DNA of 64,000 bases from Octopus vulgaris (lineage: Eukaryota). The notes under the pieces were generated by a model. That model was not told the DNA's origin. It saw nothing but the letters and a program-made list of their open reading frames with translations, and did not search any database. Location of the stretch: positions 93,620,001 to 93,684,000 of the forward strand of contig OX597824.1 in NCBI GenBank assembly GCA_951406725.2, written 5' to 3'. A program made the translations under genes and the position numbers. Positions 1-64,000 of this stretch are shown piece after piece (positions within the stretch are counted from its first letter, which is position 1; each line of letters begins with the position of its first letter).

Positions 1-351
1 ATTTTATAAAACAACAATGTCAAACAAAATGAAATTTAATGAAACTTCAAACGAAGTCAAACTAAATGAAAATAATATTTGGTTTTGTTTGATAGAATTT
101 TAATAAAAAATGGAAAATAACTGACTCGCGCTCTCGTACATATAAGGCATATATATATATACATATGGTGAAAAGAAAATGTCATGATAGTACACATATA
201 TATACGTACATACATATACATACCTACATATATATATGCATACATATATATATATATAAATGTATGTATGTACACATATGTGTATACCTATATGAGAGAG
301 ATATTTATAGATAGATAGATACATGCATGCGTACATGCAGACATCATTACA

Positions 352-410
<59 letters not shown>

Positions 411-423
411 GTGTATATATATG

Positions 424-483
<60 letters not shown>

Positions 484-1060
484 GTATGTATATATATATA
501 TATATATATATGTTGTACGTATATGTATTTAATTGTACGCATTACTTGCGCGCGAGCGCTGTGTGTTAAATAATATTATTTTAATATTATACTGTGATAG
601 AATGCTCTATTTTGATGTAATACTGCCTAATATAAATTCTGATTATTTTACTCTTTTTTGAATACTTTTTTTTTTGTTGTGTGAGAGAAAATTAATAGTG
701 TAAGATATGTTCTGTATTGTATATTCGAATATTCGATTTAATTGATCCCCAAAAATTGGTGCACCTTTAATTTATTCATTGGAATCAAGAATGAGCCATG
801 GAACCGGTTCAAATGTAAGATATACGAAATGTGAACGTAACGGCATGCGATGTGTACTCTTAAATCTTCGTTTTCTTTTATTTGCACACGGCAGTGATTT
901 GTCGGGTGGATTGGCGATTGGAGGAGCGAAAGAGGATGAGGCTGCCTCAAGTATGATACCTGGGTGTTAGCTCGGCGACAACAAGCGCTTAAGTTTTCAA
1001 GAACTTTTCGAACGATTCTTGCTGCATAAAGAATGGTTTATTTATTAATTATTTTGTGTC

Positions 1061-1444
1061 TGTGGGGGCGCATGGCCCAGTGGTTAGGGCAGCGGACTCG
1101 CGGTCGTAGGATCGCGGTTTCGATTCCCAGACTGGGCGTTGTGAGTGTTTGTTGAGCGAAAACACCTAAAGCTCCACGAGGCTCTGGCAGGGGATGGTGG
1201 TGACCCCTGCTGTACTCTTTCACCACAACTTTCTCTCACTCTTACTTCCTGTTTCTGTTGTACCTGTATTTCAAAGGGACGGCCTTGTCACTCTCTGTGT
1301 CACGCTGAATATCCCCGAGAACTACGTTAAGGGTACACGTGTCTGTTGAGTGCTCAGCCACTTACACGTTAATTTCGCGAGCAGGCTGTTCCGTTGATTC
1401 GGATCAACCGGAACCCTCGTCGTCGAAACCGACGGAGTGCTTCC
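1061..1444 (+). mobile_element. Full-length tRNA-derived SINE, family A (~385 bp)
   Basis: A-box-like TGGCCCAGTGG and B-box-like GGTTTCGATTCC in the head. Near-identical to the reverse complement of 5755-6141. Flanked by ATTTTGTGT at 1051-1059 and 1445-1453 (probable TSD). Confidence 0.9.
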
Positions 1445-1609
1445 ATTTTGTGTGTTTGTGTGTGTGTCTTGTAGGACGACGATGTGAACAGCAGTTTCAA
1501 TATCCATCAGCGTCAAACTCTTAGTCATAAATTGGTTGTTGTGCCAAGTGCACGAACAACCGCCGTCTTCAACAATCTCTTTATCTCTCTGGCATCATCG
1601 TGATTACTG

Positions 1610-1752
1610 CGCCAGGTAAAATGCTAAGTGGCAACTCTCTTCCGCCTTTACATTCTGAACTGAAATGTCGATGAGGTCGACTCTGCCGTTCGTCATTTTG
1701 AATTCGAGGAAACAAGTATCGTTTAATTACTGGAGTCAATGTATCGACTAAA
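1610..1752 (+). mobile_element. Diverged fragment of SINE family C (Meta-domain-like)
   Basis: Degenerate match to the GAGGTCGACTTTGCC...CTGGGGTCGATGTAATCGACT body seen at 9383-9606. Confidence 0.55.
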
Positions 1753-1756
1753 CACA

Positions 1757-1940
<184 letters not shown>

Positions 1941-2129
1941 CATTATTAATATTGCTGTTGTTGTTGTTCTTGTTCTTGTCATTTATCTTCTCAGAACTCT
2001 CTATTTCACTGTTGCGGTTAATTCTGCAGGAGAGGACATCAACCTGCATTCAAGTGCTCACAGAATCTTTGCACGATACTTAACATCCAAATATCAATCT
2101 CATCACCATTATTATTATTATCATTATTA

Positions 2130-2178
<49 letters not shown>

Positions 2179-2573
2179 TTTTTTTTTTCTTCTTTCAAAT
2201 TTGCTTCCATTTCTTGCCGAGTGTCTTCCCGACTCCTAGGGCAAAGAAACTCATAGTATACATTGGTAGGCCATTAAACCAAACTCAATAGTTCGTTTAT
2301 TTTTTTTTTTTTTAAGTTAAATTTAAATACATGAGCAGCAACAGTTCTCACATCGACAATGCTCTTCTCAATACGTGTGATGTACCAGTTAAGACAATTT
2401 TTTGCACTTCTTTCAGGGATGGTAAGCCAGGGATCATTCTCATATAATTTTCGGTTCCCTTCTTGATCATTCCTAGTGCTCCTACGATCACTGGTATTGT
2501 AACCGCCTTGAGATGCCACATTTTCTCAATTTCAATGAGTAGGTCTTTATATTTTCTGAGCTTGTCAAACTTT
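2179..2573 (-). mobile_element. 5'-truncated R4/Dong-like non-LTR retrotransposon (C-terminus of restriction-like endonuclease region, 3'UTR, A-tail)
   Basis: Minus strand reads KFDKLRKYKDLLIEIEKMWHLKAVTIPVIVGALGMIKKGTENYMRMIPGLPSLKEVQKIVLTGTSHVLRRALSM* (stop 2348-2350), matching the KY.DL..E...W...P..GALG...QK..L.GT...LR pattern of R4-clade elements. A-rich tail at 2179-2188. (ATT)n on both flanks. Confidence 0.85.
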
Positions 2574-2590
2574 TATTATTATTATTATTA

Positions 2591-2642
<52 letters not shown>

Positions 2643-2754
2643 CTTTATTATTATTTTGAAAGGATTGACGTAACTCTTCGCGTAATTTCTGCAGTGTATA
2701 CCATCAAAATGACACAAGCATACAAATGTACGAAACCTCGTACAGTCGTCATGA

Positions 2755-2935
2755 ACAACATGTTTAGCGACATTTCGTCCGTCCTTACATTCTGAGTTCC
2801 AATTCCGCCGAAGTTGACTTTGCCATTCATAATTTCAGGGCCAACAAAATAAGTACCAGTTGTGCGCTAGGGTCGATGTAATCGATTTAACTCCCCTCAC
2901 CTAAAATTGCAAGCCTTGTGTTAAAATCTGAAACT
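2755..2935 (+). mobile_element. SINE family C fragment
   Basis: TTCTGAGTTCCAATTCCGCCGAAGTTGACTTTGCC...AAGTACCAGTT...GGGTCGATGTAATCGA. Confidence 0.75.
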
Positions 2936-3151
2936 AAGAACCGAGAAACTAAACCCTAAAACACAACACAAATTGATGCAGTCCTCCATAAACAAGAATA
3001 ATCTATAGATCCCCTCAATACTCACGGGAATAAGAACGTCTTACCTTCATGTATCTCAGAAACATGGAGGCGCACCAGTTCGTGTAGTAAAAATTATCAC
3101 AAAATTGTCGAAGAAACATAATATTATTGCTATTTCTCTTAATAACATTTA

Positions 3152-4456
3152 CGCTGTTTAGCTTCCGTTTAGTCATTCTACATAACGTATATCTTACCTC
3201 CCTACGTACCTCTAACTACACATAGTGTACAGCGTTGTCATACACTAAATCGTACACTGTTCTTTAATACAACTGACATTGTTTAACTGCGGTTTAGTCA
3301 TTCTATTTAGCGTATATCTTACCTCCCTACATATCTCTAACTACATATAATGTACGGCGTTGTAATTCACTAAGTTGTACTCTGTTCTTTAATACAACTC
3401 ACGTTGTTTAGCTGCTGTTTAGTCATTCTACTTGCCTTATATCTTACCTCCCTACATATCTCTAACCACATACAGTGTACAGCGTTGTCATATACTACAC
3501 TACTCTGTTCTTTAATACAACTGTCGTTGTTAAGCTGTTGTTTGGTAATTCTACTTGGCTTATGTTAGTTAGTTAGTTAGTTAATTTTTTGGCTCAAAAG
3601 CAAAAAGCAAGGCCATGTATGGGGACACGGAGTTAAGTACAGGGTGGTGTTCATGTAAAGAGTTCAGGCCACTTGAGGTCAAGGGAGACTTTGAACAAAG
3701 CGGTCGTCGGCATCTTCACCATCTCGTCTGGCAGCTTGTTCCACGGATCCGCAACCCGGACGGAGAAAGCTCCTCTCCTTCGATTGAGATGAAATCGTCG
3801 CATGTAGAGCTTTTCAGAATGACCCCGCAGCCGACGCTCTGGAGCAGGAGTGAAGAACAGCTCTTTCGAGAGGTTACACTTATGTCTTACCTCCCTACAT
3901 ATCTCTAACTACATATCGTGTACGGCGTTGTCATACACTAAATCATACTCTGTTCTTTAATACAACTGGCGTTGTTTAGCTGCTGTCAAGCTATTCTACT
4001 TCGCTTAATATTACCTCCCCACATATCTCTAACTACAGATATTGCAAGGCGTTGTCATATACTACGCTGTACTCTGTTCTTTAATACAACTGACGTTGTT
4101 TAGCTGCCGTTTAGTCATTCTAATTCGCTTAATATTACCTCCCTACATATCTCTAACCACATATAGTGCAAGGCGTTGTCATATACTACGCTGTACTCTG
4201 TTCTTTAATACAACTGACGTTGTTTGGCTGCCGTTTAGTCATTCTACTAGGCTTATATGTTACCTCCCTACATATCTCTAACTACAAATAATGTACGGCG
4301 TCGTAATTCACTAAGTTGTACTCTGTTCTTTAATACAACTGGCGTTGTTTAGCTGCTGTCTAGTCATTCTAATTCGCTTAATATTACCTCCCCACATATC
4401 TCTAACTACAGACATTGCACGGTCGTTGTCATATACTACATCGTACTCTGTTCTTT
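3152..4456. repeat. Minisatellite, ~124-bp unit, ~8 copies, fourth copy interrupted by a LINE fragment
   Basis: Recurring GTTTAGCTGC..TTTAGTCATTCTA..TTACCTCCCTACATATCTCTAACTAC..CGTTGTCATA..TACTCTGTTCTTTAATACAACTG, with units starting near 3155, 3280, 3405, 3527, 3972, 4096, 4220 and 4345. Confidence 0.92.
3566..3878 (-). mobile_element. 5'-truncated CR1-like LINE 3' end with (TAAC)n tail
   Basis: Minus strand reads CNLSKELFFTPAPERRLRGHSEKLYMRRFHLNRRRGAFSVRVADPWNKLPDEMVKMPTTALFKVSLDLKWPELFT* (stop 3651-3653), the RGH..KL...FS.RV...WN.LP...FK..LD C-terminal CR1 signature. CTTATGT is duplicated at 3559-3565 and 3879-3885. Confidence 0.9.
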
Positions 4457-4848
4457 ACTACACAAATTATTATATCTTTCCTGTTCTTGTCTCTTGTTGT
4501 TCCCGTCGTCGTCGTCGTTGCCGCCATTTTAAAAATAACATTATTTTGATTTAGTAATCATATATGAAACGACTTGAAAAGAAGTCTTCTTGCTGTTTGT
4601 TTTTGCGTTTGTTTTTTCCGTTTCTTAAATTAGCAAAAACCTGCATAATGAACATAATAATTACCTTACAAAGAAAACATTACGACGACGACAACAACGA
4701 GAACAAAAACAACAACAACGACAACGACAACGACAGCAAAGATGAAAGCAATGAAGTCGTAAGATGGCTATGATGAAGCCGATGGGGAGGCAAAAGAGGA
4801 GATTGAAATGGAGGGCGAGGGGGTGTTTTATACTAATATTTACAAACA

Positions 4849-4849
4849 A

Positions 4850-4899
<50 letters not shown>

Positions 4900-4975
4900 T
4901 AATAAGGATAATAATAATGATAACAATAATAAGGATAATAATAATAACAATAATAAGGATAATAATAATGATAAC

Positions 4976-5036
<61 letters not shown>

Positions 5037-5054
5037 TTGATAATAATAATAATA

Positions 5055-5132
<78 letters not shown>
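4849..5132. repeat. (AAT)n microsatellite with a short higher-order variant block
   Basis: Directly visible; AACAATAATAAGGATAATAATAAT recurs at ~4895-4980. Confidence 0.95.
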
Positions 5133-5754
5133 AGTAAATCCGCATCGAAGCAATATTTAAGAATTGGCTATGATACATATGATCGCGGTATTAGATTTAA
5201 AAACATAAAACACGCATACATCCACACACACACGAACAAACACAAACACACACAAATACACACAGACACAGAGGCACACGCGCACATATACACATACACA
5301 CAGACACACATACACGAACGCTCGCATACACACACACAATCACAAACACACAGACGCACGCACAGACACACAAACACAAACACACATGCACATACAGAGA
5401 GACACACATGCAAACACACACACAAACACACGTGCACATACACACAGACGCACACGTAAACACATACACACAAACACACGCACACACATGCAGAGAAGGT
5501 CACACAGAGACATATATGTATGCACGTACGCATTTCAATGTTTTAATCGTCGGAAAGTTACAAAAGTGAACCAAGGGCCCCGGGGCCAAGTACATGGCTT
5601 CCCACGTTGCAATTATCAAATTGACAGATTCCTGATTAAATAAAAAAATATATATACCTGTATCGAAAATCTATACCTTCTCCTCTTCTCAACAAACCCG
5701 TATGTCTGCCTGTGTATACGCATATTCTTAGCGTGTGTGAATGTGTCAATATAT

Positions 5755-6141
5755 GGATGGAAGCACTCCGTCGGTTATGACGATGAGGGTTCCGGTTGAT
5801 CCGAATCAACGGAACAGCCTGCTTGTGAAATTAACGTGTAAGTGGCTGAGCACTCCACAGACACGTGTACCCTTAACGTAGTTCTCGGGGATATTCAGCG
5901 TGACACAGTGAGTGACAAGGCCGGCCCTTTGAAATACAGGTACAACAGAAACAGGAAGTAAGAGTCAGAGAAAGTTGTGGTGAAAGAGTACAGCAGGGAT
6001 CAACGCCATCCCTGCCGGAGCCTCATGGAGCTTTAGGTGTTTCCGCTCAATAAACACTCTCAACGCCCGGTCTGGGAATCGAAACCGCGATCCTACGACC
6101 GCGAGTCCGCTGCCCTAACCACTGGGCCATTGCGCCTCCAC
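5755..6141 (-). mobile_element. Full-length tRNA-derived SINE, family A
   Basis: Reverse complement of 1061-1444. 12-bp TSD GTGTCAATATAT at 5743-5754 and 6142-6153. Confidence 0.92.
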
Positions 6142-6145
6142 GTGT

Positions 6146-6192
<47 letters not shown>

Positions 6193-6219
6193 GTGTGTGT
6201 GTGTGTGTGTGTGTGTAGT

Positions 6220-6372
6220 TGGTGTGTGGTATGAAGCTTGCTTCCCAACCACGTGGTTCCGGGTTCAGTCCCACTGCGTGGCACCTTGGGCAAGTGTCTT
6301 CTACCATAACCTCAGACCGACCAAAGCCTTGGGAGTGGATTCAGTAGACTGAAACTAAAAGGAACCCATCAG
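6220..6372 (+). mobile_element. 5' part of tRNA-derived SINE family B (CORE-like)
   Basis: GGTTCCGGGTTCAGTCCCACTGCGTGGCACCTTGGGCAAGTGTCTTC; the CCTTGGGCAAGT segment resembles the CORE-SINE domain. Confidence 0.8.
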
Positions 6373-6381
6373 ATATATATA

Positions 6382-6624
6382 TATATGACATACATATAAA
6401 TGGAATGACCACTAGGTAGACTCCTAATATGCTAAAAGTAGACCCCATATGGTCTGACCACTAAGGAAAATTGTTCTCAAGAAAACTCGGCAAACACCAG
6501 AACGTAAAGCATTTGCCGTATTTTCTTGGGAACAATTTTCCTTAGTGGTCAGACCATATGGGGTCTACATTTAGCATATTAGGAGTCCACCTCGTGGCCA
6601 TTCCTCTTATATGTATGTTATATA
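6382..6624. mobile_element. Fold-back (palindromic) element: ~113-bp inverted arms, 17-nt loop
   Basis: 6382-6494 is nearly the reverse complement of 6512-6624 (e.g. GACCCCATATGGTCTGACCACTAAGGAAAATTGTTC / GAACAATTTTCCTTAGTGGTCAGACCATATGGGGTC). Lies in a TA context. Confidence 0.8.
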
Positions 6625-6718
6625 ATATCCTGAAACTTCAGATTCTTTTAAATATGCTAGGACAATCGTTTAAATTGATATTAATCTAATTTATTATTAA
6701 TTTTTTACCCTTATTTAA

Positions 6719-6783
<65 letters not shown>

Positions 6784-6786
6784 TTA

Positions 6787-6862
6787 TGTCACGCTGAATC
6801 TCCCCAAGAACTATGTTAAGGGTATGCGTATCTGTGGAGTGCTCAGCCACTTTCACGTTAAT
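6787..6862 (+). mobile_element. Internal fragment of SINE family A
   Basis: TGTCACGCTGAATCTCCCCAAGAACTATGTTAAGGGTA...GTGCTCAGCCACTT matches 1298-1372. Confidence 0.8.
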
Positions 6863-7004
6863 ATGACAGCGAGCTGGTAGAATCGTAGCGTGGTTGACGA
6901 TATAATGATTTTCAACATTATAAATGATGTCTGTTTTATAAATGTGACGGTCAGGTAAACAATATAACAAAAAACAATATGTAAAACAGAAAGCTATACA
7001 AAGA

Positions 7005-7277
<273 letters not shown>

Positions 7278-7763
7278 GGAGGGAGTCAGGGAGAAGGTAT
7301 AGAGGAAAACTGTTAGAGAAGCAGACCGAGAGACAGGGAGACAGAGTGAAGGAGTGGAAAAAGATAGACAGAATGAGAGGAGAGAGAGAGAGAGAGAGGG
7401 GGAGAAAGAGAGAGAGAGGGGGGAGCGAGAAAGTGAGAGAGAGATAGAGATAGAGAGAGAGAGAGAAAGCAAGAGACGTAGACAGTTCAAATATCAAAAA
7501 TACATTTAATGTATTTAAAACAGGAATAAGAAAAATGGAAGACGCAGAGAAGGAAAGTTTTAGACGAAATTTTGCGTGGGAAAAAAATGCTAAATCTATT
7601 CCATCATTATCCGTTCTTTTATTTGTTTCGTTTGATGTTTTCGCATTATCGTTGTTGTTATTCTTGTTCTTGTCTTTCTTCTTCCTGCTGTTACTACTGC
7701 CACTACTGTTGTTCATCGTGGTCTTTGTTTTGTTTTTTTCTGCAATTATATCTCTTCTTCTCA

Positions 7764-8115
7764 TTCTTCTTCTTCTTCTTCTTCTTCTTCTTCTTCTTCT
7801 TCTTCTTCTTCTTCTTCTTCTTCTTCTTCTTCTTCTTTAACTTCTTCTCCATCTTCTCCTTCATCTTCTTCTTCCACTTCTTCTAATTCTAATTCTTCTT
7901 CTTTTTGTTCTCCTTCTTCTTCTTCTTCAACTTCTTCTCCATCTTCTTCTTCCACTTCTTCTTCCACTTCTTCTAATTCTAATTCTTCTTCTTTTTCTTC
8001 TCCTTCTTCTTCTTCTTCAACTTCTTCTTCATCTTCTTCTTCATCTTCTTCTTCCACTTCTTCTTCTAATTCTAATTCTTCTTCTTTTTCTTCTCCTTCT
8101 TCTTCTTCTTCTACT
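7764..8115. repeat. (CTT)n tract followed by a 90-bp CTT-derived higher-order repeat x3
   Basis: Units 7841-7930, 7931-8020 and 8021-~8113 share the TCTAATTCTAATTC landmark. Confidence 0.88.
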
Positions 8116-8267
8116 TCTTATTCTTATTCTTCTTTCAAAATTATTTGGTTAACGTTTGCTTCTTTATTTTCTAATGCCTCCATGTTTTAATTTTCTGTCA
8201 AGTCTCTAACGCAATACGATAAATCAAACAGAACTACACATAATATACATACATACATATGTATATG

Positions 8268-8385
<118 letters not shown>

Positions 8386-8659
8386 TATATATATGCATGA
8401 AAAATGGCGTATTAGTCTAAATAAAATTAATACAATGCAATATCAAATAAATTGTGATATAGATGGATATCTAGAAAAATAATGTTGATTTTTTTCCCTT
8501 TCTCAATATCCTGGACATTCTCGGAGGTTTTATTGTTCTCAATAATATGGGACAATATTAAATATGGAAGGATGTGCGGCGCAATTTGTGAAAACTATCA
8601 TTCAAAATTCCTTTCGTTTATCGGTATATTGGTTGCAAATTTTGTCAAAGGACTATAAT

Positions 8660-8846
8660 GTTAGGGGGAAAAGAATACTCGATCGCATTGACGCCAATGA
8701 TCAACTAGTACTTATTTTACCGACCCTGAAAGGAATGAAAGGTGAAGTCGACCTCGGCAGAATTAGAACTCATAACGAAAAAACGGACGAAGTGCCGTTA
8801 AGCGTTTTGCCGACTGCAGTAACTAATATTCCGACTCACCGCCTTA
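8660..8846 (-). mobile_element. Diverged SINE family C copy
   Basis: CCCTGAAAGGAATGAAAGGTGAAGTCGACCTCGGCAGAATTAGAACTC is the reverse complement of the family C body. Confidence 0.7.
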
Positions 8847-9382
8847 AACAAATTCTGCATGATATTTTTATATGCTAAGGCCTTCATGATTCGAGACACC
8901 ATGTTTTAGACGATGTCGAACACATAGAAAACGTGTAGGATATTCTTCACTAGTTCTATGCCTTGTTCTGTTGTGAAAATGCTGTAACCACCTATATTGT
9001 ATTATGCAATGATCTTACAATTCCAAGCAATGCCTTATGGTTTCGCTATTTGATTTGTCAACATATGGTTCTGGTTTTCATCCCAGTCTATGGTACTTAA
9101 CGCAACTGTATTCTTTGAGGCCCACACTTCTAAGTGAAATTGATTAGATTGTATGAAAGACCCTCAGATAGACTTCATTTATTCATGTTCCATAGCTTTA
9201 GCCTTAAGTCTATCTTCCTATTTAGCTCTCAGTCTGGTCCTCGCTTTTGCATTCATTTGTTCAAAGTCCTACATGTGAGGAGAGTTCAACGTCTTTATAT
9301 ACAACTTTCCACTGAAGTAACCTAAGTGATGCGGCTTCTTCTTCTCATTCCTTCACCCGTCTCGGAGGCCATTAAAATATCA

Positions 9383-9606
9383 CCTGGCAGAAACGTTAGC
9401 ACGCCGGGCGAAATGCTTAGCGGTATTGTGAGTTCAAATTCATTGTGAGTTCAAATTCCGCTGAGGTCGACTTTGCCTTTCATCCTTTCGGGGTCGATAA
9501 ATTAAGTACCAGTTACGCACTGGGGTCTATGTAATCGACTTAATCCATTTGTCTGTCGTTGTTTGTTCCCTCTGTGTTTAGCCCCTTGTGGGTAATAAAG
9601 AAATAG
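9383..9606 (+). mobile_element. SINE family C (tRNA-like head, Meta-domain-like core, LINE-like tail)
   Basis: GAGTTCAAATTCCG B-box; CTTTCATCCTTTCGGGGTCGATAAATTAAGTACCAG resembles the MetaSINE conserved domain; tail ends AATAAAGAAATAG. 11-bp TSD TTAAAATATCA at 9372-9382 and 9607-9617. Small internal duplication of TTGTGAGTTCAAATTC. Confidence 0.88.
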
Positions 9607-10312
9607 TTAAAATATCATAAGTTCTGCAGCTCTTCCTTTAACTCTGTGACAAGCAGCAAATAATAAACATTCAATTTTGTGTGGCATCACTTCAAGTATA
9701 AGCCCTGAACCAATACTAATTATTCGACAGAAAAACTTTTCCTAAGTACTTCGCTTTATAATATGGTAACAATTTATGGTTCATACGAGTATATAAATTA
9801 TTGTTTGTTGACTACAGAGTGGCATTATGTATAATATCGCCTTTTCTGTACTGTGAATGCAACAATACGAAGCACTAATTACGCCTGCCGAGCCAAGATT
9901 AGCGTGCAAAACAAAAGATGAGATTCATGCAGTATTATATTATCTGTCCAATAAAAAAAAAGACCCTTTTTTCTTAAACTCTCTCTAGGAATAGAACGAT
10001 ACACAAAGGCAAGACTCGCTTATTCCTTCGTTCTGTACGTAAATGACAAATTAATCTTCTCCTGGGTGATACACTAATATATTCATCGTTGCCAGATCGA
10101 TAACAGAAGCAGCATTCAATTACTGCGGTCAAATATGTTGTCTGCACAACCACGACCAACGCCCCTCCATCACCCTGGCACCGTACAAATGGTGTAATTA
10201 TTTATTGAGTTTCTAACCAATTCTTCTTCGACTTGCAGTTCGACCGTTTTTTAAAATCTTCTTTCCAATCGACTTTCATTGATTGACATTTTTGTCGTTG
10301 TTGTTGTTGTTA

Positions 10313-10842
10313 TTCTTCTTCTTCTTCTCCTTTTTCTTCTTCGTCTGCGCCTTCATCTTCTCCTCTTCTCTTCCTCTTCTTCTTCTTCTCCTTCTTCTTC
10401 TCCTTCTTCTTCTTCTTCTTCTTCTTCTTCTTCTTCTTCTTCTTCGTCTGCGCCTTCTTCTTCTTCTCCTCTTCTTCTTCTTCTTTTCTTCCACTTCTTC
10501 TTCTTTCACTTCTTCTTTGTCTTCTTCTTCTTCGTTTTTGCCTTTTTCTTCGTTTTCTCCTTCTTCGTCTTCGCCTTCTTCTTCTTCTTTTTCTTTTTTC
10601 TTCTCCTTTTTCTTCTTCTTCTTCTCCTTCTTCTTGCTCTTCTTCTTCTTCTTCTTCTTCTTCGTTTACTCCTCCTTCTTCTTCGTCTCTCTTCTTCTTC
10701 TTCTTCTTCTTCTTCTTCGTTTACTCCTCCTTCTTCTTCGTCTCTCTTCTCCTTCTCCTTCTTCTTTTTTCTTCTACTTCTTCTTTTTCTTCTTCTTCCC
10801 CTCCTCCTCCTCCTCCTCCTCCTTCTTCTTCACCTTCTTTCT
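10313..10842. repeat. Degenerate (CTT)n/(CCT)n polypyrimidine tract
   Basis: Directly visible. Confidence 0.92.
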
Positions 10843-11828
10843 TGATCTTTTTATAATGTTCATGGCGGAGGTGTATTTCTTTACTTCTTACTTTTGTTAT
10901 TGTTGTCATGTCATTTCTTCGACTCCGTCTCCCGGTTATGAGTTACGAGTTCAATTTCGCGTTGCAGCCACGGAGGTGTATTCCTCCAATAACCCCATAA
11001 AACATCTCTTTAATAATATTTCCATCAACCGGCGTATTTTCCCGCTTACAAGTCGAAAACTAAAAACCAAAATTTACTGCCCAACATGGCAGGTCGTGTT
11101 ATACACGAACAATTTTGTGAAGGACCCAAAATTCCAGGGGGTAACACAACATAATTTGGGAAACAGTAACGATGTTTGTTTAAATAAGATAAGTCGTAAC
11201 ATAGTAGAAGTAATGTAAATTGTTTCTGGGAGAGTATATTATACAAAAATTAACATAATTGTAATGTGTCCCAATTACGCTGAGAGGATAATTTTGTTTA
11301 AATTATTTTTGATTTAGATTAAATTTTATGTTTTGATATTTATTTTTGAGTAAAAGCGTTGATAAAGTTTTTGATTGTAAAGTAATGGGTATAGAAATAT
11401 TTTTTTGTATTTACTGAAAAGGATGAAGATTGTATGGTTTAGTTTAAGCTACATGTTTACGATATATGTGCTCCGGATGATGCGATGGACAAACCGAAAC
11501 ACATGCATAGAATTAACATCCGTAGAAATTCAGCTAAATAACTGTGTTGACATTGAATTCCTTGAACATAATCGACTATTTCTTCTCTTCCGTTCGTTAT
11601 CTATAAAAGGAAGTGCCAAAGTGATTCTAAGATGAAATTGAATTAAATCCTTCTAAGGCCTCAGGGATAGGGAACAGTGACAAAGTGTCATCCAGTAGTT
11701 CCCAATCTATCTGGTAGATAACATATTTTCCGGAAGCCATTGTCTCTAAATCCTTGTCAGAATGTCAACCTGGCGTCATCTAACGACTATCCCTATGCAA
11801 ACTTGAATTTATACGTATGTGTGCGTGT

Positions 11829-12267
11829 GTATGTATGTATGTATGTATGTATGTATGTATGTATGTATGTATGTATGTATGCATGTGTGTGTGTTGTGTA
11901 TGTGTAGGAGTGTTGTGTGTGTATATGCGTGTGTGTACGATAGATAAATAGGTAGAGATAGACAGACAGACAGACAGATAGATAGATACATACATACATA
12001 CATACATACATACGTACGTACGTACATACATACATACATACATACATACGTACGTACGTACATACATACATACATACATACATACATACATACATACATA
12101 CATACATACATACATACATACATACATACATACACATACATACATACATACATACATACATACATACATACATACACGTACATACATACATACACACATA
12201 CATACATACATACATACATACATACATACATACATACATACATACATACATACATACATACATACAT
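11829..12267. repeat. (TATG)n and oppositely oriented (CATA)n tetranucleotide tracts
   Basis: Directly visible. Confidence 0.92.
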
Positions 12268-13569
12268 AGACAGTAGCTCATTTACCTTGTTTGTTTAATT
12301 CATAAACGAATTCATAGAACCGAGGACCTGCAGATTTCTTTATGTGTCACCATAGCCATTTTAGATGAACGAAAATTATCTCACCTCGATTCATCTATAT
12401 TTACCTACATTTTAGCCAACACTATGTATCTAAGAGTCCCAACTTCGTGATATTAAAATACCTAATATATTAAATCGATATATATATATTTATTCAGTAG
12501 AATTCCATTCACCTCCAAATGCTGCCTTTCGAAAAATTTGGTGAATGGAGACAACCTCATAAAGAACCCTGCTTCTCCTTCACATAAACAAGATAAGGAA
12601 CCGCAATCTCAAAGCAGACAGACACTTATGTATGTTAATATACTAATGCAGTTCTATCTCTTAAACATTCATTTGGAATCCGGCGTTTAGGTTCGGGTTA
12701 TATCTTCGGTGCAGCAGATGAGAAATAAATCTTATTTTATCGGAGATAATATTGCGAGAAACTATAAGAGTTTGTGCCCATTGAGTAGGATCACTGAATA
12801 TAAATACAATGTTACTAATGTAATTAACTTCTTGAGTAACTGAGCTGGTAACACAATATCTTATCCGTTCTTTATTTCGAAACATTTCACCTTTCGCTAG
12901 CATCGAACGATATTAGGAAGTTCGGGTTGTGTGGAAGCTGGCTGTTACTTACCTTAGATTTATGGAACGGCTTGAACGAAACCCATTGGAGCAATGAAGG
13001 AGAACGAACTATCTTATGACACCAGCCAAGTCTATTTACCCTTGATATTTACTGCTTCAAGAACTCTAGCAGCGAATACTAATTGTCTTATTATGGACAC
13101 AATGAGCTGTCAAGGTTTCAATTGCTAATCCGACATAATATAAACAAAAACAGCCTCTACATGGCTTTACAAGAGCGACAACACTAATGTGTGGATTACA
13201 ATTTAAGGTTTAATGTTAGAGTGTTGTAAGACATTGAAAGTAGTTAATGGATAAGCTGCTTGCTGCGTTTGAATAACTTAGAATCTAAGAAGTGTGTTCG
13301 TTCAGAAAACTTATGTATACATTGTTGCAGTTGCGGTGATAGTTGCGGTAAATATGATAATGCTCGTGTATTTGTTGAGGTTGGGTTGTCTTTCTGGTGG
13401 TGATGGTGATCGTGAAGGGATTCATACTGCTCATACAAGGGATGGTTACGATTACAATGCTGCTGAAGCTATAGAGGTAGTTAAGGAAAGAAAGGACATA
13501 CGTTGGTGAAACTAACAAGGAAAGGCAATCCATTTTAGTAATTAAATTGTAAGTGAATAATATTTATAA

Positions 13570-14360
13570 CAAATTTTGGCACCAGGTCAGCAATTCTGGA
13601 AGAGGGGTAAGTTGACTGCATCGACCGCAGTATTCAGCTGGTATTGAGTTTATCTATTCGAAAGGATGAAAGGCAAAGTCGACCTCGGCGGAATTTGAAC
13701 GCAGAACTCAGACAGACGAAATGCGGGTAGCTGTTTTGCCCGTCGCGCTAACAAACCTGCCAGCCCACAGCTTTAAAATGAAAATATCCTTTTCTTCTCT
13801 AGGCACAAGGCCCGAAATTTTGGAGAATGGGGCCAGTCGATTAGATCGACCCCAGTACGCAACTTGTACTTAATTTATCGACCCCGAAAGAATGAAAGGC
13901 AATGTCGAATTTGAACTCGGGAAAACACAAAATACCTATTTCTATACTGCCCACAAGTGGCTAAACACAGAGGGGGACAAAGAAGGACACACAAACGGAT
14001 TAAGTCGATTACATCGACCCCAGTGCGTAACTGGTATTTATTTAATCGACCCCGAAAGGATAAAAGGCAGAGTTGACTTCGGCGGAATTTGAACTCAGAA
14101 CGTAACGGCAGACGAAATACCGCGAAGCATATCATCCGGCGTGCTCACGTTTCTGCCACCTCGCCGCATTTTTAAAATGACCATTTTGATGTAACAAACA
14201 ATCTGTGGGGTGTATAGAATTATTGGATTCACATTTTAGCTCAAGGCTAGTAATTCCGGAGGAGGGGGTAAGTCGATTACAGCAACCCAGTGCTCGACTG
14301 GTAATTATTTTATGGAGAACGATTGAATGGAATGCAAAGGCTAGCTGGGCGGAATTTGAA
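13570..14360 (-). mobile_element. Cluster of four same-orientation SINE family C copies/fragments (best copy 13934-14167)
   Basis: Repeated AGTCGATTACATCGACCCCAGT..CTGGTA..TTTATCGACCCCGAAAGGATGAAAGGCAAAGTCGAC..GGCGGAATTTGAAC at ~13610, ~13835, ~14003 and ~14270. Confidence 0.8.
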
Positions 14361-14799
14361 AGGGGATTATACAAAATTTATTCATTGGAGGAAATTACGA
14401 TCAGAGCTATGAATTCCTATTGAGCAAAACCATTGTGCAACGGGTTTGAATTTTTATAATCTGGGGGTCTATTTAGCAAAGGATACAAAAGTAACATTTT
14501 TAAAATGTCAGCAATCTTGAGGGGATGCAGGTTATCGCTGCAGGGGCATAAGACGTATGAGAGCAGCACAGGTTTGTGTCTTGCAATTACTTGAAGGAAG
14601 TTAACAAATAGTGTTTAATCAAACTATAGAAAAATATAGTTATTCATAATGAAGTATTTATGGCCGGTTTTTATGTGAGAGAGAATGATAGTGGCATTGA
14701 TTGAGTAACCAACCGTAGCAAAAAACAAATGAAGTTACTGTCGAGGCCAAGATCTGGTCTTGGATTCCCAAGTGTATACACATACATACATATGTGATT

Positions 14800-14818
14800 G
14801 TGTATATATATATGTACG

Positions 14819-14853
<35 letters not shown>

Positions 14854-14916
14854 ATATATATATATCATTATGCATATGTATATATATATATCATTATATA
14901 TATATACATATACATA

Positions 14917-14947
<31 letters not shown>

Positions 14948-14984
14948 ATGTATATGTATATATGTATATATATATGTATGTATG

Positions 14985-15038
<54 letters not shown>

Positions 15039-15444
15039 GTATATATATATATGTATATATATATGTAGTTATGATTGCTTTTCAGAAAGATGAATTAGAT
15101 ATTCTTATTTCGTCTAAACAAATTGGCTGCGTTCAGAATGACGCTCTTTTAAACGATAGAAACCATGAGAATTTCGCATCAGGTCTTGTAAGACATACAC
15201 TTACAACAAAGAAATACATGGGGACATCAAATGATATAGGTACGCACCGGTCCCCGAACGCAGACGCCGAATGAACGGCGGACAGACGGTGAGAAATATT
15301 ACGTACGCTGCCAGTTTCTCGATTGATTGATAGTTTGCTCCGATACAAGAGAAAGAACCTTTGTTACTCAACGTCTCTTGAGGTAAACTGTCTCTCATGC
15401 TCTCTCTCTCACTCACTCTTTCCCTCTCTCAGTGTATATATATA

Positions 15445-15477
<33 letters not shown>

Positions 15478-15592
15478 ATATATATATATATATACATAGA
15501 TATATACATATATATATGTATATATATGTATATATATATATATATGGATATATATACATATATATATGTATATATCTATGTATATATATACA

Positions 15593-15638
<46 letters not shown>

Positions 15639-15760
15639 ATATACATATATATATGTATATATATACATATATATATATACATATATATATACATATATAT
15701 ACATATATATATGTATATATCTATGTATATATATACATATATATACATATATATATATGT

Positions 15761-15794
<34 letters not shown>

Positions 15795-15830
15795 ATATAT
15801 ACACTCATACATATATACAGACAGACATAG
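14800..15830. repeat. Two (TA)n-rich tracts (14800-15065, 15435-15830) flanking a short unique island
   Basis: Directly visible. Confidence 0.9.
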
Positions 15831-16016
15831 ATACACAGCTACATATATATTGGAGCGTGTGTGTATTTGTGTGTGATTGTTTGTAACACACTGTCCTTCC
15901 TTATGGTTTTCTTATAGAGTTTTCTCGTGTGTATGTACGTCCTTGTGTACATAGACGTACGAACAGTTCTAAAACTCGATGCTTGTCTGTATACACTGAT
16001 GTATGTTGAATTAATA

Positions 16017-16172
16017 CTCCATGGCTGTGTGGTTAAGAAGTTTGCTTTGCAGTCTAAGAGTTCAATTCCGTCACACGGCAACATGTGTGTCTTCTACTGT
16101 TGCCTCGGGTCGTCCAATGTATTGAACATGAATTTAGTTGATGGAAAGATTGCGTGAAAGCCTCTCGTATAT
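16017..16172 (+). mobile_element. Diverged SINE family B head
   Basis: ATGGCTGTGTGGTTAAGAAGTTTGCTT...GAGTTCAATTCC...GTGTCTTCTACT...GAAAGCCTCTCGTATATA. Confidence 0.6.
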
Positions 16173-16183
16173 ACATACATATA

Positions 16184-16560
16184 CAGGGTGTCCCAAAATT
16201 GGGTTTCAGTTTTTAATAACTTCCTTAACTTTACAAATAAATGCATGAAAGTTTAATAAAATATAAAGGACGTAATGGAAATTAATATGGACAAGTCAAT
16301 TTTTGCAACACCACTACATCACTTATGAAAAATGCCATCATTTAGATGGCAGCAATTTTTCGTTACGCACGCCCGTGCTCTTTCCAAAACTTACACCATA
16401 ACACCCTCAAGAGTTCCATACCCTACTTCTATGGTTTCTCAATTGGTGTTCGCCTTCAGTTGCACCAGGGTCTCCGGATTGTTGACGTAAAATTTCTTTC
16501 AGGTATCCCCACAAGAAAAACTCCGGGCTAGTAAACTCTGGAGAACGAGAAGTCCATTCA
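16184..16560 (-). mobile_element. Tc1/mariner-superfamily (maT/rosa-like) transposase 3' relic with terminal inverted repeat
   Basis: TA|CAGGGTGTCCCAAAA terminus. Minus strand reads approximately EWTSRSPEFTSPEFFLWGYLKE..YVNNPETLVQLKAN..., similar to WPPRSPDLTPLDFFLWGYLKE.VY...P.TL..LK. Contains stops and frameshifts. Confidence 0.8.
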
Positions 16561-16704
16561 GAGTAGACCTCACACACGTGTGTGTGTGTGTTTATATAAT
16601 TCGTTCATTAGCAAATCCATTACAAATTATCAGTTTCATAATTAGTCTTTACTAACTAAGCATCCACATTTACAAACAAAAGTGCACGCACGTATGTATA
16701 TGTG

Positions 16705-16757
<53 letters not shown>

Positions 16758-17756
16758 CTGCGTGCATTATATGTAAGTGCGTGCATGGTGTAAGATTCGT
16801 TTAACGCTAACGATGTTAAAGCATTGAGTCTTATCTACAATGTCAGCTTAATAAAATATAGCGGCTGCTCAATCCCACCAACAATATATATGTTGTGTCA
16901 CGTTGAGGCTTCAGTACATTTTAAAACGTACCGTAATACTCTCTTGATGAAGTACATTTATATAACGGTTCGTTTAGTTCATTTTACATGCTCCGCTGAT
17001 AGAATATTATGGAAGCATCGTCGAGTATAAACTTGACAAGATATATCCGAAATTTTCCCATATGAGATTAAACAGTAAAATAATTTAGCATTTCTGTTGG
17101 AAATTCCATCACTTCAAACTAACAGGGGAATCTGTATATGATTGCTCAATTTGCGGATAAGTTTTCTAGTTAAATATTCCCACCTCCTTAAAAATAAGTA
17201 AAGGGCACAATACAACGAAGAATACGTAGACACCCTGAACCCTAAAACGAAAATAACAGCAAAATTCGTCTCTTTTCACTTCAGGTCAACCCAAAAACTT
17301 TCGCACATTCGAATGCTATGCTTGTAATAGTAACTATATCCCCCTCGAATCAAATTCTTTGAACTTGCAAAACTTAGGCAGCAGCGTATCCAAGATGACA
17401 TTATCAAATGTCTGAATAACAGATGGGATGGGCATGGATTGGTTGTCTTTGTTGAGATATATGCTCAAGGCAGACAAAGGCGGTGGGTAAAGCAAGAAAG
17501 GCAGCGGAAAAGTCGCTTATCGCCTTCATTCCATTCGTGCTTCGATGGTATATAAGAGCACACAGCTCCTCTCAATGGATAAGGCAAGTGGCTTCTAATA
17601 CCGAGGAAGGAATGGTCGGATAAGCTGCAAGAAACAGCAGTCGAATTTTTAAATACCTACTGGGTACGATTTCTTCGACTAGATTCCTTCAGGGTTGTGA
17701 CCCAGCATAGCCGCTGTCCGATGAGTGAAACAATTAAAAGAAGAATAATATAGACA

Positions 17757-17785
17757 GAAAGATGGATAGAGAGACATATTGACAA

Positions 17786-17822
<37 letters not shown>

Positions 17823-17835
17823 TAGATAGATATAC

Positions 17836-17892
<57 letters not shown>

Positions 17893-17999
17893 CATACATA
17901 CATACATACATACATACATACATACATACATACATACATAGACAGAAAGACGGACAGACAGGCAGGTAGATGGACTGATAGCTTGACAGACAGATAGAC

Positions 18000-18066
<67 letters not shown>

Positions 18067-18120
18067 CAGATAGATACATACATACATACATACATACATA
18101 CATGCATACATACATACATG
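17757..18120. repeat. (GACA)/(GATA)/(CATA)n compound microsatellite
   Basis: Directly visible. Confidence 0.92.
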
Positions 18121-18125
18121 GATAG

Positions 18126-18480
18126 ATACGCCAGCTTAATTTAATTCGTCCTTAGTGGAAAGACACCTGTTGTTAATGTTCTGTTATTTGCATTTGTCTC
18201 TGTGTACCATTTCTCTGTTTTTTCTTCGTCCTTGTTCTCGTATACATTCGCTGCTTTCTTCCAATGAATCTACTACTCTTAGCTGCGTTTTCCCTTGGGG
18301 CTAGCCAGATTGGAGCAATCTCGAGGATAACCAGCCGAAATTGCAAAGATAATCTGGAACTCGACTGAGGAAAGAAAACTCCAAATGACCCGCCCTTGTT
18401 TTTCTTGTCCCTTTTTTTTATATAATGTAACTGTCTGGATGTTTAGCGTTCTTGTCACATTTAATGTATTCCTTTTAAGC
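18126..18480 (+). mobile_element. Dispersed repeat, possibly a Penelope-like terminal remnant; homologous to 58330-58660 (opposite strand)
   Basis: Shared blocks ATACGCCAGCT..ATT..TTCGTC..AGT.GAAAGACACCTGTTGTTA..TTATTTGCATTTGT, CATTCGC..GCTTTCTT and GACTGA.GAAAGAA..AATGACCCG. Family assignment is inference. Confidence 0.6.
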
Positions 18481-18538
<58 letters not shown>

Positions 18539-18547
18539 TTCTTTCTC

Positions 18548-18948
18548 TTTTACTCTTTTACTTGTTTCAGTCATTTGACTGCGGCCATGCTGGAGCACCG
18601 CCTTTAATCGAGCAACTCGACCCCGGGGATTATTCTTTTGTAAGCCCAGTACTTATTCTATCGGTCTCTTTTGACGAACCGCTAAGTAACGGAGACATAA
18701 ACACACCAGCATCGGTTGTCAAACAATGCAAGGGGGACAAACACAGACACACAAACACACACACGCATATATATATACATATATACGACGGGCTTCTTTC
18801 AGTTTCCGTCTACCAAATCCACTCAAAAGGCATTGGTCGGCCCGTGGCTATAGTAGAAGACACTTGCCCAAGGTGCCACGCAGTGGGACTGAACCCGGAA
18901 CCATGTGGTTGGTAAACAAGCTACTTACCACACAGCCACTCCTGCACC
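18548..18948 (-). mobile_element. Full-length SINE family B (CORE-like, ~400 bp, (GAGTAAA)n-type tail)
   Basis: Minus-strand head GGTGCAGGAGTGGCTGTGTGGTAAGTAGCTTG..GGTTCCGGGTTCAGTCCC; collinear with 34436-34851. Embedded in (GATA)n. Confidence 0.9.
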
Positions 18949-18949
18949 T

Positions 18950-19143
<194 letters not shown>

Positions 19144-19958
19144 ATATTGCATTGTTTTGCACCTTTGTTTGCGAGCTACAAATCTGCTTACGTCACATCA
19201 TTAATCTAAGTTTATTCTGCTTTATATTTTCGTATACGTATGTGTCACATGGTGTGTTAAACTCTAACATCTCTGAGACTATTAGCAAAACAAACAAAAT
19301 AAGAAAAACCTAGAAGAAGAAAAAACGGAAAACAACCACATAACTACTTAGTAATTGCAAGTTATTTAACGCTAAGTCAGAAGGCGAATCAACCGTCATT
19401 GCAAGAGAGCCATATTGATTTTTGTTTGTTGTGTAGATTATTTTTTTTTATGTTTCATCTGTTTTTATTGTCTTTATGGTTTATTTCCATAATTAACTGG
19501 CTTTAGTCATTTAAAATGGAATCGGTAAATTGTTTTGATACAAACACCACATAATCATTAGTAGCTAATTGCAGCGCGTGTGTACGTGTGCATGTATGTA
19601 TGTATGTGGATATGTACGCACGTATATATATATATACATATATGATATACATACATAGATACATACATATATATATATATATATGTATATATGCATGTAT
19701 GTATTCACATACATACATACATATACATACATACATATATATACATATATGTATATGTATGTATGTATTCACATGTATGAGTGCATTTATGTTTGTGTAC
19801 GAGTTTGTATAGCTATTGTGTATACTGTATGTATGTGTGTGTGTGCGTGTGTGTGTGTGTGTGTAATAAGACAAACAACATTGTGGTTTATTATCTCATT
19901 ACGTATTGTGAAATAAGCCATCTTGCACTTGTATTTTATATATATATATGCATGTACG

Positions 19959-20024
<66 letters not shown>

Positions 20025-20066
20025 TATACATAAACATATAGACACACACACACGCACATATATCTA

Positions 20067-20099
<33 letters not shown>

Positions 20100-20283
20100 G
20101 CATCAACGTCTGTATGTATGTGTGTGTGTGTATACATACATATATGTACAAGTATATAATATCTCTCTATAAAAGTAGATGCATATATACATACATACAC
20201 ACCTAGATAGATACATACATATATACATACATACATACATACATACATACATACATACATACATACATACCTACCTACATACA

Positions 20284-20315
<32 letters not shown>

Positions 20316-20793
20316 CATGCACACACGGGCATACACGGTCGTTTGACATTTGTATCCGGGTACCTGCAGTGGAAGCTTTATTGAAATTGTTTAAGGAACT
20401 TCATGCTGATTCTCCACAACAGAATGATTAAGAGAGTGTTATAGGTTTTAGACCGACGGACACAAGCAGGGAGACAGACAAGATGCTGTGCACGAAGAGA
20501 GTCGGAAAGATGATTTCAGAATTGGTTGAAAAGATGAGAATGCGGAAGAGTAAGGTGGAAGAGTAAGGTGGAAAGCTGGTTGATATGGAGAGGGAATTAG
20601 AGAACAAGGAGAACGGATGTTATAAAAAAATGTAGGAAGATATAACAGGAAGGTAAACGACTGTGAAGGGGCATAGGTAAAGCAAAGACAACCAGACAGA
20701 CAGGGATCTAGATAGATAGATGATAGATGATAGACAGAAAGACAGATAAAGACAGACACACAGACACAGACACACAAACGGACACGAACACAG

Positions 20794-20832
<39 letters not shown>

Positions 20833-20989
20833 CAGAGAGAGAGAGAGAGAGAGAGACATGGACTGACAGAGACGAACAAACAGACTGAATGACAGACAGA
20901 CAGGCAGGTAGGCAGGCAGGCAGATTGACAGACAGACAGACATACATACAGACATACATACAGACAGTCAGAGAGACAGACAGACAGAC

Positions 20990-21083
<94 letters not shown>

Positions 21084-21749
21084 GTAGATAGCCAGAGAGA
21101 GAGAGAAAGTGAGTGAGTGAGTGAGTGAGTGAGTGAGTGAGTGAGTGAGTGAGTGAATGAGTGAGTGGGGGAGTGAGTGAGTGAGTGAGTGAGTGAGTGA
21201 ATGAGTGCGTGACTAGTCGATTGTTTGAGCAGAAGAAGGAAAAGTATAATGGAAGAATAATTAGACCAAAGAAATTTAGGGTGGAACAATGTGGAAAGAA
21301 TAAACGAAGGAAAAGCGTCGCATGAAAGAAACCCCACCCTCGCCCCACTTCAAGAAATAAATTAATAAAGGTATTCAGATATTTCCCATGAGTCTTAGCA
21401 GAATTTTACGCGTTGCCAGATTGAAGAAAATATTGTCCTAATGGTTTCATTGCATGGAAGGAAATGGGCTCCGTGATAGCCACCATCTTGTGGTTCCTGA
21501 ACTCTAGAATATGCGACAGGTAAATTGGTCTAAGGATATATTATTACCTTTCTTTGTAACTGGAAAATGAAAGGCGAAAGAAGAATAAGAGATGGAGAAT
21601 GAAGTGTTGGTATGTTTGTTGAAGTGTGTTATTATAGGGGTTACTTTGTCAGGGCGCGTTGCTTAATGTTTAAGGGTCTTCCACTGACGATTGTCAGGTC
21701 GTAGTTTCAGGCCGTGCTGAGGAAGGCTTTCGTGTTTGTACACTTACAA

Positions 21750-21836
21750 CTACTACTGCTATTACTATTACTACTACTACTATTATTACTACTACTACTA
21801 CTACTACCAGTATCAGCAGCAGCAGTAGTAGTAGTG

Positions 21837-21870
<34 letters not shown>

Positions 21871-22090
21871 GGGTGGTAAGAAAAAGAGGAGGAGTAGGTG
21901 GAGGAGGAGGGGTGGAGAAGGAGAAGAAGCGTTTGGAAGGTGAGGAGTAAGTGGATGAGGTAGAAAGTAGTGGAAGAAGGAGAAGAAGAAAAAGGAGGAG
22001 GAGGAGGAGGAGGAGAAGAAGAAGACGAAGAAGGAGGAGGAGAAGAAGGAGAAGAAGAAGAAGAAGAAGAAGAAGAAGAAGAAGAAGAAG

Positions 22091-22123
<33 letters not shown>

Positions 22124-22140
22124 ACGCAGAAGAAGGAGGA
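21750..22140. repeat. Compound trinucleotide tracts (CTA)/(AGT)/(GGA)/(GAA)/(CAA)
   Basis: Directly visible. Confidence 0.9.
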
Positions 22141-22581
22141 GAAAAAGGCGGCGGTACCGCATTCAGATTTTTAAAATGAGGAAATTTCGGTGAGGAAATT
22201 CATTAAGTAGAGATAGACCTCGATGTCAAAGAGAAAGAAAGGGGTTTAGCGCCAAAAGATACCCCCATCACCACCACCCCCACCCGCCCCGACACATGCT
22301 CATAGAGATGAACAGATAATAAGCCACAAAGATAGATAGATGCGGAGGAAGGGCAAACCTTCACGCAGATAATCAATTAATAGTTTTAATTCGATCTCTC
22401 GCCAATTGACACATCTAAAAATCAAAGCTGTCGCAAACACCATCTAATTGTACAGGCGGTCACGTGACGTATTATCGATTACTCAATAATTAAGAGACAA
22501 AATGATTAACATTTATTCGCTTGTCTATATTTTATCGATGATTGCGCTTTTTCGTGTGTCAGTGTGTGAGCGTGCTTATGC

Positions 22582-22650
<69 letters not shown>

Positions 22651-22812
22651 GGTGTGTGAGTGTGTATGTGTGTGTGTATGTGAGTGTGTGTGTGTGAGTG
22701 TGTGTGAGTGTGTGTGTTCATTAATTCTTTTTCTGATGTCAGTCATTATGTACCGGACATTAATAGACAGCGGATTAGTCGATTAGATCAGCCATAGAAA
22801 TTAAGACACACA

Positions 22813-22867
<55 letters not shown>

Positions 22868-22953
22868 GGAGACAGAGAGAGATATGGATATATATATATA
22901 TATATAAAATATATATGCAATTATATATATATATATGCATATATGTAAGTATG

Positions 22954-22991
<38 letters not shown>

Positions 22992-23024
22992 TATATATAA
23001 GTATATATATATATATATATATAA

Positions 23025-23072
<48 letters not shown>

Positions 23073-23841
23073 TATATATGTAGTATATATATATGCGCTT
23101 ACGTATACATATATGTATGTTTATGTGTGCAGCTTTATTTATATGTATATGCATGTATACATGTACAGAAAATATATACGCATATATATATAAATATATA
23201 TATACATATATATGTATATATGCATATTTATATGTATAACTGTATATGTGTATAATTAATGTAATATATATGCATGCTGTGTATGTATATATATATTCGT
23301 CTTTAAGTAGTGGATGCCAAAGAAAACCAACTGCCTAATTAAATTCATTATCTTACAGCTGTTTCAGCAATCAGACCCAAACAATGGCTGGTGATGAGAG
23401 TTGCTCCATTCAAACCATTCCGTGAAAGCGACAGAGAATAATGTTATTAAGAAAATACTTTACACACACCGACACCAACCTACGCACAGATAGACATAAA
23501 TTCAAATGAAAATATAACAGACGTCTTATATATATATATATATATACATGTATAGAACGAGAGAGAGAGAAAAAGAGAAAGGGAGATTTGAGTGTATAGT
23601 GATTTTGTTTTGGCTAAATGAAACTAATGTTCAGTTGTTGGAACGTTATACTGTTATACTTTAGAATAAAGAGGCAGGAAACAGCAGAGAGCGAAATCGA
23701 TTAATGGATGATAAAAGATCAGAAGTTACCCAATCCTCTTCATTATTGATTACCTTACAGCTGTTTCTGTTATCGGAGCGACGTAATCAGGGGTGAATGT
23801 GCATCCAACACCTTATAATTCATATATATATATGTATATAT

Positions 23842-24010
23842 TATATAAAATCCGTTCTGTCTATGTGTGTGTGTCTTCTCGGATCTCGAGTATCCTCCAT
23901 CCGATTGCGCTAAAATTTGATATGTAGATACCGACGGTATCAGGGTGTGTATAAGTCTTGAAAAAAATCGATTCCAGGTGAGAATGCGATCGATAAAGCC
24001 GTTTTTGTCT
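23842..24010 (+). mobile_element. Possible non-autonomous Helitron-like 5' end
   Basis: TATATAAAATCCGTTCTGTCTATGTGTGTGTG...GATCTCGAGTATCCTCCATCCGATTGCGCTAAAATTTGATATG resembles the TATATAAA + (GTCT/GT)n + CCGATT..AAATTTG layout of short animal Helitrons. No 3' hairpin/CTAG end was confidently found. Confidence 0.4.
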
Positions 24011-24557
24011 TGCTTTTCTTCCGTCAACCTGTACATAACTGCACCTTCCATATTTTGTTGGAATGCTTATGTATGAATATTTTTGCTTTGATATTGATTG
24101 TGACGTGAATATAATATCATTTATGATTAGTTGTTTCTTGTCGTAGATTCTCTTACACACATATTACCCCTGAATGGTTTCCACTCTATTTCCCTTTAAT
24201 ACTGTGTTGTGTACTACGTTGCACTTACTCCTGGTTCGTTGCAATACGTGAGCGTCAGTTTGCTCTATGCCTTGCGTATGAATTTCGAAAGAGGGAAATG
24301 AAGAAAAATCTCATCGGATAGGTTAAGCATGTAATTCGAGCGGAAAGCTGTTTCATAATTGTCAACAAAGATTCCAGCTATACATTATGACAATGAGTCA
24401 CGGGTTTGCGGAATACCCTACCAATTGCCACAATAATTCAATGATTAAGATGCCCACTTGATTATTCGCCTGGTCAATCATACACAGACTCGACAACAGG
24501 GGACGAGGATGAAATATACTTACACACATGCACATATATATATATATTTATATATAC

Positions 24558-24597
<40 letters not shown>

Positions 24598-24895
24598 AGA
24601 CACATTTATTTATATACACAAGCATAATTATTCCAATACATATACAGTAATTTGTGTATATTTGCATACTGATAACGAAGCCGTTTGAAAGGCAAGATAA
24701 ACGCTAATGTATCAATCAATTTATCGATATATTTATATCAACTTCATCGCTCTATCTACAAATACAGATCTCCCGGTCTATATATATATGCCTACGGAGT
24801 TAAGAATAAATTATGTGAATCGGGAAAATATAATTTTTCACGTGAAGCTATATTTGTAACGTGACGTAGGTAAGGCACACGTTGTTTATGTACTG

Positions 24896-24929
<34 letters not shown>

Positions 24930-24974
24930 ATTGTGTATGTGCCCTAACCACTGGTCCATTGCGCCTCCACACAC

Positions 24975-25038
<64 letters not shown>

Positions 25039-25049
25039 GCATACATACC

Positions 25050-25223
<174 letters not shown>

Positions 25224-26180
25224 TAACTCTCTGTATTGGCCACACAGAGGGGATAATGTAGAGCTTTTCCTTTCGAAGAGTGAAAAAGAAAAAGGAGAAA
25301 AAGGAAACAAATGTAAAATTTTGATCAAAAGGGATCGGAAAAAAAACGATCAAAAGAGATCGTGTATCGCAGAAAGAATTTTTTTTCTTAAATTAAGAAA
25401 CAAGATTAGGTTCATCCTTGGAAAGAAAAGCCTACAGAAAAGACCACGGTAACCACAGGCAGGGAGTATATAAACACATGATAGCAAAGTACTCTCTCTC
25501 TCTCTCTCTGTCTTTTATTATTTACAGGATCATGCTCAAAGTGGTTTCGTCACTCGCACGCACCATCTTTGCTACATTCACCCACCTTTTTTTGAAACTT
25601 TCACGAGACAAAACCTGCCTCTCCATTCTCACCTTCCTTTTCAAGTGGCACTTGAAAAAGTTGATGAGCGATTAACCAGAGAGGTAAGTGTTTGTCTCTA
25701 ATCCTTTCGCTCGAGTCCACCACACACATTCTTTCACCATGGCCACCAGTACGATGAAAACTCCCGTGACTAAGGCGGCGAGCTGGCAGAGACGTCAGCA
25801 CGCTGAGCGAAGCGCTTCGCGGTATTTGGCCCGTCGTACGTTCTGCGTTCAAATTCCGCCGAGGTCGACTTTGCCTTTCATCCTTTCGGGGTCGATAAAT
25901 TAAGTACCTGTTACGCACTGAGTTCGATGTAATCGACTTAATCCGTTTGTCTGTCCTTGTTTGTCCCCTCTATGTTTAGCCCCTTCTGGGTAACATCGAA
26001 ACAGAAAACTGCCTTGCCTTCCAGGTTGAGAGAATAGTGGGTGGAGCAATTTCCACGATAGACTCGGCCGATAGGTGGACTCGTCCCACACGTGACAGCA
26101 GCCCTTCGGCATAAGCCCACAGGTCCGAAATGGTTGGACGCTACACGAGTGCGTGCAGAACGGTTTCGTCGCTCTGGGAG
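25224..26180 (-). mobile_element. 5'-truncated Tx1/L1-clade LINE (ORF2 C-terminus + 3'UTR), interrupted by a SINE
   Basis: 26180-26004 reads SQSDETVLHALV*RPTISDLWAYAEGLLSRVGRVHLSAESIVEIAP..LEGKAVF (decayed ET..H....C zinc-finger motif). It resumes at ~25765 as VFIVLVAMVKECVWWTRAKGLETNTYLSG*SLINFFKCHLKRKVRMERQVLSRESFKKRWVNVAKMV..LSMIL* (stop 25522-25524). A T-rich 3'UTR follows. Confidence 0.8.
25772..26003 (+). mobile_element. Full-length SINE family C nested in the Tx1/L1 fragment
   Basis: GGCGGCGAGCTGGCAGA head through TTTAGCCCCTTCTGGGTAA tail. Diverged TSD GAAAACTCCCGTGACT (25756-25771) / GAAAACTGCCTTGCCT (26004-26019), 13 of 16 identical. Confidence 0.88.
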
Positions 26181-26545
26181 AGGAACGTTACAAAGACAAT
26201 AAATGCACTGCATACCACTTTCCCAGTCACACTCCGTGAATCAAAACTCTCCCTTTCTCTTCCCCTCCCTCTGTTTCCTTTCTCTCTATATATATATATT
26301 TCTTTCTCTACCTCTCTCACCCTATTTGTCTATATGTATAATCTATCTATTTGTACATCGCTCTCTCTCTCTCTCTCATTCTCTCTCTCTCCCTCATCGC
26401 TACTGCTCTGGTTTTTGCCACACTAAATAAATGGACGTGTTACTATAATTAATATTTTCGGTCTTACCACCATCTTTAGGTTTATGGTTGTTGTTGTTGT
26501 TGCTAAGCGTTGATGCAGCTTTTTTTAATGTTGCCATTACGATTT

Positions 26546-27130
<585 letters not shown>

Positions 27131-27611
27131 TTCTAGAAATATGGCTCCCCATTATAAATTTAGAATTAAAATTATCCTCACCATTTCTCTATTGCTATGG
27201 TAACTCATACCATTAATCACTAATGTGAGATGTATATTATTAGGACGGGGTTTCTAAATCAGACGTGATTTATAATCGCCTAACACTGGCTCGTTTGTTT
27301 TTTGTGTGTTTTTTTAATACTCTTATATATTTTCTTATTGTTTTTATATATATTCTTTATCTTTCCCCCATTTTTATAATTTCCTTCTTTCCATCTCTTT
27401 AACCATTTCCTTCTTCTCTTTCTCTCTTCTATATATCATCTACATCATACACATAAACACACTTTTTTTTTATCTATCATCATCTCTTCCTTTCTCCCTT
27501 CCTGACTTTCTCCTTCACATTTTCCTACCAGTTTTCTACATCTTCCTAACGACCAATGTAATATGTATATGTATACATACACACACATAGACACATGTGT
27601 ACCTATGTATG

Positions 27612-27675
<64 letters not shown>

Positions 27676-28014
27676 TGTATCTTGTGCGTTTCAATCTTCC
27701 TTTCGTTTTATATCTCTTAGATGTTTCCCTTCTTAGAGTTTCTATGAATCTATCATTCTTGCTATATCCAATCTCCGTTTTCTTCACTCGCCAGATGCCC
27801 ATCGCTGTCAATTAATATATAAATACACGCACACACATATATATATATATGTATGTGTGTGTGTGTGCGTGTGTGTATAAATATAGGTACAAGCAAAACT
27901 TCGTGATGGACAATCTTTCTTTGCACCTTGAGCACGTGTCTTTTCCACTCGTGAACCAATCAATACCTGGTTGAGAATTTGGTAAACGGAAGGAAACGGT
28001 ACCGAAGCCGGTTG

Positions 28015-28880
28015 GTACCGCGCCGGACAAAATGCTTAGTTTTAACGTTTTAAGTTCAAATTCCACCGAGGTCGACGATGCTTCTAGAAACATTAGCACG
28101 CCGGCGAAATGCTTAGCTTTATTTCGTCTGTCTTTACGTTCTGAGTTCAAATCCCGCTTAGCATTTTCTGTTCATCTATTTCTGGAATTTGTTATATTCG
28201 GTATTCACTTAGATATTCCTTTGCCTGTTTTTTTTTACTGAGTATGATGCTTTCTTGTTTTCAGTTTTTGAGGCAAGTTTTAACATCCAGTCATCAGAGT
28301 TTTTCGGGTAGATATTTAAGCCAATTGTGGCAATCTTCATTGTTAATTCCAGTTGTAAAAGTCCACGGTACTCTCTCTTCTTCACTTAAAGCTTGGAGGC
28401 GGAAATGGCAAGTGCAGTAGCGAAATACCTTCATGTAATACAACGCAGACATTTAAATTATTATTATTATTATTATCATTATTATTATTATTATTATTAT
28501 TATTGTTGTTGTTGTTGTGAAGGAGGTCAGCTGGCAGAAACGTTACCACGTCTAGCGAAATACTTAGCGGCATTTCGTCCATCTTTACGTTCTGAGTTGA
28601 AATTCCTCCAACTTTGCATTTCATCGATTCGGGATCGATAAATTAAGTCCCAGCTCCACGTGATCGTCTAATCCCTTGCCCTAAATTCTCAGGCCTTGTG
28701 CATTTAGCTGAAAGGATTATTAAGGCTATCTGTTTGCAGAATTGTTAGAATGCCGGACAAAATACAGCGGTATTACTTCGTCTTTACTTTCTGAGTTCAA
28801 AATCCGCTAAGGTCAAGTCTGTCTTTCGCCCTTCCAGGGCGATTAAATATCCACTAGTTCAGCCCTGGGTGTCAACCTTA
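28015..28880 (+). mobile_element. Several diverged SINE family C fragments (~28015-28155, 28520-28720, 28735-28880)
   Basis: Recurrent CCGGACAAAATGCTTAG / TCTTTACGTTCTGAGTTCAAAT motifs. Confidence 0.65.
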
Positions 28881-28947
28881 TCGACATACTCTCATCTCTG
28901 AAACTGTTCTCTTCGTTCCTATAATGCAAAGGATTATCGACAGCAAT

Positions 28948-29100
28948 TGCAGCAGCCGCAGCAGCAGCAGCAGCAGCAGTAGTAATAGCAGTAATATTAG
29001 TAGTAGCAACAGCAGCACCAGTAGTAGTAGTAGTAGTAGTAATAGTAGTGGCAGTAACAGCAACAGTAACAGTAGTAGTAGTAGCAGTAGCAGCCGCAGC

Positions 29101-29143
<43 letters not shown>

Positions 29144-29202
29144 ATAGTAGTGGCAGCAACAGCAGCAGTAACAGTAGTAGTAGTAGCAGTAGCAGCCGCA
29201 GC

Positions 29203-29260
<58 letters not shown>

Positions 29261-29319
29261 ATAGTAGTGGCAGTAACAGCAACAGTAACAGTGGTAGTAG
29301 TAGCAGTAGCAGCCGCAGC

Positions 29320-29372
<53 letters not shown>

Positions 29373-29410
29373 CAGTAGTAGTGGTAGCAGTAGTAGTAGT
29401 GCCGGCAGCA
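28948..29410. repeat. (AGT)/(AGC) compound microsatellite with a ~100-120-bp higher-order unit x3
   Basis: AATAGTAGTGGCAG..AACAG..AGCAGCCGCAGCAGT recurs at ~29041, ~29143 and ~29260. Confidence 0.85.
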
Positions 29411-30264
29411 GTTCTAAAAGTACGTGCTACCGAGCTGTTAATGCGCAAGTACGTTTATTTAAAAATTGATTAAATACCTATCAATTTGTGCGCGCGCGTG
29501 GTGGCTTGGGTGCTTACGTATGTGTGTGTGTGTGTGTACGTGTGTGTCTGTGTGTGTGTGTGTGTGTGTGCGTGTGTGTTTGTTTTCGAGTACGTGTCAG
29601 AAACAATTTCTTATGGTTGTGTTTTACACTGAAGTTGGCCATTTTACGATCTATCATTTCTGTTTGTTTTTTTGTTTTTTTTTTTGTCTTTTTTTCAATT
29701 TTAAGGGACAATGGAAGAAAGCATATCCTATTTGTCACAGGAATACATTTTTACTCCGACATCAGATCGATTCGCGAACAAGAGTCATGCAAACAAAAGC
29801 CAATCTTTTTTTCTAATATAATATATACGATTCCACAAATTTTCCAAATTACAATGACCAATGGCTTTTTAAAGTAATTCAACAAAGAACGCAGTCTACT
29901 CTAGTCACCTTATGGCTTCATTGCAAGCATTTTATTATCACATAATAGTTTAGTTTTTGCGTAAATATTTTCATTATTATTTGTTTTATTGAGAGATAAA
30001 AAAAAATTCAGGTAAATTAATACAATAAATTGGATGATAATCAAAAATATTTCTAAAAAAAAATAATCAATTGGAGAAACCATTAGGAAGATTTGTTTCA
30101 GAATCTATAAAAATAATATCTTCTGGAAATAATTAAAATAAAATGGAACATCCATCCATTAGCAGCTGTGGAATGAGACGAAGAATTGGTTTCTATTGAT
30201 TAAACGCAAAACCTTGCAATTAATGCTGGTGTGGAATATTCGGGCAATTCCGACAGTGATCATG

Positions 30265-30800
30265 TTTCCAAGGGTAATTTAACATTCTAACAGCTTCCAA
30301 GGATAATTGTAATATTCATACAGTTTCCAAGGCCTGTTTTAACTTCCCTACAGCTTACAATGGCAACGTTAAAATGATGGCGTTTCGAAACGCAATTTTA
30401 ACACTCGTGCTATTTCCAGAATTAATTTTCAAAGCCACAGCGCTTCAACATCCATGCCATTTCCAAGGGCCATTTTAACATCAATACCGTTTCCACACTC
30501 CCGCCGCCTCCAACATTCATAATCTCTCTAATGGAAATTTTAATTTTCCCGACATTTTATATGGTTAATTAAGCACTCCAACTGTTTACAAGGATAATTT
30601 TAACGTTCACGGTGTTTACAAGGGCAATATTAATATTCAAAAAATTTCATGGCTAATTTCAGCATTACCAAGGCCAATTTCAATAGCTCCACACGTTCCG
30701 AAATTAATTTTTACATTCACAGGGTTTTTAAGGACAAATTTACCATTCACTAAATTATTAAAGGACTATTTCAACATTCATATTTTTTCAATTATCATTC
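30265..30800. repeat. Old degenerate ~30-bp minisatellite
   Basis: Consensus approximately TTCCAAGGNCAATTTTAACATTCAYANNGT, recurring about every 30 bp for more than 15 copies. Confidence 0.7.
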
Positions 30801-30802
30801 GA

Positions 30803-31186
30803 ATATTGGTCACAAGACCCGCAATTTCGTGGATAAATCGATTACATCGATCCTATTGTTCAACTGGTACTTATTTTATCGAATAAGAAAAGTTGAAAAA
30901 TAAAGTCCACTTGGGCGGAATTTGAACTCCGAGCGGAAAAATCGTACAACATACCTATTTCTTTACTACCCACAAGGGGTTAAACACAGAGGGGACAAAC
31001 AAGGACAGAAAAACAGATTAAGTCGATTGTATCGACCCCAGTGCGTAACTGGTACTTATTTAATCGGCCCCCAAAGGATGAAAGGCAAAGTCGACCTCGG
31101 CGGAATTTGAACTTAGAACGTAACGGTAGACGAAATACCGCTAAGCATTTCGCCGGGTGTGCTAACGTGTCTGCCAGCTCGCGGCC
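30803..31186 (-). mobile_element. Two SINE family C copies (diverged 30803-30935; near full-length 30951-31186)
   Basis: Reverse-complement match to 9383-9606 and 25772-26003. Confidence 0.85.
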
Positions 31187-32026
31187 TAAATCGCCATTTT
31201 ATTATTCATGCAGTTTTCAAGATTAATTCCTACATGAATACGATTTCAGAAAGAATTATCTGTAGAAGAATGAAACTGGCATTTCCAAGGAGATACTCTT
31301 TTCTCTAGGTTTCCTGTTAAAGCAGTAACAATGTCGATCCCTTGTAATCCGATGCAAAATGTTCTGTTATAGGGATTAACGTTTCTCTGTGACGGCACAT
31401 AATACAGCGATTGGAAAAACATGCATTTATGATATCTACCTCCATTAATGGGATATAATTGAAGCCAACGGGGAAGGTCGTACATCAGCTCAAACTGTTG
31501 AAAATAACATCGAAATTCCCGTCAAATCGCTAGCTATTGTTTCACAAAAAGAAAATTCATGATCTATAATGCGTGCCTTGATTTATTGCCTCAACAAAAT
31601 AAGGGATGGTTGCAGATTATAAAAGAGTAATACTGGCCAAATGCCCATTCCATTCTTCTGCTGATATTTTCTGAAACCGTATTTACGGCGCAATCACTCC
31701 TGAAAATGGCGACGAACTGGCAGATTAAGCTAATGCATGCTTGTTCGAGCATGATGACAAGAATTTGTTTCCAACGGAAAGCCAATAGGGAATTCTTTGG
31801 CATAGTTATATCCAAAAGACGTCAGGCATGCGACGTTTTGGCTCAGCAGTTTCGGATCCGCCTATTTCGCGTCGCTGATTCGACGCAGACTTCTTTGGCA
31901 TCATACGTTCTAATATTCTCTTCGCTTCAGTGTTTCTCTCATTCTCTCTCTCTCCCCATCTCTCTTTTTCCCCCTCCCTGCCTTCATCTATCACACACAC
32001 TCTCCCTCTCTCTCTCTCTCTCTGTC

Positions 32027-32101
<75 letters not shown>

Positions 32102-32198
32102 TTACATGTGTGTGTGAGTGTATAAGTAAGCTTGTTTCTTATGTGTGTGGAACGGAGAGAAGGTAAGTGTTTATGACAAACATGTTCTCTCACCATCT

Positions 32199-32231
<33 letters not shown>

Positions 32232-32563
32232 GGAATGTAACAACCGCGATAATCGAGGGAATAATGTATATCTGAAGTTAGTAAACCAAAGGCTAAACAT
32301 AGAATAAAGGGAGATTCTTTGCTGTTCCCATTGTTGTTCTTAATGTTGTTGAGAACCACGTCAAAACAATTCGTGGGTTTAGGTTCATATTACCTGTTGT
32401 ATCTCTTCCTTATGGAAGATAGTTTGGTGTGACTCGAAATTCAAGTTAAATTTGCCAAAATTGGATTATCTAAACCAACGTAACTCTGGATTAAACGCAT
32501 TAAGATAGTTCGTAATATCCCCAACCTCTTTATCTCAAATCGACCCGTTGACGCGTGATATGA

Positions 32564-32830
32564 CTCGAGTCCCTGGAGTGAAGACGAGAGAGGTATGCAG
32601 TGATGTCTGTTTGGAAGATCTTGGGTAGGTTAGATCCAATCTTTGGCATCGCGAGTTATACTATCATCCGAAGTGTTGACATGTATTACATGGATCCGCG
32701 ATAAATTTCAGTCTTATTCCGTAAAAAGAAATATGTTATGGCGTAAAAATTTTCCGGAGGCCTTTGAGCCAATCGTATTCTCTTACTAAGTCAACGCAAA
32801 AATGTAGTTTCAAATTCCGCCTAAAACCAT
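32564..32830 (+). mobile_element. Highly degraded CR1/L2-group LINE ORF2 C-terminal fragment
   Basis: LESLE*RRERYAVMSVWKILGRLDPIFGIASYT matches the L.SLE.RR.R......KIL.G post-RT motif. The right boundary is uncertain. Confidence 0.65.
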
Positions 32831-33509
32831 GTCGCTTCTTCTACACAATTAATACCAGTGGAAAATGCACGAGTGCCACAATCCTATTGCTGACCTCGTT
32901 GCAATAAAGTGCAGTTTCCTACTTAAAACGATGAGATATATCAAAGCGACAGACAGTAAGCATTCCGAACAATATAATACGGGATATGATATGCAGTGTT
33001 CTTATGATTAACTCCAATTAAAAGCAGTGAATGGCTTTAAAAATGTGAGCATTGTCATAACAGAATCCGTTGAAATAACTGCACAATAGGATGCAATAAG
33101 AGACTCTTCATAATTTAATCCGTGATTGATTTGAAAAGTTAGTAATGAGAGAAAATTTTCAACGTCCAGAAAAATATCTTTCATTTTTAAGTGCTGTCTA
33201 GGATTCTTTTCTTCTCACTAAAAAATATCTAATTACAGATTCTATCAGACATTACAGATGCTTCTAAATGTGAGCAAAATCTATTTTTATTTCTGAAACG
33301 AAAACTGTTTTGCTTCATTTTTATTCCTTTCAGCTATTTTTATAAATTATGTCCAGCATCTTTCGTTTATGGCTTTAGAGAGATGAGGAAGACATTTGCT
33401 TTGATGTGGCCATCATCGATAAGATGTAACGCTCTCAAGTCATTTGTTAAATATTTCTCACACGTACTGAAAGTGAAGATGGTAGAAGTATATATTTTAG
33501 GTAAGGTAA

Positions 33510-33716
33510 AAGGAAAAGGAAGTAGGGTCGTGATTCCTAGGAAGCACAGGCCCGGTAACCCTTTTTTCCCGGTGTGTGGGGACCGATAAGACAAAACACC
33601 TCCAAAACAGGACGCCACTCCGCCCCGGGTTTATCCATTTACAGCTGAATGCACAGAACAATATGGTCCGAGAGACCAAACCAGGACATCGCAATCATAA
33701 TCACTTGGCCCCACGC
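33510..33716 (-). mobile_element. Possible degraded SINE of a fourth family
   Basis: Minus strand has GCGTGGGGCCAAGTG (A-box-like), ATTCAGCTGTAAATGG and GAGTGGCGTCCTGT, reminiscent of CORE/V-type SINE internal motifs. Confidence 0.35.
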
Positions 33717-34435
33717 TTTCATAAACTGAATGAGTAGACAGCAACACATCTCAAACAATTTGGAAGCAGCATCATAGAAACTAGTCATCGATATTGTTTG
33801 TACTCGACCATTTAAAAAGTACCTCCCCAAAATGACCATACATGAAGTTTTAGCATGGATAGGGATTTTTCCACCGTGCTTCTCTTCCTCTCCAGAAATT
33901 GAAGTATTTTGGGTAAAGATAACCAAAGAAATCTGTTACTGATTTATTTAACATTTACAAGATTTCTTTATGTAAGAAGAAGAAGGGAATGGTAAAGCGT
34001 AGTAGTCATGCTTTTGCATTCGCTATCAGTCGCATAGTTGAAAGGAAATAGATGTTAAGAAAAGATGAAGAGCTCCAGGGTGTCGGTTTGCCATTAACAG
34101 AGATACTGTTGATCATTATTTGTTAAAGCAGTGATTCCATACACCACACGGAAACATCCCATCCATACTGTACTTCGTATAAACATAAGTTTAGCCTAAA
34201 ATAACTGTAAAATTCATGAGACGAGCAACCGCTCCCGTGTGAATTTTCTAAGAGAAAACCTTGTCAAATTTCAAACCTGTTATGATAAAAGATTATTTTA
34301 ATTCAGTCTATAAAACAGCATGTTTTATTGCATGACTCGATTAACTCCAACGATTGAAACCGGTCGCATATTTTTATAAAAGTGTATAAATTTACGTCTT
34401 TGTATTCATGATAATACAGCCAAGGCATTTTCTCT

Positions 34436-34851
34436 ATTTACTCTTTTTACTCTTTTTACTTGTTTCAGTCATTTGACTGCGGCCATGCTGGAGCACCGCC
34501 TTTAGTCGAGCAAATCGACCCCGGGACCTATTCTTTGTAAGCCCAGTACTTATTCTATCGGTCTCTTTTGCCGAACCGCTCAGTGACAGGGACGTAAACA
34601 CACCAGCATCGGTTGTCAAGCAATGCTAGGGGAACAAACACAGACACACAAACATATTCACACACACTTATATATATATACATATATACGACAGGCTTCT
34701 TTCAGTTTCCGTCTACCAAATCCACTCACAAGGCATTGGTCGGCCCGGGGCTATAGCAGAAGACACTTGCCCAAGATGCCACGCAGTGGGACTGAACCCG
34801 GAACCATGTGGTTGGTTAGCAAGCTACTTACCAAACAGCCTCTCCTGCGCC
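34436..34851 (-). mobile_element. Full-length SINE family B
   Basis: Collinear with 18548-18948 and almost identical to 43291-43679. Confidence 0.92.
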
Positions 34852-35520
34852 TATTTGTTTCATATATGTGTGTAAGTGTTCTCGTGATTGTATGTTTATG
34901 CATCTATGCACATAACATTAAACGTAGCTGCTAAGGAAAAAAAAAAACTCGGAAATATGCGATGAAGGTATAGAAAAGCAAGATGATAAGAGGTAACTGG
35001 GAAATACGTGCGACGTGAAGAACGAAAATAGATAAAGGCTCAGGTGTGCGGAAGATGTCCTTGAGAAAATAATGAACTGAAAATAAATGTGTAATCGCTG
35101 AGAGGCATAAAATGAGAAGTAGACATAATAGGCCATTGAGGAAGCGCGAGAAGTTCGAAAGCTAGAAATGAAGTAGATTTTGACAAAGAACCAAATAAAG
35201 ATGTGACAGAGAAAAACTGAGAAAGTTTGAGTAAATATCTATGAAAAATACATAGAAGAAGGCTAAAGCAATTTGAAGAATATACGGGCATTAATAGATA
35301 AATTGATGTTGTATGCAGAGGAAGCATAAAGGGCAGAAACTATTTAAGATGAGAAGGTAAAGTTGTAATAGGAAATATATTTCTGCAGCTGCCTCTCAAA
35401 GGAATTTCGCAGTTTCAACGCTTTAATCAGCAATCAGAGACTAGTGGCCTAGTAAGGTGCCTGTAACGATGAGACAGAAACACTTGGAATGTGTGTGTGT
35501 GTGTGTATGTATGTGTGTGT

Positions 35521-35687
35521 GTAGAAAGATATATTTTTCAACGCGTAAGTACTGATACAACAATATATATTGGATAAAATCCTTACAAAGTAGAAAAATT
35601 TATCAGCAACCAGCTGGTTGGTGACAGATTTTATCCTATATTTGCTATTCTATCAGTACTTACGCGTTGAAAAATATATCTTTCTAC
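35521..35687. mobile_element. Short fold-back element / MITE with 37-bp perfect inverted arms
   Basis: GTAGAAAGATATATTTTTCAACGCGTAAGTACTGATA (35521-35557) is the exact reverse complement of 35651-35687. Inner pair GGATAAAATC/GATTTTATCC. Confidence 0.75.
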
Positions 35688-35760
35688 TTGTACTACAATA
35701 GAGTTCACCGCTTCATAAACAAACTTAAGTTTGTTTACATATGAAGTTTTATATATATAT

Positions 35761-35962
35761 ACTCCTTTACTCCTTTATTTGTTTCAGTCATATCACTGAT
35801 TGCAGTCATGCTGGAGCACCGCCTTTAGTCGAAAAATCGACCCCAGCATTTATTCTAAGATACGCTAAGTGACAGGGGCGTAATTACCCCAGCATCGGTT
35901 GTCAAACGATGGTGGGGGAAAAACATATACATATAGACACAAACACACACACACACAAATAC

Positions 35963-36016
<54 letters not shown>

Positions 36017-36017
36017 A

Positions 36018-36076
<59 letters not shown>

Positions 36077-36078
36077 TA

Positions 36079-36139
<61 letters not shown>

Positions 36140-36280
36140 GTCGGGCTTCTTTCAATTTCTGCCTACCAAATCTTCTCATAAGCCTCTTGTCGGCCCAAGA
36201 CCATAGTAGAAGACACCTGTCGAGGGTGCCACGCAGTGGGATTGAACCCGGAAGCAAGCTACTTACCATACAGCCATTCT
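35761..36280 (-). mobile_element. Diverged SINE family B with expanded internal (TA)n
   Basis: Tail block at 35761-35945 and head block at 36138-36280 separated by ~190 bp of TA/TG repeat. Confidence 0.8.
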
Positions 36281-36394
<114 letters not shown>

Positions 36395-37520
36395 GTGTGT
36401 GTTGAAATAAAATGAAACAACAAAAGTCAAGACACCTATAAATAGAGATGGGATTTAAAGGGTGAGTGAGAGTTAAATTATTAAGATTGAAGCGACGATG
36501 GAGTATGAAAGAAAGCTAAGAAGCCAAAACAACGCTTGGCGAAAGTTGTGATCTAGCATTACTAAACATGCACACGGGCACACACTCACATAGACATACA
36601 ATCATATGCATCCAGAGAGAAAATATTCCATCTCATCATGACAATATCTGACGTAGGTTCCTCATAATCACCCTCATACACACACACACGTACACACGCT
36701 GCTTCTATCTCAGATATAACGAGGCTGATGTATATTTTATTAGTGTATTCTAAAGCGAAAAAAAAAAACACAGGAAACCACGGTAGTAAATGCTTAGTTA
36801 TTTCATGTTGAAGTTATATGCTCGTAGAAGCAACGCTGAATAAAGTCATTATTAATAAATCTTGCATTGTTATATGCAGCACTTTTGCCGGAATCATTCT
36901 GCGGAGTTGAAGTATTCTGTTATAACCCAATGACCTCATCACTTAGGAAAGGTTTCTGTTTTTTAAACGCTGTTCTATTGTTTACTGCTGCTGAATAGCT
37001 GCGGTGTAGGCATTGTCTGAAGTATGGCGAAATCCGCGACATTATAGGTCAGGAAAGCAAATATTTACAACACTCATCACATGAGATTCTGCATTAGAAA
37101 TCTACCTGCAATAGAAGTGAATGTTAAGAACACTTAAATCTCAGACAACAATAACTTTTTCTTCTTACGAGAGACGGAAAAAAAGTATTTGAAAAAAATG
37201 GTAAAGAAAAATTTCTAAAGGAAATTTCCAAAGCTGAATTGGCAGACAGATCTATTTTGACAATGGACACCCTCCAGATGAAAACAAAAATGCCAAAATA
37301 ATAACAAACACACAATGGGGGAAAAAAGCCGGCGTCTTAATTCGTATAGTCAGTTTCTTTTACTCATTCATCGTCGTAAAATGATTTACGATGCTTATTG
37401 GCAATTGATGTTTATTATTACCAAAACTTGTTAGAAAGGCTAATGCCGGTGATATTGTTATCCTCTATATTGTCTATGGTGGCGCTGCTGTCTTATTACT
37501 ATTATTATTATTATTATTAC

Positions 37521-37581
<61 letters not shown>

Positions 37582-37612
37582 GTTATTGTTATTATTATTA
37601 TTATTATTGTTG

Positions 37613-37677
<65 letters not shown>

Positions 37678-37839
37678 AGCAAACAGACTAATGTCTTCTT
37701 AATTTGCTAATCCCATAAATTCCTAGGAGACAATCGTAACCATAGAATGTTGATGCTGCTAGCTACTTAATACGGGTGGGCGTGTGGGTATGTATGTATG
37801 TTTGTTTGCTTTTATGTATACATAAATAAGTATATACGT

Positions 37840-37922
<83 letters not shown>

Positions 37923-38092
37923 TGTGCATAAACGTGTTTGTGTGTCTCTATGCGTGTAGCATATGTAAATATTAATAAGTATGTGTTTATCTGTCGATAT
38001 ACATGTATAGATACACACAGACACGGACACACAGACACACATATGTATATGTGCTTACATTATATATTTGTATGTATATACATATACGTATA

Positions 38093-38139
<47 letters not shown>

Positions 38140-38326
38140 CATATATACATATATATTTATATACATACATACATATATAAATAGATGCATATATATATAT
38201 ATATACATACATATAATATATATATATATATTGTATATATACATACATATAAATATATATATATATACATATATACATATATATATATGTATATGTATAT
38301 ATATGTATACGTATATATATGTATAC

Positions 38327-38361
<35 letters not shown>

Positions 38362-38380
38362 TGTACATATTTATATATAT

Positions 38381-38777
38381 ATGAACTGGCACTTGTGTAT
38401 ACAAACAGCTATTAACTCACAACCACACAGATATGTATTCAAACATATATATATATATATATATATATAAATGTAGAATGTGTCGCCATGTAAATCTCAA
38501 TCTAGAATCACACATATCAAAAGCCTAACGTATTCTTAGCTGAGACAGTTATTTTGATGTTTTGCATTAATTCCGTTTTCTATTGTGATTTAGTAAAAGA
38601 CAAAATTGATAGAGAGCGTAAACGAGGAAAATTTCAACGAACCGATAGATCATATGTACACGTGTGTGTGAGTGTGTAAAAGTGCATGTGTGTTAGTGTG
38701 TGTGCGTGTGTGTTTGAATACATATCTGTGTGGTTGTATGAGTTAATAGCTGTTTGTATACACAAGTGCCAGTTCAT
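38381..38777. repeat. Spaced inverted repeat: ~65-bp arms, ~265-bp spacer
   Basis: 38381-38445 is the reverse complement of 38711-38777 except for a 2-bp indel. Confidence 0.85.
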
Positions 38778-38847
38778 GTGAATGGCATAGTCTATATCAC
38801 CTCTGCAGTCTCGCTCGCTGCATATCTATGCTTCTTTTTGCCTATAT

Positions 38848-38879
<32 letters not shown>

Positions 38880-38928
38880 TTTATATATTATATATTTACT
38901 ATCACTGCTTCATCATCTCTCACTTCCC

Positions 38929-38971
<43 letters not shown>

Positions 38972-39044
38972 TGAGTATATATATATATATATATATATAT
39001 GAGTGAATATATACATATATATATATATATGTGTCTGTGTGTGC

Positions 39045-39440
39045 ATTGTGTCATCGCATAAATAATACTGTTCTTTATCTATTATTTTTGAAAATTAAAA
39101 GAAAATCTAAATTCTTTTTTATCTAACTTATACTTTCATTCATTTTCTACAATGCTCTTCCATCTGTTTGATAGAATGCAAGTCCCCTCTTCCAAAATTC
39201 GCTTGTCCGTGATTAAAAATACACCTCCCGTACTGCTGTGACGACGTCTATAGAATCCATATTGTTTTCCGTCCAAATGTGATTTTGAAGATTGTGGAAT
39301 AAATGATAATCAGTTGGGGCAATGTCCGGCGAATATCGTGGGTTGGGCATCGTTTCCCATTCAAACTGTTCCAGTTTTTGGAAAGTCAACCTCGCTGTAT
39401 GTGGCCGAGCGTTATCGTGATGGAAGAACAAGACGAACAA
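39045..39440 (-). mobile_element. mariner (DD34D) transposase 3' relic with terminal inverted repeat
   Basis: [10 protein letters not shown]...YSPDIAPTDYHLF in ORF 39213..39890(-). Terminus ATTGTGTCATCGCATAAATAAT at ~39045-39066 resembles a mariner TIR. The rest of that ORF is microsatellite. Confidence 0.88.
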
Positions 39441-39670
39441 AACAAATATACATGGTTCCGCATTCCTATGTATGTATATATATACATATATATGTACAGA
39501 TATATGTGTATATGCACGCAAACACACACACTCATATATAGATAAACGTACACCATATGTGTATATGTGTTTATATACATACACATATATATATATATAT
39601 ACATACACACATATATATACACATATATAGAAAGACAGACTGACAGATAGACAGACAGACAGACAGATAC

Positions 39671-39748
<78 letters not shown>

Positions 39749-40071
39749 GTACGCACATACATACACATATATACATATATGTATATAATATATACAAATG
39801 TCTGTGTACATATATGCATACACACAAACATATATATATATATGTATTAATATGTAATATATATATATATATATATACATATACGTACATATGTACCTAT
39901 GAATATGCATAAGTGTGTGTGTGTGTTTGTGTGCATATAACATATATTTGTACATATACGTATACATAAATACGAATACGCAAGCATGCATATTCGTTTC
40001 GTTCGTCTTGTAAATTGAAAAATATGAATTCCATTATCTGTATTCCAACACAATTTTTTGTCATCTTGAAT

Positions 40072-40170
<99 letters not shown>

Positions 40171-40639
40171 ATTCATTCATATATATCTACAGAGAACATT
40201 GTAGTTAACTACAAGCCTACACATACAGAACCACACATACTATACGATATAGAGTGATCATTCTCAGCACACATCAATGCGGTCATGATGACGACAATGA
40301 AGATGATGATGACGATAGTGGCGATGATGATAATGATGATGATGATGATGATGATGTTTGTGGCGGGGGTAGCGGTGAAGCTGGTTGTGAAGGCGATATC
40401 TGTTTCCTGACGATTGTTTCGGAAAGGTGTTGACAATTACCTCCCCTAAGAGACGTCAACGCCAATACTTATGATTTCCGCTAATCAGACAGTACGCCGC
40501 AGCCACGTCTGCTGCCGTGGCTGCTGCTGCTGCTACTGCTGCTGCTGGAAGCAAATCAACGACAACAAAAACCAAGAAACAGAAACACCACCAATAACAG
40601 ATAGAACAACACCAACAACAACAACAATAATAATAATCA

Positions 40640-40641
<2 letters not shown>

Positions 40642-40670
<29 letters not shown>

Positions 40671-40682
40671 AAGAAGAATTTG

Positions 40683-40737
<55 letters not shown>

Positions 40738-40806
40738 TGATGATGATGATGATGATGATGAGAAGAAGAAGAAGAAGAAGAAGAAGAAGAAGAAGAAGAA
40801 GAAGAA

Positions 40807-40853
<47 letters not shown>

Positions 40854-41228
40854 TGAATATACAGTACTAATGTTAGTAATGAGGATGCTGGTGATGGTGA
40901 TGATGATGTGTCTATTTGTTGTTATCTATTTGTTATTGTTGTTAGTGGTGTTGGTGTTACGAATGTTGATCAGGAAGAGAATGCTGCTGATGATGATGAT
41001 GATGATTGTGATCATGATGGAAAAATAAAAACATCAACAGACAACACATTGACAGGAAGGTAAATAAGAAGATTTATCGTTGACACTTTTGTATAGATTT
41101 TCTACTATAAAACGGCAGATTCAACAACACAAACACTAAGAAGATAAACGTTGTTGCTGTGGCTCTTATTGTTATTATTGTTGTTGCTGTTATTGTTGTT
41201 GTTGTTGTTGTTGTTGTTATTGTTGTTG

Positions 41229-41288
<60 letters not shown>

Positions 41289-41298
41289 TTAATATTAT

Positions 41299-41330
<32 letters not shown>

Positions 41331-41354
41331 GTAATAATGATAATAATAATAATA

Positions 41355-41386
<32 letters not shown>

Positions 41387-41454
41387 GAATAATAATAATA
41401 ATAATAATTAATAATAATAATGGTAATAATAATAATTATCATAATGATAATAAT

Positions 41455-41534
<80 letters not shown>

Positions 41535-41574
41535 GTAATAATAATAATGATAATAATAATAATAATAATAATAT

Positions 41575-41620
<46 letters not shown>

Positions 41621-41628
41621 TGATGATG

Positions 41629-41720
<92 letters not shown>

Positions 41721-42120
41721 AATAGTAATAATAGTAACAAATATTATGATAGTAAAGATGGCGGAGGTGATGATTTTTTTGTCGTTATCGCTGCTGCAGC
41801 TGCCATTGCTGCCGCTGTTGCTGCTGCTGCTGCTGCTGCCGCCGCCACTGCTCATGGTGGTGATAATGATGATATGACGATGACGATAAGGATTGTGACA
41901 ATGATTTTGATGGTGATGATGCTGATGATGATGATGAGGAGGAGGAGGAGGAAATGTGGAGTAGGCGGAGGGGGAGGAGGAGAGGAGCAGGAGAGGAGGA
42001 TGAGGATGACAATGATGAAGATGGTGTTGATGCCGGTGGTGATGGTGACGACAACAATAATGATGATAATGTGGGAGAGGAGAAGGAGGATAAGAATAAT
42101 TATAGTGATGAGCCAGATGT
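40642..42120. repeat. Extended trinucleotide field (GAA, TAA, TGA, GTT, ATT, AAT, GCT, GGA)
   Basis: Directly visible. Confidence 0.9.
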
Positions 42121-42318
42121 AGGAGAGGAGGAGGACGAGGGGGAGAAGAGCTTCTTCCATTTCCTTCTTTTTTATGCGAAACAAATGGATGCATTTCACT
42201 TGGAGACAACTCCAACCAGATTCAGAAGAACTCCTTTGCCTATATAAAATGAGAGAAAAGAGGATTGCATGATATATACACACAATATACTCACTATATT
42301 ATATATACACACAAGTTG

Positions 42319-42861
42319 AAAGCTGGCAGAATCGTTAGCGCGCCGGGCGAAATGCTTAGCGGTATTTCGTTTGCCATTACGTTCTGAGTTCAAATTCCGA
42401 CGAGGTCGACTTTGCTTCTCATTCTTTCCGGGTCGATTAAATAAGAACAAGTTACGCACTGGGGTCGATATAATCGACTTAATCCCTTTCTCTGTCCTTG
42501 TTTGTCCCCTCTATGTTTAGCCACTTGTGAACAATAAAGAAATATATATGTTATATACACACGGTGTACACACAAATACCAAGTTACACACCCATTCACA
42601 CAAGACCCTTAGCGGTATTTCGTCTGCCGCTACGTTCTGAGTTCAAATTCCGCAGAGGTCGTCTTTGCCTTTCATCCTTTCGGGGTCGATTAAATAAGTA
42701 GCAGTTACGCACTGGGGTCGATATAATCGACTTAATCCGTTTGTCTGTCCATGTTTGTCCCCTCTATGTTTAGCCACTTGTGGGCAATAAAGAAATATAT
42801 ATATTATATACACACGGTGTACACACACATGCTAGGTTACACAACCATCCAAACAAGACCC
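42319..42861 (+). mobile_element. SINE family C copy plus a 253-bp tandem duplication of its 3' part and downstream flank
   Basis: 42355-42607 and 42608-42861 both run CTTAGCGGTATTTCGT...AATAAAGAAATATATAT..TACACACGGTGTACACAC..CAAGACCC. Confidence 0.88.
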
Positions 42862-43679
42862 AAACAGATATATATACATGTGCCTTCGCGCGCGAGTGTG
42901 TGTGTGCGCGTGTGTGTGTGCGCGTGTGTGCGTGTGTGGTGGTTTAGGCTTGGTTGGTGAGTGTGTGGATGTGTTTGTATGTGTGTATCTGTGTGTGTGT
43001 TCTGGCAAACGTTCGGAACATTTGTGGATGTCTTTGCAGAATTCTCTACGCTACATTTGTATGTATTTATGTATGTCTACTTAGGACTTGCTTTTTAATT
43101 ATTCACAAATTACCGTAAAAGTCAGACAACTGGAATATGCATTAGATTTTTATGATAAGATAGCAATTAATTGTAACTTGTTAAAATTATAGCTGGGTAA
43201 TACAAAAAAGTGTGCAAATTTCTGGGGTAATAGATTTTGAACCACTTTCTAATCGGAAAAGAGGAGGCGCGGAACACGTGGAATAATGTATTACTCTTTA
43301 CTCTTTTACTTGTTTCAGTCATTTGACTGCGGCCATGCTAGAGCACCGCCTTTAGTCGAGCAAATCGACCCCGGGACTTATTCTTTGTAAGCCCAGTACT
43401 TATTCTATCGGTCTCTTTTGCCGAACCGCTAAGAGACGGGGACGTAAACACACCAGCATCGGTTGTCAAGCAATACTAAGGGGCCAAACACAGACACACA
43501 AACATATACACACACACTTATATAAATATACATATATACGACAGGCTTCTTTCAGTTTCCGTCTACCAAATCCACTCACAAGGCATTGGTCGGCCCGGGG
43601 CTATAGCAGAAGACACTTGCCCAAGATGCCACGTAGTGGGACTGAACCCGGAACCATGTGGTTGGTTAGCAAGCTACTT

Positions 43680-45912
43680 TATTTCAAAACATTTGCCATA
43701 AAGGCAGTACACAGATTAAGTTAGCTTTGCGGGCTGGACGAGGACATTAATGAGGTGAATGATAATGAAAGAAAGATGATAAGGATGGGAGAAGACAGAA
43801 AGCGCCCGCCGACTTTTGCTTCTCTAAAACATTGTTCTTTTTAAAAAAGATTAACACAAAACGAGGTATTAAACCTCTTACAATTTTTCCCAATTTTGGG
43901 TTTAGCAGTCCATTATTAATACAAAACGAGGTATTAATCCTCTTACAATTTTTCAATTTTTGGACTTAAGTCCATTACTAATAATACATATCGTCCTCGA
44001 AATAGCTTGTGCCCGCGCCCTCCACCATCAACCACGCCTCCCTCAGAACGTAGTCAAGTTCCGAGTTCGCGTCGCCCGGGACCAAGTTATAGTCTTCATT
44101 GAGCTCCTTTAGCCCTAGCGTCACGTCGAACGCCACGGCCTCCACAGCTACCTGCGGAGGCCATTCGGGGTCCTGTGTGAAGGCTAAAGGTGCTCCCTTG
44201 TAGTGCTCTTTCATCACTTTTTCAATTTCTCCTCCTCTATAGAAGAGGACCAATACATTCAGTTCTTTCGTTGGCGGCACAGTTTCCGCCAACGGTATTC
44301 CTTCTCTTGTCGGTGGCACAACCCCAACCGACGTAGTTCCGCGACATTCCGGTGCCACACTGACAGCCGGCAACGTCCCGTTTTTCTTCCTCTTTTTCTT
44401 TTTTTTTTCCCTTTTCAACTGAGGGAGGGTGCGTCTCCTCCGTGGCTGGAAGATTCGCCCTCCTCTCCTCATCCCTATTATCCTTTGGTGAGCACCCATT
44501 GTTGCTCACCTTCCTCTTTCGGCCTCTGCTTGAGGAGTCCTCTGCTTTCTCGGCCGTTATCGTTCCCTCTTCTAGAGGGGTTTTACTTAACTGTTCCGGG
44601 ATCCTATTTTGTTCCCGAGGACAGTTCTTCTTTATGTGGCCGGACTCCAAGCACCGATGACACTTAGGGGCGACCCTCAAGCATCACCGGGTACCTGCAC
44701 CCGGCCATTTTCAAAAAATCTGGAAAAACCAGATTGGCTGATTGGGTCCACAGGGTCAAAACTGCTTTCGAGCCAACCCAAGCAGCCGCAGGAAGAACTT
44801 TTACATTGAGGAGCTTAGTTTCGCTGTCACCCAGACCCCGGCGGATAGTCTCCTCTATCCACTCGGGTTCTATGTCGGGTGGCAGTCCGCAGATCCAAGC
44901 TTTCATTAATTTCTTTTTTTTGTAAGTGGGCAGGAATAAGATTTCCTTACCCTCCAAGGGTTCGCTAGCAAATTTGCAAGCCTCTTCAGGGGTGTCAAAC
45001 AGCAACCACACCGTTCCATATTTGACACCCCTGGAAATGAATTTAATTGTTGGCAAATACTCCTCCAACTCCTCCTCAATTGCCGTCTTTTCGAATAGGG
45101 CGATGGTGTCAAGTGCCTTGGAGTAGGTTCTCAACACCACCGTCCTATCTTCACGGTCCTTCAACCACTTTTTGGGTGGTATGATTTCCCACTCCAAAAC
45201 TTTGTTATTTTTCATTGCCATGTTTTTTAAAAAATATATTCAAATTAGACTCAAAAGCAGGAAGAAAAAAGTTCAAAAGTCTAAATAAATTTGATAGATT
45301 TTTGAAAAAACAAAAAGGAGAAAGCACAACAGAAGGGAAGAAATTAACGGAAAGTCGCAATAAAGAAAAAACAAAGGGGGGGGGTAAATGAAGTTCAAAA
45401 GAAAGTTAATAAACAGAAAAAACACAGCAAAAATATTCTGCGGTACTCCCGGCCTGGGTTGAACCTGGAACGCCGCAACTGCAACACAACCTCCACAAAA
45501 ATGGGTCCGAAAGGTAATCCAATAGTGGCTTATTTTTATACTTTTCTTGCGAAGTACTCTGACAAGGGAATAAATTCAGCAAACTCAAACACAGCACTGG
45601 TTACTGCCAACGGTAATTTTAACAGTAACTGTATTGAATCCTGAGTATACGCCCCTCCACTGTTTTTTCTTTTTTTTTTTTTCAATGAACACAAAAACGG
45701 CAGCCGCCTAGCGCAGGCGAAATTGTCTCAGAGTTGGACACAACCTACTGAAATAATAATTGGCACGCAATAAATTATGCCCAACTCACAATAAACAAAA
45801 TCACTTACCTCGACAACTTTCCGTTTTTGGTCTTTTTTCCTTTAGTTGGACAGAGCTTGTTACTCACGTCCGCTCTAGCTCAACAAGAAGCAACCGACTA
45901 ACTGCGCATGTC
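43680..45912 (-). mobile_element. ORF1-only non-autonomous L1/Tx1-like retroelement, 2233 bp, 17-bp TSD
   Basis: TSD TGGTTAGCAAGCTACTT at 43663-43679 and 45913-45929. ~690-bp 5'UTR, one gag-like reading frame, ~300-bp 3'UTR ending in AATAAA at the junction. No APE or RT coding sequence seen. Confidence 0.88.
43978..45221 (-). pseudogene. ORF1/gag-like nucleic-acid-binding protein (~413 aa when joined): RRM-like N-terminus, CX2CX4HX4C zinc knuckle, basic linker, acidic C-terminal region; two frameshifts
   Basis: Three overlapping ORFs: 44664..45221 (..GTVWLLFDTPEEA..KAWICGLPPDI..VMLEGRP), 44237..44680 (KCHRCLESGHIKKNCP) and 43978..44499. The shifts map to a C4 run at ~44667-44670 and probably an A10 run at 44399-44408. 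Confidence 0.8.
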
Positions 45913-47399
45913 TGGTTAGCAAGCTACTTACCACACAGCCACTCCTACATTATTACATAATGTATTATATTAAACTGTAGGATTAAAAATGCTGATTAAT
46001 AGTTTTATTTGAAGAGGGTACTAGAAAATGTAAGAATTTTAGTAAAAATTGATTTTTGCTTCCTTCATTTATGTAGTATATGATTGTCAGGATTTCCGAC
46101 GTGGCATTTGTCGGTGTGGAGATACTTATTAAATATTTCTGCTCTATGGCCATAGTTGCCAGGTTTATTAGAATTTTTAAATATGTGATATTTCTTAGCT
46201 GCATTATTAGCTGCAAAATTTTTCACAAATTTCGAAATGATTTGCAATACTCTACCATCTTTCACTTAGTTCTGAAATCAATAGAATGTTCTTTCAATCT
46301 CCAGAACTTAATGTCACTATTTCAGTGAAGGAAGAGTAACGATCACTACATTTATCTCGTCGTCAGAGTTTGTCGTAAGGAGATAAAGCATACACCTCAA
46401 AAGAGAAACCTCAATCATATACGGATTAAGTTTCCCACCAAAACAAAAAAAATATGTAGTCGTATAGTGTTTCGTTTTTGCGTTGTTCTAAAAGAAATAA
46501 AATTATATTTCGTTGTTTAAATATTCTTTCTACCATACTTACGTATTTAGCAGAATATCAAGGTTTGGTCTCGCAGGGGTAAATGTGACTTCATACACGT
46601 TTGTTTACAGGTTTTATGCATATTAAGGGATCGTGCATTTTTCCCTCTGCAAAAGAAGTTAACTCTATTTTTATGAGATATTTTATGTTGCTTTCATCCC
46701 TAAATGTGTACACAAACTCGCTATTTCTTTGTTCATAAATCCTGCATAGAAATGCATCCCACATGTTCACAATTCTCTTCTATTTTTTCATCTTAGCAAC
46801 TTTTCGTATTTTTCAAAACTTCTATGCTTTTCTTTTGACAAAGTATTAACGTCTGAAGAGTTAAGCCTTTTCTGTTGTCTTTTACTCATTAAACTAATAT
46901 AATATTTGTTATTAATTTGTTCCTGTTCTGTGTATGAATTTGTCTGTCATACGTTCATGTATGCATGTGAGTGTCTGTATACGTGTGATGTGTGTGTGTG
47001 TTCGTGTGTGTGTGTGTGTAGCCATAATTTCAAGCGCAAAATAGATGGGAACCTCTGCTGTCTACATTTACTAGCAATCTGAACTTACCACTGACAGCAA
47101 AAGAAAACAATATTAAGACTGTAAATGGTAACGCTATTTTAGATGTTCAAGTATGTTTACTGAAAATTTTGAGTTACCACGAAGAACTGCGAAACTATCT
47201 TCCCCGTTGTCAGTCTCCTCTCGTACCCTTATACCCATTCAAAAGTCTGTACTCCTGGATCCACCACGTGAATCGAACTTAACAGTGGGACGAGCTTTAC
47301 GTAACATCCAATGGCTTTCTTCTATACTCGGAATGTGTAACTCACTCATTGCTCGCCAATATGCATTCGAAGACGCACTTTGTGTATGTGTGAAAAAGG

Positions 47400-47619
47400 T
47401 AAGAAGGGGGGCTGAACATTTCCAGGCTTTAGGGAGTCGTGAAAGGCCTGGTTGAAGGCCCAACATTCTAAGTTCCTTTACTGGGCTTAGAAGAAATGAA
47501 GGACCACTGCAATAAGAGCGTGAATCTGAGAGGGAAATTTGTTGAATAAAATCATAATTAACTGTTCCGCCTGTATTTTCTTTTATCCAAAGCCATGACC
47601 TTTTCGGCACACCCTCATA
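47400..47619 (+). mobile_element. mariner-derived MITE (~220 bp), copy 1
   Basis: Degenerate TIRs TAAGAAGGGGGGCTGAACATTTCCAGGCTTT / AAAGCCATGACCTTTTCGGCACACCCTCATA. Collinear with 50861-51087. Confidence 0.8.
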
Positions 47620-47741
47620 TTAGAGCATATCTCATTCCGTCACTTCACAAAATAAATTACCTTCGTTGACAGGTATTGAATGTTCTTATATTTTGCCCTA
47701 CCTGTAAGTAAATTCCGTTTATGTGTGTTTGGTGTTTGTGC

Positions 47742-47792
<51 letters not shown>

Positions 47793-48685
47793 CATTCACA
47801 TACACACATACACACACATATATTTACATATATTAATCTCTGTTTTATTTCGAGTTATATCTTAAGAAAATTCAACATTAACTAATTCCTTAGTAAATTT
47901 TTGCAGAGAATTTTTAATATACCTTCATACTTACTTGCATACATACATGCACACATACATACATATACATAACTACATATATATACATATATGTGTATGT
48001 ATATATATATATATATATATATATTTGCATGAGGGAGACAGACAGAGAAAAGACGGGCAAACAGACAGACAGACAGAAAGATGCGGATAGGAAAGTGCGA
48101 AAACACTTGAGATAGACAGGTGGAAAGATAAACAGTGTGTCTGAATCCTATAAGACATATTTGTCAAATATTTAAACTCATGTCAGCAATGACAGCCGCC
48201 ATGTTGTATTGTAGATTTTATGTAATCTCACTGAATTGTTTATTTCCCTGGCGCCATGGAAATTATCTAGAAACACGGAGGAGAAAGAGGAGGAGGAGGA
48301 GGAGGAGGAGGAGGAGCGGGGGTGGGTGGTAGTATGAGATTATTGAATAATGTATAAAAATTGAAAGCCAAATCACTTCAAGCACACGTACTCTTCAAGT
48401 ACAGACACACCGTCACGCACACACATTACCTATTATTTCTTACCTGTTTCGGTATTTAGACTGTTGCCATGCTGCATTACTCCGTTGTCGAGGGGCGACT
48501 GACTTTGCTATTCGTGCTTTCGGGATCGATATAATATGTACCTGATGTGCACTGGCGTCGACGTAATCCACTTACGTTTCTCCTCTGACTTTCCTTGCCT
48601 TGTGCCGAATATTCCAAATGCGTCATCATCAGTATCATCATCATCGTCATCGTCGTTGTCGTAGTCGTCATCGTCAACGATATTA

Positions 48686-48740
<55 letters not shown>

Positions 48741-48741
<1 letters not shown>

Positions 48742-49299
48742 GAGCGAGAGAGCAGTACATGCCATCAAAGTGACATTGGGGTAAAATATACGAAGCCCAA
48801 TGTACCCATCGTGACTACTCGTGTGATAAAGGTACTCCAGGCACATGCATCACAACCATATGTGTGCGACACGGTGAACTCATATCAACATAAACAGCGA
48901 ATGACCTTGCAGTTGGGGCCCAGTTAGAATTTTCTTCAGGTGGAGTAACCCATCCCGCTCAAAAGGTCCCTGAATAAGGGTTGTTGAAGGATGTTGAACG
49001 AAACAGCTTTGCTTCCAAGGGTGAATTATCTAAACCCCAAAGAATTCCTTTCAACACACGGCTATGATGCTTCCCCTCTATTTCTGCTCGTAATCAGATA
49101 TGCACATATCGTCAGCCACTAAGGGACATGCTCAACTGGTTAAGGTCGAACAACTGACAAGCAAAGCTGTGGTATTGAGCAGAATATTTGCTGTAGCCCA
49201 TCTTTTATACTAAGACAAAACTATGTACATGATAACACTTCCAATCAGCTGAGATCAGAAGACACGAGAGACACTGCCTGGTACTGCATCACGGCATTT

Positions 49300-49300
<1 letters not shown>
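48741..49300. mobile_element. Unclassified ~560-bp element bounded by (ATT)n on both sides
   Basis: Sharp transitions from (ATT)n into complex sequence at 48741 and back at ~49302. No TIR, tRNA head or protein motif recognised. Confidence 0.5.
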
Positions 49301-49389
<89 letters not shown>

Positions 49390-49799
49390 TGTTGTTGTTG
49401 TAGTAAAGTCACTTTCGCGGAAGCTAGTGCAGAGTTGATGCAAGTACAAAAGCAAAATAAAATGTATTCCCTTTTTCTGAATCTCTACCTCGATGTTATT
49501 GAACCTCTAAATCTGCTGCTGCATCGACCATTGACACCGATTCCACACATCACCGCAACTACAACCCCCACCCCCCACGCACTCCCGCCAGCATCCAGCA
49601 TCACAATTAATTTACTATTCCCTTCGCTATCATTATCGTTGCCATCAACCTTAGCATCACAAGTAACACACATTTAAATTGGTAACATTAGCACCAATAA
49701 TTTCTCGGAAAAAACGAGTAAATTAAATCAGCGGCGCCATTGAAACATTGCATCTTGGCCGAGAATGCCAATATGGACGTTACCTTTTTATTTGTTACC

Positions 49800-49990
49800 A
49801 TGTCATTTGTTACAGTCAATGCGGCCATGCTGGGGCAACGCCATGAAATGTTTCGTCGAGGAAATACGAGCCAGATATTTATTAGTACGTCTGGCACCTA
49901 TTTTATCGGACATTTTTGACGAAAGGGAGAGTTGCGGGACCGTAAGCAGCCCAAAGGTATTTTCTAGCAGCGATGAGGGACAAACAAATT
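49800..49990 (-). mobile_element. Diverged 3' half of SINE family B
   Basis: TGCGGCCATGCTGGGGCAACGCC..GTCGAGGAAAT..GGCACCTATTTTATCGG..GAGGGACAAACA. Confidence 0.55.
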
Positions 49991-50076
49991 AACAAAAAGA
50001 CATACACTCGTACACACACGCACATACACACGCTCACACACAAGCACACACACACGCACACACACACGCATGTATG

Positions 50077-50119
<43 letters not shown>

Positions 50120-50124
<5 letters not shown>

Positions 50125-50415
50125 TTTGAGGGAATATTAATCAAAACCTGCAGGGCAACAATTTCAATTTAGAAATACTAAACAAAAATTTCCCACAATA
50201 TAATATATATATAAAATTATATATATAATATATATATTGGTAAAAACGGTCAGATAACAAAAGAATGAAAGAGACCTCGATATTATGTAAATAGAGGAAT
50301 TTATCTGTAAATATAATATGCGACAATTATTCGGTAGCCAAGATAAAACTGAGTTTCGGATGCCGAGGTGGGAATCCACAACACCATCGCTTCAGTTATC
50401 CGGCCATCCAGATAT
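50120..50415 (-). mobile_element. Possible Penelope-like terminal remnant between (TA)n and (TATC)n tracts
   Basis: Contains a hammerhead-like arrangement on the minus strand at ~50342-50401 followed by AT-rich sequence. Family assignment is inference. Confidence 0.35.
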
Positions 50416-50417
50416 CC

Positions 50418-50532
<115 letters not shown>

Positions 50533-50860
50533 TATGCAAAATGCTTAACCGTATTTGACCGTCTTTACGTTCTGAGTTCAAACTTAGCCAAGATTGACTT
50601 GGGGTTGATAACACTGGAGCTGATGTAATCAATTTGTCTCCTTCCCCGAAACTCCCTTGCGCCGTCCTCCAATCTACAATTTTTGAGAACATGCAACAGC
50701 TTGTCTTCGTATTTTAGTTTGGAAATAAGAGTAACGCGCACGACATTTTACAAGGTTATTGAACTTTAGAGGTGACGGCACGGAAAAAAGGTGTCTTAAA
50801 ATTACTTACAATAGATTGGATTCCACTAAAGGCATACAAGTTATTGTCTTGGCTGGAACA

Positions 50861-51087
50861 TACGAGGAAGTGCTGAAAAGACCCTGGCTTTAAGGGTATA
50901 ACGAAAGGTCCTTTTGGTGGCCCAAACCATCCGAGTTCTTTTACAGGGCTTAGAAAAACTGAAGGACCACTGCAATAAGTGTGTCAATCTGAGAGGGGAA
51001 TATGTTGAATAAAATCATAATTAACTAATCCTCCTGTATTTTCTTTCTTTTAAACAAAGCCAGGAACTTTTTCAACACCCATTCGTA
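50861..51087 (+). mobile_element. mariner-derived MITE (~227 bp), copy 2
   Basis: TACGAGGAAGTGCTGAAAAGACCCTGGCTTT / AAAGCCAGGAACTTTTTCAACACCCATTCGTA inverted termini with TA ends. The interior keeps a mariner C-terminal remnant (..GLEKLKDHCNKCVNLRGEYVE*). Confidence 0.85.
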
Positions 51088-51480
51088 TTTGAATACAATT
51101 CTTCTACATTCTGGAATGATCTGGGTCTCAATAACCAACATTACGACGATGTATATTCTTAAGACCATCACCAACATCTCCGCCATCATCGTTTTCATCT
51201 CCGACACCGACGCTTCAGCCATTATCAACGTTTCACCCCCCCCCCCCCACATAATTGGAACACCATTGCATCAGCATCGCCAACATGAAATACTATAATC
51301 GCTAGTACTACCCTGTACTGACACCAATATTACTAAACACTACACAAATCAAAACCGCTATGACTACCACAACCTCCTCACCAAACCCTACCAAGCCACT
51401 ACCACCGCTACATTCACCTTCATAACCACCACCGCCACTACTACTACTGCCAACATCATCGCCACCACTACCACAACAAC

Positions 51481-51525
<45 letters not shown>

Positions 51526-51629
51526 TAACATCACTAAAACCAGCAACACGACGAGGTAACAAAGAAGCAAGGCCAAGCCACTTGCTAGCGTCAATCAAAG
51601 CCGGAATCAAATGCTTCCATTAACAATCG

Positions 51630-51909
51630 GGCCTTCTCCTCTTCTCTCCCACCTTTCACACACTCCCTCTTCCTCTCTCCCTCTCACTCCTCCTCTCTAG
51701 CACTCTTCCTCCTCCTCTTTTTCTCTCTCTCTCTTACTTAAACCTGATTCTTGCCGTTATTCTCTCCTCTACGTATTCATATAAAGCCTCTATCTCTAAA
51801 CTCCTTTCTCTCTCCTTTATCTCCTGTCTCTCCCTGTCTCTCCCTCTCTCTCTATTTATCTATCTATCGCTGTCTCTCTTTCCATGTCTATCAGTCTGTC
51901 TGCTTTTCG

Positions 51910-51949
<40 letters not shown>

Positions 51950-52058
51950 GTTTCTATCTCACTCTGTCACTTTCTACTTATGCCTGTCTGTATGTCTCTC
52001 TCTGTCTCTCTCTGTCTCTGTCTCTCTGTCTCTCTGTCTTTGTCTCTCTCTATCTATC

Positions 52059-52119
<61 letters not shown>

Positions 52120-52414
52120 ATATCTTTCATTTTCTGCCTCTGCCTGTCTATATTTCCCTCTCTGTCTCTTTCTGTCTCTGCCTCTCTGTCTCTCTGTCTT
52201 TGTCTTTCCTTCTCTCCTTCTCTTTCACTATCCCCCTTTTATTTTCCTATTCTTTAACAAACCTATATATTCACGGCCAATCCAACTTTTTTTATTCATG
52301 CGCCGCAGCAAACGTCACTCTCCTTTTCTCCGCTCTCTCACGTTCACTGTGACTCTTTCATCTCCTTACTCCTTCATTCTGACTCTTACCTTCTTGTTCC
52401 CTCATCCGCTCTGT

Positions 52415-52460
<46 letters not shown>

Positions 52461-52635
52461 TACTCTCTTACCCTCTCTCTCCCTCTCTCTCTCGCTCTGA
52501 CTATTTCCCTACCCCATACCTTCCCCGCTACCAATCAAAGTTAATCTTTTCATCTTATTTTTTATCTGTTCATCTTCATTTTCCTCATACAACCTAAGAC
52601 TGACTCGTTGCATCTTCTCCCTTCATTTTCACACA

Positions 52636-52679
<44 letters not shown>

Positions 52680-53530
52680 CACAAACACACGCGCGCGCAT
52701 TTAAAATAGACACACACAAACATACATACATACACACACATACACAATTGCGCACATACACACTCGATCAGTCTTTCCTTTTCTTTTCTGATTATATTTC
52801 GTATCTCTCCTTTTCAAACATAATCCAGACTCTCCCTCTCTCTCCTTTTCATTCTCTCCCTCTCTTTCTCTCCTTTCTCTTTCTCCCTCTATCCATTTCT
52901 CTCCTTCTTTCTCTCATAGACAATTTGTTACTTCTGCCTTTGTCCTCACAACCACACACACGTTTTACAATGAACACTTTGCCTCTCTTTTTCTCTTTCT
53001 CTCTCTCCCTCCCTCTCTCCCTCTATCGATCAACCTACCTATCAATCTGTCTATCTATCTACCTCACATTTTTTTCTGTTCCTCCCTCTTGCTTTTCACC
53101 TATCACTTTCTCTCCCTCTCTCTCTTTCTATTTCTCTCCATCTATCTATCTCTTTATATCGCATATTGCTCTGTTTCCTTGTATCATTTACTCTCTCTCT
53201 TGCTTTTCCTCTATCACCCTCTCTCCTCTTCTCTCCCCTCATCTCTCTCTCTCTCTATCTATCTATTTCCTTATTTATATATCTCTCTATATCTCACTGT
53301 ACTCATGCAACGCGATTTCTTTCATAGATGCCGTCTTCCTCTTCCTAACGCATCTGCAATTATACCCTCTCTCTTTCTAAACGTCCCCCCATGCATTTCG
53401 GGCTTTATCAGACCAACTCTCCGCCCGTTGTTCCGTCCTCTTCTCTCTCTGCCTCTATCCTTCTCTCTTTCTCTATCTCTATCTTTCCATCTATCTATCT
53501 ATCTATTTATCTATTTATTTATCTTTCTAC
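51630..53530. repeat. Long (CT)n-rich polypyrimidine field
   Basis: Directly visible. Confidence 0.85.
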
Positions 53531-53727
53531 TCTTATCAATCAACGCCATCTCTCCTTATTTACATACATTCATGTATATATACATACATACATACATACA
53601 CACACACACATATAAACATACATATATAAACATACATGCATACATGCATATATATATATATATATATATTATAAATATTACGAATACACACATATATACA
53701 TACATACATACATACATACATGCATAC

Positions 53728-53808
<81 letters not shown>

Positions 53809-54953
53809 CTTGCATATATAAATGTCTACGTACCTGTTTAAATACGTACAGATTAGGTACATACGTTCCTGCATGCATACATACATACATACATACAGAC
53901 AGACACATACATATAAACATACAAATATACACACACATACATACATACATACCTGCACACATGCATACGCACACGTATACACACACACACACACACATGC
54001 AATGCGCGTGTGTGAATCCTTGTATTATTGCCCTCTTTTATCCTCACACTAACACATTTAAAATTACTAACCACTCTCGCTTTCTACTCTCAAGCGAATT
54101 CTCACACAATCTCTCTCTCTCTCTCTCTCTCTCCACTCTTTTTCCATCCACACACTCTCTCTTACTCTTTCTCTCTATTTCTCTCTCTCTCTCTCATTCT
54201 TCCTCTTATTGACAAGTTAACCTCTCCAAAGTGCAATGACTTCAATTACACCAACAACAGCATGCTGCAGGCTGCTGTTAAGAGCTGACAATGTCACAGA
54301 ACTGTTAAAACCGCAGCACGCCGTCTGAACAACTCAGCTACATTTGCTGTAAGCTGACTTTAATTTCTTTACACTTTGATGGACGAACAATTACCGAATC
54401 ACTACGCACCTCCACCTTCCACATTCCTTTACTCTCTCCTTCTCTCTCTCCTTCTCTCCTTCTTCTCTAATACTTTTTTGTCTGTTTTCCTTTCTCTTCT
54501 TTTTTCTGTTTTCCGTCGTTATTTTTCTTTCCATGGTTGTTTCTCTATACTACTCGTTTCTTTGCAAATCCATTCCTCTTTCGCTCTTTTTTCGCTCTGC
54601 TTCTTCTCCTTTTTTTTAATTTATCAATATGCATTAATATATCCCCGTTGCAATAAATCGATCAGTCTAGCTGCTTACGTAACTATCAATCCATCCATCC
54701 ATTCATTCATTCATTAATCCATATAGCAATCCATTTAAGAATCCATCTAGAAATCTACCACTCTATCTCTCTGGCTATCTACCTATCTATCTAATTATCG
54801 ATTTACATACTAGCTACCTTTCTATCTACCTCTATATTTCTCTGTTTATCTACATATCTATCTAATTACCTATCTATCAACTACCTAAATTTCTATTTAT
54901 CTATCTATAAATCTATCTATCTATCTATTAATCTAACTATCTATTTATCTATC

Positions 54954-54988
<35 letters not shown>

Positions 54989-56328
54989 AATCTATCTATA
55001 TATTCATCTATCTATATCTTTATATATATATGCGTTCTATATGTATGTGTGAGTGTATGTGTGTGTGCAGGTGTGTATGTGTGCGTGTTTGTTTTTGATT
55101 GTGTGTGTGTGTGTGTGTATGTATGTGTGTGTGTGTGGGGGGTGTTACTGGAACAGCTTTTCTGTACGGAATTATCTCAAAAAAACAGAGGGTTTTGATG
55201 ACATAAGCCTTTTTTCTTTATATTTCCATATGAATTACCTGCAATCTTCAGAATAATGACGCAAGTAAATGAGACCTTCGACATCTCACCCTCAGAATGG
55301 AGTGATTTTGGCGTTAGTCGCAAGCACATTGTAATTCGTAAGGTCAATATAATTGGTGCTGACTGACATTAACCCCTGGACTTAATTTTAACCGTTAGAA
55401 TTAATCATTACCAATCAAATGCTATTTACTTGTGACTATATTTTATGGGTTTATATTAGCATCGTCCCGTACCGCGAATATGAGTTACATAAATAATCGC
55501 CTGTGTTTGTTTGAGATGCAGTTGACATGGATTCGTCGGGTACTAACATACCCGTTGTGTGGTGCAGTGCATTGCAATCAGTCCTTGAATATGATGAAAC
55601 ACGAGTGAATGTGGCTCCTCGTTGGTCGATCCAGTATAGCAGCTGTCGTAATGAATATCCACAGAAATTGAAGTCGGTAAAAAAACAGTCAGATTAAAAG
55701 AAGAAAAAAAACAAACAGACAATATTCACTACAAACGAATCAAATAATAGAGGAATCCACAGAACAGAACGAATACTAATCTGCCAGAAGCACTCTAACA
55801 AATTAATGGAGAAACCTTGCAACATTACGGGTAGAAATACAATTCGAAGTAGATATATAACACACGTCAATGACGAAAAATATTCAAAGCATACATAAAG
55901 CGTATTATGCGAACCAAATGCGTTTTAACTATAGAAGATATAAAGACATTAGACGCATCATAAATCGTAACACAAAACGAGTTGCACCAAAGCATAAATT
56001 AGTATTGTGTACAATAGAAATGGTAAATTTGAAAATGCTTTATCAAAGCCGAAAGGGATCTGGACGAGTGTAGGCCTCAAGCCAAATTGTCGGTGAATAT
56101 TGTGGTTTAGAAATTTGATTTAGGGTTAGAGGTAAATATAATTATTGTAAGTGTTTATTTGGTCCTTTCGCCGTCTGGTCCGTGCACAGAGATCAGTTGG
56201 TATGGCGTCGGGAGCGGGTGGTGACACAAACCTCAGATCAAACACCGAAGCCAGACAGCAAAATATTTCGCATGAATGTACTCACACACTCACACATGCA
56301 CACAAATACACACACACTTGCAATGGTG

Positions 56329-56626
<298 letters not shown>

Positions 56627-57653
56627 GAAATGATGCTTAGAAAACTTAGGCTACATTTTGCCATTCTCCATATGTATACATTTGCTTATATTTTTCTGGG
56701 TATGATTAAGTATTTCTACTAGTATCATCATTAATATCGTTGTAATATTTTATACTCTAACATAAAAGATAACGCGTCTCTCTAAAATGCGATCTATCAC
56801 CAAGTACATAGCGCGCAATTTTATGCATGCGCAGACACACCTCAGATTCAGAAAAATTACTATTGACCTAATTTTTTTCTTATCATTTTTCTGCCTTTGC
56901 ATTCTTATTCTTCATACTTAGCTACGTCCCACCCAGTTCACGTGGTTTACACCCGTTACATGTTGTTATATATTTAGGTTAAAATGTACCCAGATATTCG
57001 TGCTTCGGTAAAGTCTTCTTATTTAGAGACGTACTGAAGTTTGTGAATGTTGTGCATTAAATTAATATTTGTTGTAATGAAATGAAAACCATTTGCTTTT
57101 GCATTTATTAATCAATAATTCACATTCGGAAATTTAATCTGCGTAGGCACACCCCATAATTACTACCCAGCGGGTGCATGTCTAATGTGTGAACGTGAGT
57201 GTCTGTGTGCTTGTGTCTGTGTATTCGTATATGTGTAAATATGCTTGTGAGCGTATATATGTATATGAGCATAAATATAGATAAACATAGATATCACTAT
57301 ATATATATATATATGTATTCGCACATACCTACACATTTACATACATATGTACATACATAATATATACATATATACATACATATGTACATACATAAGTATG
57401 CACAACTCTCTAGCAAGCTAACTTGCTACGCAAATGTGTGCGAATCGGGCAAATTGCCGAAGAATTATATCGATTTTTGCCCATTCCATTGTTAATATTC
57501 ATGCTATATATGCACCTAAGCCTTACCCTTAAACCTAGAAATACATCTTACATACATACACACATACACACACACACCTTTATATATATATATATAAAGA
57601 GAGAGAGAAAGAGAGAGAGAGACATTTGTGTATATAAATACATACATATATAC

Positions 57654-57699
<46 letters not shown>

Positions 57700-58329
57700 G
57701 TGTATATATGCATGTGTGTAAGTGTATTGAAAGATACAGGTAGTGAGAGAAGGGGAAGAGAGGGAGATCAAATATTAGAGCTTTTGTAAAACTAATTTAC
57801 TATCGAAAATAAGAACAGCAACGTATTTAGTGCTTCGCAAGCAATTGTTAGTCGTTCACAATTGTATTTGCTGTCTCAAATTAGCTTTGCAAACTTGTAA
57901 CTTTTAATATCGTTTTATTAAAATCATAGCCTTTGACAAATGATATACGCAGAAATGTACATACATACATATATACATACATACATATATACGTATATAT
58001 GTTTGTGTGTGTATGTTTATGGAGGTACTGTCGGGTAATCAAACGAATGAACATGCGCTCACTTCATTATTAGTCTTGCGAAATGATATTTCACTCCTGC
58101 TTCGCTGTTGTTGTCGTATTACATGACTTAATATAAAGATATGCGTTGTTTTAAATATAAATATACATGTATATATACATTCAGGCATGCATACATATAT
58201 ACAATTACGTAGGTATGTAAGTATGTATATATATATATAGAGTGAGTTGAGCAAATGTATAGGTACGCTGCTATATGTATATATAGATATTTAAAAAAAT
58301 GGAACAAAAACGCAATAGAGGACAATAAA

Positions 58330-58790
58330 CATGAAGACTGTTAGTCAATACAAAGGTAGAGAGGAAAAACAACAATTAGTGCGACAAGAAAGGACGGGTC
58401 ATTCGTGGCATTCTTTCATCAGTCAAGTTACCAGATGTCCTTACAGTTTCGGGCAGTTACACTTCAGACTGTTCGATCTGATTGTCCCCCAAAAAGTCTA
58501 AGGTAAGAGCATTAGATTTTTTTGTAAGAAAGCAAGCGAATGTTTATGACAACAATGAAAAAAACGGAGAATATCTTGCGCAATTACAAATGCAAATAAT
58601 AAGAATATAACAACAGGTGTCTTTCGACTGAAGACGAACCAAATTGAGCTGGCGTATATAAATTGAAAGCCTTAAGGCGGGAACATGGGAGATGGACATA
58701 AGAGGAGTTGGCGGTCGGCAGTCAGGCCAAGAAAGAAAAATCATGGCTGGCCGGACACAGGTCACGTGGAAGGAGGAGAGAGGGGTGGGA
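58330..58790 (-). mobile_element. Dispersed repeat homologous to 18126-18480 (possible Penelope-like remnant)
   Basis: ACAAATGCAAATAA..TAACAACAGGTGTCTTTCGACTGAAGACGAA..AGCTGGCGTAT is the reverse complement of the 18126-18197 block. Confidence 0.6.
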
Positions 58791-58919
58791 TAATTTTTAA
58801 AAAATCAAAGAGACAAAGGGAAAGGTACAGGGGAGATAAAAGAAGAGGAAAAGTATGAGTTAAAGAAAGAAAGAGTGTGCGGAAAGGAATGCAAGGTATC
58901 CTGAGAAAGCCTATTCGTT

Positions 58920-60356
58920 TGGAAGTATCAGCCTTGCCGTAAGTTCAGTTGTGTGGAGAACAAAACTTGGAGGACAGATATGCGAGAAAGCTGGGAACTT
59001 CTTGTGGTATTCTCTGGCGCTGGAGAAGTCTACTGATCTCTCGAATACGTGTTCATTCGTGATGTTAATTTGGACTTTGAGATCACAGAAGTGTTGACAT
59101 CGGTTTGTAGCATGCAGGGACCATCAACTGGAGAAGATATTTTCATGGAAGTGCAGAAAACTTAGCAAGGCTATAAACCTTCAGCGGAATCAGCTACGAT
59201 GTGTTACAGTTGATGGAGAAAAAAAACATGACAAGAGTGAGGAAGGGTCTGGTGGGGTAGATCAGGACTAAGCTGGAAGGTCTTCAACTCCTGGGTATTA
59301 TACATCAGCAAGCACCCTGTGGGAAAATCTTACATATTACTTGCGTGCTGAAATCAGTCGTTTCTGCGGTGAACTTCATTCGGGATCATGCCCATAATCA
59401 CAGTCAGTTTCAGGCTTCTCTTGAAGGAATTGAACCTGAGTTTTGCGATTTGACTTATCGCACAGCAGTGAGGTGGCTCTGCTATGGTAACGTCTTCTTT
59501 TCTCTTTATAATCTCCAAAAAGAAATAGATATTTTCCTCACCGAAAGTGATAGAGCTGCTCCATTTCTGTCAGATCCTACTTGGCTGTCAAAGTTGTCAT
59601 TTTTGCTTGACATCACATCTCACATGAACGAATTGAACTTGAAACTTCAGGTAAAGGATAACCTTATCTTTGATCTCTTCAGATCATCAAAGGATTTCGG
59701 AGAAAGCTATCATTGTTTGAATCAGAACTGGAAGGAGGAAACTTCTCTCATTTTCGGTGTTTCAAAGAGATTCGCGCTGGAATCGCAGAAGATGTTAACT
59801 TTGACTTTACGAATTAGATTATTCGTGACTTAAATAAGCATATTATGGAGTGATTTTCAGATGTCGACAGAACTGAAAGAGACATTCTTCGATTCCAGAA
59901 TCCGTTTGATTGTAAGCATGATGACGTGCCAATAGAACTACAGTTGGTATCCAGTGATATCCAACAAACAAATGGCTTTTATCGGTGAGTGTGTTACATT
60001 ATAAGGCACAAAAAGAAAATGACTCACCCCAAACACAACAGAATATGCTTCAACACACGAACTCACATAAAGAATCTTGCAAACCAAATCGAAAAACGAA
60101 ATCTAATGTGATTATTTAAGTGAAGCAGCTCTTCGGTTTGAGGGTCAGACTCAACTTAATATCGCGAAAAGCAAAACTTGTTGAATGTTATCGCTGCGTA
60201 CCTGATAATGTGTTTTCAAAGTTGAAAAAATTTGCCTCTTATGGCATCAGTGCTCGGAACTACTTATGTCTGTGAGCAAACATTTTCAAAAGTGAATAAT
60301 GTGAAATCATCACATTGATTGTAGTTAACTGATAAACATTCGAAAGCAATACTCTG
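58920..60356 (+). mobile_element. Decayed hAT (Buster/Charlie/SPIN-like) transposase
   Basis: Collinear motifs YSLALEKSTDLS (LDESTD), TGEDIF, CVTVDG, IIHQQA, VNFIR..H.QF, AVRWL, FLLDITSHMNELNLKLQ, FQNPF and GTTYVCEQTFSK..KS...LTD. Multiple stops and frameshifts; interrupted at ~59950-60103. Confidence 0.9.
59977..60103 (+). mobile_element. Half copy of the fold-back family at 60355-60671, inserted in the hAT relic
   Basis: GGTGAGTGTGTTACATTATAAGGCACAAAAAGAAAATGACTC..CACAACAGAATATGCTTCAACACACGAACTCA is the reverse complement of 60355-60437. Confidence 0.8.
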
Positions 60357-60671
60357 AGTTCGTGTGTTGAAGCATATTCTGTTGTGTCTGAGGAGAGTCA
60401 TTTTTTTTTTGTGCCTTATAATTTAACACACTCACCAGTAAAATTTCCATCTATTCCTTATTTTCATTTTCCTAAAATTTTCTTTGCGTCTTGCAACCTT
60501 TTCAATAGCCTTGAATATTGAAAAGGTTGCAATAGTCAAGACTATCGAAAAGGTTGCAAGATGCAACGGAAATTGTATGAAAATAAAAAGGAATAAGTGG
60601 AAATTTTACCGGTGAGTGTGTTAAATTTTAAAGCACGAAAAGAAAACGACGCTTTCCAGACACAACAGAAT
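60355..60671. mobile_element. Fold-back element, ~130-bp imperfect arms with a duplicated centre
   Basis: ATTCTGTTGTGTCTG..TTTAACACACTCACC.GTAAAATTTCCA..TCTTGCAACCTTTTC pairs with GAAAAGGTTGCAAGA..TGGAAATTTTACCGGTGAGTGTGTTAAA..CAGACACAACAGAAT. Confidence 0.8.
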
Positions 60672-61577
60672 CACATTAGATCCCTATATAGCAATACAAT
60701 CTCTATAGTTAATAGGGTAGCCTCTTCACCACTTACGTTTGACTCTGTCACGTATTGTTTTCACTGTAGATGTCGCCAGCTTTAATGTTATTGTAGCAAA
60801 GTCTGCGATTTGTCACTCGCACATAAACCATTGTAAGTACGTCAAGTTTAATATCCAGTGCCATGTTTTTACCTTTTCTTTTTGCGCTAATGTCTTTAGT
60901 TGTTCTTAATGGGTTTTTTTTTTATTATTATTTTACTCCAGACGTCTATAATAGGTAAATCAAAATCGGACAGAGAACCATAATTATCCTTAAAAATAAG
61001 AAATGAAAAATAACCCGAGGAAGAACAACTGTTTCGTGAGAGAAACATATATCTTGTTACTGTGAATGTAAAAGTGGAGATAAGAGAAAGCAAGAGAGGA
61101 GGAGATGTGAGAATGAAGAATTAATTGAAGGATTACAAGACTCTTGGTCACTTAACACTTTACACCACCGATGTTTGGCCAAAAATTCTAAATTCTAAAA
61201 CCGCCAACAAATACACACACACACACTCACACACACTTCGCTGTGGTGACATAAAACATATGGAGCTACATACGTTGCTAGCTTGCCGATGCTGTAACCA
61301 TTTCAATTAGTTATGAGTTGGTAGTGGTCGTGGTGGTTTGTTGTAATGGTGATGGTTGTTGTTGTTGTTGTTGTTAAGCAACAAGACGGGTAAGGGTGAT
61401 TAGATGATGGTCTACGGCTGAGGGACGGGAGACCCCAGACCTAGGCAAAAAAAAAAAACAACTTTGGTCGTCTTGTTGTAGTCGAGGGCTCTTCGTTGAC
61501 GTCCGACACCACTGGGAGCTGGCCCTCGATGACGCCAGAAATGAAGATCTCCAGGTCCAGATTCTTGAACGGCTGTC

Positions 61578-61613
<36 letters not shown>

Positions 61614-62098
61614 ACTGGTTCTAGCAATACCGGAGTTGATAATTCTTTGAGAACATCAGTATCGGTAATAATGGTTGTGGTGGTGGTGGTGGTGATGGTG
61701 GGGTCGGCGTTGGTGGTAGTGGTGTTGGAATTAGTTAGTGGTGGTGATAGTTGTGGTGGTTATGGTAGTTGTGGTGGTTGTGTTAGTTGTGGTGGTTGTG
61801 GTAGTTGTGGGTGGTTGTGGTAGTTGTGGGTGGTTGTGGTAGTAGTGATGTTGGGATATTGCCGACGGTGTTGACAGACAATTTTTTTAATTGCATTTTT
61901 GTTGGTGTTTTGTCCCAAGTCAGCTCTCTTTTTTAAAACACAATACCACACAACAACACAGTCTTCAACGACTGTTTTTCAGCTTGGAAAAAAAGTGATT
62001 ATTTTCTTCATAATATGATTGATGACTTTGGTAGTTGTGTCGGTGTGAATAACAGATTATGTTGGTGGCGAGAGTAAAGGTCGATATATACACATACG

Positions 62099-62141
<43 letters not shown>

Positions 62142-62421
62142 GGGGTGCGGTGTATGAGTATGTGTGAGCGTGTATGTATATCGACCTTTGTATCGCGGTA
62201 TGTGATTGTGTATCCCGTTACTAACGACTGATTGGGAAATAGATACACGCGTTTTGTATGCGAATATATGTGTGTATTGAATACGTTTGCATATAAGTAT
62301 GTATCTACCAAGATACCTATCTGTCTGTCAAAGCCAGTCATTCTTTCTCTCTCTCTCTCTAGTTATCTATACCTATTTACATTTCGCTCTATGCATGTAT
62401 GCTTGCACATTTATACATATG

Positions 62422-62474
<53 letters not shown>

Positions 62475-62475
62475 T

Positions 62476-62550
62476 ATTTCGTTTTTGGATTTGGTAAGAT
62501 TCTTCATAAGGCACAAAAAGGAAATGACTTTCCCCAGGCACAACAGTATA
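62476..62550. mobile_element. Rearranged third fragment of the same fold-back family, within (TA)n
   Basis: ATTTCGTTTTTGGATTTGG..AAGATTCTT (reverse complement of 60070-60102) is joined to ATAAGGCACAAAAAGGAAATGACT..CACAACAG (forward match to 60001-60051). Confidence 0.7.
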
Positions 62551-62601
62551 TATATGATGTGTGCGTATGTGCTTGTGTGTTTGTGTGCGAAATATACATA
62601 C

Positions 62602-62632
<31 letters not shown>

Positions 62633-62709
62633 CATATATACTTATATATACATATATACATATATATATACATGTATATTTATGTATATGTCTATGTATG
62701 TATATATAT

Positions 62710-62759
<50 letters not shown>

Positions 62760-62770
62760 ATGTATATATG

Positions 62771-62832
<62 letters not shown>

Positions 62833-63410
62833 CATATATATATGCATACATGCATACATAGAGTGAAAGACAGATAGATAGATAGATAGACAGACATGGA
62901 TATGGATAGACTTAGATACAGAGAGATTAATCGTTACATGTATACGTACAAATATAATCAATACTTAAATACACAGATAGTCACATTCCAAAGGTATATC
63001 GATATATTTCCCGAAAGGCCATTAGTGACGAATACACAAGCATTTGCATACACCAATGTGCGTGCGCGTGCTTGTGTGTGCGTGCACGCATTTGCATGTA
63101 TGTGCTCGCGCGGCGATTATGTGTGTGTGTGTGTGTATGTGTGCGCACGCATGAATGTGTATCTGTGTGTGTGTGTGTGTGTGTCTATGTGTGTGTTTGT
63201 GTTTGCCTATTTGAGCGCGTGTCTTGAGGTTACAGGTTTTCAAATTGTCTGCGAAACGTCGAGATGCAGTTTAGCATAAGAAGAGAGAATGGCTTTTAAA
63301 CTGTTAAAATTATTCCGAACTTCATTCAATGCCGTAATTACAAACAACATCCTGACATTAGCGGTCAAACTTACAAAATGAGGTGGTCGCGAAGCAAGAG
63401 ATGTTTGTTC

Positions 63411-63462
<52 letters not shown>

Positions 63463-63825
63463 GTGTGTGTGTATGTGTAAATGTATGTATACATGTGTGT
63501 GTGCTTATGTATATATATATATTTTATACGCATACATACACACGAAATCAAATACTTTAGTGTGTGCGCGAGCTTGCGTATACACACACACACCTATATA
63601 TATATATATATATACACACACAGATATGTACATATACCGAGAGACAAATGATTATTTTTACGAGAATTATATATTTCGATGTGAATGGTTGTTGTCTTAG
63701 TTCCATTTAAGATTTCGTCAAATAAAGTTGGTGTCTCCAAGTCGCATTTTCATGCACGTGCACACACACACACACATATATACATACACATACACACACA
63801 TGTACATACGCATCAAAAGTCTTCG

Positions 63826-63985
63826 GTTCTCTGTCGGTTACGACGAAGGGTGTTCCAGTTGATCCGATCAACTGAACAGCCTGCTCGTGTAGCTAAAATG
63901 GAAAGGGCTGAGCACTCCAGAGACTCGCGTGCACTCCACGCAGTTCTCGCGAGATTCAGCATTACTCAGAATGTGCCAAGCCTGA
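63826..63985 (-). mobile_element. Diverged 3' half of SINE family A
   Basis: GTCGGTTACGACGAAGGG..GTTGATCCGATCAAC..AACAGCCTGCTCGTG..GGCTGAGCACTCCA matches 5771-5900. Confidence 0.75.
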
Positions 63986-64000
63986 TTCCTATGAATTACA

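Follow-up and report, generated by a model that had tools for sequence, protein, structure and literature searches.

LINE derivatives that carry ORF1 only are known, with HAL1 derived from L1, HeT-A from Jockey and Ag-Sponge from CR1, and the passages dealing with such elements name no Tx1-derived or mollusc example (PMC5786205; PMC5753468). A separate habit, insertion into one particular sequence, is found among LINEs of the Tx1 clade, in which Xenopus Tx1 inserts into Tx1D, Keno into U2, and Kibi and Koshi into microsatellites (PMC4494074). The crocodilian Tx1-Mar inserts into Mariner-N4_AMi, with SINEU passengers; the sharing of a target by passengers has been used as an argument for trans-mobilisation, and tandem insertions occur (PMC4494074). 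For SART1Bm and R1Bm, annealing to the cut target has been proposed for short sequences resembling it that lie in the 3′ UTR or in downstream read-through (PMC7265360). In the octopus system considered here the two separately known habits, ORF1-only derivation and the repeat targeting of Tx1-type LINEs, are joined in a young system. We think it very probable that the element concerned, family A, is an ORF1-only LINE derivative which inserts at one fixed base of a SINE and owes its copying, in trans, to the ORF2 protein of a second family, family C.

The window is a stretch of 64,000 nucleotides from Octopus vulgaris (contig OX597824.1, positions 93,620,001 to 93,684,000). On its minus strand lies a full-length copy of family A, an ORF1-only non-LTR retroelement of 2,233 bp (43680..45912) flanked by exact 17-mers at 43663–43679 and 45913–45929, for which the chance expectation is 0.01 matches. 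It consists of a 691-nt 5′ UTR (45222..45912, minus strand), ORF1 (43978..45221, minus strand; ATG at 45221, TAG at 43978) and a 298-nt 3′ UTR (43680..43977, minus strand), with an internal 65-bp tandem duplication at 43850–43983. There is no ORF2 in the unit and no poly(A) tract at the 3′ junction of family A, and the AATAAA at the 3′ end has its final bases within the target sequence. The initial annotation had described a 2233-bp unit between exact 17-mers, with a leader of ~690 bp, a trailer of ~300 bp, a CX2CX4HX4C knuckle, AATAAA running into the target and no ORF2, and all of these were found again. Its single gag-like frame holds for intact copies of the family and not for this one, in which ORF1 lies in three pieces: relative to the intact copy L002 there are two bases fewer near 44670 and one base more near 44408, both in homopolymer runs. 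An Rfam search of the element for a 5′ ribozyme or other RNA gave 7 chance-level matches only, and the fold of its first 130 nt is no more stable than the folds of shuffled sequences (z 0.01).

A DNA search of the same genome, in which the best 40 of 3,321 candidates were scored, found 35 near-full-length copies of family A at 96–100% identity and with common ends, the window copy included, and the exact 26-nt 3′ end of the family occurs 217 times in the genome. Family A is a real, young, multi-copy ORF1-only family, with the ~2.2-kb copies and the shared ORF1-stop/3′ UTR junction that the initial annotation had looked for. A single open frame of 414–416 aa is present in 9 of the 30 best copies (414 aa in the intact ones); the frames of the other 21 are broken, mostly at homopolymer runs, for which assembly error and real decay are alike possible. 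Some copies (L035, L036, L037, L052, L055, L057, L059 and L060) differ from the window copy over their first ~356 nt and align only from position 357, an exchange of 5′ UTRs between ORF1-only lineages, and copy L113 resembles a chimera of families B and A within ORF1. Contigs under organism labels A–D contain pieces of family A, and those under labels A and D contain pieces of family C, which speaks to presence only. One run guessed to be RNA yielded a 2,083-nt contig over 43853–45922, showing neither transcription nor a start site, and none of the sequence sets containing the element is on record as RNA.

The ORF1 protein has a single zinc knuckle of the form CX2CX4HX4C (44621..44662, minus strand), read from the sequence and matched by Pfam zf-CCHC at E 0.0016, under the curated cut-off; the Pfam search of ORF1 gave nothing else. 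The knuckle named in the initial annotation therefore stands, and the RRM-like segments named with it are a lead, to which one Atlas row adds ZCCHC3 RNA-binding domains at 0.90. A single-sequence fold of ORF1 (pLDDT 37.8) was too low for use. Its protein relatives are Octopus CCHC proteins; an Octopus sinensis protein annotated as K02A2.6-like (P0003) joins ~70 residues of family A ORF1 to an integrase Pfam domain, and is probably a chimeric gene model. The gag-like knuckle had raised the question of an LTR element or provirus, which we reject: no terminal repeats were found in the element, its partner is an APE-RT element, and 5′-truncated copies exist.

Family A resembles HAL1, HeT-A and Ag-Sponge in being a non-autonomous LINE derivative with only ORF1 and a LINE tail, and in having a constrained ORF1. 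It is not HAL1 proper, as neither the L1 ORF1 Pfam family nor, among PDB matches, L1 ORF1p was found for its ORF1. HAL1 is mammalian and L1-derived, with no sequence-specific target in the passages available, whereas family A has a CCHC-type ORF1, no junction poly(A) and one fixed target. Judged by these sequence features, family A resembles HAL1 in its way of working without being HAL1 itself.

The 17-mer beside the element recurs in the window at 34813 and again at 18910, there with two mismatches, both times within an uninterrupted repeat copy of ~400 bp, and for this reason the flank of the element is identified as a SINE. Its head, with an A-box-like motif assigned by eye, begins upstream of the element (45930..45946, minus strand), and the remainder follows downstream (43302..43662, minus strand), with the body, the tail, a CCTTGGG/CORE-like segment and a B-box-like motif at 43639–43648. 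No tRNA was called in the SINE head by ARAGORN (0 of 14 loci) or matched by Rfam (3 loci), and both boxes were placed by eye; a 'tRNA-derived' origin of the SINE therefore rests on box-like motifs together with published work. Octopus tRNA-Core SINEs and the CORE-SINE OR2 have been described (PMC4758252; PMC8967140; PMC5786205). The host SINE is like them in its abundance, its length of ~400 bp, its A/B-box-like motifs and its CCTTGGG core-like segment, a likeness drawn from published descriptions. Away from the host SINE, a weak match to a type I hammerhead was seen at L230:2400–2507 (25.5 bits against a 34-bit cut-off, E 0.01).

All 30 of the best family A copies end at one base of the SINE head, with an identical 3′ junction to the downstream target (43663..43679, minus strand), at the start of which the bottom-strand nick would lie. 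The same base was found in 30 of 30 copies picked by their tail alone. Every insertion there splits the A-box-like from the B-box-like motif of the SINE. The empty site, taken as one exact 39-mer, occurs 20,788 times in the genome, and with an estimated 170 sites filled the occupancy of this SINE variant is ~1%. Three expectations of the initial annotation have to be given up here: the 17-mer is part of an abundant SINE, present empty at 34813 and 18910, and is not simply a flanking target site duplication (TSD); the different TSDs predicted for other copies are not supported; and neither is a loose L1-type TT/A preference at the nick, because every copy uses one fixed SINE site.

A shared site could also arise if the SINE and its insert moved together as a composite, all copies then going back to one old insertion. 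Full-length copies do all have SINE on both sides, or another element upstream, and the distances between flanks correlate weakly with those between elements (rho 0.20). Against this, among the 35 full-length copies the downstream SINE flank differs by 7.3% on average and the last 400 nt of the element by 0.55%, so that diversity is about 13 times greater in the flanks than in the element they adjoin. Over the matching part, host SINEs differ by 7.7% and empty control SINEs by 6.1%, a comparison from which five tandem control SINEs were left out, as was copy L038, whose downstream neighbour is family C, from this and from the target-variant comparison. Moreover, near-identical elements are hosted by different SINE variants, 5′-truncated copies of families B, C and D also lie behind the SINE head, and families C and D, unrelated by DNA, use the same base. 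Composite movement is largely refuted by this evidence, and we regard it as extremely unlikely; the insertions of family A into the SINE are independent events.

The true duplication appears to be shorter than the apparent one. Had all 17 bp been copied from the target, as was first proposed, variants of the host target should recur in the upstream copy. At positions 10–17 the host target departs from its mode in 11 of 35 copies, giving 23 variants, and the upstream copy shares none of them (0/23); at positions 1–9 it shares one of three, a position-7 variant in copy L017. Duplications of 0, 1, 7 and 11 bases are seen in 5′-truncated copies of related families, and another lineage has a distinct target-like leader of its own, seen repeatedly at independent loci whose hosts differ. 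From the unshared variants, the truncated copies and the recurring leader together, we infer a 5′ end of about 8 target-like bases on the full-length RNAs. In the window copy this piece, positions 10–17 of the apparent TSD, would be 45913..45920 (minus strand), leaving 45921..45929 (minus strand) as the upstream copy of a likely true duplication of about 7–10 bp; only about the first 9 bp of the 17 behave as a duplication.

Family A is one of at least five ORF1-only lineages, whose ORF1s are 59–79% identical over the N-terminal region. Among the first 30 tail matches taken by position, 28 had an ORF1 stopping about 270–330 nt before the tail and two were short internal remnants. A second lineage, the L161 group, uses the same SINE base in 30 of 30 copies. 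The junction was also sampled from its upstream side, in 70 of 227 exact matches; eight places already seen (five of family A, three of family C) were skipped in choosing 40 extra loci. Eighteen of these junctions were SINE variants without an insertion, 36 had A/B-type tails and 16 ended in ORF2. Just upstream of the 36 A/B-type tails lay ORF1 in 35 cases and a short remnant in one. The outcome that would have reduced family A to a one-off product, with all other copies running on into ORF2, was seen in none of the three samples (0/30 picked by tail, 0/36 A/B-type junctions and 0/30 of the L161 group).

The ORF1 of these elements is under selection. Among 11 intact young copies there are 14 synonymous and 14 non-synonymous changes, an excess of synonymous changes at an expected synonymous share of 0.233 (p 0.002) and also of 0.33 (p 0.046). 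Between lineages dN/dS, a measure proposed in the initial annotation, indicates purifying selection, at 0.11–0.22 in all ten pairs of five lineages over the N-terminal ~190 codons, with dS of 0.8–2.5 and hence partly saturated. With many copies sharing one junction and a constrained ORF1, the earlier proposal of a non-autonomous family moving as an ORF1-only unit is borne out. The same pattern might be produced by an autonomous parent with an A-like ORF1, in which selection acted and from which ORF1-only copies arose by repeated deletions or premature 3′ ends. Such a parent could lie below the reach of searches that score top candidates only (40 to 150 of 3,321 to 15,555 first-look candidates), but the absence of ORF2 after ORF1 in all three samples speaks against it, as do the other APE loci: all 14 of those fetched have an ORF1 nearer to that of family C or no ORF1 match.

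A tree of 24 ORF1 N-terminal regions, from which L176 was left out for want of a long enough match, bears on the same point. Nine ORF1-only rows and an Octopus sinensis protein form one group with 100/100 support, each of these lineages stopping 200–480 nt before the common tail, and the group lies on a long branch (1.6) apart from five autonomous ORF1s, under a midpoint root only. Derivation by repeated loss from such a parent is therefore very improbable, and we keep to an ORF1-only family that moves as such. As far as sequence can tell, family A is also not a recent deletion of family C, because the two ORF1s are only 26–29% identical (E about 1e-20) and that of family A falls outside the autonomous ORF1 clade. 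Their homology is taken from this match, a profile comparison having been set aside as circular, since its alignment included part of the family C ORF1. Either the ORF1-only lineage is old and has acquired or kept the tail of its helper, or its ORF1 has evolved fast after loss of ORF2.

ORF1-only units also stack. At L031 (G000:C5:78747000–78756999) at least five near-identical family B units of ~1.98 kb stand head to tail and are followed by a family A copy; serial insertion or local tandem duplication could have produced the B array. Another array holds five ORF1-only units of several types, and another three copies of family C. At L199 (G000:C1:39263554 region) the same SINE site is occupied by a mini-element of 89 bp, the only one of its kind seen, in which the first 46 bases of family A are joined to its last 43.

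Family C, which targets the same SINE base, is autonomous. Its elements are 5.43–5.46 kb long and encode a CCHC ORF1 of ~470–490 aa and an ORF2 of 1,140 aa, with Pfam domains Exo_endo_phos (APE), RVT_1 (RT), zf-RVT and zf-CCHC; the best solved relative of ORF2 is L1 ORF2p (E 1e-63). Copies are 96–99% identical (many 96–98% at the APE domain), and several have open frames of 1,140–1,150 codons. The same SINE junction followed family C in 30 of 30 copies, a count biased by the 18 target bases contained in the query. In the sample of 70 junctions, where ORF2 was present in 16, twelve had a C tail and four the tail of family D. Families A, B and C have in common the last ~20 nt and a hairpin, which in the window copy has a 4-bp stem and a 5-nt loop (43694..43706, minus strand) and is found in family D as well. 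Across 14 tails all 56 of 56 hairpin cells are paired, one pair being changed on both sides in family D. Family C also adjoins ORF1-only copies in shared arrays (L145, L285, L293 and L299).

A CCHC ORF1 and an ORF2 with APE, RT and a C-terminal zinc-binding domain is the architecture of the Tx1 clade. The label Tx1 for family C rests on this architecture, which is common to a wider L1 group, together with behaviour; none of the 49 matches to family C, most of them 23–31% identical, is labelled as a named Tx1. The octopus system is like that clade in having an APE-RT LINE that targets another repeat, non-autonomous passengers at the same target, tandem insertions and a microsatellite-targeting sister. 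It differs from Tx1-Mar in that the target is the head of a SINE and the passengers are protein-coding ORF1-only elements and not snRNA-headed SINEs. Site specificity, at 30 of 30 sampled, equals or exceeds the 90% reported for SINEU-3 (PMC4494074).

The initial annotation had named a Tx1-like family at window positions 25224–26180 as a possible source of ORF2. The copy at that place is a 3′ fragment, split by another repeat, of a family in which 16 of 18 located tails, from 20 loci (L069–L088), end in (TATC)n-type repeats. We reject it as the helper, as it has a different target and a different tail, without significant match to that of family A. Family C is likely the better candidate. The (TATC)n family is nevertheless a sister of family C, with ORF2s 48–64% identical, and among related users of the SINE site, family D and L263–L269 have both site and tail in common with family A. 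That one of these was the helper is improbable in our view, given that no autonomous type at the SINE site is younger or commoner than family C (12 of 16 junctions), whose age also matches that of family A; D and L263–L269 could have been helpers in the past. Two further autonomous relatives, L258 and L260, have APE domains about 60% identical to that of family C, a different tail and non-SINE flanks.

We therefore return to family C as the probable engine of family A. Target-primed reverse transcription and the packaging of RNA by ORF1 protein are established LINE biology, and the steps proposed here draw on both. Family A would be transcribed and would make its own ORF1 protein, which likely packages its own RNA, and such packaging would explain the conservation of ORF1. 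The ORF2 protein of family C would recognise the common 3′ tail, that is the 4-bp hairpin and the last ~20 nt, and its APE domain would nick the bottom strand of the SINE between the A-box-like and B-box-like motifs. Reverse transcription would be primed at the nick, with no poly(A) laid down, and the target-like bases at the RNA 5′ end, about 8 in number, likely help 5′ joining. A near-complete target would thereby be left beside the new copy and would allow further elements to stack there later. The SINE would offer a plentiful landing pad at which insertions probably do little harm. The outcome would be a chain of parasites on three levels, with the SINE as target, the LINE as engine and the half-LINE as passenger.

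The tails carry a further feature. In the window copy a motif at 43718..43730 (minus strand) is the reverse complement, with interruptions, of the target over its first ~11 bases, and in family C the motif is an exact 9-mer. Within the last 100 nt of 13 SINE-targeting tails, the longest exact match to the reverse-complemented target measures 9 nt in three, 8 in one, 7 in five and 5–6 in four, compared with 3–5 nt in four tails from relatives whose targets are different; a similar core of 5 nt occurs in the tail of the (TATC)n family. Matches of 9 nt were equalled in 1–2 of 2,000 shuffles, while the match of family A, 6 nt exact and interrupted, was equalled in 261 of 2000. These matches are not independent tests, because the tails are related. 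The tails fold no more stably than shuffles (z −0.75 to −1.39), and the best folds for families A and C, unlike that for B, show the motif paired to read-through target, without significance. The complementarity of the motif to the target is suggestive only.

A bolder reading, which we think rather unlikely though worth stating, is that an old ORF1-only clade tracks the SINE-specific LINE through its tail, whether kept or swapped in, and that the RNA itself takes part in targeting, the motif pairing either with the target or with its read-through RNA, and the target-like 5′ leader rebuilding the site. Tail pairing and site rebuilding would together make one SINE a renewable dock for a guild of dependent elements. 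If true, an APE-type LINE would here be choosing its site with the help of RNA, and this could be used to direct insertions to a safe site of 20,000 copies. SART1Bm and R1Bm offer a likeness, a short target-related sequence near the 3′ end of the element, but in those elements the motif has the sequence of the top strand, and its proposed partner is the nicked bottom strand (PMC7265360). Because the octopus motif is of opposite sense, its partner would be the top strand or else read-through RNA.

A literature search, with subscription journals, Repbase and Dfam outside its reach, found nothing published on octopus families that are ORF1-only or that target a SINE. The system is real and well supported, and its combination of an ORF1-only LINE with single-base SINE targeting appears to be new, each habit being known separately. 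Since intact copies of both helper and passenger are present, it becomes testable why a passenger keeps an ORF1 of its own, and how an APE-type LINE reaches single-base specificity. Elsewhere in the window, a 253-bp tandem pair of another SINE-like repeat lies directly downstream of the element (42355–42861), and a satellite with a 124/125-bp unit lies near the window start (3151–4462).
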